Of a stretch of DNA of 64,000 bases, positions 1 through 64,000 are shown piece by piece. A program made the translations under genes and the position numbers. Position 1 is the first letter of the stretch, and each line of letters starts with the position of its first letter. Origin of the DNA: Patescibacteria group bacterium (GTDB lineage Bacteria > Patescibacteriota > Patescibacteriia > JAHJFT01); NCBI GenBank assembly GCA_028710985.1, contig JAQTTB010000001.1:587014-651013 (forward strand), read 5' to 3'. The notes beneath the pieces are model-generated. The model saw nothing but the letters and a program-made list of their open reading frames with translations. It ran no database searches and was not told the origin of the DNA.

Positions 1-35
1 CATGAGCAACCTCCTTGTTGAAATCTTAGGAACAT

Positions 36-82
36 CTTGATTGACCACTTGCGTGATCCGCCAGGATGTTGAGCTGAAAAGG
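36..82 (+). repeat. 47-bp direct repeat, copy 1 (ttaggaacatcttgattgaccacttgcgtgatccgccaggatgttga)
   Basis: Identical 47-mer recurs at 713..759; the two copies flank the single-gene segment 83..712. Confidence 0.85.
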
Positions 83-127
83 TTCAGCTCAAGTGAAAGA
101 TTTTTCTGGTTCTTTCAGACCAAGGGG

Positions 128-658
128 CTAGTCGCGTTCTTGCATGGCAAGCTGATCGAGGAATGCCATCGGGTCATCGGCCGACTCCTCAAGGACGTTG
201 ACCACGTGGAGATTTTCGACGTCGATGTGTTCCTCATCGCGTTCGCACATGATGAGGAACTGAGTGATCATACCTTCGGCATCCTGGTCGGTTGGGGAGT
301 AGGCGGCCTTGGCCCGCAGCGAGTCGGCGGCCCGCTCGGCGTCCTGGAACAGGGCGACCGGCAGGCACGCCACTCGGTACAGGTCCTCCTCGGCGATCGG
401 GCCCACGACCTCGTGGAGGAAGTCCGAAGCTGCGATGTCTTCCGCGAGCTCGTCCTCGGTCCTGAAGTCCGCCTTCTCTACGCCATTCAGGTAGTGGCTG
501 ACGTAGCAGATTGGGCAGACCTCGGTGCTCGGGGGTCCCTTGACCCACGTCATCTCGTCCTTGCCCACGACCCGACCGCAGCCGCAGATCGCCTGGGCCT
601 TGGGATCGTAGAAAACGAGCACGGACTTGCCGTTTATGCGAACCATCCTCTTCTTCAT
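128..658 (-). CDS. hypothetical Cys-containing protein (176 aa), ORFan, GC-richer than surroundings
   Basis: Clean 176-aa ORF starting MKKRMVRINGK; AAGGAGA RBS 7 nt upstream on minus strand; CGCG...CPIC cysteine cluster; no family recognised; the mirror plus-strand ORF 41..700 is judged spurious. Confidence 0.5.
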   Translation of the reverse strand: MKKRMVRINGKSVLVFYDPKAQAICGCGRVVGKDEMTWVKGPPSTEVCPICYVSHYLNGVEKADFRTEDELAEDIAASDFLHEVVGPIAEEDLYRVACLPVALFQDAERAADSLRAKAAYSPTDQDAEGMITQFLIMCERDEEHIDVENLHVVNVLEESADDPMAFLDQLAMQERD

Positions 659-712
659 TGCGCCATCTCCTTCTTTCTAGCCAACCATCCGGTTGGGTAA
701 GGGGTTTTATTT

Positions 713-759
713 TTAGGAACATCTTGATTGACCACTTGCGTGATCCGCCAGGATGTTGA
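713..759 (+). repeat. 47-bp direct repeat, copy 2
   Basis: Perfect copy of 36..82. Confidence 0.85.
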
Positions 760-977
760 TATTAGAACAAAAAAGTCCGGTAAATATTCGAGGAGAACTC
801 AAACACTAACCGGGCTTTTGTGCGTAAAATACGCCTAAGCTTATCGTTTCTCTCTCCTCAATTTGTCATTTTAAATAACCATTTCATCATACCACGTTTT
901 GTAGGATTTGTCAAGAGTAAAATGGGCATTTCTTGGCTGTGTTGAGCCTTTTTGGCTTAGACTGGCTAAATTATCAT

Positions 978-1006
978 TTGATAATCAGTCTTAAAATTGA
1001 TATAAT
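978..1006 (+). promoter_or_regulatory. sigma70-like promoter (TTGATA-17-TATAAT) upstream of holB
   Basis: ttgata atcagtcttaaaattga tataat, 14 nt before the ATG at 1021. Confidence 0.55.
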
Positions 1007-1020
1007 TTGAAAACAAAATT

Positions 1021-2052
1021 ATGCGGAAATTAGCCAAGGCTGAAATCAAGGAGGCCAAAAAATTAGGAAGAAGGCTTTCGGTAATTGGCCATGAGCAAAT
1101 TTTGAGTTTTTTGGAAAAATCCCTGAACTCCGGCCGGCTCTCTCATGCGTATCTTTTTCTCGGTCCCGAGGACGTGGGCAAGGAATCCGCGGCGCGCTGG
1201 TGGCTGGAAAAAATCCTGCATCAGGGCCACGAAGGCGGGGAGCGCCATACTTTGGAAAATCATCCGGACGTCGCGGTGATTGAACGCGAAATTGACGAAA
1301 AAAGCAAAAAGCTCAAGAAATTAATCAGCATTGAGCAGATCCGCGATTTGCGCGACAAACTTTCCCTGACCTCGTTTCTCAATACTTACAAAGTCGCGCT
1401 TATCCGCGAAGCCGGACACCTGAGTATTGAGGCGGCAAACGCCTTGCTCAAAACCCTGGAAGAGCCGGCCGGAAAGACGATTATCATCCTGCTTGCCGAC
1501 GATGTTGCCCGCCTGCCGGCGACCATTGCCTCCCGCTGCCAAATTATTCAGTTCCGCGCCGTGCCGGAAAAAATTATTTACGACGCCCTGCGCGAGCGCG
1601 GCGCCGAGCGGGATGAAGCCGAGCTCCTCGCGCGCCTCGCGGCCGGTTCGCCGGGAAAAGCCCTGCGCCTGCTGGAAGACAAAAAGTTGCTTGAAGAATA
1701 TAAAAACGGAATTTTAGATTTTTTGCGGATTACCCGCGAGCCGGTCTGGCGCCGGTTTGACTACATCGATCGTCTGGTTCCGGCGCGCGGTGACCGCGAA
1801 GAAATTGCCAAAGAAATAAAAGGCGTTATTTCTCTCTGGCGCGGGATCATGCGCGACGCTTTGCTCTTGGCGCTGGATTGTCCGGATCTCATGATAAATT
1901 CTTGGGCGCGCAGCGAAATCCAGGCCTGGCAGGCAGACTACGGCGCGCCTCGGGTCTCGGGATTTTTGCGGAGTATTGAAGCCGCCGATGAGGCGATCAG
2001 TCAGAACGCGAATATCAAATTAGTTTTAGAAAATTTATTGCTTGAATTTTAA
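1021..2052 (+). CDS. holB: DNA polymerase III delta-prime subunit
   Basis: AAA+ clamp-loader motifs SHAYLFLGPEDVGK and TLEEP...IASRCQ. Confidence 0.85.
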   Translation: MRKLAKAEIKEAKKLGRRLSVIGHEQILSFLEKSLNSGRLSHAYLFLGPEDVGKESAARWWLEKILHQGHEGGERHTLENHPDVAVIEREIDEKSKKLKKLISIEQIRDLRDKLSLTSFLNTYKVALIREAGHLSIEAANALLKTLEEPAGKTIIILLADDVARLPATIASRCQIIQFRAVPEKIIYDALRERGAERDEAELLARLAAGSPGKALRLLEDKKLLEEYKNGILDFLRITREPVWRRFDYIDRLVPARGDREEIAKEIKGVISLWRGIMRDALLLALDCPDLMINSWARSEIQAWQADYGAPRVSGFLRSIEAADEAISQNANIKLVLENLLLEF

Positions 2053-2075
2053 ATAAAAAAATTAATCAGCGCATT

Positions 2076-3143
2076 ATGAAAAAAATTCTGCCGATAATTG
2101 CGATTACATCTCTATTCGCCCTTGCCGGATTGGGCTGCATTAAGATTTCCGGAACATCATCGGGTGAGACCGGGGGGGTCTGGAAAACCGCAGACCAGGG
2201 TGAGACCTGGGAGCAGAAAGTGTCTTATCCAACCGCCGAGGGCGTGGGCAAGATCGGGCAAATCAGCGTGCAGACCCTGGCGATCGATCCATCCGATCAT
2301 CTTGCAATTTATGCCGGCACGGCCGCCGACGGACTTCTTTATACGTACGACGGCGCCGAGACATGGAAATCGGCAAAACAGCTGGATACGGGTTCAGTTT
2401 CCAGCGTGACCATCAATCCCGAGAATAAATGCGAAATATACGCGGCGAGCCGCAATAAAGTTTACCGCAGTATTGACTGCAACCGCACCTTTGAACAGGC
2501 GTATTATGAAACCCGCGCGAGCGTGAACATTACGGATGTTGAAGTTGACTGGTATAACACCGCCGTGGTTTACGCCGCGACCTCGGAGGGAGATCTCATC
2601 AAGAGCCAGGATGCCGGTGCGAGCTGGTCGCCGGTGTACCGCTTCGACGGCGCGATTAATGATTTTATGGTTGATCCATTTGATTCGCGCATGCTTTACG
2701 CGGCCACGGAAAATAAGGGATTTTGGAAGAGCTCGGACGGCGGTGCGAGCTGGAATAATTTTGACGAGGTTCTCAAGGAATTTAAAAATTCTAAAGACGT
2801 TTATTTTGTCGCCGCGGACAGGACGTCGCAAAATACTGTAATTATCGTGACCAAATACGGGCTTATCCGCACGCTGGATGGCGGCAATACCTGGTCGGCC
2901 ATTGATCTGCTTACCCCGCCCAGTGAGGCGACGATTACTTCAATCGCGCTAAATCCGCGCGAAGGAAATGAAATTTATTACACTACCGCCAGTACGATCT
3001 ATAAATCAATTGACGGGGGCGCGAGTTGGATTACCAAGAAAGTTCCGGCCGCCGAGCGCGCCGCGTCTGCGATAATTGTTGATTCGGAAAATAACAAGGT
3101 CATCTATCTTGGCGTGAAAGAGGTCGCGAAGCAGGGTTATTAA
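2076..3143 (+). CDS. BNR/Asp-box repeat lipoprotein (Ycf48/sialidase-like beta-propeller)
   Basis: Signal peptide plus lipobox LAGLGC; at least six S-x-D-x-G-x-T-W Asp-box repeats. Confidence 0.75.
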   Translation: MKKILPIIAITSLFALAGLGCIKISGTSSGETGGVWKTADQGETWEQKVSYPTAEGVGKIGQISVQTLAIDPSDHLAIYAGTAADGLLYTYDGAETWKSAKQLDTGSVSSVTINPENKCEIYAASRNKVYRSIDCNRTFEQAYYETRASVNITDVEVDWYNTAVVYAATSEGDLIKSQDAGASWSPVYRFDGAINDFMVDPFDSRMLYAATENKGFWKSSDGGASWNNFDEVLKEFKNSKDVYFVAADRTSQNTVIIVTKYGLIRTLDGGNTWSAIDLLTPPSEATITSIALNPREGNEIYYTTASTIYKSIDGGASWITKKVPAAERAASAIIVDSENNKVIYLGVKEVAKQGY

Positions 3144-3154
3144 AAAGTAATTAT

Positions 3155-3709
3155 ATGATTGCAATAATTTTAAAGAACGAGGAGGAATTCAAAAAAGTAA
3201 TCGAGCATTTCAGGACCGATATCAGCTCGCTACGCACCGGCCGCGCCAACCCGGCGCTTGTGGAAAATATTCAGATCAAGGCGTACGGCTCCATGATGGA
3301 AATAAAAGGGCTCGCTTCAATCACGATTCCGGATCCAAAAACAATTGTCATCGATCCCTGGGACAAAAGTATTCTCAAGGATGTTGAAAAGGGAATTACC
3401 GAAGCGAACATCGGCATCAACCCCGTGGTTGACGGAACTATCGTCCGTTTGAGTATGCCGCTCATGACCGAAGAAAACCGCAAGGAGATGGTGAAGATTC
3501 TGAAGCAAAAAAGCGAGCAGTCGCGCGTCAGCTTGCGCGGCATCCGCGAAAAAGTAAAAAACGCGATCATCCAGGCCGAGGAGGCCAAGGAAATCAGCGA
3601 AGACGAGCGTTTTCGCGCGCAGGAGGACCTGGATAAATATGTCGGCGGATTCAATTCGGAGATTGACAAAATGACCGAGGAGAAAGAAAAAGAAATAATG
3701 ACAATTTAA
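3155..3709 (+). CDS. frr: ribosome recycling factor
   Basis: 184 aa, typical RRF sequence (DISSLRTGRANPALVENI...). Confidence 0.9.
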   Translation: MIAIILKNEEEFKKVIEHFRTDISSLRTGRANPALVENIQIKAYGSMMEIKGLASITIPDPKTIVIDPWDKSILKDVEKGITEANIGINPVVDGTIVRLSMPLMTEENRKEMVKILKQKSEQSRVSLRGIREKVKNAIIQAEEAKEISEDERFRAQEDLDKYVGGFNSEIDKMTEEKEKEIMTI

Positions 3710-3711
3710 AT

Positions 3712-5052
3712 ATGGCAAAAAAAGAATTAAATTCAATGGAAAAAATTGTGGCATTCTGCAAGCGGCGCGGATTTATTTTTCAGTCATCCGAAATCTACGG
3801 CGGATTCGCGAGCTGTTACGATTACGGCCCGCTCGGCGTCGAGTTGAAAAATAACATCAAGCGCGCCTGGTGGAGGTCCATGGTGCAGGAGAACCCTGAC
3901 ATTGTCGGTCTTGATGCCTCGATCCTGATGTCGCCCAAAGTATGGGAAGCTTCGGGGCATATGGGTTCCGGATTCACCGACCCCATGGCGGAATGCAAAA
4001 AATGCCATAAGCGCTTCCGGCCCGACAAGATCGAAAATCCCAAGTCATGTCCGGAATGCGGTGGAGAGCTGGGGGGGGCAAAACCGTTCAATCTTCTGGT
4101 AAAAACATTCATCGGGCCAGTTGAGGATACCGCCTCGGTGGCATATCTGCGTGGAGAAACTTGTCAGGGGATTTACGTTAATTTTGAAAATGTGCGCGAA
4201 TCAATGCGGCTAAAACTGCCGTTCGGCATCGCCCAGATCGGAAAATCATTTCGCAATGAAATCACACCCGGAAATTTTATCTTCCGCATGCGCGAATTTG
4301 AGCAGATGGAAATGCAATATTTTGTGAATCCCAAAGAAAAAGCGGGGCACTTTAAACGCTGGAAAGATGCTCGGATGCAATGGTATCTTGATTATGGAAT
4401 GAATAAGAAGAACTTAAAATTTTACGAACAGAAAAAAGAAGAATTGGCCCACTATTCAAGCGCGGCTTTCGATATTGAATACGAATTTCCTTTTGGTCTC
4501 GATGAACTCGAGGGCATTCATGACCGCGGGGACTGGGATCTTTCAAATCATTCCAAACATAGCGGTAAGGACCTGCGGTATTTCAACGAAGAGACTAAGG
4601 AAAAATATTTTCCCCACGTTGTCGAGACCTCGGCCGGAGCCGATCGCGCCACCCTGGCATTTTTGATTGATGCCTATAGCGTGGTTGAGGGTGGACGTAC
4701 CACCACCACCGAAAGCGCCAAAGAAGAAGAAGTCGTATTGAGGCTTGATAAAAGGCTGTCGCCGATTAAAGTCGCCGTATTGCCGCTTTCAAAAAAAGAG
4801 GAGCTGGCCTCGCCGTGTCGAAAGATTTACGAGGAGCTTGCTCGTCACTGGATGGTTCAGTATGATGAAACCGGTTCAATCGGCCGGCGTTACCGCCGCC
4901 AGGATGAAATCGGCACCCCCTACTGTATTACCTTTGATTTTGATTCGCTCGAGGACAAGTCCGTGACGGTCCGCGACCGCGATACCATGGAGCAGGAGAG
5001 AATCAAAATAGGTGATCTCGCGGATTATCTCGCAGAAAAACTCAATGTATAA
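3712..5052 (+). CDS. glyQS: glycine--tRNA ligase (dimeric class II type)
   Basis: N-terminus FQSSEIYGGFASCYDYGPLG and class II motifs. Confidence 0.9.
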   Translation: MAKKELNSMEKIVAFCKRRGFIFQSSEIYGGFASCYDYGPLGVELKNNIKRAWWRSMVQENPDIVGLDASILMSPKVWEASGHMGSGFTDPMAECKKCHKRFRPDKIENPKSCPECGGELGGAKPFNLLVKTFIGPVEDTASVAYLRGETCQGIYVNFENVRESMRLKLPFGIAQIGKSFRNEITPGNFIFRMREFEQMEMQYFVNPKEKAGHFKRWKDARMQWYLDYGMNKKNLKFYEQKKEELAHYSSAAFDIEYEFPFGLDELEGIHDRGDWDLSNHSKHSGKDLRYFNEETKEKYFPHVVETSAGADRATLAFLIDAYSVVEGGRTTTTESAKEEEVVLRLDKRLSPIKVAVLPLSKKEELASPCRKIYEELARHWMVQYDETGSIGRRYRRQDEIGTPYCITFDFDSLEDKSVTVRDRDTMEQERIKIGDLADYLAEKLNV

Positions 5053-6319
5053 ATTATCAAAATTAAAAAACGGCATCCGGTTTCTTTCGGTGCCGGTGGC
5101 CGGTACGAGCGCGGTTACGGTTTTTGTTTTATGCCGCGTCGGTTCGCGCTACGAAACTCCGAATCTCGCCGGCGCCTCTCATTTCATCGAACATCTGATG
5201 TTCAAAGGTACGGCGCGTCGGCCGACTACGCTTGATATCTCGCGCGAGCTTGATGGCATCGGCGCCGAATACAACGCCATGACTTCAAAAGACTGGACCG
5301 GCTATTACGTTAAGGCAAGTTCGCGCCATCTGCCGCTTGCCCTGGATGTTTTGTCCGACATGCTCTGGAATTCAAAATTTGATGAACAGGAATACGCTCG
5401 CGAAAAAGGTGTTATCATTGAAGAGATCAACATGTACGAAGATAATCCTAATATGCGCCTTGATTCTCTTTTGGAAGAAGCCATGTTTCCCGGGAATACG
5501 CTCGGCCGGGACATCGCCGGAACCCGCGAGAGTATCACGCGCATGAAACGCGGCGAAGTTATCGCGTATCGCGACCGGTTCTACGCGCCGCGCAACACCG
5601 TGGTCATCGCGGCCGGCGATATTGCCGGCGCTGCGCCTCGGGTCAAAAAGATTTTTGAAAATCTTGGCGTAAAAACTAAGCTCAAACCGCTCCGTTTTAA
5701 AAATTTTTACGGATTAACAAAATCTGCGTTCTTGCGCTGCCGCATCCAGCACAAAAAAACCAAACAGATTCATCTCGCCCTGGGATTTCCGGGGCTGCCG
5801 CATGACCACCGTGATTTGTCCGCGCTCACGCTCGGGAGCGTTATCCTCGGCGGCACCATGAGCTCGCGTCTTTTTATTGCGATCCGTGAACGTGAGGGCC
5901 TGGCGTACTACGTCAATTCATCGGTTGATTGTTATGAGGACGCCGGTATTTTTTCAATCCGCGCCGGGCTGGATACGTCGCGCCTTGTCAAAGCCGCTTC
6001 CATATTGATTGCGGAAATCGAAAAATTTAAAAAATTCGGCCCCACGGCCGAAGAGGTCCGCCGCGCTAAGGACACGGTACGCGGCAAGTTTGAGCTCGCG
6101 CTTGAAGATTCGGCGAATCAGGCCGATTTCTATGGTAAGCAAGCCCTGCTCATGAAACGCATCAAGACTCCGCAGGAAAAACTTCGGGAAATTCAGCGCG
6201 TTTCTGGCGCGGATATCGTGCGGGTCGCGGCCCGGATATTTGACTGGCGCCGCGCCGGCATCGCGATAATCGGACCATACCACCGTCCCTCGGATATTAC
6301 AAAATATTTTAAAGTATAG
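5045..6319 (+). CDS. M16 family zinc peptidase (insulinase-like)
   Basis: HFIEHLMFKGT inverted zinc-binding HxxEH motif; start overlaps glyQS stop by 8 nt. Confidence 0.85.
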   Translation: MYKLSKLKNGIRFLSVPVAGTSAVTVFVLCRVGSRYETPNLAGASHFIEHLMFKGTARRPTTLDISRELDGIGAEYNAMTSKDWTGYYVKASSRHLPLALDVLSDMLWNSKFDEQEYAREKGVIIEEINMYEDNPNMRLDSLLEEAMFPGNTLGRDIAGTRESITRMKRGEVIAYRDRFYAPRNTVVIAAGDIAGAAPRVKKIFENLGVKTKLKPLRFKNFYGLTKSAFLRCRIQHKKTKQIHLALGFPGLPHDHRDLSALTLGSVILGGTMSSRLFIAIREREGLAYYVNSSVDCYEDAGIFSIRAGLDTSRLVKAASILIAEIEKFKKFGPTAEEVRRAKDTVRGKFELALEDSANQADFYGKQALLMKRIKTPQEKLREIQRVSGADIVRVAARIFDWRRAGIAIIGPYHRPSDITKYFKV

Positions 6320-6320
6320 T

Positions 6321-7091
6321 ATGAACAATAAAATAATAATAGCCAACTGGAAAACATATTTATCCGTTTTTGAATCCGAAGAAATCGTGAGAGAGGTTTT
6401 GAAATTCGTAAAAAAACAAAAAGACATGCCCGAGCTCGTTTTTTGCCCGACATTTACGGCAATTCCGTCGGTTGCGAAAATTATCGGCGGCTCTGGAAAA
6501 ATGAAACTTGGTGCGCAGAACATGAACTGGCGCGACCGCGGACCCTTTACCGGCGAAGTCTCGCCAATCACGCTTAAGGAATTCGGCTGCGAGTTTGTTA
6601 TTCTTGGTCATTCGGAACGGAGAGTACATTATCACGAGACCGATCTCGAAATCCATGAGCGCATCAAACTCGCTCTGGAATACGGTCTGATCCCGGTGGT
6701 CTGCGTCGGCGAAACTGCGGAGGAAAGGCGAGCCGGACGTCGCGACGAAGTGGTGCGTCGTCAGGTAACCGAATCGCTCGGCATCCTTGACCTCAAGGGC
6801 AGTGAGCGTATTATTATTGCGTATGAGCCGGTTTGGGCAATCGGTTCCGGCCAGGCCGTCGCCGCCGATGACGTCGAAAGTTCGCATATGTCAATCAGGC
6901 AGACCATTATTGATAATTATTCCGAATCGGAATTTAATCTGCATTTTCAAATTATTTACGGAGGCAGCGTCGATGCCGCAAATCTTGAAGGCTTTCTGGA
7001 AAAGGAAATCGTGAGCGGCGTGCTCGTCGGGTCAGCAAGTTCTCGGACAGAAAGCCTAATCAGTATCATCGATGGCTGTATAAATTATTAA
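6321..7091 (+). CDS. tpiA: triosephosphate isomerase
   Basis: IIANWK, ILGHSERR and AYEPVWAIGSG motifs. Confidence 0.9.
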   Translation: MNNKIIIANWKTYLSVFESEEIVREVLKFVKKQKDMPELVFCPTFTAIPSVAKIIGGSGKMKLGAQNMNWRDRGPFTGEVSPITLKEFGCEFVILGHSERRVHYHETDLEIHERIKLALEYGLIPVVCVGETAEERRAGRRDEVVRRQVTESLGILDLKGSERIIIAYEPVWAIGSGQAVAADDVESSHMSIRQTIIDNYSESEFNLHFQIIYGGSVDAANLEGFLEKEIVSGVLVGSASSRTESLISIIDGCINY

Positions 7092-7093
7092 GT

Positions 7094-7987
7094 ATGATTT
7101 ATTGGATTTGTTTAATTGTCTTAGTGATCGCGGTTGTCGTTATCGCGGTGATCATATTCCGTAAATTTTCGCATCTTGCAATTATCGACGTCGATACAAT
7201 GATTCATGAAAAACAGGCAAAGATAAAGGAAGATATTATCTGGCGCCGGGTCGCGAGAAAAACCAAGGAGCGTAGCGAGCCAATTATTTCGGTCGCTTCG
7301 GAAATAAAAAGGGGAGTTGGTGTATTTTTGGAAAATATTTACAAGCGTGCCAAGGTTCTTGAAAAAAAGTATGCCATGGAACGCCGTGCCTCAAAGGCGT
7401 CGCGTCCGGTATCCGCACCCGCATCGCAGATTGGTGCCATCGTGAGCGAAGCGGAATCGTTATTTGATCAGGGGAAAATGGCCGAGGCTGAAGAAAAATA
7501 CATTGAAGCCATCGGAATCGACGGCCGTAATCCCGAAGCGTATTGGGGGCTTGGAAAAGTCTATATTGAAACAAAACAGTTTGACGAAGCCAAGCAGTCT
7601 TTGGATTTTTTAATAAAACTCGGCAAGGCCGACGACCGCGTGTACGAGACTCTGGGGGACATCGCGTTTTCAGAGAACCGATATAAAGACGCTAAGGAAT
7701 ATTATCTTATCGCCATCGCGAGAAATGATTCAGTCGTAAAATATTACTTATCGCTTGCCAAAACCTATGCCGCTCTGGACGATCGCTCGAATGCGCAGTC
7801 CACGCTCTTTGAAGCCAGGGAGATAGAGCCGAAGAACCCGAAAACCCTTGACTTCCTGATAGAAAATAGTATAATATTAGGCAACAAAGAGCAGGCGCAG
7901 CGGATTTTTGAAGAATTTCGCGCCCTGAATCCGGAAAATCCCAAATTTTCAGAATGGGAAATGGCCATTGAAAAGATGAAGAAATAA
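7094..7987 (+). CDS. membrane-anchored TPR-repeat protein
   Basis: N-terminal TM helix; TPR-like repeats (AEEKYIEAIGIDGRNPEAYWGLG...). Confidence 0.65.
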   Translation: MIYWICLIVLVIAVVVIAVIIFRKFSHLAIIDVDTMIHEKQAKIKEDIIWRRVARKTKERSEPIISVASEIKRGVGVFLENIYKRAKVLEKKYAMERRASKASRPVSAPASQIGAIVSEAESLFDQGKMAEAEEKYIEAIGIDGRNPEAYWGLGKVYIETKQFDEAKQSLDFLIKLGKADDRVYETLGDIAFSENRYKDAKEYYLIAIARNDSVVKYYLSLAKTYAALDDRSNAQSTLFEAREIEPKNPKTLDFLIENSIILGNKEQAQRIFEEFRALNPENPKFSEWEMAIEKMKK

Positions 7988-7990
7988 TTT

Positions 7991-8108
7991 GCCCAAGTAG
8001 CTCCTGCCTTCGTCCCGACTTCGTCGGGACTTCGGCAAGGCAAGCAGTTGGCACCCGCCCGCCACGCAAGCCGAGCTTGCGAGGCGTTGCGGGCGGGGAG
8101 CAACTCCA
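7991..8108 (+). pseudogene. tRNA-Thr(GGU) fragment copy interrupted by a ~94-nt GC-rich hairpin insertion
   Basis: gcccaagtagctc (identical to the 5' end of the intact tRNA at 8135), then an insertion containing hairpins gtcccgacttcgtcgggac and cccgcccgcc...gcgggcggg, then gagcaactcca, then divergence. Confidence 0.6.
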
Positions 8109-8134
8109 CACATTTCATAAAAAAATAATTTTTT

Positions 8135-8210
8135 GCCCAAGTAGCTCAGTTGGCAGAGCAACTCCATGGTAAGGAGTAGGTCAGCAGTTCAAATCTGCTC
8201 TTGGGCTCCA
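8135..8210 (+). tRNA. tRNA-Thr (anticodon GGU)
   Basis: Acceptor stem gcccaag/cttgggc, anticodon loop aTGGTaa, T-loop gttcaaatc, encoded CCA. Confidence 0.8.
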
Positions 8211-8214
8211 CTGC

Positions 8215-8300
8215 GGGTGGTTACCAAAGCAGTCAACTGGGGCAGACTGTAAATCTGCTGGCTCACGCCTTCGTAGGTGCGAATCCTACACCACCCACCA
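8215..8300 (+). tRNA. tRNA-Tyr (anticodon GUA), long variable arm
   Basis: Acceptor stem gggtggt/accaccc, anticodon loop ctGTAaa, long extra arm, CCA. Confidence 0.8.
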
Positions 8301-8301
8301 C

Positions 8302-8486
8302 GCTGATGTAGCTCAGTGGTAAGAGCAACGGTTTTGCCTGCCCGCCATAGCCCAAGCCGATGTAGCTCAGTGGTAGAGCAACGGTTTTGTAAACCGTAGG
8401 TCGTGGGTTCAAATCCCACCGTCGGCTAAGGCGACGGCAGGCGGGTAAACCGTAGGTCGTGGGTTCAAATCCCACCGTCGGCTCCA
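8302..8486 (+). other. composite tRNA-Thr(UGU) locus: 35-nt 5' half and 41-nt 3' half (with CCA) separated by a 109-nt insert that encodes a complete inner tRNA-Thr(UGU)
   Basis: 8302-8336 is acceptor, D-arm and anticodon stem through ttTG; 8446-8486 is Taa through T-arm, acceptor and CCA. Joining the two gives a canonical 76-nt tRNA. The insert is bounded by complementary 10-mers cctgcccgcc (8337-8346) and ggcaggcggg (8436-8445). Confidence 0.6.
8356..8427 (+). tRNA. tRNA-Thr (anticodon UGU), inner intact copy
   Basis: Acceptor stem gccgatg/cgtcggc, anticodon loop ttTGTaa, T-loop ggttcaaatcc. Confidence 0.8.
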
Positions 8487-8516
8487 TAGATAATTATTTA
8501 CGAATACCGTAAGCCT

Positions 8517-8672
8517 ATGTCGCAAGAAAATTTGATTAAGTTAGAGTGTGCTGATTGCAAAAAAATCAACTACTACTCAAAAAAGAACAAGAAAAAACTG
8601 AAAGAAAGGCTGCAGATGAAAAAATTCTGTAAAACCTGCAAGAAGCACACCGGCCATAAAGAAACCAAATAA
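8517..8672 (+). CDS. rpmG: 50S ribosomal protein L33 (51 aa; not in the ORF track)
   Basis: Translation MSQENLIKLECADCKKINYYSKKNKKKLKERLQMKKFCKTCKKHTGHKETK; two CxxC pairs typical of L33; conserved position before tRNA-Trp. Confidence 0.8.
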   Translation: MSQENLIKLECADCKKINYYSKKNKKKLKERLQMKKFCKTCKKHTGHKETK

Positions 8673-8690
8673 TCTGGTTTCTTTAAGTAT

Positions 8691-8763
8691 GGGGGCGTAA
8701 TTCAGTGGCAGAATGTCGGTCTCACCCGTCGCTCGCGAGCGACGGGTGTCTCCAAAACCGAAT
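8691..8763 (+). pseudogene. tRNA-Trp 5' fragment copy with a 25-nt palindromic insertion in the anticodon stem
   Basis: gggggcgtaattcagtggcagaatgtcggtctc + acccgtcgctcgcgagcgacgggtg + tctccaaaaccgaat, then divergence; matches the intact tRNA-Trp 37 nt downstream. Confidence 0.6.
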
Positions 8764-8799
8764 GAGCAAACAAGATTTATCAAAAGAGTTTAAATTCAT

Positions 8800-8873
8800 G
8801 GGGGCGTAATTCAGTGGCAGAATGTCGGTCTCCAAAACCGAATACGTGGGTTCGATTCCTACCGCCCCTGCCA
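8800..8873 (+). tRNA. tRNA-Trp (anticodon CCA)
   Basis: Acceptor stem gggggcg/cgcccct, anticodon loop ctCCAaa, T-loop ggttcgattcc, CCA. Confidence 0.8.
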
Positions 8874-8907
8874 AAAAATTCATCCCGATCGCGGGGTGAA
8901 TTTTTTG
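8874..8907 (+). terminator. rho-independent terminator after tRNA-Trp
   Basis: Hairpin ttcatcccgatcgcggggtgaa followed by TTTTTT. Confidence 0.5.
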
Positions 8908-8917
8908 ATATAGCAAA

Positions 8918-9018
8918 GGTAGGAATCGAAGGGCGCGAGAACCCCGACGAAATGTCGGGGTGGTGCGCAGCGCCCCGGACCGCGAGTCGGAGCGAGCGGG
9001 ATTCCTACCGCCCCTGCC
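8918..9018 (+). repeat. stem-loop built from an inverted plus a direct copy of the tRNA-Trp 3' end
   Basis: ggtaggaatcgaa (reverse complement of the T-arm) ... GC-rich loop ... gattcctaccgcccctgcca (identical to the tRNA-Trp 3' end); followed by hairpin aatcccgactttcgtcgggatt (9062-9083), the same hairpin family as at 8019. Confidence 0.55.
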
Positions 9019-9104
9019 AAAAAATCCTCTCGTAAGAAAGGTTTTTTTGTTTTAACAAAGAATCCCGACTTTCGTCGGGATTCTCTTAAGATCGAGCTAT
9101 CCAA

Positions 9105-9284
9105 TTAGTATTGTCTTGGAGGTCGATTTTTTCGCATTTCGCGATGGCAGTCTTTGCAGAGCAGCCGATCGAGACGGGCCGGATCCGGTTCAAAAGGCAG
9201 TTCTGTGATCTCGGCTCCGCATTTGGAGCAGACCCAGGTGCCCTTGAACATCTGGCGCGGTGCGAAATTGTTGTCGCTGTACAT
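9105..9284 (-). CDS. small CxxC-x20-CxxC zinc-ribbon protein (59 aa; not in the ORF track)
   Basis: Minus-strand translation MYSDNNFAPRQMFKGTWVCSKCGAEITELPFEPDPARLDRLLCKDCHREMRKNRPPRQY; resembles the CxxC-x17-CxxC small protein family. Confidence 0.5.
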   Translation of the reverse strand: MYSDNNFAPRQMFKGTWVCSKCGAEITELPFEPDPARLDRLLCKDCHREMRKNRPPRQY

Positions 9285-9498
9285 TTTCGTTGACCTTATG
9301 TTTTGCTCTTCTTAACCATCCAAGACATTAATATATGTAAATATATAATACGGATTATTAAGCTTACGCAAAACTTATGAATTATGAGCCTATTATAGCA
9401 CAATAGTCCATATCTGTCAAGCCGCCGCGGGGCGCTCGCTGTTGATTCGCGCAATTGGCGTATCAAGTCTTTTCGGATATAATAATAACATATTTTTT

Positions 9499-11205
9499 AT
9501 GTCAGCGATTTTCATACAACTAAGTTTGGTTTTGGCCGTGGCAGTGGCGGCTTCACTCATCATGAGGTTACTGCGTCAACCGCTCATCATCGGCTATATC
9601 ATCACCGGCATCATCGTCGGGCCGATGGTCCTGGGTTTGGTGCGGCAGGGCGATTCGATTGAGGCGTTTGCCCACATCGGGGTCGCACTGCTTCTTTTTA
9701 TTGTCGGCTTGGGGCTTCATCCTAAAATGATTCGCGATGTCGGGGGAGTGGCGGTGGTGACCGGACTCGGACAGATTATATTTACCACGGTCATCGGCTG
9801 GGTAATCGGTGTTTTGCTCGGCTATGCGTCGCTCACCGCGCTATATCTTGCGTTCGCTTTCACGATGAGCAGCACCATTATTATTTTGCGCCTCTTGCAT
9901 GCCAAGGAAGACCAGGATACACTCTACGGCCGGATTGCCATCGGATTCCTTCTGGTGCAGGACTTTGTCGCCATGATTGTTTTTATGGTTCTTGCGAGCG
10001 CGCGTGGTGGCGGTCCACCCGAAATGCTGATTCTTTCCGTGTTTTTGAAAATCGTAGTTGTTGTTGCCGTGCTCTTGATGCTGGTCAAGTTCATCGTGCC
10101 GCTCATCGACCGTTTCTTGGCGCCGAGCAGCGAGTTATTATTTATTTTTGCGATCAGCGTTTGTTTTATTTTCGCCAGCCTATTTGAATATTTTGATTTT
10201 TCTCGCGAACTCGGCGCGCTCGTTGCCGGTTTGGCGCTTTCGTTTTCGCCCTGCCACCGCGAAATGGCGACGCGGCTCAAACCGCTCCGGGATTTTTTCC
10301 TGGTCGCATTTTTTATCGTGCTCGGCGCGGGTATGAGCCTTGTTGATATTGAAAAATCAATCCCCATGATCGTGTTTTTTTCGGCATTCATACTGATCGG
10401 CAATCCGCTTATTGTCTATCTCATAATGACGTGCATGGGTTATACCAAGAAAACCAGCTTTTTCGCCGGGCTCACGGTCGCGCAGATCAGTGAATTCTCG
10501 CTTATACTTCTCGGCATGGGCGTGTCTCTTGGCCACATTCCGGCAAGCATCGTCGGGCCGGCAACCGTGGTTGGCGTTCTCACGATCGGCATCTCTACTT
10601 ACATGATAATGCACAATCACACCCTGTATCGCATTTTGGAAAGATTTCTTTCATTCCTTGCGCCGTGGCATAAACCGACGCGGGAAAAAGGCGCCGCATT
10701 CCGCCCTAAAAAGATTGACGTTCTTGTTCTCGGCAGCCATCGCCTGGGTGGCGGCATCGTGAATATGCTCAAAGAGCTGAAAGTAAATTTTCTAGTTATT
10801 GATCACGATCCGCTGGTTATTCACGCGTTGGAAAAACAAAAAGTTCCGGCCGTCTTCGGCTCGGCCGACGATATTTCGTTTTTGGATCATCTTCCGCTCA
10901 AAGAGACGCGCCTCATTATTTCAACCATACCTGACGTTGAGACAAATGAATTCTTGGTTCATTATGCCAAGACCGCCGCGCCAGCGGCCAATGTTGTCTG
11001 CGTGGCCAATCATGCGTCGCACGCCAAGAATTTATATGACGCCGGTGCCGCCTATGTGGTAATGCCGCCGTATCTTGGCCGAAAATATATTATTGATCTC
11101 GTGAAGCGAAATCGTTTGGATCCGTCAAAATATCGTGAAGAAAAAGCCTGCCACATTAAAGATTTAAGATACATTGGAAACGGTGCGAATTCGGACGGGG
11201 ATTAG
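9499..11205 (+). CDS. Kef-type K+/H+ antiporter (CPA2) with C-terminal RCK/TrkA-N domain
   Basis: About 12 TM helices then Rossmann motif VLVLGSHRLGGGIV. Confidence 0.8.
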   Translation: MSAIFIQLSLVLAVAVAASLIMRLLRQPLIIGYIITGIIVGPMVLGLVRQGDSIEAFAHIGVALLLFIVGLGLHPKMIRDVGGVAVVTGLGQIIFTTVIGWVIGVLLGYASLTALYLAFAFTMSSTIIILRLLHAKEDQDTLYGRIAIGFLLVQDFVAMIVFMVLASARGGGPPEMLILSVFLKIVVVVAVLLMLVKFIVPLIDRFLAPSSELLFIFAISVCFIFASLFEYFDFSRELGALVAGLALSFSPCHREMATRLKPLRDFFLVAFFIVLGAGMSLVDIEKSIPMIVFFSAFILIGNPLIVYLIMTCMGYTKKTSFFAGLTVAQISEFSLILLGMGVSLGHIPASIVGPATVVGVLTIGISTYMIMHNHTLYRILERFLSFLAPWHKPTREKGAAFRPKKIDVLVLGSHRLGGGIVNMLKELKVNFLVIDHDPLVIHALEKQKVPAVFGSADDISFLDHLPLKETRLIISTIPDVETNEFLVHYAKTAAPAANVVCVANHASHAKNLYDAGAAYVVMPPYLGRKYIIDLVKRNRLDPSKYREEKACHIKDLRYIGNGANSDGD

Positions 11206-12446
11206 GGGCCGGGTAGATATTTTATATCTTCGGTTTTCTCCGGCGCGTTCACCGATTTTCTGAATCCGACGCGCTCGGGTGCGTTGTCCGCGGTGCCGTG
11301 CATGCGGCCGCGGTAAACCGAATATTCGCCGAATTTATCATTGATATCGTCAAGCGCCTCGGTGAGGCGTTTTTTCTTTATGGCATCATCCCAGAATTCC
11401 ATCTGCCCGCTCCAGGGCCGGAGATCGGCCGCGGTTACCGCGAGCATGGTAACCTCGGAGCGCAGATTGTCGCGAAGCGCACGGAAAGAGATTTTCCAGA
11501 TGTCCAGACTGTCATAAACCGGCTGGGGTGTGCGGATATATTTATAATCCCCGAATTTGTATTTATACGACCAGCCGATATATATTTTCCCGGCCGCGCG
11601 GCCGGACTCGCGCAGGCGTCGGCCGGTTTTCTCACAGAGCTTCATGAGGATATTGCCCAAATATTCAGGATCCCGCGTGGCAAACGGCAGGCAGTACGAG
11701 TGGCCGATTGATTTTGGCGCGCGCTGCGCGTCCGGATCCACAACTTCGATCTCTTCGCCGTGGATTTTTGCCCAAAGATAATAACCCGGCCGGCCCATCG
11801 ACTGCATGAGGTTGGTTGGGGAGAAATTGTAGAGGTCGATCAGATTTAGGATGCCGAGCCGGTTAAGCCGTACCGCGATCCGGGTATTGATTCCCCAGAC
11901 ATCGGTGAGTTTCATGTCATTGTAGATGTTGGGAATGTCATCCGGCCGGATGATGCTCAGGCCGTCCGGTTTTTTAAATTCTGATGCCACTTTCGCGAGA
12001 AAGCGTGTAAATGAAATGCCGATTGAGCAGGAGAGCCAGCTGCCGATTTCTGAGTGGATGCGCCGCTTAATATCCCTGGCCATGCTTTCAACGGATGTAT
12101 AGTCCGCGGCATGGCCGGTGAGATCCAAAAATGCCTCGTCAATGCTGTATGGTTCCACGATCGGCGTATAATCTTTGAAAATTGAAAAAATGCCCTGGGT
12201 GACGAAGCGGTATTTAATCGGGTCGCATTGCACAAGCTCGATTCTGGGTACGAGTTTTTTTGCGTCGCCGGCAATTGTGCCGGTCTTTACCCCAAATGCT
12301 TTCGCTTCGCGGCTCGCGGCAATAATGCAGCCGTTTTTTGAAACATACGCGCAAACGCCAACCGGCTTGCCGCGCAGATGCGGATTGGCCTGCTGTTCGA
12401 CCGAGGCAAAATACGAATTCATGTCCGCGTGCATGACGATCCGCAT
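11202..12446 (-). CDS. dinB: DNA polymerase IV (Y-family translesion polymerase)
   Basis: MRIVMHADMNSYFASVEQ... UmuC/DinB N-terminus, palm and little-finger regions. Confidence 0.85.
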   Translation of the reverse strand: MRIVMHADMNSYFASVEQQANPHLRGKPVGVCAYVSKNGCIIAASREAKAFGVKTGTIAGDAKKLVPRIELVQCDPIKYRFVTQGIFSIFKDYTPIVEPYSIDEAFLDLTGHAADYTSVESMARDIKRRIHSEIGSWLSCSIGISFTRFLAKVASEFKKPDGLSIIRPDDIPNIYNDMKLTDVWGINTRIAVRLNRLGILNLIDLYNFSPTNLMQSMGRPGYYLWAKIHGEEIEVVDPDAQRAPKSIGHSYCLPFATRDPEYLGNILMKLCEKTGRRLRESGRAAGKIYIGWSYKYKFGDYKYIRTPQPVYDSLDIWKISFRALRDNLRSEVTMLAVTAADLRPWSGQMEFWDDAIKKKRLTEALDDINDKFGEYSVYRGRMHGTADNAPERVGFRKSVNAPEKTEDIKYLPGP

Positions 12447-12467
12447 GTTTCAATATAAAATTTATAT

Positions 12468-12716
12468 TTATCCGTCGGTGTAGATTTCTACGAGCCGCCA
12501 CTCCAGTGTTTCGGTGTCAAATTTTAATTTAAAATAATTCAGCGGGTCGGAGACTGAAAAATAAAAAATTTTCTTGCTGCCTTCGCGCACGCTGTGGATC
12601 AGATTCACCTGCTTAATATCGTATTTTTTGCCGTTCCATTTCATTAGCCACGGCATGGCGCGGTTATTCCGGAACGCGACCAGCACATCCACGGGTTCGT
12701 CAACGAGATCGTACAT
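12468..12716 (-). CDS. small protein of the lexA-dinB operon (82 aa), possible Y-polymerase accessory factor
   Basis: ORF between lexA and dinB on the same strand; no family recognised. The YolD-like suggestion rests only on position. Confidence 0.4.
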   Translation of the reverse strand: MYDLVDEPVDVLVAFRNNRAMPWLMKWNGKKYDIKQVNLIHSVREGSKKIFYFSVSDPLNYFKLKFDTETLEWRLVEIYTDG

Positions 12717-12836
12717 AAATCAGCTCTTCATTGAACAGGGCGAGCATTATGGCGCGGTAGGCTTTTTTAACTTTTCTCCGGTAGATTAATATTTTTTTCA
12801 TATTTTTTATTTTGGCCGCATGTATGCGGCCATTAC

Positions 12837-13463
12837 TTAAATCGCTTGGAACTTTCTCACTACCGCCTTCACCACGCCCTGTACAATCAAATCTTTTACA
12901 TAGATAGGCTGCATTGCGGAATTCGCCGGCTGGAGGCGGATGCGGCCGGCTTCGCGGTAAAATCGTTTTAGCGTGGCATAGGCGTTGTCCAAAAGCGCGA
13001 CCACCACATCGCCGTTTTTGGGCGATGGATTGCGCTCCACGATAACATAATCTCCGTCTAGGATGCCGTCCTCAATCATTGATCTGCCCTTGACGCGGAG
13101 AATGTACGAGTTGGCGCCGTCCACCACGATGTCCGCCGGTACGGCCATGGTCTCGCGCTCCTCGACCGCTTCAATCGGTTCGCCGGCCGTAATTAGCCCG
13201 GCAAGCGGCAGGGCAATGGCGCGGGAAAGATTTAGCATGCCGGCCGCGGGTTCAAGGCCGCGGATTTTTTCCGGTTTGATTTTCAAAAATCCTTTGTCGC
13301 GCAAATTCTGCAGATGTTCATGGACCGTGGCCGGCGAGGAGAGATTAAGCTCTTCGGCGATCTCGCGCACCGAAGGGGACAAGCCGTTATCCTTGATATA
13401 ATTCAAAATAAAATCGAGAACCCCTTTTTGTTTCTTTGTAATATTTTGCAACTTTTTTGCCAT
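12837..13463 (-). CDS. lexA: LexA repressor (S24 peptidase)
   Basis: N-terminal wHTH (GLSPSVREIAEELNLSSPATVHEHL), cleavage region, VKGRSMIEDGILDGDYV. Confidence 0.9.
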   Translation of the reverse strand: MAKKLQNITKKQKGVLDFILNYIKDNGLSPSVREIAEELNLSSPATVHEHLQNLRDKGFLKIKPEKIRGLEPAAGMLNLSRAIALPLAGLITAGEPIEAVEERETMAVPADIVVDGANSYILRVKGRSMIEDGILDGDYVIVERNPSPKNGDVVVALLDNAYATLKRFYREAGRIRLQPANSAMQPIYVKDLIVQGVVKAVVRKFQAI

Positions 13464-13468
13464 ATTGT

Positions 13469-13546
13469 TGAATCATGAATTAGGAATCATGAATCAGGAA
13501 TAAAGTTGCTTGGCAAGCCCCTGATTCCTGATTCATAATTCTTTAT
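13469..13546. repeat. Repeat family A: ~78-bp imperfect palindrome (gaatcatgaatcaggaat ... attcctgattcatgattc) directly upstream of lexA
   Basis: Arms gaatcatgaattaggaatcatgaatcaggaa / cctgattcctgattcataattc around a ~20-nt centre; further copies at 17449 and 33557. Confidence 0.75.
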
Positions 13547-13675
13547 TCTCTTGTTAAGACTAAAGATACTAAATTGAAATAATACGTCACTTATCCACAG
13601 CCTTGCTGGTATGCATATATTATATACCGAACAAAAACCGAACACAAGATGCTTGTCAAGCCCCGGACCATTCTA

Positions 13676-13704
13676 TTGACAGGATATGGCCAAAAGTGTA
13701 AGCT
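13676..13704 (+). promoter_or_regulatory. sigma70-like promoter (TTGACA-17-TAAGCT) for the 13745 gene
   Basis: ttgaca ggatatggccaaaagtg taagct; AGGAGG RBS at 13730-13735. Confidence 0.5.
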
Positions 13705-13744
13705 CAAAAGTCATCAACGTACTTTGAATAGGAGGACGACGAAA

Positions 13745-14713
13745 ATGGAAAACGGGGATAAGGCTATCGGTTCAAGCCAAGAGGATCCGGCCATTGATTT
13801 TAATTCTGCTTATCGCTGGTTCAAGGCTCTGATAATTGCCGGCGCCACCAAGCGCGACGCCGAAAAAATCATCAACGATCCGGATATGGCGAAGCGGCTA
13901 GTGGACTGGATGCGCAGCGGTCATCACTTGGCCGCCCCGCCAGCCGGCTATAAGCCGAGCCAGCCGCCGCCGGCATCCACCCGTCGCGTGGCGCTTGACA
14001 TTGAGCGCATGTATGATATTGATGAGCTTTTCGACGCTCCGGGCATGCGTGTGGAGCCGGCACTGCAGGTTGAGCGCTGGCGCGAACTCAACGCCGACGC
14101 TCGTCTCAATCTCTGCATCGACGAAGAGCACTTCAGGAGAATCCCTGTGCCGCCGCAGCGCCACCAGGACGATGTGCCGGTTGGCATGTCAGAAATTGCT
14201 CTGTGCTACGGTTTCGGTTTCGATGATGGTGGCAACGCCGATCTGGTAGAAAGCCTGCGGCGCTCTTGGCACATTCTAAAGTATCGCTTGGACAGGGGTT
14301 TAAAAATTGGTGTTTCCACGCCCTTCAAGATGAACGTAGACTATTTCCATCTGCGCCCCAATGCGGCGCCGCGGCCGCCTGGCTTCTTCTGGGCGAAGAT
14401 TCAGCTCGGCTGGCTCTATCAGGGACACTCTCTGGAGCTCGCGTTTCAGCGTATGTATCGCGGCGAAACCGCCATGGCACACGAGCCGCTCCAGATATTC
14501 AGCGTGACGCATCCCCAGCTCCTCGAGGAGTTTGACGGCGTGCGCATACCGTTTCTCATGCTCGGCGGATTCATGCTCGCGCCAAATGGCAACGGCGATT
14601 TCTCGAATCCCCGGATCGCCCCGCTTCTCAAGCGGCGACACGGTGATCTGGTATTGGAGGAGGGTCTGGAGATCCCGCATTCTCAGATCGGCCTCGCCAC
14701 CATGCGCATGTAG
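13745..14713 (+). CDS. hypothetical protein (322 aa), ORFan, GC-rich, own promoter/RBS/terminator
   Basis: ORF with AGGAGG 9 nt upstream of ATG 13745; no recognised domain. The longer ORF-track start 13649 would place the promoter inside the CDS. Confidence 0.5.
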   Translation: MENGDKAIGSSQEDPAIDFNSAYRWFKALIIAGATKRDAEKIINDPDMAKRLVDWMRSGHHLAAPPAGYKPSQPPPASTRRVALDIERMYDIDELFDAPGMRVEPALQVERWRELNADARLNLCIDEEHFRRIPVPPQRHQDDVPVGMSEIALCYGFGFDDGGNADLVESLRRSWHILKYRLDRGLKIGVSTPFKMNVDYFHLRPNAAPRPPGFFWAKIQLGWLYQGHSLELAFQRMYRGETAMAHEPLQIFSVTHPQLLEEFDGVRIPFLMLGGFMLAPNGNGDFSNPRIAPLLKRRHGDLVLEEGLEIPHSQIGLATMRM

Positions 14714-14717
14714 CCTA

Positions 14718-14767
14718 GACGGGAAAAATTAGGTTCACCCGACCTGATTCTTCCCGTCATTTTTTTA
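14718..14767 (+). terminator. rho-independent terminator
   Basis: gacgggaa...ttcccgtc hairpin followed by TTTTTTT. Confidence 0.5.
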
Positions 14768-14788
14768 TTATGGTATACTATATATGTT

Positions 14789-15322
14789 ATGGACTGGGGC
14801 AAAATCACAAGCTATGTCACAAATATTAACTGGGCTAATCCGACCTGGGATTTGTTCATTGTTCTGTTTTTCATTGTCGGCGCCCTGCTTTACGGCCTGT
14901 CGCTCGGCCGGGACCGCATCATCGTGATTCTGGTAAGTATTTACATGGCTCTTGCCGTGGTCACTAACGCGCCGTATATCAAGGGATTCAACGCCGAGTT
15001 CACCATCAATCAGGGCTTTGTCCTGCGCATCGGATTTTTTCTTGGGATTTTCGTGGTATTATTTTTCCTGCTTTCGCGGAGCGCGCTTTTGCGAACCCTG
15101 GGCTCAGATTCGGCCGGCGCCTGGTGGCAGGTGATTGTTTTCAGCTTTTTGCAGTGCGGGCTCATGATCTCTGTGACACTCGCGTTTTTGCCAACCGGCA
15201 CAACTAGCAATCTTTCGCCCTTCATCCAGCAGGCATTTCTTTCTGATCCGGCGCGTTTTTGCTGGCTTGTTCTGCCCATTGTCATGATGGCCGTGGCGCG
15301 GGGCAAGAAAAAAGAGATATAG
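14789..15322 (+). CDS. integral membrane protein (multi-TM), unknown function
   Basis: Four to five hydrophobic helices. Confidence 0.5.
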   Translation: MDWGKITSYVTNINWANPTWDLFIVLFFIVGALLYGLSLGRDRIIVILVSIYMALAVVTNAPYIKGFNAEFTINQGFVLRIGFFLGIFVVLFFLLSRSALLRTLGSDSAGAWWQVIVFSFLQCGLMISVTLAFLPTGTTSNLSPFIQQAFLSDPARFCWLVLPIVMMAVARGKKKEI

Positions 15323-15336
15323 GCTATCCAATAATT

Positions 15337-15525
15337 ATGGACGGCACGGAACGAAAAAACATTAAACCGGGAACCCCGGTTTTTATTGTTAAGAAAGACG
15401 ACCAGCCCACCGGCAAGTTGACCCGCGGCATTGTCAAAGATATTCTGACGAGCGCGTCCGTGCACCCGCGCGGCATCAAGGTGCGGCTGGAATCCGGCGA
15501 AGTGGGGAGAGTGCAGATTGTATAA
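15337..15525 (+). CDS. YwbE-family small protein (62 aa)
   Basis: GKLTRGIVKDILTSASVHPRGIKVRLESGEVGRVQ matches the YwbE signature. Confidence 0.6.
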   Translation: MDGTERKNIKPGTPVFIVKKDDQPTGKLTRGIVKDILTSASVHPRGIKVRLESGEVGRVQIV

Positions 15526-15537
15526 ATAAAAATAGCT

Positions 15538-16467
15538 ATGAAGAAAATCATCATTTTATTCAGCGCAATTTTACTTCTCGCCGGCGCCGGGTGCGGGAGC
15601 GGTGAGATTGTTTTGCCGACGCGCGAATCAAAAATACCGGCCGGCGCGGTCAAGATGGCGCCGGAAACCGATGTTGCTCCGCCGGAATTAAAATTAGATG
15701 ATTATTTTCCGCCCGTGCCGGTTGCCGGACCGGTTAATACGGCCGGCGGCGAGGATTCGCCTTTTTACGATCCGGAAAGCGATTCATTGTATTTCTTTTT
15801 TACGCCCGACGTGAGCGTGCCGGTGGAAAAACAAATCATTGACAACGTCACCGGCATCTATGTTTCAAAAAACATTGACGGCGAGTGGCAGGCGGCCGAG
15901 CGCGTGCTTCTCAATGATCCCGGGCAAGCCGGTTCCGACGGCTGCGAGTTTGTTCTGGGAAACAAGATGTGGTTCTGCGCGGTGCGCCAAGGCTACGCCG
16001 GCATCCACTGGTTTACCGCGGAATTTAAAAATAACAGATGGCAGAATTGGCGGCTCGCGGATTTTAATCAGGATTATAAAGTCGGAGAACTGCACATCAC
16101 CGCCGACGGCAAGGAGTTGTATTTTCATTCTGATCGCAATGGGGGAAGGGGCGGCTTGGATATTTGGGTTTCAAAAAATATTGACGGCGCGTGGCAGGAG
16201 CCCGAGAATGTCGCGGCCATAAATTCATCGCGCGATGAAGGCTGGCCCGCGCTCTCGCTCGACGGCAATGAGCTCTGGATTACCAAAGACTATGGAATCT
16301 GGCGGTCAAAAAAAATAAATGGCGAGTGGCAAGCCCCGGAACTTATCGTCTCATCCTTAGCGGGCGAAGCCACCATCGACGCGGACGGCAATGTTTATTT
16401 CGTGCATCATTATTATAAAGATGACAAAATGATTGAAGCGGATATTTATTTTCTTGAAAAAAAATGA
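15538..16467 (+). CDS. TolB-like beta-propeller (PD40-repeat) lipoprotein
   Basis: Lipobox LLAGAGC; repeats such as YFHSDRNGGRGGLDIWVS. Confidence 0.7.
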   Translation: MKKIIILFSAILLLAGAGCGSGEIVLPTRESKIPAGAVKMAPETDVAPPELKLDDYFPPVPVAGPVNTAGGEDSPFYDPESDSLYFFFTPDVSVPVEKQIIDNVTGIYVSKNIDGEWQAAERVLLNDPGQAGSDGCEFVLGNKMWFCAVRQGYAGIHWFTAEFKNNRWQNWRLADFNQDYKVGELHITADGKELYFHSDRNGGRGGLDIWVSKNIDGAWQEPENVAAINSSRDEGWPALSLDGNELWITKDYGIWRSKKINGEWQAPELIVSSLAGEATIDADGNVYFVHHYYKDDKMIEADIYFLEKK

Positions 16468-16489
16468 ACGGGACATCGCTGTCTCGTTC
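16466..16489 (-). terminator. rho-independent terminator for the 16488-16733 gene
   Basis: Hairpin gaacgagacagcgatgtcccgttc followed by T8 on the minus strand. Confidence 0.5.
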
Positions 16490-16733
16490 AGGCTAGCGCC
16501 GCGCTCCGGCCGTGAGTGAGGTTGATGACATTGAAGTAGCCTTCCTCGGCGGCGTACTGGATGGCCGCTCGGCGCAGGCGGATGATGGCTTTGGCCACAT
16601 CCTCGGGTCCGCATTCGTCCTCCACTAGGAGAAGCGGCTGCTGCGGCGGGTGCAGTTCGAACGGCACCTGGTCAGAAAAAAGGCTTGCCCAGATGCGGCT
16701 CTGGTGCGTGTAGATGAGGATTGAGAGCTTCAT
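16488..16733 (-). CDS. hypothetical protein (81 aa), ORFan cassette with textbook expression signals
   Basis: AAGGAGG 6 nt upstream of ATG; promoter TTGACA-17-TAAAAT at 16769-16797 (minus strand); own terminator. Confidence 0.5.
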   Translation of the reverse strand: MKLSILIYTHQSRIWASLFSDQVPFELHPPQQPLLLVEDECGPEDVAKAIIRLRRAAIQYAAEEGYFNVINLTHGRSAALA

Positions 16734-16768
16734 GATTTACCTCCTTGTTAGTTGCTCTGCAATAAAAT

Positions 16769-16797
16769 ATTTTAGCACAAATTAAAAGAATTGTCAA
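16769..16797 (-). promoter_or_regulatory. sigma70-like promoter (TTGACA-17-TAAAAT)
   Basis: Minus-strand ttgaca attcttttaatttgtgc taaaat. Confidence 0.5.
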
Positions 16798-16817
16798 GGC
16801 ATAGCGAGTCTTTTTTG

Positions 16818-16851
16818 TAAAAAATCCCCCGTTCGTGGAGGGGATTTTTTA
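16818..16851. terminator. bidirectional rho-independent terminator
   Basis: aaaaatcccc gttcgtg gaggggatttttt. Confidence 0.55.
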
Positions 16852-16860
16852 GTACCGATT

Positions 16861-17457
16861 CTATTGGTAGATGATAACCTCGCTTGCCGTGAATTCGGCC
16901 GCGTCTTTTATATTCGTTTCGGCCTTGACCGTAATGCGTCCGCCTTGCTCAATATCTTCAAACTCAGCCGGCGTATCATTGTATAAGGTTGGTGGCTCGG
17001 GGGGAGTTTGGTTCGCGGCGAGGGCGTTCATTTTTTTATTAAACGCCTCTTGTTCGGCGTCAAATTTTTCAGTGTCCTTTTCCGTGCGTATAATGAAGGT
17101 TGTCGCCGAGTCGGTTCGGACAATACGCGAAATGTTCTCGCGACTCGCGAGCGGATTGTCGGACAGCGGTTCGGCCGTAATGGTGAGCGCGCCGGCGCTG
17201 GCGTTTATATTCGTGATTGTGCCGGAGATCGCCATGATTTCCTCGGGTTCAGGCGCGAACAGGCCGGAAGCGTCAACCGCCTCTTTGGCCGCCTGCCAGG
17301 CCGTGGTATATCCCAGATTGAACGCGTCTTTGGCGGACTTTTGCCCCCAGAACAGGCCGGTGAGAAAAGCGGCGGCCAGAATAATTAGGGTACATATTGC
17401 AAAAAGCAGTAATTTCGTGCCAGCTAAGATTTTTTGTTCCATATTGATTTTAATCAT
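16861..17457 (-). CDS. membrane-anchored hypothetical protein (N-terminal TM)
   Basis: TM helix LLLFAICTLIILAAAFLTGLFWG then a soluble domain; the mirror plus-strand ORF is judged spurious. Confidence 0.55.
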   Translation of the reverse strand: MIKINMEQKILAGTKLLLFAICTLIILAAAFLTGLFWGQKSAKDAFNLGYTTAWQAAKEAVDASGLFAPEPEEIMAISGTITNINASAGALTITAEPLSDNPLASRENISRIVRTDSATTFIIRTEKDTEKFDAEQEAFNKKMNALAANQTPPEPPTLYNDTPAEFEDIEQGGRITVKAETNIKDAAEFTASEVIIYQ

Positions 17458-17491
17458 GAATTAAGTACTATATTCCTGATTCCTGATTCAT
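17449..17491. repeat. Repeat family A copy (ttaatcatgaatta...cctgattcctgattcata)
   Basis: Shares the 18-mer cctgattcctgattcata with 13521-13538. Confidence 0.7.
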
Positions 17492-17567
17492 ATTATACCG
17501 CCTTCTTGCCCATTTGGTAAGCGGTTCCTTCTATGATATAATAAAATAAATTTATTAAACATCATTT

Positions 17568-19745
17568 ATGAATAAAAATTCCGTATTTTTTAGGAAATTT
17601 TTAGTTTTCGTGTTCGCGCTTGCCACGGTCATGTGTGGCATTTTCATCGCCGACCGCATGATTCTGGCTTGGACCGGACCGACCGGCGTGCCGCCCGCGA
17701 ATAACACCCCGGGCGTTATCTGGAATTTGCCGGTCACGAGTTCAGCCCAAACCGCGGAATTTAATATTTCCGGTTCGGGCAAATTGAGCGGGGACATTTA
17801 TCTCACAAACAATAAAGCCATCCGCGCCGACGCAGCCGGCATTACCACAATCTGGTTTGGCAACTGGGGAGCCGGGGCGACAGGTTTTAAGCTCGGCGTA
17901 ACTGATGACATCGAGGCGCTCGGCACAATCACGGCCACGGAATATTGTCTCAATGGTTTTTGCATTACGGCTTGGCCAGCGCCCGGCGGCAGCGGCGACA
18001 TCACCGCAGTCACGGCCGGCACCGGTCTCTCGGGTGGTGGTGCCTCGGGCGACGTCACTTTGAATGCCGATACAACCTATCTCCAGCGCCGGGTTTCCGG
18101 CGTCTGCGCTGACGGTTCATCTATCCGCGTTATCAATGCCGACGGCACGGTTACTTGCGAAACCGATGATTCGGGCGTGGGCGGCGGGGGAGACATTACC
18201 GGCGTCACGGCCGGCGCCGGACTTTCGGGCGGCGGCCTTACGGGCGATGTGGCCCTTTCGATTGATTATGGACAAACTCAGAAAAGAGTAAATAATCCAT
18301 GTCCGGACGGACAGGCGATAAATTACATTGGCAGCGATGGTTCAGTTTTCTGCGTGGCAGTTGGTGTCGGAACGGGCGATCTGACGGATGTTTTAGCTGG
18401 CGGCGGCATCAATGTGACAAATTCGGGCGGCCCTCAACCGAGCGTGGCCATTAATCCTACCTACACTCAACGAAGAGTTTCATCGTCTTGTGCGGCCGGC
18501 ACATCCATCAGGGTGATAAATGAAGACGGCACGGTTTCGTGCCAGCCGGATACAAATGCCGGTGGCGACATCACCGGCGTTACGGCCGGTACCGGACTTA
18601 CGGGCGGCGGAGTTTCGGGCGACGTTGCATTAAGCGTGGATACGGCTTATCTCCAGAGAAGAGTATCCGGCACCTGCGCGGCGGGAAATTCAATCCGTAC
18701 CGTGAATGTCGACGGAACTGTGGCTTGTGAAACCGACGATGTCGGCACTGGCGATCTGACCGATCTGATTGCCGACCTTGGCATAAACATTGTTTCTCCC
18801 GAAGGGCCAATTCCGCGCATTTCCGTGAATACCTCCGTGATTCAAAAACAAGTTGGCGGCAGTTGCGTCGCTGGCCAGTCAATCCGGCAGATCAACACCG
18901 ACGGCACAGTTCTCTGCGAAGTTGACGATAATGCCGGTGGCGATATTACCGGTGTTACGGCCGGCACCAATCTCTCCGGCGGCGGCGTGAGCGGCGATGT
19001 CACCATTAATGTAATCGATTCGCCGACCTTTGCCGGTGCGCTTGGCGTAAACGGCCAGGCGATGAGCGCCACAGTCGGCATTCAGTCGCAGGGCACCGCA
19101 GCCGGTGGATATTTCGTTGATTCTAATAATACCGGCACCTACGCCTATCTCGGTTTTGGTACGTATGGCGTACAGGCCGTCGGTACCAGTATCGGCGTTT
19201 ATGGAACTGGCGCGACGTATGGCGGTTATTTTTATGATTCCACATCCTTGATGAGTGCTCGCCTTGCTTATGAAAGTTATGGTCTCTATACTTCTGGCAA
19301 TGTATATATCGGGGGGGCTTGTACCGGCGGCGGCACCTGCGACGAGGATGTTGCCGAATACATTGATTCATATTCCGGGGTTGAAGCCGGGGACGTGGTA
19401 GAAATTAGTTCTGACGGACGGGCAAGGAAATCAACCCAGGCATACAGCACCAAAGTCATTGGCGTTATCTCCACCAATCCGGCGATTATTTTTCCGGGCG
19501 GCAACGAAGGTGATGATAAACAAGCCAATCGCGAGCCGCTCGCACTCTCGGGAATCGTGCCAGTTAAAGTTTCAACCGAAAACGGCGTGATTCAGGCCGG
19601 CGATCTTCTCACGAGTTCAAACACTCCGGGCCATGCCATGCGCTGCACGGACAAAGTTCAATGCGGCGGAGCAATCATCGGCAAGGCCCTTGAATCATTT
19701 TCTGGAAAGGCCGGGACTATTAAGATGATCGTAACTCTTCAATAA
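17568..19745 (+). CDS. large secreted repeat protein: six ~62-aa repeats plus a distinct C-terminal domain
   Basis: N-terminal TM/signal; repeats GDITGVTAGTGLSGGGVSGDV...YLQRRVSG.CAAG.SIR.IN.DGTV.CE.DD; C-terminal GIVPVKVSTENGVIQAGDLL. Confidence 0.7.
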   Translation: MNKNSVFFRKFLVFVFALATVMCGIFIADRMILAWTGPTGVPPANNTPGVIWNLPVTSSAQTAEFNISGSGKLSGDIYLTNNKAIRADAAGITTIWFGNWGAGATGFKLGVTDDIEALGTITATEYCLNGFCITAWPAPGGSGDITAVTAGTGLSGGGASGDVTLNADTTYLQRRVSGVCADGSSIRVINADGTVTCETDDSGVGGGGDITGVTAGAGLSGGGLTGDVALSIDYGQTQKRVNNPCPDGQAINYIGSDGSVFCVAVGVGTGDLTDVLAGGGINVTNSGGPQPSVAINPTYTQRRVSSSCAAGTSIRVINEDGTVSCQPDTNAGGDITGVTAGTGLTGGGVSGDVALSVDTAYLQRRVSGTCAAGNSIRTVNVDGTVACETDDVGTGDLTDLIADLGINIVSPEGPIPRISVNTSVIQKQVGGSCVAGQSIRQINTDGTVLCEVDDNAGGDITGVTAGTNLSGGGVSGDVTINVIDSPTFAGALGVNGQAMSATVGIQSQGTAAGGYFVDSNNTGTYAYLGFGTYGVQAVGTSIGVYGTGATYGGYFYDSTSLMSARLAYESYGLYTSGNVYIGGACTGGGTCDEDVAEYIDSYSGVEAGDVVEISSDGRARKSTQAYSTKVIGVISTNPAIIFPGGNEGDDKQANREPLALSGIVPVKVSTENGVIQAGDLLTSSNTPGHAMRCTDKVQCGGAIIGKALESFSGKAGTIKMIVTLQ

Positions 19746-19762
19746 ATAATAGAATATCAGTT

Positions 19763-19820
19763 AATCGGTGAATCAGTGGATCGGGACGAAAAACCCGATT
19801 CACCGATTCACCGATTCACC
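19763..19820 (+). promoter_or_regulatory. Repeat C: inverted plus tandem (gattcaccg x3) hairpin immediately upstream of cysS
   Basis: cggtgaatcagtggatcggg acgaaaaa cccgattcaccgattcaccgattcaccg; ~20-bp imperfect stem ending 5 nt before the cysS ATG. Confidence 0.6.
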
Positions 19821-19824
19821 GTTT

Positions 19825-21219
19825 ATGCTCCAGCTTTACAACACCTTAACTCGCAAAAAGGACGAATTTGTTCCCATCAAAAACAAAGCAGTGGGGTTGT
19901 ACACCTGCGGTCCGACTGTTTATGATTTTGCGCACCTCGGCAATCTGCGCACTTATATTTTTGAGGATATCCTGAAACGCGTTTTGAAATTCAACGGCTT
20001 CCGCGTCAGGCATGTGATGAATGTTACCGATGTCGGTCATCTGGTTTCCGATGCCGATGAGGGCGAAGACAAAATGATGAAAGCGCTGAATCGCGAAAAG
20101 CTCGAGCCGTCGGTCGCTTCGCTCAAAAAACTCGCGGACAAGTATTTTGAAATATTTAAAAAAGATATTTCCGAGCTTAATATTCTTGAACCCGATGTCT
20201 GGTGCAAAGCCACCGGCCACATTAAAGAACAGATCAATCTCATTGAAACCCTGGTGCAAAAAGGTTTTGCCTATGAAACCGCGGACGGCATATATTTTAA
20301 CACGTCAAAATTAAAAGATTACGGTAAGCTCTCGGGCCAGGCTCGCGAAGAGCTTGAACCCGGAGCGCGGGTCGCGCTGAATCCGGAAAAAAGAAACCCG
20401 ACTGATTTCGCGCTCTGGATGAAGGCCGTCGGCAAGCACGCGAGCCATCTCATGCGCTGGCCAAGCCTCTGGGGGGACGGATTCCCGGGTTGGCATATTG
20501 AATGCTCGGCCATGAGCCGCAAATACCTGGGACAGCCGTTTGATATCCATTGCGGCGGCATTGACCATGTGTCCATTCACCACACCAATGAAATCGCCCA
20601 GAGCGAGGCGGCTTACGGAACACCGCTCGCTAATTTTTGGCTGCACGGTGAGTTTCTGACCGTGGCCGAAGGCAAGATGGCAAAATCCAGCGGTACGTTT
20701 ATTACTCTCGAAGAAGTTGTGAAAAAGAAAATTTGCCCGCTCGCGTATCGTTATCTCTGCCTCACGGCCCAATACCGTTCAAAGCTCAATTTTACCTGGG
20801 AGTCGCTAAAAGCCGCGGAAAGCGCTCTCGTCGCTCTCTCGGCTGAGTCCCAGTACTGGAAAAAACCGACTAAGCCCAATGCCGAGTGGATGGAAAAATT
20901 TACTCAGGCAATAAACGACGATCTGGACATGCCGCGGGCAATCGCCCTGCTTTGGTACGTAGTTAAAACGCGCGACGACGGGAGTAAAGCCGCTACGGTT
21001 CTGGAGTTTGATAAAATTTTTGGCCTGGGCCTCAAGGGTTGCGTTGCCAAGCCGCCGAAGATTCCGGCAAGCGTAAAAAAATTGGTTCGCGAGCGCGAAA
21101 GAGCGCGTGAGTCGCGGGAGTTCGCGCAAGCTGATAGCCTTCGCGGGGAAATTGAAAAAGCCGGCTTTACGGTTGAAGACACGGCCGACGGCGCGGTTAT
21201 CAGAATAAAAATTGCGTAA
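19825..21219 (+). CDS. cysS: cysteine--tRNA ligase
   Basis: HIGH (HLGNLRTY) and KMSKS (KMAKSSG) motifs; zinc-site residues. Confidence 0.9.
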   Translation: MLQLYNTLTRKKDEFVPIKNKAVGLYTCGPTVYDFAHLGNLRTYIFEDILKRVLKFNGFRVRHVMNVTDVGHLVSDADEGEDKMMKALNREKLEPSVASLKKLADKYFEIFKKDISELNILEPDVWCKATGHIKEQINLIETLVQKGFAYETADGIYFNTSKLKDYGKLSGQAREELEPGARVALNPEKRNPTDFALWMKAVGKHASHLMRWPSLWGDGFPGWHIECSAMSRKYLGQPFDIHCGGIDHVSIHHTNEIAQSEAAYGTPLANFWLHGEFLTVAEGKMAKSSGTFITLEEVVKKKICPLAYRYLCLTAQYRSKLNFTWESLKAAESALVALSAESQYWKKPTKPNAEWMEKFTQAINDDLDMPRAIALLWYVVKTRDDGSKAATVLEFDKIFGLGLKGCVAKPPKIPASVKKLVRERERARESREFAQADSLRGEIEKAGFTVEDTADGAVIRIKIA

Positions 21220-21251
21220 GTTTGCGAAAAATAGTATAATTTGGCTGTATT

Positions 21252-21740
21252 ATGGCTGAAGAAAAATCCATCAATTCGCCGGAAACCGGCGCTCCGGAGC
21301 GGGAAATCGTGACCATGCCTGAAGCGGTTGAAAAACAGCTTGAAGCGGAAATTGAATTTGTCCCGGTAGAGAAAACTCCCGAATCCGCCGAAGCGCCCCG
21401 TCCGGCTGCTCCCCCGACTGCGGTCGGAGCCCCGGCCGCACTCAAGGATCCGACCACCGCGGCAGTTGAAAAAATTTTGGAGCAGGACCTCGGCGATCTC
21501 TACGTCAAGCTCGACCCCGAAACGAAGAAGATACTGCGCGCACGCGGAGACATTCTGACCGAAAAGCTTAAAGCCGCGGTGAGCGGCGCGCGCGTCAAGG
21601 CGCGCAAGATTCTTTCCTGGATCCGGGAGTGGCTCCGGCTCATCCCGGGAATAAATAAGTATTTTTTGGAGCAAGAGGCAAAAATAAAAACCGATAAAAT
21701 TCTGGAGCTCGCGGAAGAGCAAAACAAAAAGCAAATATAA
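21252..21740 (+). CDS. hypothetical protein (162 aa), Pro/Ala-rich N-terminus
   Basis: ORF only. Confidence 0.45.
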   Translation: MAEEKSINSPETGAPEREIVTMPEAVEKQLEAEIEFVPVEKTPESAEAPRPAAPPTAVGAPAALKDPTTAAVEKILEQDLGDLYVKLDPETKKILRARGDILTEKLKAAVSGARVKARKILSWIREWLRLIPGINKYFLEQEAKIKTDKILELAEEQNKKQI

Positions 21741-21748
21741 AATAAAAT

Positions 21749-24298
21749 ATGCAGGTAGAAATCGGAGATGTACAACTTGCTGGTTTATTTTCGGAGCCAT
21801 GGATGATTTTTATTTATTATGTATTGGGGATAATCGCGATTATGGTTATCCTTATTTTTATTGTGCGCGCCATTCTTCAGCGCAAGGCGCATTTAAAGGG
21901 TGGTGCTTTTGAAAAAATAATTTTGCACATCACGGTTCCGAAGATTTCCACGGAAGAAAAAAATGCAACGGCCGACACTTTGCAAAAAATCCAGGAAGAA
22001 ATCGGCGTGGCCGAAACATTTTTTACATCCATCGGCGGTATGAAGGAACAGAAGGGTTTTCGGGCCTGGCTTATGGGCCGGGAGGATGAAATCGCCTTTG
22101 AAATGGTGGCCGAGGGCGGATTAATCCATTTTTATGTGGCCGTGCCGAGCTATCTCAGGGTTTATTTTGAAGAACAGCTCCATGCCCAATATCACAACGC
22201 CCAGATTGAAGAAACCGAAGACTACAATATTTTTTCTCCGCGCGGCGTGATTCTGGGGAGTTATCTTGTTTTCACGCGGCCTCATTATTTTCCAATAAAA
22301 ACCTATCGCAAATCCGAAACCGAACCCCTGAACGCTTTAACTAACGCGCTTTCGCGCATTGACGAAAACGACGGCGCGGCGATTCAGTTTATCGTGCGTT
22401 CGGCGGCGCCCAAATGGCGCAGGCGCGGAGTATATATCGCGACCCAGATGCAGCAGGGAAAAAAACTCTCTCAGGTTGAAAAAAAGAAAGGACTGGTGAA
22501 GGGTTTGGCCAAGTCATTCAGCTCGGCCATTGCTACCCCACCCAAAACTCCGGGAGGCGCGGCTAAGACGTCGCCTGAACCGTACCACTTGTCTCCGCTC
22601 GAGGAAGAAATGATAAAGGGCCTCGAGGAAAAGGCTTCAAAGGCCGGCATGGATGTGAATATCCGTGTAATTGTTTCGGCCGCTGACGCGCCTCGCGCCC
22701 AAATGTACCTTAGCAACATTTTGAATGCTTTTTCGCAATACAGCATCTATCAGTTTGGCAATGCTTTTAAAAAGTATATTCCTCCTACGCGCAAGAGGTT
22801 GATTCGTGATTTTATCTACCGCGGCTTCAATGAGCGGGCGCGCATTGTTCTGAATACCGAAGAAATGGCCAGTGTTTTCCATCTGCCCGGTCCGTGGATT
22901 GAAACACCAAATATCAATTGGATGGAGGCGCGCAAGGCCCCGCCGCCGGTTAATCTGCCCAAAGAGGGTATCACACTCGGCACGGCCGAATATCGCGGTA
23001 CGAGCCAGGAAGTAAAATTCAAAAAGAATGATCGCATGCGCCATTTTTACGTCATCGGTAAATCCGGCACTGGTAAAACTACGATTCTTAAGAACATGGT
23101 TTATCAGGATATCAAAAACGGGGAGGGCGTCTGCGTGATTGATCCGAACGGCGATTTCGCTGAGGACGCGCTCGGCTATGTGCCCAAAGAGCGGGTTGAC
23201 GACGTTATTTATTTTGACCCGTCGGACATGGCCCGGCCGATCGGTTTGAACATGCTTGAATCCAAAACCGAGTCTCTCAAGGATTTTGCCATTCAGGAAA
23301 TGATCGCGATTTTTTATAAATTGTTCACCGCCGAAATGATCGGCCCGATGTTCGAGCACAACATGCGCAATGTCATGCTCACCCTCATGTGCGATAATGA
23401 AAATCCCGGCACCATCGTTGAAATTCCGCGCATGTTTACGGACCAGGAATTTGCCAACACCTGGATCGCCAAGCTCAAGGATCCGGTGGTGCGCGCTTTT
23501 TGGGAAAAAGAAATGGCCAAAACTTCGGATTTCCACAAATCCGAAATGCTCGGCTACCTCATCTCCAAAGTCGGCCGATTTATTGAGAACGAGATGATGC
23601 GCAATATCATCGGCCAGCCGAAAAGCGGCTTCAATTTCCGCGAGGTCATGGACCAGGGTAAGATTCTTATTATCAATCTTTCCAAGGGCAAGGTCGGCGA
23701 CGTGAACGCCAACCTACTCGGCCTCATCATTGTTTCCAAATTGCAGATGGCCGCGTTTCAGCGCGCCGATGTGCCCGAAGAGCAGAGAAAGCCTTTTTAT
23801 TTATACATTGACGAGTTTCAGAATTTTATCACCGACTCCATCGCTATTATCCTTTCCGAGGCCAGAAAGTATAGCCTGTCTCTTAATGTTGCCCATCAAT
23901 ATATGGGTCAGCTCATCGGTGACAAGGGCGACACCAAGATCCGCGACGCCATCATGGGCAATGCCGGCACCATCGCTTGCTACCGTATCGGCCCGGAGGA
24001 CGCGGAAATCATGGAAAAAGAATTCGCGCCGGTTTTTTCGGCACACGATCTCATTAACGTTGAAAAGTTTACCTGTTATCTTAAGCTTTTGATTGACGGC
24101 GCCGCGGCCAAGCCATTCAACCTCAGCGTCAGCAAGCCGCCCGAGCCCAACCGCGAACTTGCCCAGAAAATAAAAGAATTATCGCGCCTCAAATACGGCC
24201 GCGACCGCGCCGTTGTTGAAGCCGAAATCATGGAGCGCTCACAGCTCGGCGGCTCGGTCCGCGCCGCCGGAACGCCTTTAAGCGAGTCTTCTACGTAA
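21749..24298 (+). CDS. membrane-anchored TraG/VirD4-like P-loop ATPase (type IV coupling-protein-like)
   Basis: N-terminal TM; Walker A YVIGKSGTGKTT; Walker B LYIDEFQNF; ARKYSLSLNVAHQYMGQL as in TraG/TraD. Confidence 0.65.
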   Translation: MQVEIGDVQLAGLFSEPWMIFIYYVLGIIAIMVILIFIVRAILQRKAHLKGGAFEKIILHITVPKISTEEKNATADTLQKIQEEIGVAETFFTSIGGMKEQKGFRAWLMGREDEIAFEMVAEGGLIHFYVAVPSYLRVYFEEQLHAQYHNAQIEETEDYNIFSPRGVILGSYLVFTRPHYFPIKTYRKSETEPLNALTNALSRIDENDGAAIQFIVRSAAPKWRRRGVYIATQMQQGKKLSQVEKKKGLVKGLAKSFSSAIATPPKTPGGAAKTSPEPYHLSPLEEEMIKGLEEKASKAGMDVNIRVIVSAADAPRAQMYLSNILNAFSQYSIYQFGNAFKKYIPPTRKRLIRDFIYRGFNERARIVLNTEEMASVFHLPGPWIETPNINWMEARKAPPPVNLPKEGITLGTAEYRGTSQEVKFKKNDRMRHFYVIGKSGTGKTTILKNMVYQDIKNGEGVCVIDPNGDFAEDALGYVPKERVDDVIYFDPSDMARPIGLNMLESKTESLKDFAIQEMIAIFYKLFTAEMIGPMFEHNMRNVMLTLMCDNENPGTIVEIPRMFTDQEFANTWIAKLKDPVVRAFWEKEMAKTSDFHKSEMLGYLISKVGRFIENEMMRNIIGQPKSGFNFREVMDQGKILIINLSKGKVGDVNANLLGLIIVSKLQMAAFQRADVPEEQRKPFYLYIDEFQNFITDSIAIILSEARKYSLSLNVAHQYMGQLIGDKGDTKIRDAIMGNAGTIACYRIGPEDAEIMEKEFAPVFSAHDLINVEKFTCYLKLLIDGAAAKPFNLSVSKPPEPNRELAQKIKELSRLKYGRDRAVVEAEIMERSQLGGSVRAAGTPLSESST

Positions 24299-24302
24299 AA
24301 AT

Positions 24303-24878
24303 ATGAACGATAACGATAGTGAAAATCAAAATCAGCCCGCCGCACAAAAGCAGGAAATTATTCTGAGGATACTGAAGCAGGTGCGCGAGAGCGTTGACGC
24401 CCTGATTAGCGTCGTTGAAGCCGGCAGCGAGGCGCCGCTCGCCGATCTGGAACGGTTCGCGTCGCAGGCCGTGCTTCCGACCGAGGCGAGCGAGACCGCC
24501 GAGGGCGGCCGCGTGATTGAGGGCGTGTTCAACGGCGAACAGATGGTCGGCTCCGACGGCCGCGAATATATGGTGCCGGCAAACTATGCTTCAAAATCAA
24601 AGCTCGTGGAAGGCGATATCTTAAAGCTCACGGTCACCGGCCAGGGAAATTTCATTTACAAGCAGATCGGGCCGATCGAACGCCAGCGCGTTGTCGGCGC
24701 CCTGGTGTATGAAAAAGAAAAAGACGAATATTTCGTGACCAGCGACCGCAAGACCTGGCGCGTGCTTCCGGCGAGTGTCACTTACTTTAAGGGCCAGGCC
24801 GGAGACGAAGCCGTGATCCTCGTGCCCAAAGACGCGCCTAGCTCCTGGGCGGCTGTAGAGAATATCATCCGGAAATAA
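24303..24878 (+). CDS. hypothetical protein (191 aa)
   Basis: ORF followed by a terminator hairpin at 24890-24920. Confidence 0.45.
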   Translation: MNDNDSENQNQPAAQKQEIILRILKQVRESVDALISVVEAGSEAPLADLERFASQAVLPTEASETAEGGRVIEGVFNGEQMVGSDGREYMVPANYASKSKLVEGDILKLTVTGQGNFIYKQIGPIERQRVVGALVYEKEKDEYFVTSDRKTWRVLPASVTYFKGQAGDEAVILVPKDAPSSWAAVENIIRK

Positions 24879-24955
24879 GTTTTGCAAAACAACGGTTGAC
24901 AATTCCGTTGTTTTTGTTATGCTTTTGCTTAGTTCATTGACAAGGAGGAAAAACC

Positions 24956-25891
24956 ATGAGCGCCCAACGTGACATGCAGGGCGCCACTGGCGTCATGCAA
25001 ATTTCCACACATTCCGGCGGCAGGTTCACTGTTCAGAAAAACCGTCTTCTCACGCGCAAAGAAGTAGACGGTCTGAGCCGGCTCAAGAACATTAGAAACC
25101 GGCGAGGCAAAAGGACGCGCCGGAGCCAGGCCGCGTTTGACGAGCTCGTTCTAAGGAACACCCGTCTTGTTACCAGCACAGCATTGCGGTATCCGGTTCG
25201 CGGCGTTGAGCTTGGAGATTGCTTTCAGGAAGGGATAATCGGCCTGATCGTCGGCGTGGAAAAGTACGATCATCGGCGAAAATGCACCTTAAGCACTTAC
25301 GCCACATGGTGGATCCGTCATAGCATTCTGCGTTTTCTCTGGGATCAGCGCGGCGATATTCACGTGGGCTGCAACATGGATCAGACCCTCATGAGAATCG
25401 CCCGCGCCAGGCACAAATACCACGTTCTGCACGGCCATTATCCGACCCGCGAAGAGGCCGCCCGGCTGATTGGGCTTAGCCCGCTTCAGTGTCGCAAGTT
25501 GGTGCGTAATTCGTACCTGACCAAGCAGATTATTAACGGAAACGAACCGTCCGGTGACAACACGATTCATGAATCCGAACTCGCGAGTGATGAACCGGCG
25601 GATACGACCGCCGAACACGACCGCCGCAACCTCCGCCGCTTGCTCGGGGAGGTGCTCGTCGAAGCCGAGGCGCAATGCGCCAAAGCCGATGCGAAAACGC
25701 AAGCCAGAAAAATGCGCAATCTCTCAATCGTGTGTGATCTGGCGGTGGGTCAAGAGTCAGGACGAGCTGTCGGCCGCCGCTATGGAATTTCCCGCCAGTG
25801 CGTGCAGCAAATATGCAAACGCGAATTTCGGCTCCTGCGCGACCTTCTCAAAGCGCGTAACGTTACTGTGGATGATATCCCCACGGCCTGA
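24956..25891 (+). CDS. RNA polymerase sigma factor, sigma-70 family
   Basis: Region 2 (EGIIGLIVGVEKYD...TYATWWIRHSI) and region 4 HTH; AAGGAGG RBS upstream. Confidence 0.8.
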   Translation: MSAQRDMQGATGVMQISTHSGGRFTVQKNRLLTRKEVDGLSRLKNIRNRRGKRTRRSQAAFDELVLRNTRLVTSTALRYPVRGVELGDCFQEGIIGLIVGVEKYDHRRKCTLSTYATWWIRHSILRFLWDQRGDIHVGCNMDQTLMRIARARHKYHVLHGHYPTREEAARLIGLSPLQCRKLVRNSYLTKQIINGNEPSGDNTIHESELASDEPADTTAEHDRRNLRRLLGEVLVEAEAQCAKADAKTQARKMRNLSIVCDLAVGQESGRAVGRRYGISRQCVQQICKREFRLLRDLLKARNVTVDDIPTA

Positions 25892-25924
25892 CGATCCCGC
25901 CTCCTCGGGGTCGTCGTTTTTTTT
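25890..25924 (+). terminator. rho-independent terminator
   Basis: gacgatcccgcctcctcggggtcgtc + T9. Confidence 0.6.
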
Positions 25925-25975
25925 GCAAGCTGCCTATTGAAAAAAATCTTGTTTTATTCTAAAATATGGGTACTT

Positions 25976-27511
25976 ATGGCATTAACGCTTTATAGAAAAT
26001 ATCGGCCGCAAAAGTTCTCCGAAGTTACGAATCAGGAGCATGTTAAGATTACCCTGGAGAATCAGATAACCATGGGCCAGGTGGCTCATGCCTATCTTTT
26101 TGCCGGGCCGCGCGGCGTGGGCAAAACCACCCTGGCGCGCATTCTGGCTAAGGCGGTCAACTGCCTGGAGCGCAAAGACAAGGAATCCGAACCCTGCAAC
26201 AAGTGCCGTTCCTGCGAAGAAATCGTGGCCAACCGGGCCATGGATATCGTGGAAATTGACGCCGCCTCCCACACCGGCGTCGAGAACGTGCGCGCCAATA
26301 TTATTGAAAACGTCCGTTTTAGCCCGGTGAGCCTCAAGCACAAGGTTTTCATCATTGACGAGGCACATATGCTTTCAACCTCGGCGTTCAACGCCCTGCT
26401 TAAGACCCTGGAAGAGCCGCCCGAGCGCGTCATCTTTATTCTCGCCACCACCGAGGCGCACAAAATTCCATCCACCATTATTTCGCGCTGCCAGCGCTTT
26501 GATTTCAAAAAGATCAGCGTAAATGAAATCGCCAAGCGCCTTGAATATATTGTCGCCGAGGAGGGGATTAAGGTTGAGCGTCCGGTGCTTGAACGCATCG
26601 CCCGGCTTTCCGAGGGCTGCGTGCGCGATTCCGAAAGCCTGCTCGCGCAGATTCTCGCGCTTGATGATAAAAAGATTTCCATGGAGCAGGCCGAGCTTGT
26701 TTTGCCGCGCACGAATTTTGACCAGGTGATTGAATTCTTGTCCGCCGTGAGCCGCCGCGATGCTCGCTCCGGCGTTGAGCTCGTGAACCGGCTTGCCGAA
26801 GACGGAGTTGACATGCGGCAGTTTTCGTCCGAGTGCCTGGAATTTATGCGCAATCTTCTTCTTGCGAAAATCGCCGGGCAGAACGCCGAACTCATGGCCG
26901 GCTGGAGCACGGAAATTCAGAATACCATTAACCAGATTCTTTCGGCCTGGACAGCCGCGGATATTGCCCGCGTGATTGAGCTCATGCTCGTAAAACAGCA
27001 CGACCTGAAATCCGCGTCGCCGGCGCAATTGCCGCTCGAGTTATTCGTGATTGAGGCAATCGGCGAGGAAGCGCCGTCTTTTAAGCCGGCAGAAAAGATT
27101 GCCGCCCCGGCTCCGGAAAAAAAATTCCGCGAACCCCGCCTGCCATGTCCGGCAAGGCCTGGCGGGCAGGCCCGCGTAAGCCTTGACCAAATTCATGAGA
27201 AGTGGCACGATTTCCTCTCCGGTCTTTCTGACGCCAATCAGTCGCTCAATCTGATATTGAGCGTGAGCAAGCCCACGGCAATGAACGGCGATACTTTGGA
27301 AATTGCTTGCAAATATAAATTTCATTGTGACCAGATTATGGCCGAACGCAACCGCCGCCCTGCCGAAGACGCGCTCTCCGCGCTGCTCGGCGAAAAAATT
27401 ATGATTCAGGCCGTGGTGCAGGACGATTTGCCAGTTGAACTCGCCGAAGAAGTCCCGGCCGCCACGGTCAATTCCGCGCTCCAGGAATTCGGCGGAAAGG
27501 TGATTGAATGA
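25976..27511 (+). CDS. dnaX: DNA polymerase III subunit gamma/tau
   Basis: LYRKYRPQKF, Walker A GPRGVGKTT, SRCQRF. Confidence 0.9.
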   Translation: MALTLYRKYRPQKFSEVTNQEHVKITLENQITMGQVAHAYLFAGPRGVGKTTLARILAKAVNCLERKDKESEPCNKCRSCEEIVANRAMDIVEIDAASHTGVENVRANIIENVRFSPVSLKHKVFIIDEAHMLSTSAFNALLKTLEEPPERVIFILATTEAHKIPSTIISRCQRFDFKKISVNEIAKRLEYIVAEEGIKVERPVLERIARLSEGCVRDSESLLAQILALDDKKISMEQAELVLPRTNFDQVIEFLSAVSRRDARSGVELVNRLAEDGVDMRQFSSECLEFMRNLLLAKIAGQNAELMAGWSTEIQNTINQILSAWTAADIARVIELMLVKQHDLKSASPAQLPLELFVIEAIGEEAPSFKPAEKIAAPAPEKKFREPRLPCPARPGGQARVSLDQIHEKWHDFLSGLSDANQSLNLILSVSKPTAMNGDTLEIACKYKFHCDQIMAERNRRPAEDALSALLGEKIMIQAVVQDDLPVELAEEVPAATVNSALQEFGGKVIE

Positions 27512-27521
27512 TTTTAAATAT

Positions 27522-27691
27522 TCGGAGATCGTCTAACGGCAGCCTGTCCGCCTCGGGAGGAGACGCCAGGTTTCCGCCAAAGGCGGACAGGCCCGCCATA
27601 GGCGGGCATGCTGGCCCTGGTAACCTGCCTGCCGGCAGGCAGGTCATGGTTCTCCGCCAGCGGGTGGATTCGCCTCCGGCGAAGAATCCAT
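27522..27691 (+). pseudogene. tRNA-Gln(CUG) pseudogene fragmented by four GC-rich palindromic insertions
   Basis: Segments tcggagatcgtctaacgg / acgccaggtt / ctggccctggtaa / tcatggttc / aatccat are colinear with the intact tRNA-Gln at 27952. They are separated by inserts of 23, 38, 20 and 32 nt, including cctgcctgccggcaggcagg, and the 3' acceptor strand is missing. Confidence 0.6.
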
Positions 27692-27699
27692 TTGAATTT

Positions 27700-27948
27700 A
27701 TGTCGTGCTTTATATACGTGATTATAAGTTGTAGCCACGGCAATAGATACGTCGGTAGTACTGATTGCGTCGAAAATAGGTTGGAAGAACACAATAGGGG
27801 AAGATGCCGCTATACATCAGGGAGAAGGCCGTGGGAGCTAGTCCACTCGGAGGAATTTGATACAAGAGCCGAAGCGATGAAACGAGAAAAATTTTTGAAA
27901 TCAGGCCAGGGAAGAAAGTATTTAGATGAAATTTTAAAGAAGAAATAA
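27700..27948 (+). CDS. GIY-YIG nuclease family protein (82 aa)
   Basis: FIYVIISCSHGNRYVGSTDCVENRLEEHNRG...REKFLKSGQGRKYL is the typical small GIY-YIG; the ORF-track N-terminal extension covers the pseudo-tRNA and is rejected. Confidence 0.7.
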   Translation: MSCFIYVIISCSHGNRYVGSTDCVENRLEEHNRGRCRYTSGRRPWELVHSEEFDTRAEAMKREKFLKSGQGRKYLDEILKKK

Positions 27949-27951
27949 TAT

Positions 27952-28025
27952 TCGGAGATCGTCTAATGGTAGGACGCCAGGTTCTGGCCCTGGTAATCAT
28001 GGTTCGAATCCATGTCTCCGAGCCA
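27952..28025 (+). tRNA. tRNA-Gln (anticodon CUG)
   Basis: Acceptor stem tcggaga/tctccga, D-stem gtct/ggac, anticodon loop ttCTGgc, T-loop ggttcgaatcc, CCA. Confidence 0.75.
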
Positions 28026-28033
28026 TCAAAAAA

Positions 28034-28055
28034 GACCACACGCGTGGCCTTTTTT
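28034..28055 (+). terminator. rho-independent terminator after tRNA-Gln
   Basis: gaccacacgcgtggcc followed by TTTTTT. Confidence 0.45.
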
Positions 28056-28079
28056 GATTTATAATGATAAAATAAAATC

Positions 28080-28394
28080 ATGCGCGAGCACGATCGTCGT
28101 TCAATCCGATTACCGACCTACGATTATAATTCGCCGGGCTATTATTATTTAACAATATGCACCGCCGATCGGTTATGCGTCTTTGGTCAAATCGAAGATA
28201 AGAAAATGGTTCTAAACGAAATTGGCAAAATTGCTGACAGACGGTGGAGGCAGATTCCGTTCCGTTTTCCGAATGTAAAATTAGATGTTTATGTCATCAT
28301 GCCGAATCATATACACGGAATCGTACAAATAATGGATAACGACGCCGTAGGGGCGATTCATGAATCGCCCCTACACGGTCTGGAGAGGCGATGA
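28080..28394 (+). CDS. IS200-like Y1 transposase, RAYT-like (REP-associated tyrosine transposase), C-terminally truncated (104 aa)
   Basis: RLPTYDYNSPGYYYLTICT...VIMPNHIHGIV (HxH motif); the C-terminal catalytic-Tyr helix is absent. Confidence 0.65.
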   Translation: MREHDRRSIRLPTYDYNSPGYYYLTICTADRLCVFGQIEDKKMVLNEIGKIADRRWRQIPFRFPNVKLDVYVIMPNHIHGIVQIMDNDAVGAIHESPLHGLERR

Positions 28395-28693
28395 TAGAGA
28401 TGCGGTTGATTCTATCGATTGAAAATGATATTATAGATACGATAAATATTAATCAGAACAATATGGAAAAACCAACATTCGAATCCGGCCCGGAGAGTGC
28501 CGAAGCCATTGAAAGTGAAATTGAGCGCCTTATCGGCGAGCTGGACAATTTTGATTTTGATGATTATTCGGCCGTTGTGCAGGATGAATGGTATGCGGTT
28601 GAAGAGGAAGCGCAGGTTGGCAAGGACCGGTCCGGGGCAAAGGCGCGCCTGGAAGAATTTATAAAATATTTAAAAGAACATAGCAAAAAATAA
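28391..28693 (+). CDS. hypothetical acidic small protein (start may be at 28463)
   Basis: ORF; Asp/Glu-rich. Confidence 0.35.
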   Translation: MIEMRLILSIENDIIDTININQNNMEKPTFESGPESAEAIESEIERLIGELDNFDFDDYSAVVQDEWYAVEEEAQVGKDRSGAKARLEEFIKYLKEHSKK

Positions 28694-28694
28694 T

Positions 28695-29036
28695 ATGAGG
28701 ACACCACTTATCATTCTCGCTGTCATCGTCGTCATCGGCCTCGGAGTATATCTTTATATGGCCATGGGAACCGTGGTCAATGCGCCGACCGGAGAACCGG
28801 GCGCCGTAATCCAACCCGGCCTTACTCTGGAGCAGGCGCGCGCCATTGCCGTGGCGAGCGATTGCGCCGCCGAGGGCCCGATCACGGACAATTCCTTTTA
28901 TAATGAAAATTCCAAAACCTGGTGGTTTGATATGGATATCGAAAAAACCGGCTGCGCGCCGGCCTGCGTAGTGAGCGAAGAAACGCGTACCGCGGAAATC
29001 AACTGGCGCTGCACCGGATTAATTATTCCGGAATAA
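28695..29036 (+). CDS. small membrane-anchored protein with four Cys
   Basis: N-terminal TM then a soluble part with two Cys pairs. Confidence 0.45.
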   Translation: MRTPLIILAVIVVIGLGVYLYMAMGTVVNAPTGEPGAVIQPGLTLEQARAIAVASDCAAEGPITDNSFYNENSKTWWFDMDIEKTGCAPACVVSEETRTAEINWRCTGLIIPE

Positions 29037-29082
29037 ATTTTACCGTTAAAAAATAAATAATTAATTTTTTTAATAAATAATT

Positions 29083-29481
29083 ATGAAAGGTTTCAACGCC
29101 AACATCGAGAAAGAGACCCTGGAGAACGCGAATTTCCGCAAGGTCCTCTACACCGGCAAGCACAGCCAGCTCGTGCTGATGAGCCTTAAGCCGCTTGAAG
29201 AAATCGGCATGGAGACGCATACCGATAATGACCAGTTCTTCCGTTTTGAAGCGGGCCAGGGCAAATGCGTGATTGACGGCAATGAATATGAATTATCCAA
29301 CGGTTCGGTGATTATCGTGCCGGCCGGCGCCGAGCATAACATCATTAATACCTCGGATGCCGAAGATCTCAAGCTTTACACTATTTATTCTCCGGCCCAC
29401 CACAAAGACGGCGTGGTGCGCGCGACCAAAGAAGAGGCCGCGGCCGACAGCCCGGAGTTTGACGGCGTGACCACCGAATAA
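29083..29481 (+). CDS. cupin-domain protein
   Basis: Cupin motifs (HTDNDQFFRFEAGQG ... VIIVPAGAEHNIIN). Confidence 0.7.
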   Translation: MKGFNANIEKETLENANFRKVLYTGKHSQLVLMSLKPLEEIGMETHTDNDQFFRFEAGQGKCVIDGNEYELSNGSVIIVPAGAEHNIINTSDAEDLKLYTIYSPAHHKDGVVRATKEEAAADSPEFDGVTTE

Positions 29482-29495
29482 CGCGTTAATAAAAA

Positions 29496-29524
29496 AATCC
29501 CTTCCTGAACGGAGGGATTTTTTA
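29496..29524. terminator. bidirectional terminator between the cupin gene and the P-type ATPase
   Basis: aaaaaaatcccttcctgaacggagggatttttt. Confidence 0.55.
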
Positions 29525-29532
29525 TTTATATT

Positions 29533-32073
29533 CTAAGCCGCCTTTTTTGCGTGGTTGCCGTTGAACGGCATATATTTATAGTATATTAACTTGATAATCT
29601 CGCTTAATATTAGATAGGCAATAATCATGCCGAAGACAATCATGAGCGGCTGAACCGGCGGAGCGGCGAAGTGGAAAAGATCGTGGCCGGCTCCGGTAAA
29701 TGGCAGGATAATCGTAATCGCGGCGCTTAGGATCGCAAGCAGCGCCACCGAGCGGCTCGGCGGAGCGGCGCGTAAAAAGAAATGCCGCGTCCGGATTGAA
29801 AAAATCAGTACAATTTCGGTTAAAATGCTTTCAATAAACCAAAGGGTGCGCAGGAGTTCGGGCCCGAGCTTATTGAATAATCCGAAAAAAATAAAATCAA
29901 AAATCGTGCTCACCATGGCAAGAAAAATAATCAATGTCATGGCCTGGCCAATGGGGCTGGATTTCGGCTTGCGGAGCTCCTCCACGTCAACCTTGTCGGT
30001 CGCCACGGAAATCAGGGGAAAATCGGAGAGCAGATTGGCAAGCAGAATCTGCACCGGCAGCATGGGGAGATAGGGGATAAAGAGAGAGATCGCGGCGATT
30101 GAATAAAAATTGCCGAAGTTTGAGGCCAGGGTGCATTTTATATATTTATTGATGTTGGAAAAGATATTCCGGCCGTGACGGATGCCGTTCACAATTACGC
30201 GCAGGTCTTTTTTTAAGAGCACAATATCCGCTGCCTCGCGCGAAACATCGGCCGCGTCTTTTACCGCGATTGCCACGTTGGCGATCTTGAGAGCCGGAGC
30301 GTCGTTGATGCCTTCGCCCAAAAATCCGACTTCATAATCTTTTTGCAGAGTCCGGATAATTTTATATTTCGTCTCTGGCGAAATCCGCGCGAACACGGAA
30401 AATTCGCGGCAGGCCTTTTCAAGTTTTGAATTTTTTAAAGAGTCAATCGTCTCGCCCAGTATTACCTTACTTGGATCGTCAATTAACCCGACCTCGCATC
30501 CCACGGCGCCGGCAACCTCCTTGCTGTCGCCGGTCAGAATCTTAATCTTCACGCCGAGTTTGTCGGCAAGCCGGATTGATTCACGGGCGGTTTCCTTGAG
30601 CGGATCATGGAAGGAGACGTAGCCCAGAAAAGTCAGGCCGTTCTCGTCTTCGGTCGTGTAGTCGTCCCGGTCGACAATTTTATAGCCAATGGCCAGTGTG
30701 CGGTTGCCGGCTTTTTCATCTTCTTTGATTTCTTCAAGTGAAATACGGCGGGTGTTGTGATTTTCAAATTTCGTGCAGAGCGACAGGATTGCCTCCGGCG
30801 CGCCTCGCACGATGAGCAGATTGCCGCCCCCATTGTTTGCGAACAGGGCGCTGTTGCGGAGCCGCGCGAAATCAAACGGCAGTTTTGCGAGAAATTTAAA
30901 TTTCTTTATTGCCTGCCGTACGCCGGCCGGCGCGTTTTCAAAAATTCCCTGGTCGAACGGATTGAAGAGCGACTTTTTCGAATCTTCGGCAAGTGGGGAG
31001 CCGAGAAGCCCGTAGAGCAGACAGCGCTCGCGGTCCGGGGAATGGATGTCCACCAGCTCGAGCTTGTTTTCGGTGAGAGTGCCGGTTTTATCCGTGCAGA
31101 GCACTTCGATGTCGCCCATGTCCTCAATCGCCGAAAGCCGCTTCACCACCACCTTGTCTTTCGCCATTTCGAGTGAACCGTGCGAAAGCGCGAAGGTTAC
31201 AACCACGGGGAGCGCTTCGGGTATGATGCTGACGATAAGCGCGATGCAGAATATCAGAAATTCCAGGTTGTTGGCTCCGCCCTTGATGATGAGATTTGCG
31301 ACAAAAATTAAGACAATCGTGGCGACAATAATTTTTAAAATAAACCGGCTGAATTTGAGAATGTATTTTTCATAGGCGCTCTCGCGGTTCACGCCGGCGA
31401 CCAGCTTGGCGATCTCTCCCATTGCCGAAGACCGGCCGGTTCCGATGACCGCGCCCGTCGCCTCGCCGGAAACGACCGAAGTGCCGCCAAAAATAATATT
31501 GCTTGCCGCGAATATCTCGCGCGTCTCGCGTTCGAGCGGTTCCGGATTTTTTGAAACCGGCGCCGACTCGCCGGTCAGCACCGATTCGTCAATCAAAAAA
31601 TTCTGCGCCCGCACCAGGCGGAGGTCGGCCGGCACCACATCCCCGGCTTCAAGCATTACGATATCGCCGTGCACCAGCTCCCGTTTGTCAACAAATTTTT
31701 CCGCGCCCTGGCGCATGATGCGGACTCGGGTGGGGATATATTTCTTGAGTAGCGCGACCGCGCGTTCGGCTTTTGACTCCTGCATAAATCCCAGGCCGGT
31801 GTTAAGGGCGATAAAAGAGAATATTACCAGGCCGTCCACGATTTCACCGATGACCAGGGCCACGAGTCCGGCGGCGAGCAGCAGATAAAAAAACGGCGAT
31901 TTGAACTGCCGGAGCAGGATATCGAACGGACCGGTTTCCCGGGCGCTGATTTCGTTTGGCCCGCCTTCCGCGAGCCGCCGCCGCGCTTCGGCGTCCCTTA
32001 GCCCCGATTCGCTGGTTTTTAAATCCGCGAGTACCTGCGTTACGATTTTTACGGTGTAGTTTGAAAATTTCAT
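29533..32073 (-). CDS. P-type cation-transporting ATPase (P2/P3 type, Mg2+/Ca2+-like)
   Basis: DKTGTLT phosphorylation motif, TGES, GDGINDAPAL, 10 TM helices. Confidence 0.85.
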   Translation of the reverse strand: MKFSNYTVKIVTQVLADLKTSESGLRDAEARRRLAEGGPNEISARETGPFDILLRQFKSPFFYLLLAAGLVALVIGEIVDGLVIFSFIALNTGLGFMQESKAERAVALLKKYIPTRVRIMRQGAEKFVDKRELVHGDIVMLEAGDVVPADLRLVRAQNFLIDESVLTGESAPVSKNPEPLERETREIFAASNIIFGGTSVVSGEATGAVIGTGRSSAMGEIAKLVAGVNRESAYEKYILKFSRFILKIIVATIVLIFVANLIIKGGANNLEFLIFCIALIVSIIPEALPVVVTFALSHGSLEMAKDKVVVKRLSAIEDMGDIEVLCTDKTGTLTENKLELVDIHSPDRERCLLYGLLGSPLAEDSKKSLFNPFDQGIFENAPAGVRQAIKKFKFLAKLPFDFARLRNSALFANNGGGNLLIVRGAPEAILSLCTKFENHNTRRISLEEIKEDEKAGNRTLAIGYKIVDRDDYTTEDENGLTFLGYVSFHDPLKETARESIRLADKLGVKIKILTGDSKEVAGAVGCEVGLIDDPSKVILGETIDSLKNSKLEKACREFSVFARISPETKYKIIRTLQKDYEVGFLGEGINDAPALKIANVAIAVKDAADVSREAADIVLLKKDLRVIVNGIRHGRNIFSNINKYIKCTLASNFGNFYSIAAISLFIPYLPMLPVQILLANLLSDFPLISVATDKVDVEELRKPKSSPIGQAMTLIIFLAMVSTIFDFIFFGLFNKLGPELLRTLWFIESILTEIVLIFSIRTRHFFLRAAPPSRSVALLAILSAAITIILPFTGAGHDLFHFAAPPVQPLMIVFGMIIAYLILSEIIKLIYYKYMPFNGNHAKKAA

Positions 32074-32204
32074 GCATTTATTATATCAAATTGCACGCCA
32101 AACTGCATGGGGACGCCCGATTTCATCAAAATACCGCTCGGTGCTATAATACTGTTCAAGGGGAGGAAATCATTTTAAAAAATTAATAATTAAGCCAAAT
32201 AAGT

Positions 32205-32888
32205 ATGGAATTTCTAATCTCAATCGGCAGGGCGATTGCCGAGGCGTGGTCGGATCTCATTGATAAGCTCATTGAATTTCTGCCCAGCCTGGTTGCCGCG
32301 TTAATCGTGCTGATTATTGGCATCCTAATTGCCAAAGCCCTCGGTCAGTTGGTGCGCAAGATCATCCGCGCCATCAAGATTGACCAGTTTATTAAAAAAA
32401 TTAATATCGTGCATAAAATCGAACAGGCCGGCACGATCGTTGATTTTTCATATATCCTTGGCTGGCTCGTTAAGTGGTTTTTATACATCGTGCTTCTTAT
32501 CGCGGTTTCCGAGATTCTGAGCCTTGGTCAGTTCACCCTGTTCCTCCGCGACATCGCGCTCTATGTACCGAACGTAATCATTGCAGTGCTTATACTAGTG
32601 GTCGGTTTGGTGCTTGGCGAATTCATTAATACTTTGATCGTCAGCATCCTCAAGGGCACTAAAGCGAAACTCGGCGCTTTGGCCGGCACGGTTGCCAAGT
32701 GGTCAATCTTCATTTTCGCGACCCTCGCCGCCCTGATTCAGCTCGGCGTGGCCGTTGCCCTGATCCAGACGCTTTTCACCGCCATCGTGGTGACAATCGC
32801 GCTTTCGGCCGGCCTTGCCTTTGGCCTTGGCGGACGCGACGCAGCAAGAGAATTTATTGAGAAAGTAAGAAAAGACCTCCGAGAATAG
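32205..32888 (+). CDS. membrane protein with conserved-TM-helix repeats (MscS-associated type)
   Basis: Multiple TM helices; ORF only. Confidence 0.5.
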   Translation: MEFLISIGRAIAEAWSDLIDKLIEFLPSLVAALIVLIIGILIAKALGQLVRKIIRAIKIDQFIKKINIVHKIEQAGTIVDFSYILGWLVKWFLYIVLLIAVSEILSLGQFTLFLRDIALYVPNVIIAVLILVVGLVLGEFINTLIVSILKGTKAKLGALAGTVAKWSIFIFATLAALIQLGVAVALIQTLFTAIVVTIALSAGLAFGLGGRDAAREFIEKVRKDLRE

Positions 32889-33022
32889 TTAAACATTCAA
32901 TTTTACAAAAACGGCCCCGGTTATGACGGGGTCGTTTTATATATGTGGATAAGTAGTTTTGACAAAAATTCATTATGAATATATATTCATAATATAACTA
33001 CGAAACGTGATCCGAGGGGATT

Positions 33023-33193
33023 ATGCCAAATCTTGAAAAAATCAAGGAAGTCATGTTCGGCCCCAAGCCGCTGAAGACGCCTCGTTATGAGGGCGTTCCT
33101 CGCCAATGGGGCTGGAGCACGGAATTCATCTATCGCTGGCGGAATACGACCGCCGAAAATTTGGAACGGCGATTCGTGGCAAGCTTCCGCTGA
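33023..33193 (+). CDS. small hypothetical protein (56 aa; not in the ORF track)
   Basis: GAGGGG RBS; the promoter region carries the 22-bp perfect palindrome attatgaatatatattcataat overlapping the -10; followed by a 19-bp-stem hairpin. Confidence 0.3.
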   Translation: MPNLEKIKEVMFGPKPLKTPRYEGVPRQWGWSTEFIYRWRNTTAENLERRFVASFR

Positions 33194-33250
33194 GTAACGG
33201 CAAAATAACCGTGTAGAGACGCGACATGTCGCGTCTCTACACGGTTATTT
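33194..33250 (+). terminator. long perfect hairpin (19-bp stem) with T-rich tail
   Basis: aaccgtgtagagacgcgac atg tcgcgtctctacacggtt attt. Confidence 0.45.
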
Positions 33251-33286
33251 GTCTCCCAAAAACAAAAACAAAAAAAATAGAAAAAT

Positions 33287-33559
33287 ATGGCAAGACCCCG
33301 CCTCAAACGGAGGGTTCAATTTACGCCCAAAGCTACCTCGTTCAAGCCCGACGTTCCTGGCGAGGGTTTTTTTGATTATATTGAACTCACGCTTGAGGAA
33401 GCCGAAGCCATTCGTCTCAAAAACGTTGAAGGTCTGGACCAGATTCCGGCGGCCCGCGCCATGAGGACATCGCAAGCCACTTTTCACCGAATCTTAAAAT
33501 CCGCCTATCGCAAAATTGGGGACGCCATTGTCCATGGCCGCGTCATTAAAATACGTTGA
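33287..33559 (+). CDS. DUF134/UPF0251 family predicted DNA-binding protein
   Basis: MARPRLKRRVQFTPKATSFKP...LTLEEAEAIRLKNVEGLDQIPAARAMRTSQATFHRILKSAYRKIGDAIV matches DUF134. Confidence 0.7.
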   Translation: MARPRLKRRVQFTPKATSFKPDVPGEGFFDYIELTLEEAEAIRLKNVEGLDQIPAARAMRTSQATFHRILKSAYRKIGDAIVHGRVIKIR

Positions 33560-33636
33560 ATCATGAATCAGGAATCATGAATCAGGAATCGCAGCATAGA
33601 AAGACCCTGATTCCTAATTCCTGATTCCTGATTCCT
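33557..33636. repeat. Repeat family A copy (tandem gaatcatgaatcaggaatc x2 ... cctgattcct x3)
   Basis: Palindromic arrangement around a 15-nt centre. Confidence 0.75.
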
Positions 33637-33703
33637 CATGCTAAGCAACGCTGCGCATTCGGTATTCTAAACAGTCTCAAAATAGAGTATAATATACTCA
33701 AAT

Positions 33704-35068
33704 ATGAACAGGGGGAATGAACAAAAACAAAAAAACGCGCTTCAGGCGTGGGTGGTTACGGTTGACATGGGTTACGGCCATCAGCGCGCCACCTGGCCGC
33801 TTCGCGGCATGGCGCTGGATCGCGAAATCATCGTGGCCAATGACTATGAGGGCATTCCGCGCCGCGACCGGTTTATCTGGAAAAATTCGCGCAAGATGTA
33901 CGAGACGATTTCCCGTATAAAAAAAGTGCCCTGGATCGGTCAAAAGATTTTTAACTTGATGGATAAGCAGCAGCAGATTCCGTGGTTTTATCCGCGCCGC
34001 GATCTTTCCGAGCCGTCGGGCCAGGTCAGACAATATTACTGGGCAATGCGCCGCCTTGGGTGGGGCAAGCACCTTATCAATTATCTTAATGCCAAGCCTC
34101 TGCCATTGGTTACCTCTTTTCCGGTAGTTGCGTTCATGGCAGAGTTTTTTGGTTTCAAAAAAGACATTTATCTGATTGTTACCGACACGGATATCAGTCG
34201 CGCCTGGGCCGCGCTTGTCCCAAAGAAAAGCCGGGTTAATTATTTTGCTTCCAATCCGCGCGCCATCGAGCGGCTCAAAATGTACGGCGTTAAGTCCGAA
34301 CGGATTTACATGACCGGTTTTCCGCTTTCAAAATCCCTAGTTGGCGGGCCGTCGCTCGCGATTATAAAAAAAGACTTGGCTCAAAGGCTTTATAATTTGG
34401 ATCCAAAGAGAAATTATATTTCAAAATACCGCCATACTATCGAGTACCAGCTTGGCAAGCGATATTTTCCGTGCAAGCCGCCGCGCCGGCCGCTTACCAT
34501 CACTTTCGCTGTTGGCGGCGCAGGGGCACAGAAGGATTTGGGCATTGCCATTTGCCGCAGTCTGAAAAAAGAAATCTTTAAAAAACAACTGGTAATCAAT
34601 CTTGTTGCCGGCTCGCGAAACGAAGTTGCCATCTATTTTCGCCGCCGGTTGGAAAAAGCGGGTCTAAAAAACCAAATCGGAAAAGGAGTGAAGATTCATT
34701 ATGAAACCAGCAAAGAAAAATATTTTGATAAATTTGATCAGTTGCTTCATACTACCGACATCCTCTGGACCAAGCCGAGTGAATTAAGTTTTTACGCCGG
34801 ACTCGGTATTCCGATTATCATGACTCCGCCGGTTGGCTCGCAGGAATTTTTTAATCGTATCTGGCTTAAAACCATGGGCGCGGGCATGACTCAGTATCCA
34901 CCAAGCCTTTCCAATGAGTGGCTCTTTGAATGGCTGGATTCCGGCTGGCTGGCCAAGGCCGCCATGCAGGGATTCTTGGAGGCCCCTAAGCTCGGCACTT
35001 ACAGTATTGAAGAAGTGATCTTTCGCAAGCATGTCTTGCGCGAACCGCACGTAATTTTGCGATACTGA
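33704..35068 (+). CDS. GT-B fold glycosyltransferase (MGDG-synthase/UgtP-like)
   Basis: N-terminal VDMGYGHQRA glycine-rich motif and domain layout; weak family assignment. Confidence 0.45.
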   Translation: MNRGNEQKQKNALQAWVVTVDMGYGHQRATWPLRGMALDREIIVANDYEGIPRRDRFIWKNSRKMYETISRIKKVPWIGQKIFNLMDKQQQIPWFYPRRDLSEPSGQVRQYYWAMRRLGWGKHLINYLNAKPLPLVTSFPVVAFMAEFFGFKKDIYLIVTDTDISRAWAALVPKKSRVNYFASNPRAIERLKMYGVKSERIYMTGFPLSKSLVGGPSLAIIKKDLAQRLYNLDPKRNYISKYRHTIEYQLGKRYFPCKPPRRPLTITFAVGGAGAQKDLGIAICRSLKKEIFKKQLVINLVAGSRNEVAIYFRRRLEKAGLKNQIGKGVKIHYETSKEKYFDKFDQLLHTTDILWTKPSELSFYAGLGIPIIMTPPVGSQEFFNRIWLKTMGAGMTQYPPSLSNEWLFEWLDSGWLAKAAMQGFLEAPKLGTYSIEEVIFRKHVLREPHVILRY

Positions 35069-35121
35069 TATCGATAAACGCAAAGGTCGATAAAATGTTA
35101 GAAATACGAAAATAAATAATT

Positions 35122-35601
35122 ATGCAAAAAACCAACACATTCGGTTTCACGCTCGTAGAGCTCCTGATCGTCGTCGTCATTATCGGCATCTTGGCTGCGG
35201 TTGTGTATTTCGCCCTTGACCCGACCCGCCGCTTTGGCGAGAGCCGCGACGCCACCCGCTGGAGCGAAGTGAACGCCATGCTGAACGCCGTGCTAAAATA
35301 TCAGATTGATTATGACGGTGATTTGCCGGCCGGTATTGACAGCGCTTCTACCACCGCGCAGGTTCTTGGCGCAAACGCCAGCGGCTGTGACAGTGGCTGT
35401 ACCAATGGAGGTACAACGGTTTCCGCGTGTTTGGATCTCTCGGATAGTTTAGTCAATAAATATATCGATTCTATTCCAGAGGATCCAAGGACCGGGACCC
35501 CTGGTTTTACGGATTATTATCTCAATAAATCCGCCAACGGCGGCATCACGGTCGGTGCTTGCGATCCGGAACAGACCGCGGCAATCTCGGTTACTCGATA
35601 A
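35122..35601 (+). CDS. type IV pilin-like protein (prepilin N-terminal methylation domain)
   Basis: GFTLVELLIVVVIIGILAA. Confidence 0.75.
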   Translation: MQKTNTFGFTLVELLIVVVIIGILAAVVYFALDPTRRFGESRDATRWSEVNAMLNAVLKYQIDYDGDLPAGIDSASTTAQVLGANASGCDSGCTNGGTTVSACLDLSDSLVNKYIDSIPEDPRTGTPGFTDYYLNKSANGGITVGACDPEQTAAISVTR

Positions 35602-35625
35602 AAAATAAAATTAAATAAAAAAAAT

Positions 35626-35961
35626 ATGAAAAAGAAAAAAAATAAAAAATGCTGCTGCAATTCGGCCTGGATTGGCCTCACTTCAGCGGTCGGCGAAATT
35701 GCCTATGTCGCGCTCGTGGTGCTCTTCTTCTGGCTTGCCGACGAGATGACATTCGGCAATATGGAATTTATTGGCGTGGGGCTGTTTCTCCTGGTCTTTG
35801 TTTTTTCGGCCATAGTTTCGGGCTCAATCCTGATCGTGTATCCGGCCGTGCTCGTCCTGCGCGGTGAAGTGAAGAGAGGGCTTACCATTCTTGCCTGGAC
35901 AGCGGTGTTCCTGTTTGGCTTCATCGCCCTGGGCATGATCGGCGGGATATTGATGGTATAG
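35626..35961 (+). CDS. small membrane protein
   Basis: Three hydrophobic helices. Confidence 0.45.
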   Translation: MKKKKNKKCCCNSAWIGLTSAVGEIAYVALVVLFFWLADEMTFGNMEFIGVGLFLLVFVFSAIVSGSILIVYPAVLVLRGEVKRGLTILAWTAVFLFGFIALGMIGGILMV

Positions 35962-36050
35962 TCGGAGTGTTGGGGCCGCATATATGCGACCCTTACGAAC
36001 GGTTTAGCTATAAAAATCGTCCCAATATTATTCGGGACGATTTTTTATTT

Positions 36051-37421
36051 TTAGAATTGCACCATGACCTCATTGCTGTATGCGCCGCACGAGCCGTTTT
36101 CATTATGCGCGCAGATGCGGAAATGGTACTCACCCGCGGCTTGAAGCGGGTAAAAATAATGCCGGCCGTACGAATAGGGGAAGTGGAAATAATTATCCGG
36201 TGGAAAAGTCGGATTCGTCGTTGTGCCTTGGATGATATTAAAGCCGTATGGCGATTCTATATTTTCAATTATCCAATTGAGATAAACGCCGCGTTCGTTC
36301 GGAGAGGCGTAGAGCAGAATTTTCGCCTCTTGTTTTATTTCAACCGGTTTGGCTGCCGGCGCGACTGGAGCCGCGGCTGCCGGTTCGGATGCCGCACCGA
36401 CGACCGCCGGGGCGGTTTCAGCCGGAGCAAAGATGTTTTCCAGCCGGCCGAGTGGCTGGCCGGAGAGTGAATCAAGCTCGCGGTTCCATGAGTAAAATTC
36501 TATTGCCAGTTCGCTGTCCGTAATTGACGAAATTGAGGTTGATTGCTGTTTCGAGTCGGCGCGATTTTCGATCACCGCCTTTTCGCCTTGGAGCAGGATC
36601 CGCTCGCTGGTTCCGGACGCGCCGTACATTTTTAAATTCACATTGCTTTCAAGCGCCCGGACCGCAAGTAGGGTCGATTCATGAATCGACCCCGCGCCTT
36701 CAATTTCCACGCCAAAAGCCGTGCCGAGCGCCGTGGTCTCGGCATTGAGCGAGCGCACGGTGTAGACAAGTGAGCCGCTTTTACTCACGCGGCTGTAGCT
36801 CTCACCAACTATCTGCTGAATGATGATGGAGTTTTCATTGGCTTCTTCAACGATAATATGCGCGTTCGCGCCAAGCCGTATCGCGCTGCCGTCGCTGAAA
36901 GCAAGAACCGCGCGGCTTGCCTCGCCGGTACGTATTTGGCGCTGGGCCGTGACGAGCGTCTCCACGGCGGCAGATGCCCAATAATTATTTTCCCAAATTT
37001 CAACCGTTCCTTGCGTGTAAACAAGAGTTGCCATAATTGGCGCCCCGACGGGCGTCGGGGGCGGGATAATGAAATTATTATTTGTTATTACCGGGTCCGT
37101 TCCGAATGGCACAAAGAATCTGATTCCGAGATAAATAGCGAGCACGATCGCGGAGAAAGCGAACGTCAAACCCGAGGCGTAACGATAGATTGATTTTTTG
37201 CGCGCGACACGCTCCTGTTTTTCGTCGGCCCAGCCATAATACAGTTTCTCTTTCAGAGTTTCGGCAAAAAAAGCGTCAATTTCAATATTCCTTGAGTCAA
37301 CGAGTCGGGTCTGGGCGAGTTTGCCGCCCAACTCAAAAAGCTCCTTATCTTCCGGGCCCAATTTTTCGGGTCGGCTGTCAAGAAAGGCTTTATTTAATTT
37401 ATTGGCGTTAAAATTCAGCAT
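36051..37421 (-). CDS. anti-sigma factor, FecR-like, single TM, C-terminal beta-rich domain
   Basis: Follows the ECF sigma gene with a 14-nt overlap; TM helix; FecR-like segment. Confidence 0.65.
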   Translation of the reverse strand: MLNFNANKLNKAFLDSRPEKLGPEDKELFELGGKLAQTRLVDSRNIEIDAFFAETLKEKLYYGWADEKQERVARKKSIYRYASGLTFAFSAIVLAIYLGIRFFVPFGTDPVITNNNFIIPPPTPVGAPIMATLVYTQGTVEIWENNYWASAAVETLVTAQRQIRTGEASRAVLAFSDGSAIRLGANAHIIVEEANENSIIIQQIVGESYSRVSKSGSLVYTVRSLNAETTALGTAFGVEIEGAGSIHESTLLAVRALESNVNLKMYGASGTSERILLQGEKAVIENRADSKQQSTSISSITDSELAIEFYSWNRELDSLSGQPLGRLENIFAPAETAPAVVGAASEPAAAAPVAPAAKPVEIKQEAKILLYASPNERGVYLNWIIENIESPYGFNIIQGTTTNPTFPPDNYFHFPYSYGRHYFYPLQAAGEYHFRICAHNENGSCGAYSNEVMVQF

Positions 37422-37992
37422 ATTCGTCGGTTTGTAGTAAATTTACGCGCTCGGCGATTTGACGCAGAGATTTGAGCGCGCGGTGCACTCGCACGGCGAC
37501 CGCGCTCGCGCGGCAGCCCAGGATTACGGCAATTTCGTGATTATCCAATTCTTCAAAGAATTTAAGCGATAACACTTCCTGATATTCGGGCTTGAGCTGG
37601 TCCAGACACTCCCGAAGTTCCTCGCCGGTTTCCAAGAGGCAGACGCTTTCCTGGGGAGAAATCGGACAAGTGTCAGCCACGCGTTCGCGGATAACTTCCG
37701 GATCCATGGCCCATTCTTTCTTTTTCCGGGCGTTGTCAATAATAACGTTGGTGGCAATGCGGTATATCCAGGCTCCAAAGCTGATGCCGCGCTCCTCGTA
37801 GCGTCCCAGGTTCGCGAGCGCCTTAGCGAATGTCTGCGAGGTCAGATCCTCGGCTTCCTGGCGATGTCCGACGCGGTTCATGATGTATCCGAAGATTTTT
37901 GGCAAATAGTAATAGTACAGCTCTTCAAAAGCTTGCATGTTCCTTTTTGCCTGAATGACGAGCAAACGCTCTTTGTTGCGGTCCATAGCCAT
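37408..37992 (-). CDS. ECF (group 4) RNA polymerase sigma factor
   Basis: Regions 2 and 4 (FEELYYYYLPKIFGYIMNRV ... LKFFEELDNHEIAVILGCRASAV). Confidence 0.85.
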   Translation of the reverse strand: MAMDRNKERLLVIQAKRNMQAFEELYYYYLPKIFGYIMNRVGHRQEAEDLTSQTFAKALANLGRYEERGISFGAWIYRIATNVIIDNARKKKEWAMDPEVIRERVADTCPISPQESVCLLETGEELRECLDQLKPEYQEVLSLKFFEELDNHEIAVILGCRASAVAVRVHRALKSLRQIAERVNLLQTDEYAEF

Positions 37993-38039
37993 AAATACAA
38001 CGCAGAATTTACATTATAATTTCAGCAAGAATTAGTCAA

Positions 38040-38070
38040 ATTAAATAAAAAATTTTCCCAGGTCCGGGAA
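38040..38070. terminator. palindromic terminator hairpin
   Basis: aaaattttcccaggtccgggaaaatttt. Confidence 0.45.
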
Positions 38071-38083
38071 AATTTTATTATTA

Positions 38084-38605
38084 TTATTTTCGTTGGTTTT
38101 GTTCAACCATTTTTCGGATTGCCTCGAGCGCCCGAAGCTTCCGGGCGGTTTTATCGGCGCGTTCCTTGGGGCCGTGCGCGTTCTGATAGTCAAAAGATGC
38201 CTGAGTTTCGGATATACAGGTAAGGAGTGGAGAAGCCTCGGGATCGCTAATGTTAATGCTTTTCCAATTGTCATTTTGAATATCTCGGAGAAGCTGCTGC
38301 AGATCTTCGGATTCTTTTTTAAAATCTCGGGCCGCTTCGGCGTCGCTTTGCCGTTCGGCATCAATAACCAGCGTCTGTTTATCATCAATCATTTTTCCAA
38401 GCCATCGTTCCGCCGCTTCAACCGACGCAGTACGAGCTTCTGCGCCGTGTTCGCTCGGCGTCAGACGAAATTTTTTCAGCATCTCTTGTTTAAATTCGTC
38501 AGCGGGCTGGGCGCTGTCACTCGAACCGACGTGGGCGCCGCCTTCTTCAGCCGGCACAAAATCGCTCGGATACGGTTCACTTATTGGCTCATGTTTTTCT
38601 GGCAT
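38084..38605 (-). CDS. hypothetical protein (173 aa) downstream of era
   Basis: ORF; start taken at MPEKHEP because the longer ORF-track version reads through the AT-rich repeat and overlaps era. Confidence 0.45.
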   Translation of the reverse strand: MPEKHEPISEPYPSDFVPAEEGGAHVGSSDSAQPADEFKQEMLKKFRLTPSEHGAEARTASVEAAERWLGKMIDDKQTLVIDAERQSDAEAARDFKKESEDLQQLLRDIQNDNWKSINISDPEASPLLTCISETQASFDYQNAHGPKERADKTARKLRALEAIRKMVEQNQRK

Positions 38606-38606
38606 A

Positions 38607-38700
38607 ATATTTAATTTTGAATTTAAAATTTTGAATTTCGAATTTAGGTTTTTTGATTTTGAAATTAAGAATTCGAAATTCAAAATTCTAAAATGCCTCT
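38607..38700. repeat. Repeat family B: AT-rich degenerate tandem (gaattcgaaatt / aaattcaaaattc units)
   Basis: Similar arrays at 53110-53215 and 54322-54392. Confidence 0.6.
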
Positions 38701-39548
38701 GCCCAATGCTCAGATACTTCAACCTCGAGTTCAAGATAAACTTTTTTTTGCGTAATTGCTTCGATATCGCGCCGCGCCGATTGGCCGATCGATTTTATCA
38801 TGTGGCCGCCCTTTCCAACAATCATTCCCTTGTAACGCGGCGTGTGTGTTAGTATGCGCGCCCTGATATAGAGTACGCCGGTTTCTCGTTCCTCGATTTC
38901 ATCAACCTCAACATTCGTTGAATAAGGAAGCTCCTGATGCAGTCTCATAAAAACTTTTTCACGGATGAGTTCGGCGAACCAGAGTTTATTTTCAACGTTC
39001 GTGAGCTGGTGCTCGGGATAGAATGGTTCACCCTCGGGCAGCACATCCAGAACCTTTTCCATCAGGAGGCCGAGATTCTTGGCATCAATCGCCGAAACCG
39101 AAATCATATCGTTGAAATTTTTTGCAAGCGCTTTATATTCCTCAATGAACGGGGGATTGGGAATATCGGATTTATTTATAACCAAAAATTTAGGTTTATT
39201 TATCGTGTCAACCAAGGCGAGGAGCTCACGTTCTTCCGGGCCGATTGGTTTGGTCGGGTCAATGACATAAATCAGGGCGTCGATATTTCTCATTGATTCG
39301 CGTGCGCGTACATTTAATTTTTTTGTCAAAATATCCTTGCCCTTGTGGAAAATGCCGGGCGTGTCAATAAAAACAATCTGCCCGCGCTTGTGGTGCACGA
39401 TGCCCTGGAGCGCGTGCCGGGTGGTTTGCGGCTTTGGCGTGGTGATGGCGACCTTGGTGCCGACCAGCGCATTTAGAAGCGTTGATTTGCCGACATTTGA
39501 CCGGCCGACGAGAACCACGAAGCCGGATTTTTTATCCGGAATATCCAT
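38688..39548 (-). CDS. era: GTPase Era
   Basis: G1 GRSNVGKST, G3/G4 motifs, C-terminal KH domain. Confidence 0.9.
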   Translation of the reverse strand: MDIPDKKSGFVVLVGRSNVGKSTLLNALVGTKVAITTPKPQTTRHALQGIVHHKRGQIVFIDTPGIFHKGKDILTKKLNVRARESMRNIDALIYVIDPTKPIGPEERELLALVDTINKPKFLVINKSDIPNPPFIEEYKALAKNFNDMISVSAIDAKNLGLLMEKVLDVLPEGEPFYPEHQLTNVENKLWFAELIREKVFMRLHQELPYSTNVEVDEIEERETGVLYIRARILTHTPRYKGMIVGKGGHMIKSIGQSARRDIEAITQKKVYLELEVEVSEHWAEAF

Positions 39549-39650
39549 ATTTCTTATATAAATCTACAATATTTTTAGTGATTTGTCAATGTTTGGTAGG
39601 GAACAAAATCATTGAAAATTGAGCGGTTTTGTGATACAATCTCATAAAAT

Positions 39651-40364
39651 ATGCTAAGCATCATAATCCCAACCTATAACGAAGAACAGCTTCTGCCGCG
39701 TCTGCTCGCTTCCATCAAGGAGCAGGATTATTGCGATTACGAAATAATTGTGGCTGATGCCGCCTCAAGCGATCGTACGCCCGCGATTGCCGCCGAATTC
39801 GGCGCGCGCGTGGTGCCAGGCGGATTGCCGCCGGTGGGACGCAATCGCGGCGCCGCGACGACCACGGGCGAGAAGATTCTGTTTTTGGATGCGGACGTGG
39901 TTTTGCCGCGCCGCGATTTTCTCTCCAGCGCGATCCAGGAGTTCGATTCGCGCGCCCTGGATATCGCCACCTGCCGGGTCGATCCGATAGGCGACAAAAA
40001 AATCGATAAGTTGTTTCATTGGTTTTATAATTTTTACACCGCGTGTCTGGCTTCAATCCGACCGCACGCCCCTGGGTTTTGCATTCTGGTGCGCCGCCAT
40101 CTGCATGAAAAACTGGGCGGTTTTGACGAAGAAATCAAGCTCGCCGAAGACCAGGATTATTCCCAGCGCGCCGCCAAACTCGGACAATTCGGCTTTCTTT
40201 CCGAATATCTGCCGGTTTCCACGCGCCGGTTTGAACGCGACGGCCGGCTCAATGTCATCTTCAAATATGTTATCTGCGAGTTTTATATGATGCTTTTCGG
40301 CGGGCCGAAAAGTGACATATTCAAATATCGCTTCGGCTATCCGAAGGATAAAACATTAAAGTGA
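39651..40364 (+). CDS. family 2 glycosyltransferase
   Basis: LSIIIPTYNEE and DADVVLP motifs. Confidence 0.8.
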   Translation: MLSIIIPTYNEEQLLPRLLASIKEQDYCDYEIIVADAASSDRTPAIAAEFGARVVPGGLPPVGRNRGAATTTGEKILFLDADVVLPRRDFLSSAIQEFDSRALDIATCRVDPIGDKKIDKLFHWFYNFYTACLASIRPHAPGFCILVRRHLHEKLGGFDEEIKLAEDQDYSQRAAKLGQFGFLSEYLPVSTRRFERDGRLNVIFKYVICEFYMMLFGGPKSDIFKYRFGYPKDKTLK

Positions 40365-40430
40365 GTGTGTTTCACAAATATGAAACACGCTCATCCCGAG
40401 TCCCCCGCGGTGCGGGGGCGAGGGATCTCT
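40365..40430 (+). promoter_or_regulatory. Motif D: hairpin plus CTCATCCCGAG-[inner hairpin]-CGAGGGATCTC box
   Basis: gtgtttcacaaatatgaaacacg then ctcatcccgag tcccccgcggtgcggggg cgagggatctc; related copies at 48344, 59017 and 59627. Confidence 0.55.
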
Positions 40431-40503
40431 GATATTCCAAATAAGGAATCCCGCTAAAAAAGTGATATGCGCCTAGAATTATCTAATAGTTTAAATTAAA
40501 AAT

Positions 40504-41679
40504 ATGCGGAGGAAAATTTTTATTTTCGCTTTTGCGATATTGTTTGCCCTTGGCGTCCAGCCGGCGTTTGCTTATACATACGACATTGGTATTCAGCAGG
40601 CCGGCATATTTTTTTCCAAAACCAGGCTCATTGCCGACGATCAGATTCGCATCTATGCGAGAATTCAGAATTACGGTACTACCGACGTGGCCGGCTATGT
40701 CGCGTTTTTCAAGGGAAATGAAAAGATCGGAGACTCGCAGGTCGTGACCGTGCGCGCCGGCGGTTTGGATGACGAAGTTTATGTTGATTTCACCGTGCCG
40801 CGTGGCATGTTTAATATCCGCGCCGAAATCAAGGGCCAGAATCCGGGGGACGAGAATCCGGCAAACGACGTGGAGATAACCACTATGTTGTATCCCGAGA
40901 TTGATGACGACGGCGACGGTATTCCGAACGGCGACGACAATTGCGATAGCGTGGCCAATCCGGATCAGGAAGATACTGATCGTGACGGCTTAGGCGATGT
41001 CTGCGATCCGGATGATGATAATGACGGCGTGCCGGACGATCGGGAGCAGGACGAGGGCACCAACCCCACCGATCCGGATACCGACAATGATGGCTTTGAC
41101 GATTCCGAAGATAGCTATCCACTTGACCCGGCCCGCCACGAGGTTCCGCCGGCCGAAACCGCTGAGTCTAGGCCCGAAGAACAACCCGAATCCCCGGCAA
41201 AAACCGAGGAACAAAGCACTCGGCAGGAAACCATCGCCGAGGATGAGGAGGTTGTAACCCCCGAAGAAACTCTGCCAGTCAAAGAACTTCCATCGCTCGG
41301 TAATCTGCAAATTTCTCCGTATGCTTCATTCAGTTTCTGTCGGCTTACCTGGAACCAGTATGAGTTTCAGGCCCTCGGCGCCATGCGCGAGAATTACACA
41401 TATCACTGGGAGTTTGGCGACGGCGAGAACTCGGATTCGGAAAAGATATCTCACACGTTCGCGAAGAGCGGGGATTACACCGTCTCGCTTGAGGTCACCG
41501 ACCTCGGCGGCAATATCGCGCGCGACGAAGTCTATATCTCAATCAGTTTTTTCAATTTTGACAACTGGAAACTCCGTGCGCTGGTCGGCGGATTTCTGGC
41601 GGCGGTCGTAATAATTCTCATTATTCTCGGCCGGATGGCGCAGAAAAGTCAGGAAAAACACGGAAGCACTAATAAGTAA
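40504..41679 (+). CDS. secreted thrombospondin-type-3 (Ca-binding Asp-rich) repeat protein with C-terminal TM
   Basis: Signal peptide; DDDGDGIPNGDDNCDSVANPDQEDTDRDGLGDVCDPDDDNDGVPDD. Confidence 0.7.
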   Translation: MRRKIFIFAFAILFALGVQPAFAYTYDIGIQQAGIFFSKTRLIADDQIRIYARIQNYGTTDVAGYVAFFKGNEKIGDSQVVTVRAGGLDDEVYVDFTVPRGMFNIRAEIKGQNPGDENPANDVEITTMLYPEIDDDGDGIPNGDDNCDSVANPDQEDTDRDGLGDVCDPDDDNDGVPDDREQDEGTNPTDPDTDNDGFDDSEDSYPLDPARHEVPPAETAESRPEEQPESPAKTEEQSTRQETIAEDEEVVTPEETLPVKELPSLGNLQISPYASFSFCRLTWNQYEFQALGAMRENYTYHWEFGDGENSDSEKISHTFAKSGDYTVSLEVTDLGGNIARDEVYISISFFNFDNWKLRALVGGFLAAVVIILIILGRMAQKSQEKHGSTNK

Positions 41680-41682
41680 ACC

Positions 41683-43314
41683 ATGCGTGAAAAACTGAAA
41701 AATTTCTTTAATGGCAAATCAACCAGCATAATTTCCGCGGCCGTGATTGTCGCGGCTGCTTCTTTCGCAAGCCGGCTCCTCGGCGTGGTGCGCGACCGCA
41801 TTCTCGCCGGCCAGTTCGGCGCCGGCGACGAACTTGATATTTATTACGCTGCGTTCCGCCTGCCCGATCTTGTCTACAGCCTGCTTGTCGCCGGCGCGCT
41901 TTCGGCCGGATTTATTCCCATCTTCGCCGAACTCATTAGCGGCGACAAATCGCAGAAAGCGGCTTGGCGCGTGGCGAACGGTGTCTTGAATATCGTTTTT
42001 TTGGGCACGGCCGCGCTTTGCGCCATTCTTGCTCTGCTCGCGCCTTATATCATTCCGTTTGTCACGCCCGGATTTTCCGGCGAAAAGCTTGAATTCACTA
42101 TTCAACTCTCGCGCATCATGTTTCTCTCGCCGTTATTTTTGGGCCTTGGTGCCGTGTTCGGCGGCATCCTGCAGACGCATAAGCGCTTCATCCTGTATTC
42201 AGTCGCGCCCATATTCTATAATCTGGGCATCATCTTCGGCGCGTTATTTTTAGTGGACCGCTTCGGCTTGGCCGGGCTCGCTTACGGCGTGGCAATTGGC
42301 GCATTTTTGCATTTTGCGGTGCAGATTCCCGGCGCGTACGCGCTCGGCTGGCGCTACTCGCCGGCTCTGCCCCTTGGCGATAAGCATGTCCGGAAAATCG
42401 GCAAAATGATGGTGCCGCGCGTTTTGAGCCTCGCGGTCAACAATATTAATATCATCGTCATCACGGCCATTGCTTCAACCCTTGCGGCCGGCAGCGTGGC
42501 GGTTTTTAATCTCGCGAACAATCTTCAGTATTTTCCGGTCGGCATTATCGGTTTCTCGTTTGCTATTGCCGCGTTTCCGACCATCTCCGAATTCGCGGCA
42601 TCCGAATCCTGGGAAAAATTCAGAAAAGCATTTTCCAATACCGTGCGCGATATTCTTTTTTTCATGATCCCGGCTTCAATCGTCTTCCTTCTGCTCCGCG
42701 CCCAGATCGTGCGCGTCATTCTGGGTTATGGCGAGTTTTCTTGGGAGGATACCATTCTCACCGCCGACGCGCTCGCGTTTTTTGCTTTAAGCCTTTTTGC
42801 GCAGGCAATCGTCCCGCTTTTGGTGCGCATGTTTTTCGCGGTAAAAAATACGGCCACGCCGTTCATTGCCGCCATACTTTCGGCCGCGCTCAATATCGCG
42901 CTCGCGCTCTGGCTCATTGAGCCGCTTGGCGTGGTCGGCCTTGCTCTCGCGTTCACCGCCGCGAGCATCTTTAACGCCGTTTTTCTCTGGGTGGCTTTGC
43001 GTTTCCGGGTCGGATACCTTTTCGAATTTACAATTATCCAGTCTTTGTATAAGATAACCGTTGCGGCGCTTGCCATGGGCCTGGTCATCCAGGTTTCCAA
43101 ATATCTAGTTGAGCCGTTTGTGAACATGCAGACATTCATCGGTATTCTGACGCAGGGCGCGGTCGCCGGCGGGCTCGGGCTTCTGGTCTATTGCCTCGTC
43201 TGCCTGATCCTCCGCAGTCCGGAAATGCTGAATTTTAAAGCCTCTCTGCAGAGAAAATTATTTAAAAAATATTACAAACCCCAGGAGAGCCTGGAAGGAG
43301 CAGATAAACTGTGA
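41683..43314 (+). CDS. murJ: lipid II flippase MurJ
   Basis: MviN/MurJ N-terminus and 14-TM topology. Confidence 0.85.
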   Translation: MREKLKNFFNGKSTSIISAAVIVAAASFASRLLGVVRDRILAGQFGAGDELDIYYAAFRLPDLVYSLLVAGALSAGFIPIFAELISGDKSQKAAWRVANGVLNIVFLGTAALCAILALLAPYIIPFVTPGFSGEKLEFTIQLSRIMFLSPLFLGLGAVFGGILQTHKRFILYSVAPIFYNLGIIFGALFLVDRFGLAGLAYGVAIGAFLHFAVQIPGAYALGWRYSPALPLGDKHVRKIGKMMVPRVLSLAVNNINIIVITAIASTLAAGSVAVFNLANNLQYFPVGIIGFSFAIAAFPTISEFAASESWEKFRKAFSNTVRDILFFMIPASIVFLLLRAQIVRVILGYGEFSWEDTILTADALAFFALSLFAQAIVPLLVRMFFAVKNTATPFIAAILSAALNIALALWLIEPLGVVGLALAFTAASIFNAVFLWVALRFRVGYLFEFTIIQSLYKITVAALAMGLVIQVSKYLVEPFVNMQTFIGILTQGAVAGGLGLLVYCLVCLILRSPEMLNFKASLQRKLFKKYYKPQESLEGADKL

Positions 43315-43373
43315 ACAACCTCCGCAACTTTTGCATCATCGCGCACATTGACCACGGCCTGCCTTCGGCAGGC
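43311..43373 (+). repeat. 47-nt duplicate of the lepA 5' end (GTG-start variant) followed by hairpin gcctgccttcggcaggc
   Basis: 41/47 identity to lepA 43402-43448; five of the six differences are synonymous third positions and the sixth changes ATG to GTG; overlaps the murJ stop codon. Confidence 0.7.
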
Positions 43374-43401
43374 GAGAGTGCCCTAATCAACGTTTAATCA
43401 C

Positions 43402-45171
43402 ATGAACAATCTCCGCAACTTTTGCATCATTGCCCATATCGACCACGGTAAGTCCACGCTGGCTGACCGTTTTTTAGAATTAACAGGCACGGTTGATAAA
43501 AGAAAAATGAAAGAGCAGATTCTGGACAGCATGGATCTTGAGCGCGAAAAGGGGATCACCATCAAACTCCAGCCCGTGCGCATGGAATACGAGGGATATA
43601 TTTTAAATCTGATTGACACTCCCGGGCATGTTGATTTTAATTACGAAGTTTCGCGGTCATTGGCCGCGGTTGAGGGCGCGATTCTCTTGGTTGACGCGAC
43701 CCAGGGCGTGCAGGCGCAGACACTCGGCAATCTGTATATGGCCCTGGAGCAGAATCTCGCCATCATTCCGGTATTGAATAAAATTGATCTGCAAAATGCC
43801 GATGTCGAACGCTGCCGCGAGGAGCTCGTGAAACTCATCGGCTGTAAGCGCGAAGAGATTTTTGAAGTTTCGGCCAAGACCGGCAAAAATGTTGAACAAG
43901 TACTCCGGGCTGTGATTCGCGAAGTTCCGCCCCCGTTCGGCGAGGCGTCCGCTCCCCTCCAAGCTTTAATTTTCGATTCCGACTACGATGAATATAAAGG
44001 CGTTGTCGCCGACGTGCGTTTGAAAAACGGGGAGCTGTATCCCGGTGACCGCATCCGGCTCGTCGGCACCGCCGCGCCGACCGAAGCGCTTGAAGTCGGA
44101 TATTTCCGGCCCCAGCTTGTGAAATCCGCCAAACTCGCGGCCGGCGACATCGGTTACATCGTCACGAGCCTTCGGACGATCAAGGATTGCCGCGTCGGCG
44201 ATACCATCACCCTGGAAAGCAATCCGGCGGCGCTTCTGCCCGGATACAAAGAGGTCAGGCCCATGGTTTATGCCGGCATTTTTCCGCGCGACGGCGCCGA
44301 GTACGCCCGCCTGCGCGAGGCCATGGACAAGTTAAAATTAAATGACGCGGCCCTCGCTTTTGAACCCGAACGCTCGCAGGCGCTCGGCTTCGGCTTCCGT
44401 TGCGGGCTCCTCGGCATGCTTCATCTTGAAATCGTGCAAGAGCGGCTCCGGCGCGAATACAATCTGGATCTCGTGGTCACCATTCCGTCGGTGGCTTACA
44501 AAATATTTGACACCAAGGGAGAAGAGATTACCATCAAGTCCGCGCAGGAGATGCCCGACCCGTCGCGCGTTGAGCATATCGAAGAGCCGTGGGTGAGCGT
44601 GGACATCGTTACCCCCAAAGAGTTTGTCGGCAATATCATGTCGCTCGTCTCCGAACGCCGCGGCATTTACAAAAACACCGAATATCTGGATCCGAGCCGC
44701 ACGATTATGCATTATGACATTCCGCTCGCCGCCGTGATTGTTGATTTTTACGATAAACTTAAGAGCGCGTCATCCGGATACGCTTCGTTAAATTACGAAT
44801 TCATCGGCTATCGCCAGGCCAAGATAATCAAGCTCACGATCCTGGTGGCCGAAGAAACGGTTGAAGCCCTGTCCATGCTTGTGCCCGAAGATGAAGCCTA
44901 CCGCGAAGGCAAGCGCATCGTCACCCTGCTCAAAGAAAGCCTGCCGCGCCAGCAGTTTGTCATCAAAATTCAGGCCGCGATCGGCGGCAAGATTATCGCC
45001 GCCGAGCGGCTTTCCGCCTTCCGCAAGGATGTCATCGCCAAACTCTACGGCGGGGACGTCACGCGCAAAAACAAACTTCTGGAAAAACAGAAAAAGGGAA
45101 AGAAAAAAATGATGTCCCGCGGCCACGTGGAAATCCCGACTGAAACATTTTTGAAAGTACTTAAAAGATAA
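43402..45171 (+). CDS. lepA: elongation factor 4
   Basis: NFCIIAHIDHGKSTLADR G-domain and LepA C-terminal domain. Confidence 0.92.
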   Translation: MNNLRNFCIIAHIDHGKSTLADRFLELTGTVDKRKMKEQILDSMDLEREKGITIKLQPVRMEYEGYILNLIDTPGHVDFNYEVSRSLAAVEGAILLVDATQGVQAQTLGNLYMALEQNLAIIPVLNKIDLQNADVERCREELVKLIGCKREEIFEVSAKTGKNVEQVLRAVIREVPPPFGEASAPLQALIFDSDYDEYKGVVADVRLKNGELYPGDRIRLVGTAAPTEALEVGYFRPQLVKSAKLAAGDIGYIVTSLRTIKDCRVGDTITLESNPAALLPGYKEVRPMVYAGIFPRDGAEYARLREAMDKLKLNDAALAFEPERSQALGFGFRCGLLGMLHLEIVQERLRREYNLDLVVTIPSVAYKIFDTKGEEITIKSAQEMPDPSRVEHIEEPWVSVDIVTPKEFVGNIMSLVSERRGIYKNTEYLDPSRTIMHYDIPLAAVIVDFYDKLKSASSGYASLNYEFIGYRQAKIIKLTILVAEETVEALSMLVPEDEAYREGKRIVTLLKESLPRQQFVIKIQAAIGGKIIAAERLSAFRKDVIAKLYGGDVTRKNKLLEKQKKGKKKMMSRGHVEIPTETFLKVLKR

Positions 45172-45183
45172 ATTTTTTTAATT

Positions 45184-45873
45184 ATGCCATTAAATATAAG
45201 CTATAGTGCAGAATTTGAAAAACGAAGAATAAAAAACACGATTAAAAAATTGTCTTGGTATAAAAAATTAGGGTACTCGCCCTGTTTCCCGAAAAATATT
45301 AATCCCCAAAATGATAATTTAAAAAAAATATACGCCGCTTTTAAAAATGAATACGACGAGGCAGATTATAAAAGAGCCGCTAGGGAGATTAACGAAAAAT
45401 TTTCTAAAATTGAAAGTACTTTTTACGATAAGCTAGAGAAAATATGCGGTAAAAAAATCAAAAGAAATTTTAAATTGATACTTACTAAATATGGCGTTGG
45501 CGGTTCTTATTCATCGCCAAATACAATAATATTCAACATTAAATGGAAGTTTTCAAACTCGGTTAATATAGTTTTGCATGAAATTACGCACCTAGTAATT
45601 GAACCGCACATAAAAAAATATCAAGTTCAACATAATGAAAAAGAACGGATAGTCGATTTGATTTTGACATCAAAGCCCATTGGATTGAAAAATTATAAAA
45701 TGCAACAAAGAGGAGAAGAATATAAGAAATTTTTTGACCCGCTATTTAAAAAATATTTTAAACCGCCCATAGGCAGTTTTTTTAAAAAATTAGCACGACT
45801 ACACAGAAATCCTTCCCTGCCCCTCCCTCCTGCCTGCCGACAGGCAGGTTATAAAGGGAGGGGACCGGAATAG
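45184..45873 (+). CDS. AT-rich hypothetical protein with HEITH (HExxH) motif; 3' end runs into GC-rich hairpins
   Basis: ~30% GC ORF against a ~52% background; LHEITHLV; the C-terminal ~20 codons coincide with palindromes cctgcctgccgacaggcagg and cccctcctt...aaggagggg. Confidence 0.45.
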   Translation: MPLNISYSAEFEKRRIKNTIKKLSWYKKLGYSPCFPKNINPQNDNLKKIYAAFKNEYDEADYKRAAREINEKFSKIESTFYDKLEKICGKKIKRNFKLILTKYGVGGSYSSPNTIIFNIKWKFSNSVNIVLHEITHLVIEPHIKKYQVQHNEKERIVDLILTSKPIGLKNYKMQQRGEEYKKFFDPLFKKYFKPPIGSFFKKLARLHRNPSLPLPPACRQAGYKGRGPE

Positions 45874-45953
45874 CACGGCCGCAGTATCTTGTTCCCCTCC
45901 TTAATAAAGGAGGGGAAAGGGGAGGATTTTACAAGTGGATTTTAGAACAGCGC

Positions 45954-46317
45954 ATGAAATATTATCCGACCTACAATTCAAAATTAAAACCAACGGCACG
46001 CGTTTTGCGGAACAGTATGACTCCCGCGGAAATACTTCTCTGGTCAGGGTTGAAAGCCAAGCAATTCTGCGGATTGCAATTTTACCGGCAGCGTCCGCTC
46101 GGCAATTATATTGTTGATTTTTATTGCCCCGCCAAAAAGCTCGTGATTGAAGTTGATGGCGGGCATCATTGTTATGATGACAAGCAGGTCGCGAACGACA
46201 AAAAGAGACGCTTATCTTAAAAAAGTTTTTAAATTAAAAATATTGCGATTTAATAATGTTGATATCTTGAATAGCATTGACGAAGTGCTCGAGAGAATTG
46301 CGGAACAAATATATTGA
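45954..46317 (+). pseudogene. DUF559 (Vsr-like endonuclease domain) gene with a frameshift in an A-run
   Basis: Frame 1 (45954-46220) gives LLWSGLKAKQFCGLQFYRQRPLGNYIVDFYCPAKKLVIEVDGGHH...DKKRRLS*; the conserved C-terminus LKKVFKLKILRFNNVDILNSIDEVLERI continues in the +1 frame to 46317; the shift falls in ttaaaaaag near 46215. Confidence 0.6.
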
Positions 46318-46340
46318 TATATTTAGCAAAATAATATAAT
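46313..46340 (+). promoter_or_regulatory. promoter-like element (TTGATA-15-TATAAT) for the 46407 gene
   Basis: ttgata tatttagcaaaataa tataat; the spacer is a bit short. Confidence 0.35.
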
Positions 46341-46406
46341 GTAACTTTACATCGCAGACGATTTATACTTCACGGTTATCTAGCCGTGAGAAAAAAGGAG
46401 GAGGCC

Positions 46407-46859
46407 ATGGAGCAGGATCAGCGCGATAAGTATTTGGCTGCGGTTGACCGGTTCAAGCCGCACCTAGTTGACTGGAGCAGGCGCATCCGTGTACTCGCGG
46501 CCGACGAGGAGGCGCGCGGCAAGGCCGAATACGAGCGCGTTATGAGCGAGGGAGAAACCCGGCCCGGTGATGGAATCATAGCCGAGGTTTGGCCCTATGC
46601 CAGACTCAAAACTAATCACGAGTTCATGGTGCGCGAAAGCGAGCTCAGTATCTTCGGCAAGGAGGACAGCTGGCGCCGGCCGTGGAGCGACGTCGAGGAA
46701 GACGGGCGCAATGCGTTCTTCAAGCTCTTTCTCGGGCATGTGCCCATGTGCCACTTCCGTGGGTCAAGCGATGCCGCCATGCCTGACTTCCGCGTCCTGC
46801 TCATCGGCCTCCTGGAGGATGATGCCAAATTCATCCAAGTGCTGGAGGGGAGGAGCTAG
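46407..46859 (+). CDS. hypothetical protein (150 aa), ORFan cassette 1 of the lepA-recJ island
   Basis: AGGAGG 6 nt upstream of ATG; ~60% GC; own terminator at 46888-46922. Confidence 0.5.
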   Translation: MEQDQRDKYLAAVDRFKPHLVDWSRRIRVLAADEEARGKAEYERVMSEGETRPGDGIIAEVWPYARLKTNHEFMVRESELSIFGKEDSWRRPWSDVEEDGRNAFFKLFLGHVPMCHFRGSSDAAMPDFRVLLIGLLEDDAKFIQVLEGRS

Positions 46860-46887
46860 CCTCACGCGGCTCAAGACATCCTAACTC

Positions 46888-46922
46888 GACCCATTTGCCA
46901 AGAGCAAGTGGGTCTTTTTTTT
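46888..46922 (+). terminator. rho-independent terminator
   Basis: gacccatttgccaagagcaagtgggtc + T9. Confidence 0.65.
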
Positions 46923-46938
46923 ATGAAAAGGCGAGCGG

Positions 46939-46967
46939 TTGACAAAATATCACATTTATGATATTAT
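46939..46967 (+). promoter_or_regulatory. textbook sigma70 promoter (TTGACA-17-TATTAT)
   Basis: ttgaca aaatatcacatttatga tattat. Confidence 0.55.
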
Positions 46968-46990
46968 AGTCAGTTTTAAAGGAGGATAAG

Positions 46991-47362
46991 ATGAGCCGCA
47001 AGCACAAAGAGGCGATAGCTCACCTGAAGGCGATCGGGGTGATACGAGGATACGACATCAAGTCAAAGCTCCCCGAGCTAGAGAGGACGTCCACCTTCCT
47101 GCGGTTCCCACCGCCTCCGGATTTTCTAAGAGTGGACCCTTCTACCGATCGGGCGGTGATGGACGAGGTTCTGCTGCGAGAACGCGCCTCACTTCATGCC
47201 ATGTGGGCAAGGGAGTTTGATCAGGGGATGGCGATGGAAGACCGTCGTATCGCCATGTGTGAGTACGAAGAAGGGCCGAGAGAGGCCCTCATGAAGCCGC
47301 CCTGGTACAAGCGCCTGCTGGTTCGTCTCGGAATGGCCAAGTCTCCGCGAATCGAGCCCTAG
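46991..47362 (+). CDS. hypothetical protein (123 aa), ORFan cassette 2
   Basis: AAAGGAGG RBS; own promoter and terminator. Confidence 0.5.
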   Translation: MSRKHKEAIAHLKAIGVIRGYDIKSKLPELERTSTFLRFPPPPDFLRVDPSTDRAVMDEVLLRERASLHAMWAREFDQGMAMEDRRIAMCEYEEGPREALMKPPWYKRLLVRLGMAKSPRIEP

Positions 47363-47417
47363 CGAAGCAAAAGCTACTCTCCGATCATATTGAATACATC
47401 ATCGATGCCTGCTCAAG

Positions 47418-47450
47418 CGCCATCGCACCTCTGCGACGGCGTCTTTTTTT
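47418..47450 (+). terminator. rho-independent terminator
   Basis: cgccatcgcacctctgcgacggcg + tcTTTTTTT. Confidence 0.6.
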
Positions 47451-47494
47451 CTGCATAATTTTGTGCTAAGCTCATAAATAGAGGAGGAGATACG

Positions 47495-47770
47495 ATGAAT
47501 TATTCCAGCCTGGACGAAGCTTATCTTGCCTTGGAGAGAATGCGTAAAGAGCGAGAAACTGCGCTTACGAAAGAGGAGAAGGATAAGCTGGACATGGATA
47601 TCGCATACCTTCGGCACGAGATTAGAAGTGCTTCCTCGGAGGAAGTCCTATACGCGCGTTGGGGCGATAGCGACTTCGACGAGCCTGACGACTCCGACGG
47701 GTTCTGCGACCCTGACGGACCCTATGACTTCGACGAGTTCGCGGGAGACGGCGACGGAGGCTGTCTCTAG
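47495..47770 (+). CDS. hypothetical acidic protein (91 aa): N-terminal helical region, Asp/Glu/Gly-rich C-terminal tail; ORFan cassette 3
   Basis: GAGGAGG RBS; tail DSDFDEPDDSDGFCDPDGPYDFDEFAGDGDGG. Confidence 0.5.
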   Translation: MNYSSLDEAYLALERMRKERETALTKEEKDKLDMDIAYLRHEIRSASSEEVLYARWGDSDFDEPDDSDGFCDPDGPYDFDEFAGDGDGGCL

Positions 47771-47824
47771 GAAGAAATTCCTGAACTTGAAGAGGGCTAT
47801 GGAGAAGTGAGCCAGCGCCTGTCT

Positions 47825-47853
47825 TTGACAATTTCCGCAAAATGATGTAGCTT
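47825..47853 (+). promoter_or_regulatory. sigma70-like promoter (TTGACA-17-TAGCTT) driving a non-coding region
   Basis: ttgaca atttccgcaaaatgatg tagctt. Confidence 0.45.
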
Positions 47854-47859
47854 TTAAAT

Positions 47860-48155
47860 ATTCAAGGAGAGCCTCGAGAGGGACCCGCACACCTCTGGAT
47901 GCCGAGACTTTCCAGAGCTGCCAAAAGAGGGCACGCAGAGAGGAGCTCTGGCCAGCGAACCTTTCCTTCCGGAGAACCCATCAGTATCGGGCGCTGCGTT
48001 TCCTGTATGCGGTTTCCGGTATGCGTGGGAGTGGAGGAAATGGCCACCAATAATCTCTGCACCTTATTTTGTTCCTTTCTTGATGTTATCCGTCGCCCTT
48101 GCGATGGAACCGTTTCGTCATGTCCTGCCTTGCCTTCAAGTCGGGACTTTTTTTA
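47860..48155 (+). ncRNA. candidate structured non-coding RNA (~300 nt, GC-rich, promoter to T-run)
   Basis: No RBS-preceded ORF; the only ORF (47899-48162) is Cys-rich, low-complexity and lacks an SD; the region ends in a T7 run at 48148-48154; no known RNA family recognised. Confidence 0.3.
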
Positions 48156-48230
48156 TCTATAATTTTTTATGGCGTTGTTACGGCGAACTCATTGCCCTAT
48201 ATCCCGTCGTATAGTAAAATATAACTGCTT

Positions 48231-48338
48231 ATGAGACCAAGGCATATAAAATTAATAAAAAGACTAGTGATTCTGGTATTTTTTTTGTTTATAATTTTGA
48301 GTACCATCCTTTGGACAATGGCCCCACTGTTTTACTAA
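48231..48338 (+). CDS. possible 35-aa hydrophobic peptide (MRPRHIKLIKRLVILVFFLFIILSTILWTMAPLFY)
   Basis: Short ORF with one TM-like segment in the AT-rich spacer; no RBS; very tentative. Confidence 0.2.
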   Translation: MRPRHIKLIKRLVILVFFLFIILSTILWTMAPLFY

Positions 48339-48343
48339 TATGA

Positions 48344-48408
48344 GAGCGTTGAATATTTATGAAACGCCCTCATCCCGAGTTCCGATCGCAATCGGGACGA
48401 GGGATCTA
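48344..48408 (+). promoter_or_regulatory. Motif D copy upstream of recJ
   Basis: agcgttgaatatttatgaaacgc then cctcatcccgag ttccgatcgcaatcgggac gagggatct, followed by tattatact. Confidence 0.55.
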
Positions 48409-48476
48409 TTATACTCGCGGCAAGAAACATCGATTATAAAAGAGATGAATATTTTTAGTTATCCAACGGTCTAAAT

Positions 48477-50201
48477 ATGCGCAAGGCTTGGAAAATCGCC
48501 GAGGCCGTGAGCCCGGATTATTGCGCCCGGTTTCCGGAAATCTCACCGGTCGTGGTTCAGCTTCTGGCGAACCGTGGCCTTGAGAGCCAGGAGCAGATTG
48601 ACGAATTTTTGGCGCCGGATTTTACGCGGGATATTAAAGATCCTTTTTTATTTACGCGCATGCGCGACGCGGTTGAGCGCGTTTTTCAGGCGATTGAGGC
48701 GCGGGAAAAAATTACGGTCTGGAGCGATTACGACGCCGACGGCGTCACGAGCGGCACAATTGCGCGCTCGGTTATCCGCGAGGTCGGAGCAAAGTTGGGC
48801 TATGACGGCGAGCTGGTTGACTTTTACATTCCGCACCGCGACCTGGAAGGCTACGGCCTCAATCAGGCCGGGGTTGAAAGAATCGCCAAAGAGGGGTGCA
48901 AACTTCTGGTTGCCACGGATTGCGGCATCGGCAATGCCAATGAAATCGCCTGGCTCCGGAAAAAAGGAATCGATGTCATCGTAATCGACCACCACCAGGT
49001 GCCCGACCGCCTGCCGGACGCGATTATTATTCATACTTCAACGCCCGGTGAGATTTATCCGTTCAAGCCCTTTGCCGCGGCCGGCGTGGCGTTCAAATTT
49101 GCCTGCGCCCTGATTACCGCAGGGCGGGAGCGGGGGATTGATTTTTCTCCGGGTTTTGAAAAATGGTACCTGGATCTCGTGGCCATCGCCACGGTGACGG
49201 ACATGATGCCCCTCATCGGAGAGAACCGCACCCTGGAAAAGTTCGGGCTCGTGGTGCTCGCAAAAACGCGGCGGCCGGGCCTGCGCAAACTGTTTGAAGC
49301 CGCCGGCATCGCGTCCGAGAAGCTGGACACGCGTTCCATCGGATTTCAGATCGGGCCGCGCCTTAACGCCGCAAGCCGCATGGACCACGCCAATCAGGCA
49401 TTCGCGCTCCTCAATGCCGAAGACGAAAAACAAGCCGCCGAACTCGCGACAGAGCTTTGCTCATTGAATCAGCAGCGCCGGGACATCACCAAAGAAACAT
49501 ACGATCAGGCAATCGCGCAAATCGGCGATCCGGGCAACCGGAAAATTCTTTTCAGCCGGAATGAATCCTGGCCGCCGTCAATCGTCGGGCTGGTGGCCGG
49601 CAAAGTCTGCGATGATTACTATCGCCCGGTGATTCTCATCGGCCGCGAAGGGGAGAGGTGGCTTGGTTCGGGCCGGAGCATTCCCGAGTTTGACATTACT
49701 GCCGCCCTGCACTCGGCCGAAGAGCATCTGGCGCGCTTTGGCGGCCATCCCGGGGCCTGCGGCTTTGACATGAAGTCCGAGGCCGATATCGCGCCGTTTA
49801 TTGAAAAACTCACCAAATACGCCGAAGAGCGATTAGCCTGCGTCGCGCTCGCGCCGGCCATAAATATTGAGGCCGAATTGGGGCTCGATGAAACAAATTT
49901 TGATCTGGTGCACGCGCTCGCTGAATTCGCGCCGCACGGCATGAATAATCCCAAGCCCATATTTTTGGCGCGCGATCTCACGGTCGTGAGTTTTGAAACC
50001 ATGGGCATGGACCAAAAGCATCTGAAAATCGCGGTAAAGACTCCGGCCGGCGCCACAAAAAAATTAGTCGGTTTCGGCATCGCCGGCCGCATCTCCGAAC
50101 TCAAAGTCGGCGCCAAGCTTGAACTCGCTTACGAACTTGATATCAACCAGTGGAATGGGAATCAGGAGCTGCAATTTAAAATTATTGATTTTAAATTATG
50201 A
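48477..50201 (+). CDS. recJ: single-stranded-DNA-specific exonuclease RecJ
   Basis: DHH motifs (DYDADGV, ATDCGIGN, VIDHH) and DHHA1 domain. Confidence 0.9.
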   Translation: MRKAWKIAEAVSPDYCARFPEISPVVVQLLANRGLESQEQIDEFLAPDFTRDIKDPFLFTRMRDAVERVFQAIEAREKITVWSDYDADGVTSGTIARSVIREVGAKLGYDGELVDFYIPHRDLEGYGLNQAGVERIAKEGCKLLVATDCGIGNANEIAWLRKKGIDVIVIDHHQVPDRLPDAIIIHTSTPGEIYPFKPFAAAGVAFKFACALITAGRERGIDFSPGFEKWYLDLVAIATVTDMMPLIGENRTLEKFGLVVLAKTRRPGLRKLFEAAGIASEKLDTRSIGFQIGPRLNAASRMDHANQAFALLNAEDEKQAAELATELCSLNQQRRDITKETYDQAIAQIGDPGNRKILFSRNESWPPSIVGLVAGKVCDDYYRPVILIGREGERWLGSGRSIPEFDITAALHSAEEHLARFGGHPGACGFDMKSEADIAPFIEKLTKYAEERLACVALAPAINIEAELGLDETNFDLVHALAEFAPHGMNNPKPIFLARDLTVVSFETMGMDQKHLKIAVKTPAGATKKLVGFGIAGRISELKVGAKLELAYELDINQWNGNQELQFKIIDFKL

Positions 50202-50614
50202 AAAAACTCCGTATCTACACCGACGGCGGTGCCCGTGGGAACCCCGGCCCGGCCGGTATTGGCGCCGTAATCTATGACGCCCAAGATCAGCAAGCCGGCG
50301 CGCTTGCGCGGATTTCGGAATTCATCGGCAATGCCACCAATAATCAGGCCGAATACCGCGCTCTGATCGCCGGACTTGAAAAAGCCGCCGAGCTCGGCGC
50401 CGACCAAGTGGAAGTAATTTCCGATTCCGAACTTTTGGTCAAGCAGTGCCGCGGCGAGTACAAAATCAAGAATCCGGATCTGGCCCAGCTCTTTATGAAA
50501 GTCTGGAACTTGATACAGAAATTCAAAAAAGTCACATTTCACCACTCATTGCGCTCGGGCAATGCCGAAGCCGACGCGTTGGTGAATTTGGCTATTGATA
50601 AAAACAACCGTTAG
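50198..50614 (+). CDS. rnhA: ribonuclease HI
   Basis: IYTDGGARGNPGPAGIG...NNQAEY...D catalytic residues. Confidence 0.85.
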   Translation: MKKLRIYTDGGARGNPGPAGIGAVIYDAQDQQAGALARISEFIGNATNNQAEYRALIAGLEKAAELGADQVEVISDSELLVKQCRGEYKIKNPDLAQLFMKVWNLIQKFKKVTFHHSLRSGNAEADALVNLAIDKNNR

Positions 50615-50628
50615 AAATCCAAAATCCA
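50600..50628 (+). repeat. left inverted repeat (gaaatccaaaatccaaatg) flanking the four-helix-bundle gene
   Basis: Reverse complement recurs at 51053-51078 (tttggattttgaaatttggattttt). Confidence 0.55.
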
Positions 50629-50629
50629 A

Positions 50630-50998
50630 ATGTCAAACCAAGGTCAAAATCCAAACGCCAAAAAGTATGATTTGTCTGAACGCACCGCGAGGTTCGGAGG
50701 GAATATTATAGATTTCGTTGGGACCATCTCGGACAATTCAATTACCCGGCCGCTCAAGAGCCAGGCCGTTCGTTCTGGAACCAGCATCGGCGCAAACTAC
50801 ATGGAGGCTGACGGCGCAGAATCCAGAAAAGACTTTTTTCATAAAATCGGCATATGCAAAAAAGAGGCAAAAGAAACCATGCACTGGTTGCGCATGATCG
50901 CCAGGACAAATATGGTATCAAAAGAAAAATGTATTGCTTTATGGAAAGAAGCGCATGAACTCGCGTTAATCTTTTCCGCGATTATTATCAAGAAGTAA
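50630..50998 (+). CDS. four-helix-bundle protein (23S rRNA intervening-sequence protein family)
   Basis: Typical family sequence (YDLSERTARFGGNIIDF...SIGANYMEADGAESRKDFFHKIGICKKEAKET.HWL). Confidence 0.8.
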   Translation: MSNQGQNPNAKKYDLSERTARFGGNIIDFVGTISDNSITRPLKSQAVRSGTSIGANYMEADGAESRKDFFHKIGICKKEAKETMHWLRMIARTNMVSKEKCIALWKEAHELALIFSAIIIKK

Positions 50999-50999
50999 T

Positions 51000-51080
51000 T
51001 TGGGCTTTGGATTTTCCGCCAGGGGCGGATCTGCCTCGGGCATGAGGTTTGAACTTTGGATTTTGAAATTTGGATTTTTA
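51000..51080 (+). repeat. right inverted repeat (tttggattttg units) flanking the four-helix-bundle gene
   Basis: See 50600-50628. Confidence 0.55.
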
Positions 51081-51124
51081 AGTCAGTTTTTGGCTAAAAC
51101 TAGAATAATTAATCAATCAGCCAT

Positions 51125-51149
51125 CAGGCCCTGCGGCCTGTTTATTTTT
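51125..51149 (+). terminator. rho-independent terminator
   Basis: caggccctgcggcctg + tttatttttg. Confidence 0.5.
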
Positions 51150-51204
51150 GTGCATATCTCGATATAAAATTAGGTTATTTTATGATAAAATACAACCATA
51201 AACT

Positions 51205-53112
51205 ATGACAGAGAAAAGGCGAACAATTATTGAGTTCGGATTTGTTTTTTTGGTATTTGCGTTTTTGATATTTATCGGTCCGCAAGCCTCACGAGCCGCG
51301 GCTGATGATTTTTTCCGCGGCTGGATCTGGAACGACCATATCGGCTGGATTTCCATGAACTGCGCGGATACCGGAACCTGCGCCGCGGTTGATTACGGCG
51401 TGGACATGGATCTCTCGAACGGCAATATCACGGGCTACGCCTGGTCCGAGAACGCCGGCTGGATTTGTTTTGGTTCAACCTGCGCGGGCGTGACGCCCCA
51501 GGGCGGCGGGAGTTATGCCGGATACGCGAGTTCCACCGGCGAGATCGGCGGCTGGGCAAAAATGGAATGGCTGAATATGCCCTCCGAAGGCTGGATTTCA
51601 TTAAACTGCGCCAACCCGGCGGTTTGCGGCGCCTCAAATTACAAAACCACGATCAGCACATTTGATAATACCGATGTCGGAGGATGGGCCTGGAACGGGA
51701 ACGGCGCCGGCGCGAATCAAACCGGCCTGGGTTGGTTTGATTTTTCCCGCGTCATCGGCACCAAAGAATTTATGTGCCAGGATCTCCTGGACAACGACGC
51801 CGACGGCCTAATTGACTGCGCCGATCCGGATTGCCCGTGCGCCCTGGAAATGAACGAGCCGCTCTGCACTGACGGAATTGATAACGACGGCGATGTTCTG
51901 GTTGACTGCCTGGACAATCAGCCAAATCTCGCCAATAGTTGCTGGCACCATGATCCCTATTGCCCCACCAACGAAGCCCTGGCCTGGCTCTGGGACGGTT
52001 CTTCCTGGGTTCAGCCCGGCGGCAGCGTCACCTGCCACGACGGTTCGGACAATGATTATGACGGCGTAGTGAACGGCGCTTACGACCAAAGTCCGCTCAC
52101 CGGCCGCGATTGTTTTGATGCCGACTGCGCTCCGTTCTGCACAGAGGAACCGGAAAATTGCGCCGACGGATTTGATAATAACTGGAACGGGCTTACGGAT
52201 TGCGACGACCCGATCTGTGCTGGTACCTGCTCCGGATTCTGCGAATTTAATGATTCGCCATGCGACGAAATCGGTGCGGTTTGCTACGAAGATCCGGAAA
52301 CTCATCAAAAATATTACTGCAAGGCCCGTCCCTGGCTCGAAACTAAATACGGCCAGGTCTACGGCCAGCTTGGCGTTGAGGGCCCAGCCGCGCCCGAGGG
52401 CATGTCTAATGCCACTTTCTGCGTTATCGCTGCGACCGGCGGGATTGCGAATTTTACAAGTGAACAGAGTTGTTATATTTCTCCGGAGGATGTTTTTGGC
52501 TTCCCGAGCCAGCTCAATAAATACACCAACATTCTCGGCAACCTCGATATCGCGGGAATTATAAGCGGTCTCTACGGCGATGTTGTGCCCATGACGAGCA
52601 ACATCATCCCCCCGGTTCTGAACGGGAAAATATACTATTGGGCCGACGGCGACCTCAATATCCAATCCGCGATTCAAATTGCCGATGCAATCGGTAATGG
52701 CAGCGGTGCCGGACTTATTATTGTCCGAGGCGACATTCGGTTTGACTATGATGTGATCTATGGCACAAGTAATATCTCCAAGCTCAAACAGCTTGCTTCA
52801 ATCGGCTGGATCGCATTAAGGGATCCCGTTTCCGGTTTGGGCGGTAATATCTACATCGGCAATGACGTGAACAATCTCGTTGGCGCGTTTTATGCCGAAG
52901 AAATGGTGCAGACTGATGCGGGCAATGTGCCGCTTTTAGTCAACGGTTTGATGATTTCCAAGAAATTTGATTTCAATCGCGTCTTCTCCAGCGGCGCCCA
53001 GGGCGCGGAGCGCATCATCTTTGACGGCCGTGCGCTCACCAATCCGCCGCCGGGCATGGAGGATCTGACGAGATCATTGCCCTCAATTCAAGAAGTCGTA
53101 CCAACGAGGTAA
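51205..53112 (+). CDS. large secreted Cys/Asp-rich repeat protein (TSP3/Ca-binding-like modules), first gene of the pilus cluster
   Basis: N-terminal TM; repeated CxDGxDNDxDGxxDCxDPDC modules. Confidence 0.6.
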   Translation: MTEKRRTIIEFGFVFLVFAFLIFIGPQASRAAADDFFRGWIWNDHIGWISMNCADTGTCAAVDYGVDMDLSNGNITGYAWSENAGWICFGSTCAGVTPQGGGSYAGYASSTGEIGGWAKMEWLNMPSEGWISLNCANPAVCGASNYKTTISTFDNTDVGGWAWNGNGAGANQTGLGWFDFSRVIGTKEFMCQDLLDNDADGLIDCADPDCPCALEMNEPLCTDGIDNDGDVLVDCLDNQPNLANSCWHHDPYCPTNEALAWLWDGSSWVQPGGSVTCHDGSDNDYDGVVNGAYDQSPLTGRDCFDADCAPFCTEEPENCADGFDNNWNGLTDCDDPICAGTCSGFCEFNDSPCDEIGAVCYEDPETHQKYYCKARPWLETKYGQVYGQLGVEGPAAPEGMSNATFCVIAATGGIANFTSEQSCYISPEDVFGFPSQLNKYTNILGNLDIAGIISGLYGDVVPMTSNIIPPVLNGKIYYWADGDLNIQSAIQIADAIGNGSGAGLIIVRGDIRFDYDVIYGTSNISKLKQLASIGWIALRDPVSGLGGNIYIGNDVNNLVGAFYAEEMVQTDAGNVPLLVNGLMISKKFDFNRVFSSGAQGAERIIFDGRALTNPPPGMEDLTRSLPSIQEVVPTR

Positions 53113-53215
53113 TCCCGAATTCTGAATTTCGAATTTTGATTCAATTATGAAATTAAGAATTATTAATTGATTCGAAATTCAGAATTCAAAATTCGAACAT
53201 ATTTAGACACATATT
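53110..53215. repeat. Repeat family B array
   Basis: gaattctgaatttcgaattttg ... gattcgaaattcagaattcaaaattcgaa. Confidence 0.6.
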
Positions 53216-53242
53216 AGAAAATTTGGTATAATTTATCTATAA

Positions 53243-54322
53243 ATGCCTTTATTTGGTAAACCGACAAAAAAGAGTTACCTCGGCGTCGACCTCGGTGCCG
53301 GCGGAATTAAAGTTGTGGAACTTATGAACGAGCGGGGACGCGCCCGGCTAGTGACTTATGGTTACAGCGACCGCCCGTTTGAGGTTATGTCGACCAATAT
53401 TATCGATACGGCCAAAGACGCCGCCGAAACTCTGAAAAAAATTTGCCAAAAAGCCCAGACCTCGTCCACAAAGGCCGTGGCCGGTTTGCCGGTTGCTTCA
53501 GTTTTTAGCTCAATTATTACGGTCCAGGCAAAAAATCGCGACGAGCTCAAAGAGGCGATTCAGGCTAAGGCAAAAAAGCTGATCCCCATGCCAATTGAAG
53601 AAATGATTATTGATTCCAAGATTTTAAACAAGCTGCCCGAGGGCAACAAAGAGTTCCCGGCCGAGTCGCGCAATATCCGCGTTTTGATCACCGGCGCGCC
53701 CAAGGGCATTGTAAAAAAATACATTGAAATATTTAAAATCGCGGGTTTGGAACTCTTGAGTCTCGAGACCGAGGCGTTTGCCCTGATTCGTTCGCTCGTG
53801 GGCAAGGACCCGTCGTCAATCATGATTATTGATTTCGGTTCGGTGCGTACAAACTTAAGCGTGATTGAAAAGGGTATACCCTTTCTGAACCGCAGCATAA
53901 ACATGGGCGGGCTGACGATCACTAAAACCATCAGTCAGAGTCTGGGCCTGGGCCTCAAGGAATCCGACCAGATGAAGCACGACATCGCTTCGCTCTCGCG
54001 CGTCGCGCCGGGCGGCAGTCTGCCCAAGCTTTTGGACAATCTGCTCCAGCCGATCGTGAATGAAATCAAATATTCGCTCAATATGTATGCCGCGCAAAAA
54101 GAAAGCGAGGGGACCACGGTGCAAAAAATAATTCTCACCGGCGGTTCATCGCTCTTGCCCAATCTTTCGGATTATTTTACCAAACTTTTGAATATCAACA
54201 CCTATCTCGGCGATCCGTGGGCGCGCGTTATTTATCCCACCGAGCTGAAGCCGGTTCTTGATGATATCGGTCCGCGCTTTTCCGTGCCGGTCGGACTCGC
54301 CATGAGAGACATCGGAATCTAA
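53243..54322 (+). CDS. pilM: type IV pilus assembly protein PilM (actin-like ATPase)
   Basis: LGVDLGAGGIKVVEL and actin-fold layout. Confidence 0.85.
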   Translation: MPLFGKPTKKSYLGVDLGAGGIKVVELMNERGRARLVTYGYSDRPFEVMSTNIIDTAKDAAETLKKICQKAQTSSTKAVAGLPVASVFSSIITVQAKNRDELKEAIQAKAKKLIPMPIEEMIIDSKILNKLPEGNKEFPAESRNIRVLITGAPKGIVKKYIEIFKIAGLELLSLETEAFALIRSLVGKDPSSIMIIDFGSVRTNLSVIEKGIPFLNRSINMGGLTITKTISQSLGLGLKESDQMKHDIASLSRVAPGGSLPKLLDNLLQPIVNEIKYSLNMYAAQKESEGTTVQKIILTGGSSLLPNLSDYFTKLLNINTYLGDPWARVIYPTELKPVLDDIGPRFSVPVGLAMRDIGI

Positions 54323-54392
54323 TTTCGAATTTCGAATTCTGGATTTCGAATTTCAAAATTCAAAATTGATTCAGAATTCAAAATTCGAAATT
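54322..54392. repeat. Repeat family B array
   Basis: taatttcgaatttcgaattctggatttcgaatttcaaaattcaaaattgattcagaattcaaaattcgaaatt. Confidence 0.6.
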
Positions 54393-55253
54393 ATGACTAA
54401 CGGAGGAATTAGCCTGCTGCCTGAGGACATGAAAAAACTGGAGCAGGAGGAACTTGGAGAAAAGCCAAGCAAAGAGCCGGAAAAGGCTCCGAGTTTTCAT
54501 ATTCCCGGCACTGAACCACAAATGTCTCAATCCGAAGATCTTGGTCCGTTGCCCGCGCCCCGGCCACCGGTTTCCCAATTTACGTCCGAAGCAAAGAGAG
54601 AAGCCCCGGTTGCGCCCTATAAACAACGACTGTCGCGTCCCGGTGAGCCGTCTAAACCGCCGCCGCCACCGATTCCACAGCGCCGTTCGCTTCAGGTTAG
54701 TTTGATTCCCGAGGAAGTGAAGGAAAAGAAACAGAATATCAAATTCCGTAAAATTGCGCTCGGTGCTGTCTTGGGTATTGAAGTCGCGTGCTTGATCGTA
54801 TTCATGCTCGTGGCCGACGGTTTTGTTGAGGCAAAGCGCCAGCAGATTGAAAAAATTGATGCCGATATTGCCAATACCAAGGCGCAGATTGGAACAATGC
54901 GCGACGAGAATGCGGAAATTTTTATGGCCGAGAAAAAGCTTAATGCCGTAAATTATTTGCTCGGCCGGCACGCCGTGCCTTCAAAGATATTTGAATTCTT
55001 GGAGAAGAATACTCTTTCCGCGGTCTGGTATGAGAGTTATATTTCTACCGGAAAGGGTGAGCTATCGCTTTCGGCAGCGGCGGATAATTTGGAAACCGCA
55101 GCAAAACAAATTGCGCATTTAGAGGCAATGCCCGAAGTTAAGGAAATTCGGGTCAATAATTTTGAAAACAGGACGGATTTGTTAGGTCGGGAAACCGGTG
55201 TCAGCTTTGAAATGCAGATTGTGTTCGTTGACGGATTTTTAAACGCCAATTGA
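54393..55253 (+). CDS. pilN: PilN-like pilus assembly protein (TM plus periplasmic coiled coil)
   Basis: Position after pilM; single TM (IALGAVLGIEVACLIVFMLV). Confidence 0.55.
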   Translation: MTNGGISLLPEDMKKLEQEELGEKPSKEPEKAPSFHIPGTEPQMSQSEDLGPLPAPRPPVSQFTSEAKREAPVAPYKQRLSRPGEPSKPPPPPIPQRRSLQVSLIPEEVKEKKQNIKFRKIALGAVLGIEVACLIVFMLVADGFVEAKRQQIEKIDADIANTKAQIGTMRDENAEIFMAEKKLNAVNYLLGRHAVPSKIFEFLEKNTLSAVWYESYISTGKGELSLSAAADNLETAAKQIAHLEAMPEVKEIRVNNFENRTDLLGRETGVSFEMQIVFVDGFLNAN

Positions 55254-55849
55254 TTATGGCCGAGCCAACGCCAATTTCAAAAACCAAAGAAGTTAAACCC
55301 AGGCCCAGGGCGCCGTCCGCGCTGTGGGTGCGGTATTATAAATCATTATTTATTTTCTCAGTGCTCGTCATTGCAGTCGTCGGCTGGTTTTTACTAATCG
55401 GCCCGAAATATGCGGAGATGAGCGCCATGGATGTCGGAGCCAAACAGGCTGAACTCAACGCCTACAATGCTACGCTGCAGAAGTTTCAAAAAGCGGTGAG
55501 CGACTGGCAGGCGGCTCCGTCCGAATCCCGGGCTAAACTTGATTATTTTCTGCCAACTGGCGAAGACGCGCCCGGTCTGGTTGCGCTCTTGGATGTCATG
55601 GCAAGAACGAGCGGATTCGCCGTAACCCAGATTTCCTTTTCGCATCTGGAGCAGCCGATTGAGCCGGCATCCGAAGTGTATCCCATCCTGATTTCCATGA
55701 GTGTTGAGGGCGGGGGATATGCCGAACTCAAAAAATTTATTGATAAAATCGAAAGCGATCTTCGGCTCATGGATGTCGACACCCTGACCTTTCAGTCGGG
55801 CAAGGGATCGTATGTTTTTAACATCGTTGCGTATTTTCTCAAAAAGTGA
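55250..55849 (+). CDS. pilO: PilO-like pilus assembly protein
   Basis: Position; TM helix plus coiled coil. Confidence 0.5.
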   Translation: MIMAEPTPISKTKEVKPRPRAPSALWVRYYKSLFIFSVLVIAVVGWFLLIGPKYAEMSAMDVGAKQAELNAYNATLQKFQKAVSDWQAAPSESRAKLDYFLPTGEDAPGLVALLDVMARTSGFAVTQISFSHLEQPIEPASEVYPILISMSVEGGGYAELKKFIDKIESDLRLMDVDTLTFQSGKGSYVFNIVAYFLKK

Positions 55850-55850
55850 G

Positions 55851-56147
55851 ATGAAAAAGACTTTATACAAAATCGGCGGCATCGTTGCTCTCGTGATTCT
55901 CGGAGGGATTATTTATTTTGGATTTTTCGCCGCGCCGGCAGTTGAATCGCCTTCAGTCGAAATCGGGGCTTCGCAGATTGGCATTAAAATTCCGGCCTTG
56001 AATATGGCGCCTCTTTCGGAAAAGGATTTTTCATCGTTAAAAATATTCAAATCATTGCCCCTGGCCGTCGGGACGGCGGGCAATGTTTTCCCGTTTCAGG
56101 AAATTATTTTAATCGCGGCAAGTGAAACCGCGGCAATCGTGCAATAA
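55851..56147 (+). CDS. small membrane-anchored protein (PilP-like?)
   Basis: Position and TM only. Confidence 0.35.
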   Translation: MKKTLYKIGGIVALVILGGIIYFGFFAAPAVESPSVEIGASQIGIKIPALNMAPLSEKDFSSLKIFKSLPLAVGTAGNVFPFQEIILIAASETAAIVQ

Positions 56148-56151
56148 AAAT

Positions 56152-57888
56152 ATGCCATTTGGAAAAATAAACACAAAGATAATCGATGAACTTATCGCCA
56201 AGGGCAAACTTGATGCTAAGCAGCAGAAAGCGGCGCTCGCCGAGCTTGAGGCCGGACGCAGTCCGGAGGAGGTTTTGGTTAAAGGTGGATTAATTAAAGA
56301 GGATGACCTGACTCGGGCGCGGGCCGTTGCCTATAATATCCCATTCAAGGACTTGGCCGGGACGGTGATTTCAAATGAGGTTATAAATCTTCTGCCGAGG
56401 GAGAAATCAGAGCAGTACAACATGATTGCTTTTGCCCGCGATGCCGGGGGAATTAGCATCGGCTTGGTTGACCCGCGCGATTATCAGTCCATGGAAGCGG
56501 TTGAGTTTTATGCCGAAGAGAATGGTTTAAAAGTAAAATTTTTTATTGTATCCCCGACTGCATTCCGCAAGGCAATGCGCCAATTCCAGATACTAGGCAA
56601 GGAAGTGGAAATGGAGCTCGAATCAGCCAAGGAGAAATTTGCACCCAAAGAAGAAAAATTGCCCGAGGAAGACATTGAGAAGGTGCTTACCGGCGCGCCG
56701 GTTGCGCGCATTGTTTCTACGATCATGCGCCACGCGGTTGAATCCGGCGCATCGGATATTCACATTGAACCGACCGACGGGCCGAGCCGCGTGCGCTACA
56801 GAATTGACGGCGTATTGCGTACCGCTTTGCGCCTGCCGAAGTATATCCATTCGGCAATTATGTCGCGCATCAAGGTTATGGCCAACCTTAAGATTGATGA
56901 AACTCGCATTCCGCAGGACGGCCGCATCACCGATATAATCGGCGGTAAAAAAATTGATTTTCGCATTTCAACATTCCCGTGTTCGGATAATGAAAAAGTC
57001 GCCATGAGAATTTTGGACACTTCAGCCGGCGCGCCGACCTTGGCGGGTTTGGGTTTTAGTCCGAGAAATGTTGAACTCATTGAAAAAGAAATCAAATCGC
57101 CGCATGGCATGTTTCTCATCACCGGTCCGACCGGTTCGGGCAAATCAACCACGCTTTATGCCGTTCTCAATATGGTGAAAGGGGAGAATACCAACGTCGT
57201 GACGCTCGAGGATCCGGTTGAATATTTCATGGAAAGCGTCAACCAGTCGCAGATTCGTCCGGAAATTGGTTATACGTTCGCGAGCGGCCTTCGCGCGATT
57301 CTGCGCCAGGACCCGAATATCATTATGGTCGGCGAAATCCGCGACCGCGAGACCGCCGAGCTCGGCGTGCATGCCGCGCTCACCGGCCACTTGCTTTTTT
57401 CAACTATTCATACGAATGACGCGCTCGGCGCCGTGCCGCGCCTCATTGATATGGGCGTAGAGCCTTTCTTGCTCGCGTCAACTCTGAACGTGGTCATTGC
57501 CCAGCGCCTCGCGCGCCGCATCTGCGATAACTGCAAGGAGGTCGTTGCTCTGCCCAAGGATGTTGAAGACGAAATGCGCGAGGAGCTCGCCGGCATTCCC
57601 AATGAAGTCTTGCCCAAGGGCGTCAAGCTGAATGGCAGCGTTTCTGCTTATCGCGGCAAGGGCTGCCCGCGCTGCAACGGAACCGGATATTCCGGCCGCA
57701 TCTCGGTTGCCGAAATTATGAGAGTAACCAAAGAAATGGAGCAAATTATTGAGGAGGGTTTTCCGAGCGAAAAGGCCGAAGCAGAAATTAAAAATCAAAA
57801 AATGATTCGTTTGCGCCAGGACGGTTTTCTCAAGGTATTGCTCGGGCTTACTACCGTCGAAGAGGTTATGCGCATCAGCCAGGAGTAA
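56152..57888 (+). CDS. pilB: type IV pilus assembly ATPase PilB/GspE
   Basis: Walker A LITGPTGSGKSTT, Asp/His boxes, C-terminal CxxC...CxxC tetracysteine. Confidence 0.9.
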   Translation: MPFGKINTKIIDELIAKGKLDAKQQKAALAELEAGRSPEEVLVKGGLIKEDDLTRARAVAYNIPFKDLAGTVISNEVINLLPREKSEQYNMIAFARDAGGISIGLVDPRDYQSMEAVEFYAEENGLKVKFFIVSPTAFRKAMRQFQILGKEVEMELESAKEKFAPKEEKLPEEDIEKVLTGAPVARIVSTIMRHAVESGASDIHIEPTDGPSRVRYRIDGVLRTALRLPKYIHSAIMSRIKVMANLKIDETRIPQDGRITDIIGGKKIDFRISTFPCSDNEKVAMRILDTSAGAPTLAGLGFSPRNVELIEKEIKSPHGMFLITGPTGSGKSTTLYAVLNMVKGENTNVVTLEDPVEYFMESVNQSQIRPEIGYTFASGLRAILRQDPNIIMVGEIRDRETAELGVHAALTGHLLFSTIHTNDALGAVPRLIDMGVEPFLLASTLNVVIAQRLARRICDNCKEVVALPKDVEDEMREELAGIPNEVLPKGVKLNGSVSAYRGKGCPRCNGTGYSGRISVAEIMRVTKEMEQIIEEGFPSEKAEAEIKNQKMIRLRQDGFLKVLLGLTTVEEVMRISQE

Positions 57889-57890
57889 AT

Positions 57891-59006
57891 ATGTCCCAGC
57901 CGGAAAATATTGAAAAGAGTTTTGCGGAACAGGATCTGGGAAAGCTTGCCAGAAAAGGTTTGCGTTTGCTTTCTCGCGTCAGTACTCGCGATCGGGTGGT
58001 TTTTTCGCGCCAGCTCTCGGTAATGATTTCCGCGAACGTGCCGTTGCTTCGCGCCCTGCGCTCCATGGTCCAACAGACCGAAAATCCGGCTCTCAAAGAT
58101 ATCGTAGAAAATCTTGCCGACGAAATTGAAGGCGGCGCCAAACTTTCGGATGCCATGGCGCTCCACTCGGATGCTTTTTCCGAGTTCTACATCAGTATGG
58201 TGCGCTCCGGTGAAACCACCGGCCGTATCGACCAGACCCTGAATTACTTAGCGGATGAGCAGGAAAAGGATTACGAGCTCATGAGCAAGATCCGCGGTTC
58301 CATGATTTATCCGGCGTTTATCATCTGCGGCCTTTTGGCGGTTGGCGTCCTGATGATGGTGTTCGTGATTCCCAAGCTGACGGATATTCTTCAGGAATCG
58401 GGGGCGACCCTGCCATGGACCACGCGCGCTCTCATCTTTACGAGCGGATTCATGACCGGATACTGGTGGCTCATTTTAATCGCGTTCGTGCTCGCGGTTG
58501 TCGGTCTCCGCGTCGTTTTGCAGATTCCGGCCGGTCGCCTGATTTGGGACAGTCTCAAGATTCATCTGCCGCTCTTTGGTAAAATATTCCGCAAGATTTA
58601 TATCGTCCGGCTGACGCGCACGCTTTCCACTCTGATTACCGGCGGGGTTGATATTGTGAGCGGGCTCACGGTTGTCTCCAATGTCGTGGGCAACGCGGTT
58701 TACAAAAAAATGATCGTGGAAACTATCAGCGAAGTTGAAGACGGCAACTCCATTACCACGGTTTTTCGCGAGTCCAAGCTTATTCCGCCCATGGTGGTGC
58801 AGATGATCGCGATCGGCGAGGAAACCGGGCAGATGGCTTTCGTGCTTGAGAAACTTACGGATTTCTTTTCGCGCGAAGTCCGTACCCTGGTGGAAAGCCT
58901 TGTGACCGTAATTGAGCCGGCAATCATGATTGTCATGGGCGTCGCTGTGGGCATCATGGTTTCCGCTGTTCTTATGCCCATGTACAATCTGGCTTCTGAA
59001 TATTAA
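57891..59006 (+). CDS. pilC: type IV pilus platform protein PilC/GspF
   Basis: Two GspF domains, three TM helices. Confidence 0.85.
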   Translation: MSQPENIEKSFAEQDLGKLARKGLRLLSRVSTRDRVVFSRQLSVMISANVPLLRALRSMVQQTENPALKDIVENLADEIEGGAKLSDAMALHSDAFSEFYISMVRSGETTGRIDQTLNYLADEQEKDYELMSKIRGSMIYPAFIICGLLAVGVLMMVFVIPKLTDILQESGATLPWTTRALIFTSGFMTGYWWLILIAFVLAVVGLRVVLQIPAGRLIWDSLKIHLPLFGKIFRKIYIVRLTRTLSTLITGGVDIVSGLTVVSNVVGNAVYKKMIVETISEVEDGNSITTVFRESKLIPPMVVQMIAIGEETGQMAFVLEKLTDFFSREVRTLVESLVTVIEPAIMIVMGVAVGIMVSAVLMPMYNLASEY

Positions 59007-59016
59007 AAATGATATA

Positions 59017-59068
59017 ATCGAGCTGTTGATCCATTCAACAGCTCGCCCTGAACGTAGTGAAGGGTCTA
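59017..59068 (+). promoter_or_regulatory. Motif D variant upstream of the major pilin (hairpin plus CCTGAACGTAGTGAAGGGTCT)
   Basis: gagctgttgatccattcaacagctc then gccctgaacgtagtgaagggtc. Confidence 0.5.
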
Positions 59069-59105
59069 AAAAATTAATTAATTAACTAATTACCTTATTG
59101 AACTT

Positions 59106-59543
59106 ATGAAGAACAAAAAAGGTTTTACCCTGATTGAGCTTCTGGTGGTAATCGCCATCATCGGCCTTCTCTCGACTTTGGCCGTGGTCGCGCTCCAGAG
59201 CGCTCGTCAGAAATCGCGCGATGCCAAGCGCGTATCGGATATCAAGCAGGTGCAAACCGCGCTTGATATGTATTTTTCGGATGGAAATAAATATCCGGAG
59301 CAAACCGCCACTTTGGGAGTGGCACCAGCCACGATACTCTGCAGTACAGGCGGATTCGTAGGCACTTGCGCAAGCCCGGCCACTAAATATATGGAGCGCG
59401 TTCCGGCCGATCCGAGCACGAATTCCTATATTTACACCGGTGCCGCGCTAGGCGCATCGTATGCTCTTACATTCACGCTTGAGGGCGCGACCGGCGGCCT
59501 GCCGGCCGGCGCACATACGGCGACCCCCGGCGGAATTCAGTAA
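59106..59543 (+). CDS. type IV pilin (prepilin N-terminal methylation domain)
   Basis: MKNKKGFTLIELLVVIAIIGLLSTLAVVAL. Confidence 0.8.
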   Translation: MKNKKGFTLIELLVVIAIIGLLSTLAVVALQSARQKSRDAKRVSDIKQVQTALDMYFSDGNKYPEQTATLGVAPATILCSTGGFVGTCASPATKYMERVPADPSTNSYIYTGAALGASYALTFTLEGATGGLPAGAHTATPGGIQ

Positions 59544-59568
59544 TTCGCAGTTAAATGCTTATCAAAAC

Positions 59569-59593
59569 ATCCCCCTTGATTGGGGGATTTTTG
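59569..59593 (+). terminator. rho-independent terminator after the pilin gene
   Basis: atcccccttgattgggggat + TTTTT. Confidence 0.6.
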
Positions 59594-59626
59594 ATTTACG
59601 GATAAGCAAAAAAATGGTAAAATGAG

Positions 59627-59690
59627 ACCGTTAAATTGATTTAACGGTCTCATCCTGAACGAAGTGAAGGATCTCTCAATGGTGTTTATG
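59627..59690 (+). promoter_or_regulatory. Motif D variant overlapping the pilD RBS/start
   Basis: gagaccgttaaattgatttaacggtctc then atcctgaacgaagtgaaggatctc. Confidence 0.5.
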
Positions 59691-60452
59691 GAAAACGGGA
59701 TAATTTACGCAATCGCCGTTATTTTGGGCTTAGTCGCCGGCAGTTTTATTAATGCCTTGGCATGGCGGCTCAAAACCGGCGAGTCGGTCCTGCGCGGACG
59801 TTCGCATTGCCCTCGGTGCCGCCACGGCCTCGCCTGGCGTGATTTGGTGCCACTCTTGTCGTTCATCGCGCTTTGCGGTCGCTGCCGTCATTGTAAAAAG
59901 TCCATTTCCTGGCAGTATCCGGCCGTGGAGGTCATTGCCGCTTTGCTCGCGGCCATCATTCTTTGGCACGGGCTTGCTTCGGGATATGAAATATTTGAAT
60001 TTTGCCGTGACTGGTTTTTCAGCGGTATTCTGCTCGTAATTTTTATTTATGATTTGCGATGGGGGATTATTTTGGATCAGGTTTCACTGCCCTCAATTAT
60101 TGCCGCGCTCTCAATTAATTTACTGCTCGGCGTATCCTGGTTCAGCCTGATCATCGCCGCCGCGCTCGGTGCGTCATTCTTTGGCCTGCAGTTTGCCATC
60201 TCTCGCGGCAAGTGGATTGGCGCCGGCGATATTCGCATGGGCGCGCTCATGGGCGCGATGCTTGGCTGGCCGTCAATTCTCGTTGGTTTGTTTCTCGCGT
60301 ATATTTTAGGTTCTGCCGTGGCCGTGCCTCTTCTGATTTCTAAAACCAAAAAAATGAAATCCACCATTCCGCTTGGTCCGTTTCTGGCAGTCGGCACGTT
60401 CGTGGCCATGCTTTGGGGCCAGCAGATAATCAATTGGTATCTGGGATTATGA
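59679..60452 (+). CDS. pilD: prepilin peptidase (A24 family)
   Basis: N-terminal Cys tetrad (CPRCRH...CGRCRHC) and A24 TM core. Confidence 0.85.
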   Translation: MVFMENGIIYAIAVILGLVAGSFINALAWRLKTGESVLRGRSHCPRCRHGLAWRDLVPLLSFIALCGRCRHCKKSISWQYPAVEVIAALLAAIILWHGLASGYEIFEFCRDWFFSGILLVIFIYDLRWGIILDQVSLPSIIAALSINLLLGVSWFSLIIAAALGASFFGLQFAISRGKWIGAGDIRMGALMGAMLGWPSILVGLFLAYILGSAVAVPLLISKTKKMKSTIPLGPFLAVGTFVAMLWGQQIINWYLGL

Positions 60453-61057
60453 TATACAAAAACGGCTTTTCTCTTATCGAGGTGCTTGTATCCATCTCCA
60501 TCTTTGCGCTGATTACCACCTCCCTGGTCGCAAATTTTCGCGGCGGGGAGACCAAGAACCAGCTTAATCTTGCGGCGTCAAACACCGTAGCCGAACTGCG
60601 CAAGGCGCAGAGCATGACCCAGGCCGGACAGCCGACCCGGGTTTGCCTTAGCGGCGATCAAATTATCGGAAATTGCGAGGCCAATCCTTCCTGCGCCGGC
60701 ACCTGCGTTGAAAATGTTCCGGTCGGCGGTTGGGGACTGGTTTTTACGAGCGGCAGCGACAAGATGAAGCTGTTTGCAAACAGCGAGCTTGCGGTTGCGT
60801 TTGATGAATCGGAAGAACAAGTGAGTGAATTACCGGTTTCTCCGACCGGCCGCGTTAAAATTTCCGGCATTACGACCGATACCGGACCCGTCAATACCCT
60901 GGTCGTGTATTTTAGACCGCCTGTGGATCGCATTGTTTTTGCCGGCGATGTCGCATTGAATCCAACCAACGCAACCATCGTGCTGGAACACATGACAAGT
61001 GGCGCGACCCGGATAATTAAAATAAATAATATTTCAGGAAGAATTGATGTTGAATGA
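60449..61057 (+). CDS. minor pilin / pseudopilin
   Basis: GFSLIEVLVSISIFALITT. Confidence 0.6.
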   Translation: MIYKNGFSLIEVLVSISIFALITTSLVANFRGGETKNQLNLAASNTVAELRKAQSMTQAGQPTRVCLSGDQIIGNCEANPSCAGTCVENVPVGGWGLVFTSGSDKMKLFANSELAVAFDESEEQVSELPVSPTGRVKISGITTDTGPVNTLVVYFRPPVDRIVFAGDVALNPTNATIVLEHMTSGATRIIKINNISGRIDVE

Positions 61058-61655
61058 TAATCAAAAGGGGCAGGGCCTCATTGAAATGCTTATCGCCATC
61101 GCGATTATTCTAACCGCAATCGTCGGCGGTCTTTCGCTTATGATCTCAAGCTATAATGCTGAGCAGGAAAGCGCCCGTCGCACCGTCGCGGCGAATCTTG
61201 GCCGCGAAGCCATCGAAATCTGCCGCGGTCTGCGCGACAGCGCGTGGATAAACCGCGCGGCTTTTGAGAGCTGGTTCACGAACGCGGATTTGGATTACTC
61301 ATTCGCGCCGTCATTTGATGAAGCGCAGATGAAATGGACGCTCAGCTCCGTGCCGGACGCAATTTCCGATGCCGCCGCGGGCGTTTATCAATATAAAACC
61401 GGTTCGCTTGCCGGCATGATGAATAATTTTGAGGCGCATGACGCCGCGACCACGCTGTTTCGCCGCATTATTTTCATGAATCCAATCTGCTGGAATTCGG
61501 TTACCCAAACCGAATCCACAGTGGAGGACGGAAGCCGTTGCACGCCGCTTGAAACCGTGGGCGTCAAAATCCGGGCGCGCGTTGAATGGTCGGAGCGCGG
61601 ACGCACCCACGGCGTCAATGTAGAGGACCAACTTTATAATTGGAGATGGCGATGA
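61044..61655 (+). CDS. minor pilin / pseudopilin
   Basis: GQGLIEMLIAIAIILTAIVGG. Confidence 0.6.
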   Translation: MMLNDNQKGQGLIEMLIAIAIILTAIVGGLSLMISSYNAEQESARRTVAANLGREAIEICRGLRDSAWINRAAFESWFTNADLDYSFAPSFDEAQMKWTLSSVPDAISDAAAGVYQYKTGSLAGMMNNFEAHDAATTLFRRIIFMNPICWNSVTQTESTVEDGSRCTPLETVGVKIRARVEWSERGRTHGVNVEDQLYNWRWR

Positions 61656-62251
61656 AGAATAAAAATAACAAAGGATTTACGCTCATGGAGATGCTGGTCG
61701 TTCTGGCCGTATTTTCTACTTTTGTAATAATGGCAACGGATTTGTTCTTGACCGTGAACCGCGTGCAAAGGGAAACCCAGGTGTCCGAGCGAGTTTTGAG
61801 TGAAAACCGTTCCATTTTGGAGACCATTGCCCAGGAAGTGCGGCAGAGCAGGGTTGATTACAAAGCCTATGGCGATCCGGCAAATCCGGCTGACGCGATT
61901 GTGAGTCCGGTTGGCGAGCTAAAATTACTTTCTGCGGCCGCGGAAAAAGTATTAATCAAAAAAGATTCTACGTTCTGCCCGTCCGCCCTGAGCACGCCCT
62001 GTGTGGTCGTGAGCCGCGATAACGGCGTGAGCTGGGCTTCAATGACGCCAAAGGGCATCCGCGTGATTGATATGAAATTTATCGTGAGTCCGGCGCTGGA
62101 TCCGTTTTATTTCAACGGCACTGATTATCTTTCGTCCGAGCAGCCGCTTGTTACCGTAATTTTAAATCTTGAAAGCACGGACGAGATGGGCAAAAAACAC
62201 GCCCAAGTCAGCAATCAAACCAGCATTGCCGTGCGCGCTTATGAAAGATAA
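61652..62251 (+). CDS. minor pilin / pseudopilin
   Basis: KGFTLMEMLVVLAVFSTFVIMAT. Confidence 0.6.
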   Translation: MKNKNNKGFTLMEMLVVLAVFSTFVIMATDLFLTVNRVQRETQVSERVLSENRSILETIAQEVRQSRVDYKAYGDPANPADAIVSPVGELKLLSAAAEKVLIKKDSTFCPSALSTPCVVVSRDNGVSWASMTPKGIRVIDMKFIVSPALDPFYFNGTDYLSSEQPLVTVILNLESTDEMGKKHAQVSNQTSIAVRAYER

Positions 62252-63044
62252 AAATATCAAAATTAAAAAAAATGAACAGGGAACGGTTTTGCTCCTCGCG
62301 CTTTTGCTCATGGCGTCGGTTGTTGTTGCCGGAGTCGGCATGGGACAAATTATTATGTCGCAAATCCAGCAGGCGATTCTAACCGATGATTCAATCACCG
62401 CGTTCTACGCCGCCGAGGCCGGGCTGGAAAGTTCTCTCTTCAAATTGCGCGCCCTGGATATGTCCGCGGGTTCGCTGCCCGTCGCCGGAACGCTTGATAA
62501 CGGCGCGACCTGGAGCATTACGACCCAGAGTTCGCGGGCGGATGTTACGGTAAGTCTCGCGGACAATCAAACCTACCAGCTGGATCTTTTTAATCCCGAT
62601 AATCTTGCTGAAGCGCCGGGCATTGAGTCATTGCGGTTTACCTGGACCGGCGCCGGCCAGCTTGAAATGGCGTACATCAGCTGGTTTCCGTCCGCCGCAA
62701 TTAATACCGCCGTCTGGCCGCAACAGGAATATCAGGTCGTGACGCCGCCCTTGTCGCTCGTTGGCCCGGCGGTTATCCGCAATGAATTTTCGGCAAATCA
62801 GGCGTATCGCGTGCGCCTGCGCGCCGTGAACGGGGCGCTCTCCAGCCTCAATATCACCGGCTGGAGCATGGACAATGCCGTGGCCGGAAGCCAAATTGCT
62901 ATGCCGTCGCATATCTCCCTTTCTTCAACCGGCCGGTTTGCCCGCGCGCGGCAGGCGCTTTCGGCGAGCATCCCGCGTTTTGCCCAGCTCTCGGGCATCT
63001 TTGATTTTGTTTTGTTCAGCGAAGAAAAAATTTCCAAAGAATAA
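62241..63044 (+). CDS. PilX-like pilus-associated protein
   Basis: EQGTVLLLALLLMASVVVAGVGMGQ N-terminus typical of PilX. Confidence 0.5.
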   Translation: MKDKNIKIKKNEQGTVLLLALLLMASVVVAGVGMGQIIMSQIQQAILTDDSITAFYAAEAGLESSLFKLRALDMSAGSLPVAGTLDNGATWSITTQSSRADVTVSLADNQTYQLDLFNPDNLAEAPGIESLRFTWTGAGQLEMAYISWFPSAAINTAVWPQQEYQVVTPPLSLVGPAVIRNEFSANQAYRVRLRAVNGALSSLNITGWSMDNAVAGSQIAMPSHISLSSTGRFARARQALSASIPRFAQLSGIFDFVLFSEEKISKE

Positions 63045-63047
63045 TGT

Positions 63048-64000
63048 ATGGATAAAAATCAGGCAAAAATTAGGATAAAAAAATTACGCGATGAAATCAA
63101 TCGCCATCGCTATCTTTATCATGTTCTGGACAAGATTGAGATTTCCGACGCCGCGCTCGATTCCTTGAAGCACGAGCTCTGGAAGCTGGAGCAGGAATTT
63201 CCGTATCTCATTACCCCGGATTCGCCGACCCAGCGCGTCGGCGGCGTGCCGCTCAAAGAATTCACGCAAGTCCGCCACGGCTCGCCCATGCTTTCCATTG
63301 AAGATATTTTTGAATATTCCGAGCTCGAAGCGTGGCTCGAGCGCTGCCGCAAGATTCTAGCGCGCGAGGATTTTGATTTTTACACCGAAATAAAAATGGA
63401 CGGTCTGGCCTTGAGCCTCATTTACCGCGACGGCGCCCTTGTGACCGGCGCGACGCGCGGCGACGGCCGGACCGGAGAAGATGTCACGCAAAATGTAAAA
63501 ACCATTGAAGCTATTCCGCTCCGCCTGCGCGAGCCGAGCCCGGCCGAGATCAAGAATTTTGGCTCTGACAAATTTAAAAAATTTGTTGAATCCGGTTTCC
63601 GCGGCGATTTTGAAATCCGCGGCGAGGCATTCATGACCAAGACGGTTTTTGAAAAATTGAACCAGGAACAGAAAAAGAATGGCCTGCCCGAATTTGCAAA
63701 TCCGCGCAATGTTTCCGCCGGCAGCATCCGCCAGCTTGATTCCAAGATTACCGCGTCGCGGCATCTTGATTTTTTTGGCTACGATGTCATCACCGATCTC
63801 GGCCTGGAATCTCACGAGCAGGTTCACGATCTGATGAAGCTTTTGGGAATCAAGATTAATCCCGAGAGCCGCCACTGCCGGAATATTAAAGAGGTCCATG
63901 AGTATCATGAAAAAATTCGTAAAATCCGGCCGCGGCTCAATTATTGGACTGACGGCATCGTGGTAATCGTAAATTTCGTCCCGGCGTTTAAAAAACTCGG
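63048..64000 (+). CDS. ligA: NAD-dependent DNA ligase LigA, 5' partial (continues past window end)
   Basis: Adenylation-domain motifs KMDGLALSL (KxDG) and EIRGE; no stop before position 64000. Confidence 0.85.
   Translation, partial: MDKNQAKIRIKKLRDEINRHRYLYHVLDKIEISDAALDSLKHELWKLEQEFPYLITPDSPTQRVGGVPLKEFTQVRHGSPMLSIEDIFEYSELEAWLERCRKILAREDFDFYTEIKMDGLALSLIYRDGALVTGATRGDGRTGEDVTQNVKTIEAIPLRLREPSPAEIKNFGSDKFKKFVESGFRGDFEIRGEAFMTKTVFEKLNQEQKKNGLPEFANPRNVSAGSIRQLDSKITASRHLDFFGYDVITDLGLESHEQVHDLMKLLGIKINPESRHCRNIKEVHEYHEKIRKIRPRLNYWTDGIVVIVNFVPAFKKL

Follow-up and report, generated by a model that had tools for sequence, protein, structure and literature searches.

A predicted non-coding transcription unit at the end of an ORFan island between lepA and recJ in a Patescibacteria genome

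The gap that leads from lepA to recJ in a MAG of uncultured Patescibacteria, on a contig of 744,538 bp, hosts a candidate non-coding unit at positions 47860–48154 of the + strand (positions are those of ‘the window’, the whole stretch of 64,000 nucleotides that was analysed). The genes that surround it, in their order along the window, are as follows.

43402–45171: lepA.
Between lepA and the truncated DUF559 gene: a hypothetical gene encoding 229 aa.
45954–46220: truncated DUF559 gene, the sole family match among the local ORFs.
46386–46859: ORFan gene encoding 157 aa.
46991–47362: ORFan gene encoding 123 aa.
47495–47770, + strand: acidic ORFan gene encoding 91 aa (PHW53_03110), the upstream neighbour of the unit.
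48231–48338, + strand: hydrophobic (membrane) ORF of 35 aa, conserved and unannotated, just upstream of recJ.
48477–50201: recJ, preceded by an AT-rich spacer and followed by rnhA and then by a four-helix-bundle (23S IVP) gene.

The three ORFan genes make up an island of approximately 1.8 kb of which the unit is the last module; it lies at the end of the ORFan cassettes to which, as a preliminary description of this DNA had suggested, it may be attached. An SD is present at each of the three ORFans, a near-consensus promoter at the middle one, and an own terminator, 29–52 nt past the stop codon, at two; the third, the acidic gene, has none before the unit, the site scan having found no terminator-like site between 47770 and 47825. 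When all local ORFs were compared with Pfam, PHROGs, PADLOC and NCBIfam, the DUF559 fragment alone was recognised. No gene was annotated by PGAP between 47770 and 48477, as can be told from the locus tags, which run consecutively from 03110 (the acidic gene) via recJ, rnhA and the four-helix gene to 03130 (a 635-aa gene); the NCBI protein accessions are likewise consecutive from the acidic gene to the 635-aa gene.

The features predicted in and around the unit are listed here in order of their first position.

47771–47797, + strand: segment after the stop codon of the acidic gene, with a potential pairing of ~20 bp with 48128–48154 that would enclose the unit.
47825–47853, + strand: putative sigma-70-type promoter, with −35 box TTGACA at 47825–47830, a spacer of 17 nt, and −10 box TAGCTT at 47848–47853 with TG just upstream.
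47858–48211, + strand: open frame of 118 codons, free of stops and lacking a start codon, that extends through the terminator.
47860–48154, + strand: predicted non-coding transcript of ~295 nt, from promoter to terminator.
47864–47869, + strand: SD-like AAGGAG, 10 nt past the −10 box.
47876–48079, + strand: predicted closed folded domain of 204 nt (−81.5 kcal/mol, z −3.0).
47899–48162, + strand: ATG ORF of 87 aa with seven Cys, including one CxxC, which ends just past the U-run of the terminator and was judged not to be a gene.
47935–48060, + strand: predicted long imperfect hairpin, the core and best-defined part of the fold (−55.2 kcal/mol, z −3.5).
48081–48120, + strand: predicted hairpin preceding the terminator.
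48122–48154, + strand: predicted intrinsic terminator, consisting of the hairpin GUCCUG.CUUG-CCUU-CAAG.CGGGAC at 48122–48147 and then U7 at 48148–48154.

The −35/−10 pair had been described as near-consensus, which was right for one half of it and too generous for the other. The −35 box matches the consensus TTGACA in full and the spacing is 17 nt, whereas the −10 box TAGCTT agrees with TATAAT at only 3/6 positions (T1, A2 and T6), and for that reason the promoter is missing from a strict consensus scan. The wider pattern TTGACA-N17-TANNNT was found at eight sites in the 64-kb window, compared with 0.22 ± 0.44 expected from shuffles (~36-fold enrichment). All 7/7 further sites were intergenic: five lay a short way 5′ of a gene start with SD and/or ATG, one was ~110 nt 5′ of a 59-aa ORF, and one entered a longer untranslated stretch. 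Several of them were similar to the site at the unit, being TG-extended and having TAAGCT-like −10 boxes. Since this class of site is enriched, and since its other members are intergenic and mostly at gene starts, the promoter of the unit is accepted as credible on the grounds of sequence; its predicted position implies a transcription start at ~47860. One promoter, at 9392–9420 on the − strand, was considered as a lead-in to an ORF-free structured region and rejected in that role: it precedes a 59-aa CxxC ORF.

At the other end, the run TTTTTTT is present at 48148–48154, where the preliminary description had placed it, and is preceded by a hairpin that had gone unmentioned there. This hairpin has 10 bp and a ΔG of −10.9 kcal/mol and abuts the U7 tract, and as modelled the intrinsic terminator at 48122–48154 is sound. 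The 3′ 81 nt of the unit, which comprise this hairpin and the one before it, gave a z-score of −4.95. A terminator was found at the equivalent position in four relatives, just upstream of the promoter of the 35-aa ORF.

That 35-aa ORF lies on the same strand, 77 nt past the terminator of the unit, and its promoter is of the leaderless type. It showed 47–61% tblastx identity in the four relatives, and a TAAAAT −10 box, 10 nt 5′ of its ATG in the window, was conserved at 9–11 nt in all relatives examined. The ORF is absent from the protein collection, and it may serve annotation of the clade more than the unit itself does.

Coding capacity was assessed by a codon-usage log-likelihood for which 30 long ORFs from the window served as the training set. 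Scored in frame, in windows of 100 codons, these ORFs gave +0.34 ± 0.11 per codon (minimum 0.03), and the three ORFan neighbours had one positive frame each (0.12–0.33; 0.28 in the acidic 91-aa gene). The stretch 47860–48160 scored negatively in 6/6 frames (−0.18 to −0.50 per codon), and sliding-window scores across the unit picked out no consistent frame. The stop-free frame of 118 codons scored −0.18 and had flat GC1/2/3, compared with GC1/2/3 of 0.56/0.40/0.60 in genes and 0.63–0.65/0.39–0.43/0.63–0.75 in the ORFans. An exhaustive HMMER search with this frame against 1.84 billion representatives returned three weak matches, all judged spurious, as these were internally repetitive proteins whose scores had been summed over repeats. 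There was no SD 4–11 nt 5′ of any + strand start codon inside the unit, whatever the size of the ORF, in agreement with the earlier statement that no RBS-preceded ORF is present. Stop trinucleotides, counted over six frames, were depleted (9, compared with 18.5 ± 2.9 in dinucleotide shuffles), a count as low being found in just 1.4% of genome windows (GC-corrected z −2.5). By every test available to sequence analysis, the stretch 47860–48154 looks non-coding.

The predicted fold of the + strand had a minimum free energy of −110.9 kcal/mol and a z-score of −3.0, compared with a z-score of +1.15 for the − strand. Its ensemble was well defined (mean positional entropy 0.39), with G-U accounting for 14/97 pairs. 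The 204-nt domain would be closed by pairing of its ends, GAGAGGGAC with GUUCCUUUC, and positional entropy was lowest, at 0.11–0.19, in the core hairpin that it contains. The helices consist mostly of purine tracts (GGAGGAAA, GAGAGG) paired to C/U tracts (UUUCCUUCC), and on this account the fold signal may be partly compositional. Against a background of 160 windows, each 300 nt long and taken from both strands at 80 positions of the same 64 kb, which had a mean z of −0.66 and a standard deviation of 1.6, the z-score of the unit was ordinary, falling between the 5th and 8th percentiles of the genome's own windows: 7.5% of them had z ≤ −3.0, a share that fell to 5% once the tRNA cluster was left out. 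The many local complementarities that had been pointed out in this stretch amount to this predicted fold, and were overstated in that 5–7.5% of ordinary windows match its z-score. The sole unusual trait of the fold is its strand asymmetry, the difference of 4.15 in z being reached at 0/80 background positions (standard deviation 1.3). An RNAduplex comparison of the whole RNA with 58 translation-initiation regions produced giant-loop artefacts only and was uninformative.

Comparative searches placed the unit, with its ORFan neighbours, in this genome alone. Among 5.8 billion proteins the 91-aa acidic protein was a singleton, while the 123-, 157- and 229-aa proteins were each alone in their own 90% cluster, and exact-protein matches of the local proteins came from the same organism only. 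Logan contigs from two runs were 100% identical to the window and therefore offered no population variation to use. The nearest relatives recovered by protein search had RecJ 60–63% identical, and a scan of GTDB representatives found one relative, at 34%. Four syntenic loci of relatives, compared by blastn, tblastx and blastp, retained the order lepA…recJ-rnhA-…pilM, with other genes in the lepA–recJ gap of each: either a Ser hydrolase, a CHU_C protein, a zinc-ribbon protein of 79–85 aa and a protein of 66–69 aa, or DUF559 and a 133-aa membrane protein. None of the three programs detected any resemblance to 46386–48165 in these loci, from which island and unit are both absent. A covariance model built on the one available sequence of the core hairpin matched only itself in 176 kb (the window and 112 kb of the relatives' loci); blastn against phage and plasmid records gave chance matches of 22–31 nt only; and the ORFans, both open frames and two DNA patterns, used as queries on viral and metagenome contigs, gave no match. 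No paralogue was found in the 64-kb window by blastn, nhmmer or tblastx, no terminal inverted repeat, one of the marks of a MITE-like or other small insertion, was seen by eye around the unit, and no collection searched supplied a homologue that could be aligned for covarying pairs. Because it is carried by no relative and no collection searched, the unit appears to be lineage-specific, like the ORFans before it, and as far as these sequence searches reach, unit and three ORFan neighbours are found solely in this MAG. This lack of homologues has been demonstrated in silico, as have the promoter class, the terminator and the lack of coding signal.

Nor was any known RNA family recognised. At gathering thresholds, Rfam models identified five tRNAs in the whole window, none of them in the unit; Rfam 15 at E ≤ 10, in three nested searches, gave no match inside 47850–48165, be it to 6S RNA, tmRNA, RNase P, SRP RNA, riboswitches, T-boxes or large ncRNAs such as OLE, ROOL, GOLLD, HEARO and raiA; and ARAGORN found 0 tRNA or tmRNA genes at 47000–49000. 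The preliminary description had seen no likeness to RNase P, tmRNA, SRP or 6S RNA by inspection, and had named a match to a housekeeping RNA in an Rfam scan as a finding that would weigh against its reading; these scans agree with the former and returned no such match.

We tentatively favour, at somewhat less than even likelihood, the reading that the unit is a lineage-specific, young, island-borne, stand-alone small RNA that is expressed, and that it is neither a protein gene nor a member of a known RNA family. The sigma-70-type promoter at 47825–47853 would start an RNA near 47860, which would span ~295 nt, be stopped by the intrinsic terminator at 48122–48154, and go untranslated. Folding, predicted for the + strand only, would produce the closed 204-nt domain, with SD-like purine tracts paired to C/U tracts, followed by two 3′ hairpins of which the last is the terminator. 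The unit would constitute the final module of the three-ORFan island, in a lepA–recJ gap that differs in every relative examined. We infer transcription of the unit, formation of the fold, and whatever function the RNA may have. A trans-acting or decoy role, exerted through the exposed SD-like 5′ end, is a guess; as an example, that 5′ end and the internal SD/anti-SD-like helices might engage ribosomes or an RNA-binding protein of the ORFan cassettes. It seems improbable to us that the unit is a functional structured RNA of ~295 nt, unique to this Patescibacteria lineage and without family, of which such a decoy would be one form.

The original proposal of an unclassified structured RNA is in this way upheld in part: the unit looks non-coding, is bounded by promoter and terminator and belongs to no known family, but the structure proposed for it is a thermodynamic prediction from a single sequence, unexceptional against the genome's own background save for the strand asymmetry. 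The small-RNA reading has further points against it. Its transcript is a prediction; no homologue was found, and hence there is neither covariation nor a sign of purifying selection; the fold z-score is ordinary for the genome, and helices between purine and pyrimidine tracts could be compositional. An SD-like box, an open frame of 118 codons and a depletion of stops look more like a former gene, and with no terminator belonging to the acidic gene, the stretch could be the 3′ tail of that gene.

The first of these objections that names another origin leads to the main rival of the small-RNA reading, which we regard as unlikely while taking it seriously: that the unit is the relic of a fourth ORFan cassette, in which promoter, SD and terminator were kept and the start codon, perhaps with part of the gene, was lost. 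The stretch would then have no function as RNA and amount either to transcribed junk or to a pseudogene of very recent origin. The AAGGAG at 47864–47869 is 10 nt past the −10 box, giving the unit the same promoter-to-SD layout as the intact neighbour cassette at 46939–46991, and no ATG, GTG or TTG follows it at 4–11 nt; this box, like the 118-codon frame, had gone unmentioned in the preliminary description. The 118-codon open frame is in phase with the start position expected from this box, the low number of stops (9 against 18.5 ± 2.9) is the sole trait that is gene-like by pseudogene criteria, and the unit is part of an ORFan island with fast turnover. However, no frame has a coding-like codon score or GC3 periodicity, although two + strand frames are uninterrupted, and a relic is disfavoured because recent loss of a start codon should leave the coding signal intact. 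In addition, the open frame continues through the terminator, and the stretch is similar to no protein and to no neighbouring cassette.

That the stretch instead belongs to the acidic 91-aa gene as a long 3′ UTR, produced by read-through to the sole terminator at 48122–48154, with TTGACA incidental or part of a secondary internal promoter, is improbable. It would explain why no terminator lies at 47770–47825 when the other two cassettes terminate 29–52 nt past their stops. There are also hints of a variant in which the original terminator of the acidic gene was split by an insertion of ~325 nt. The segment 47771–47797 is similar to the terminator's own local 5′ arm, and is possibly a duplicated terminator arm flanking the unit; its pairing with 48128–48154 reaches −23.0 kcal/mol, a value equalled at only 11 loci in 64 kb. 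This long-range pairing was found post hoc, however, and is of marginal significance (p roughly 0.01–0.06), the insertion would have neither terminal inverted repeats nor a second copy in the window, and the promoter pattern shows high specificity in this genome.

Translation of the unit into a small Cys-rich protein, from the 87-aa ORF or an internal 40-aa part of it, is unlikely, and markedly so. The ORF begins with ATG, ends just past the U-run and encodes seven Cys, among them one CxxC, and the distance from the SD at 47864 to the AUG at 47899 could be spanned by a hairpin of 5 bp (AGAGG/CCUCU). Its codon score, on the other hand, is −0.19 per codon, its GC1/2/3 of 0.49/0.575/0.49 is inverted relative to genes, and its AUG is at the edge of, or partly inside, a stem of the predicted fold. 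None of the gene finders represented in protein collections called the ORF, and it has no match in Pfam, PHROG, PADLOC or NCBIfam. The preliminary description, which had correctly characterised this ORF as Cys-rich and lacking an SD, had taken conservation at the protein level as the observation that would speak for a gene; a word-index search of 5.8 billion proteins gave no homologue, and viral contigs contained none.

Unlikely to a similar degree is the strong reading of the preliminary description, by which the unit would be the founding member of a new conserved class of structured RNA. Its + strand-specific folding exceeds that of 80/80 background windows, its ensemble is well defined and it matches no known family, but searches of the 64-kb window, of the 112 kb of syntenic DNA from relatives, of phage and plasmid records and of viral and metagenome contigs yielded no second member, and the unit is absent from the syntenic site of every relative examined. 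Least credible, and very unlikely indeed, is that the unit acts in cis as a regulatory leader or attenuator of the 35-aa ORF and recJ, composed of promoter, structured sensor and conditional terminator: a promoter, ~260 nt of predicted structure and a terminator do precede same-strand genes that begin 77 nt further on, but the 35-aa ORF is equipped with a conserved TAAAAT box of its own, such a leader is missing from the relatives, models of riboswitches, T-boxes and leaders gave no match at E ≤ 10, and blocking of the terminator would cost 7 kcal/mol with no specific antiterminator appearing.

Should the small-RNA reading hold and the unit be transcribed, it would join the very small set of candidate small RNAs reported from Patescibacteria, whose genomes are reduced and for which we know of no described sRNA repertoire that could serve for comparison. 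It would also illustrate how variable islands carry self-contained promoter-to-terminator modules, coding and non-coding alike. As a single orphan sequence with no comparative test, it opens no general question.

Among known systems, 6S RNA (RF00013 and related families) has, like the unit, a closed and largely double-stranded domain of ~200 nt with paired 5′ and 3′ ends. However, the unit obtained no score from a 6S model at E ≤ 10, and its predicted fold includes a side hairpin and lacks an obvious large bubble at the centre; moreover, 6S is a housekeeping RNA, for which conservation across the clade is expected, whereas the unit is carried by no relative. Riboswitch, T-box and attenuator leaders share with the unit the succession of promoter, structured region, terminator and same-strand genes, but here the downstream ORF has a conserved promoter box to itself, there is neither a model match nor a clear antiterminator, and relatives keep the downstream genes in the absence of a leader. 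A decayed gene cassette would resemble the unit in having promoter, SD and terminator around a stretch poor in stops, and in lying beside ORFan cassettes that share this design and are intact; it would differ from it in residual codon bias, periodicity or protein similarity, none of which the unit has.

Stand-alone bacterial sRNA genes have their own sigma-70 promoter and Rho-independent terminator, measure 50–400 nt and are often specific to a strain or island. The unit differs from these in the SD-like box at its extreme 5′ end, in having no target or protein partner that could be proposed, and in being a sequence prediction. It is like them, in silico, in its own promoter, its intrinsic terminator, its length of ~295 nt and its want of a translatable ORF, and like many island-borne sRNAs, which are not widely conserved, it is situated at the edge of a variable island.

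In window coordinates, the lepA-recJ gap and its recJ-proximal end hold the following features.

45954-46220, + strand: DUF559 (Vsr-like endonuclease) ORF, 88 aa
46905-46924; 47439-47462; 48143-48166: copies of a module common to the cassette junctions, families D1 and D6
48231-48338, + strand: unannotated 35-aa hydrophobic ORF (MRPRHIKLIKRLVILVFFLFIILSTILWTMAPLFY), directly 5′ of recJ
48361-48416: GC-rich hairpin (CCCTCATCCCGAGTTCCGATCGCAATCGGGACGAGGG) between the 35-aa ORF and recJ

The 35-aa ORF, missing from both the NCBI annotation and the protein collection, was found in 4/4 relatives compared (L004 ~9891–9998; L007/L008 9890–9997; L010 ~2449–2556; L011 ~1101–1208), with 47–61% identity and, in the window and all four, an invariant C-terminus, ...FWTMAPLF(Y/F). 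Every copy has a TAAAAT box 9–11 nt 5′ of the ATG and none, in the window or the four relatives, has a Shine-Dalgarno (SD) sequence before it, a combination which suggests that the mRNA is leaderless. For the hairpin that follows, the sole Rfam match was Corona_FSE, at chance level (E = 1.7).

Within the clade, the lepA-recJ gap is a gene-turnover hot spot: upstream of recJ, each relative carried a different set of small genes between syntenic flanks (window 45172–48476 against L004, L007, L010 and L011). The DUF559 ORF is 88 aa long in the window versus 118 aa in L011, the two DNA copies sharing 69% identity over 332 nt. Its locus tag, 03095, falls between MDD4995419 and MDD4995420 without a protein accession of its own, and the ORF is therefore probably handled as a pseudogene by NCBI.

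The junctions of the cassettes, the small ORFan genes of this gap, share a module in which a terminator T-run is followed immediately by a TATAAT-like box (...CTTTTTTTnTnnATAATTTT). Family D1 has a third copy at 48275–48298, within the 35-aa ORF, where the T-rich coding sequence probably resembles the module by chance.

The predicted non-coding unit was depleted in stops: 47860–48155 contained 9 stop trinucleotides summed over six frames, compared with 18.5 ± 2.9 expected from dinucleotide-preserving shuffles, and a count as low was seen in just 1.4% of genome windows. Despite this paucity of stops, no coding codon signal was found in any frame of the interval. At the equivalent position in L010 (~2350–2420) there is a 10-codon mini-ORF, MISFNPQFFT, led by AGGAGG and starting with TTG, which runs directly into the terminator preceding the 35-aa ORF.

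Further features lie near 9 kb.

8850-8875 and 8996-9020: copies of a tRNA 3′-end repeat
9105-9284, − strand: 59-aa ORF with two CxxC pairs
9392-9420, − strand: its promoter, a perfect TTGACA-17-TATAAT with TG

The tRNA at 8800–8870 has its 3′ end (...GATTCCTACCGCCCCTGCCA plus an A-run, + strand) repeated ~145 nt downstream, a duplication that may have been left by an integration event at this gene. Fold z-scores of −7 to −8, the most extreme of the 64 kb, came from the 300-nt stretch that starts at 8801. The 59-aa ORF, too short to enter the 100-aa ORF listing of the window, has hairpins 3′ of it and, by its sequence, looks like a zinc ribbon.
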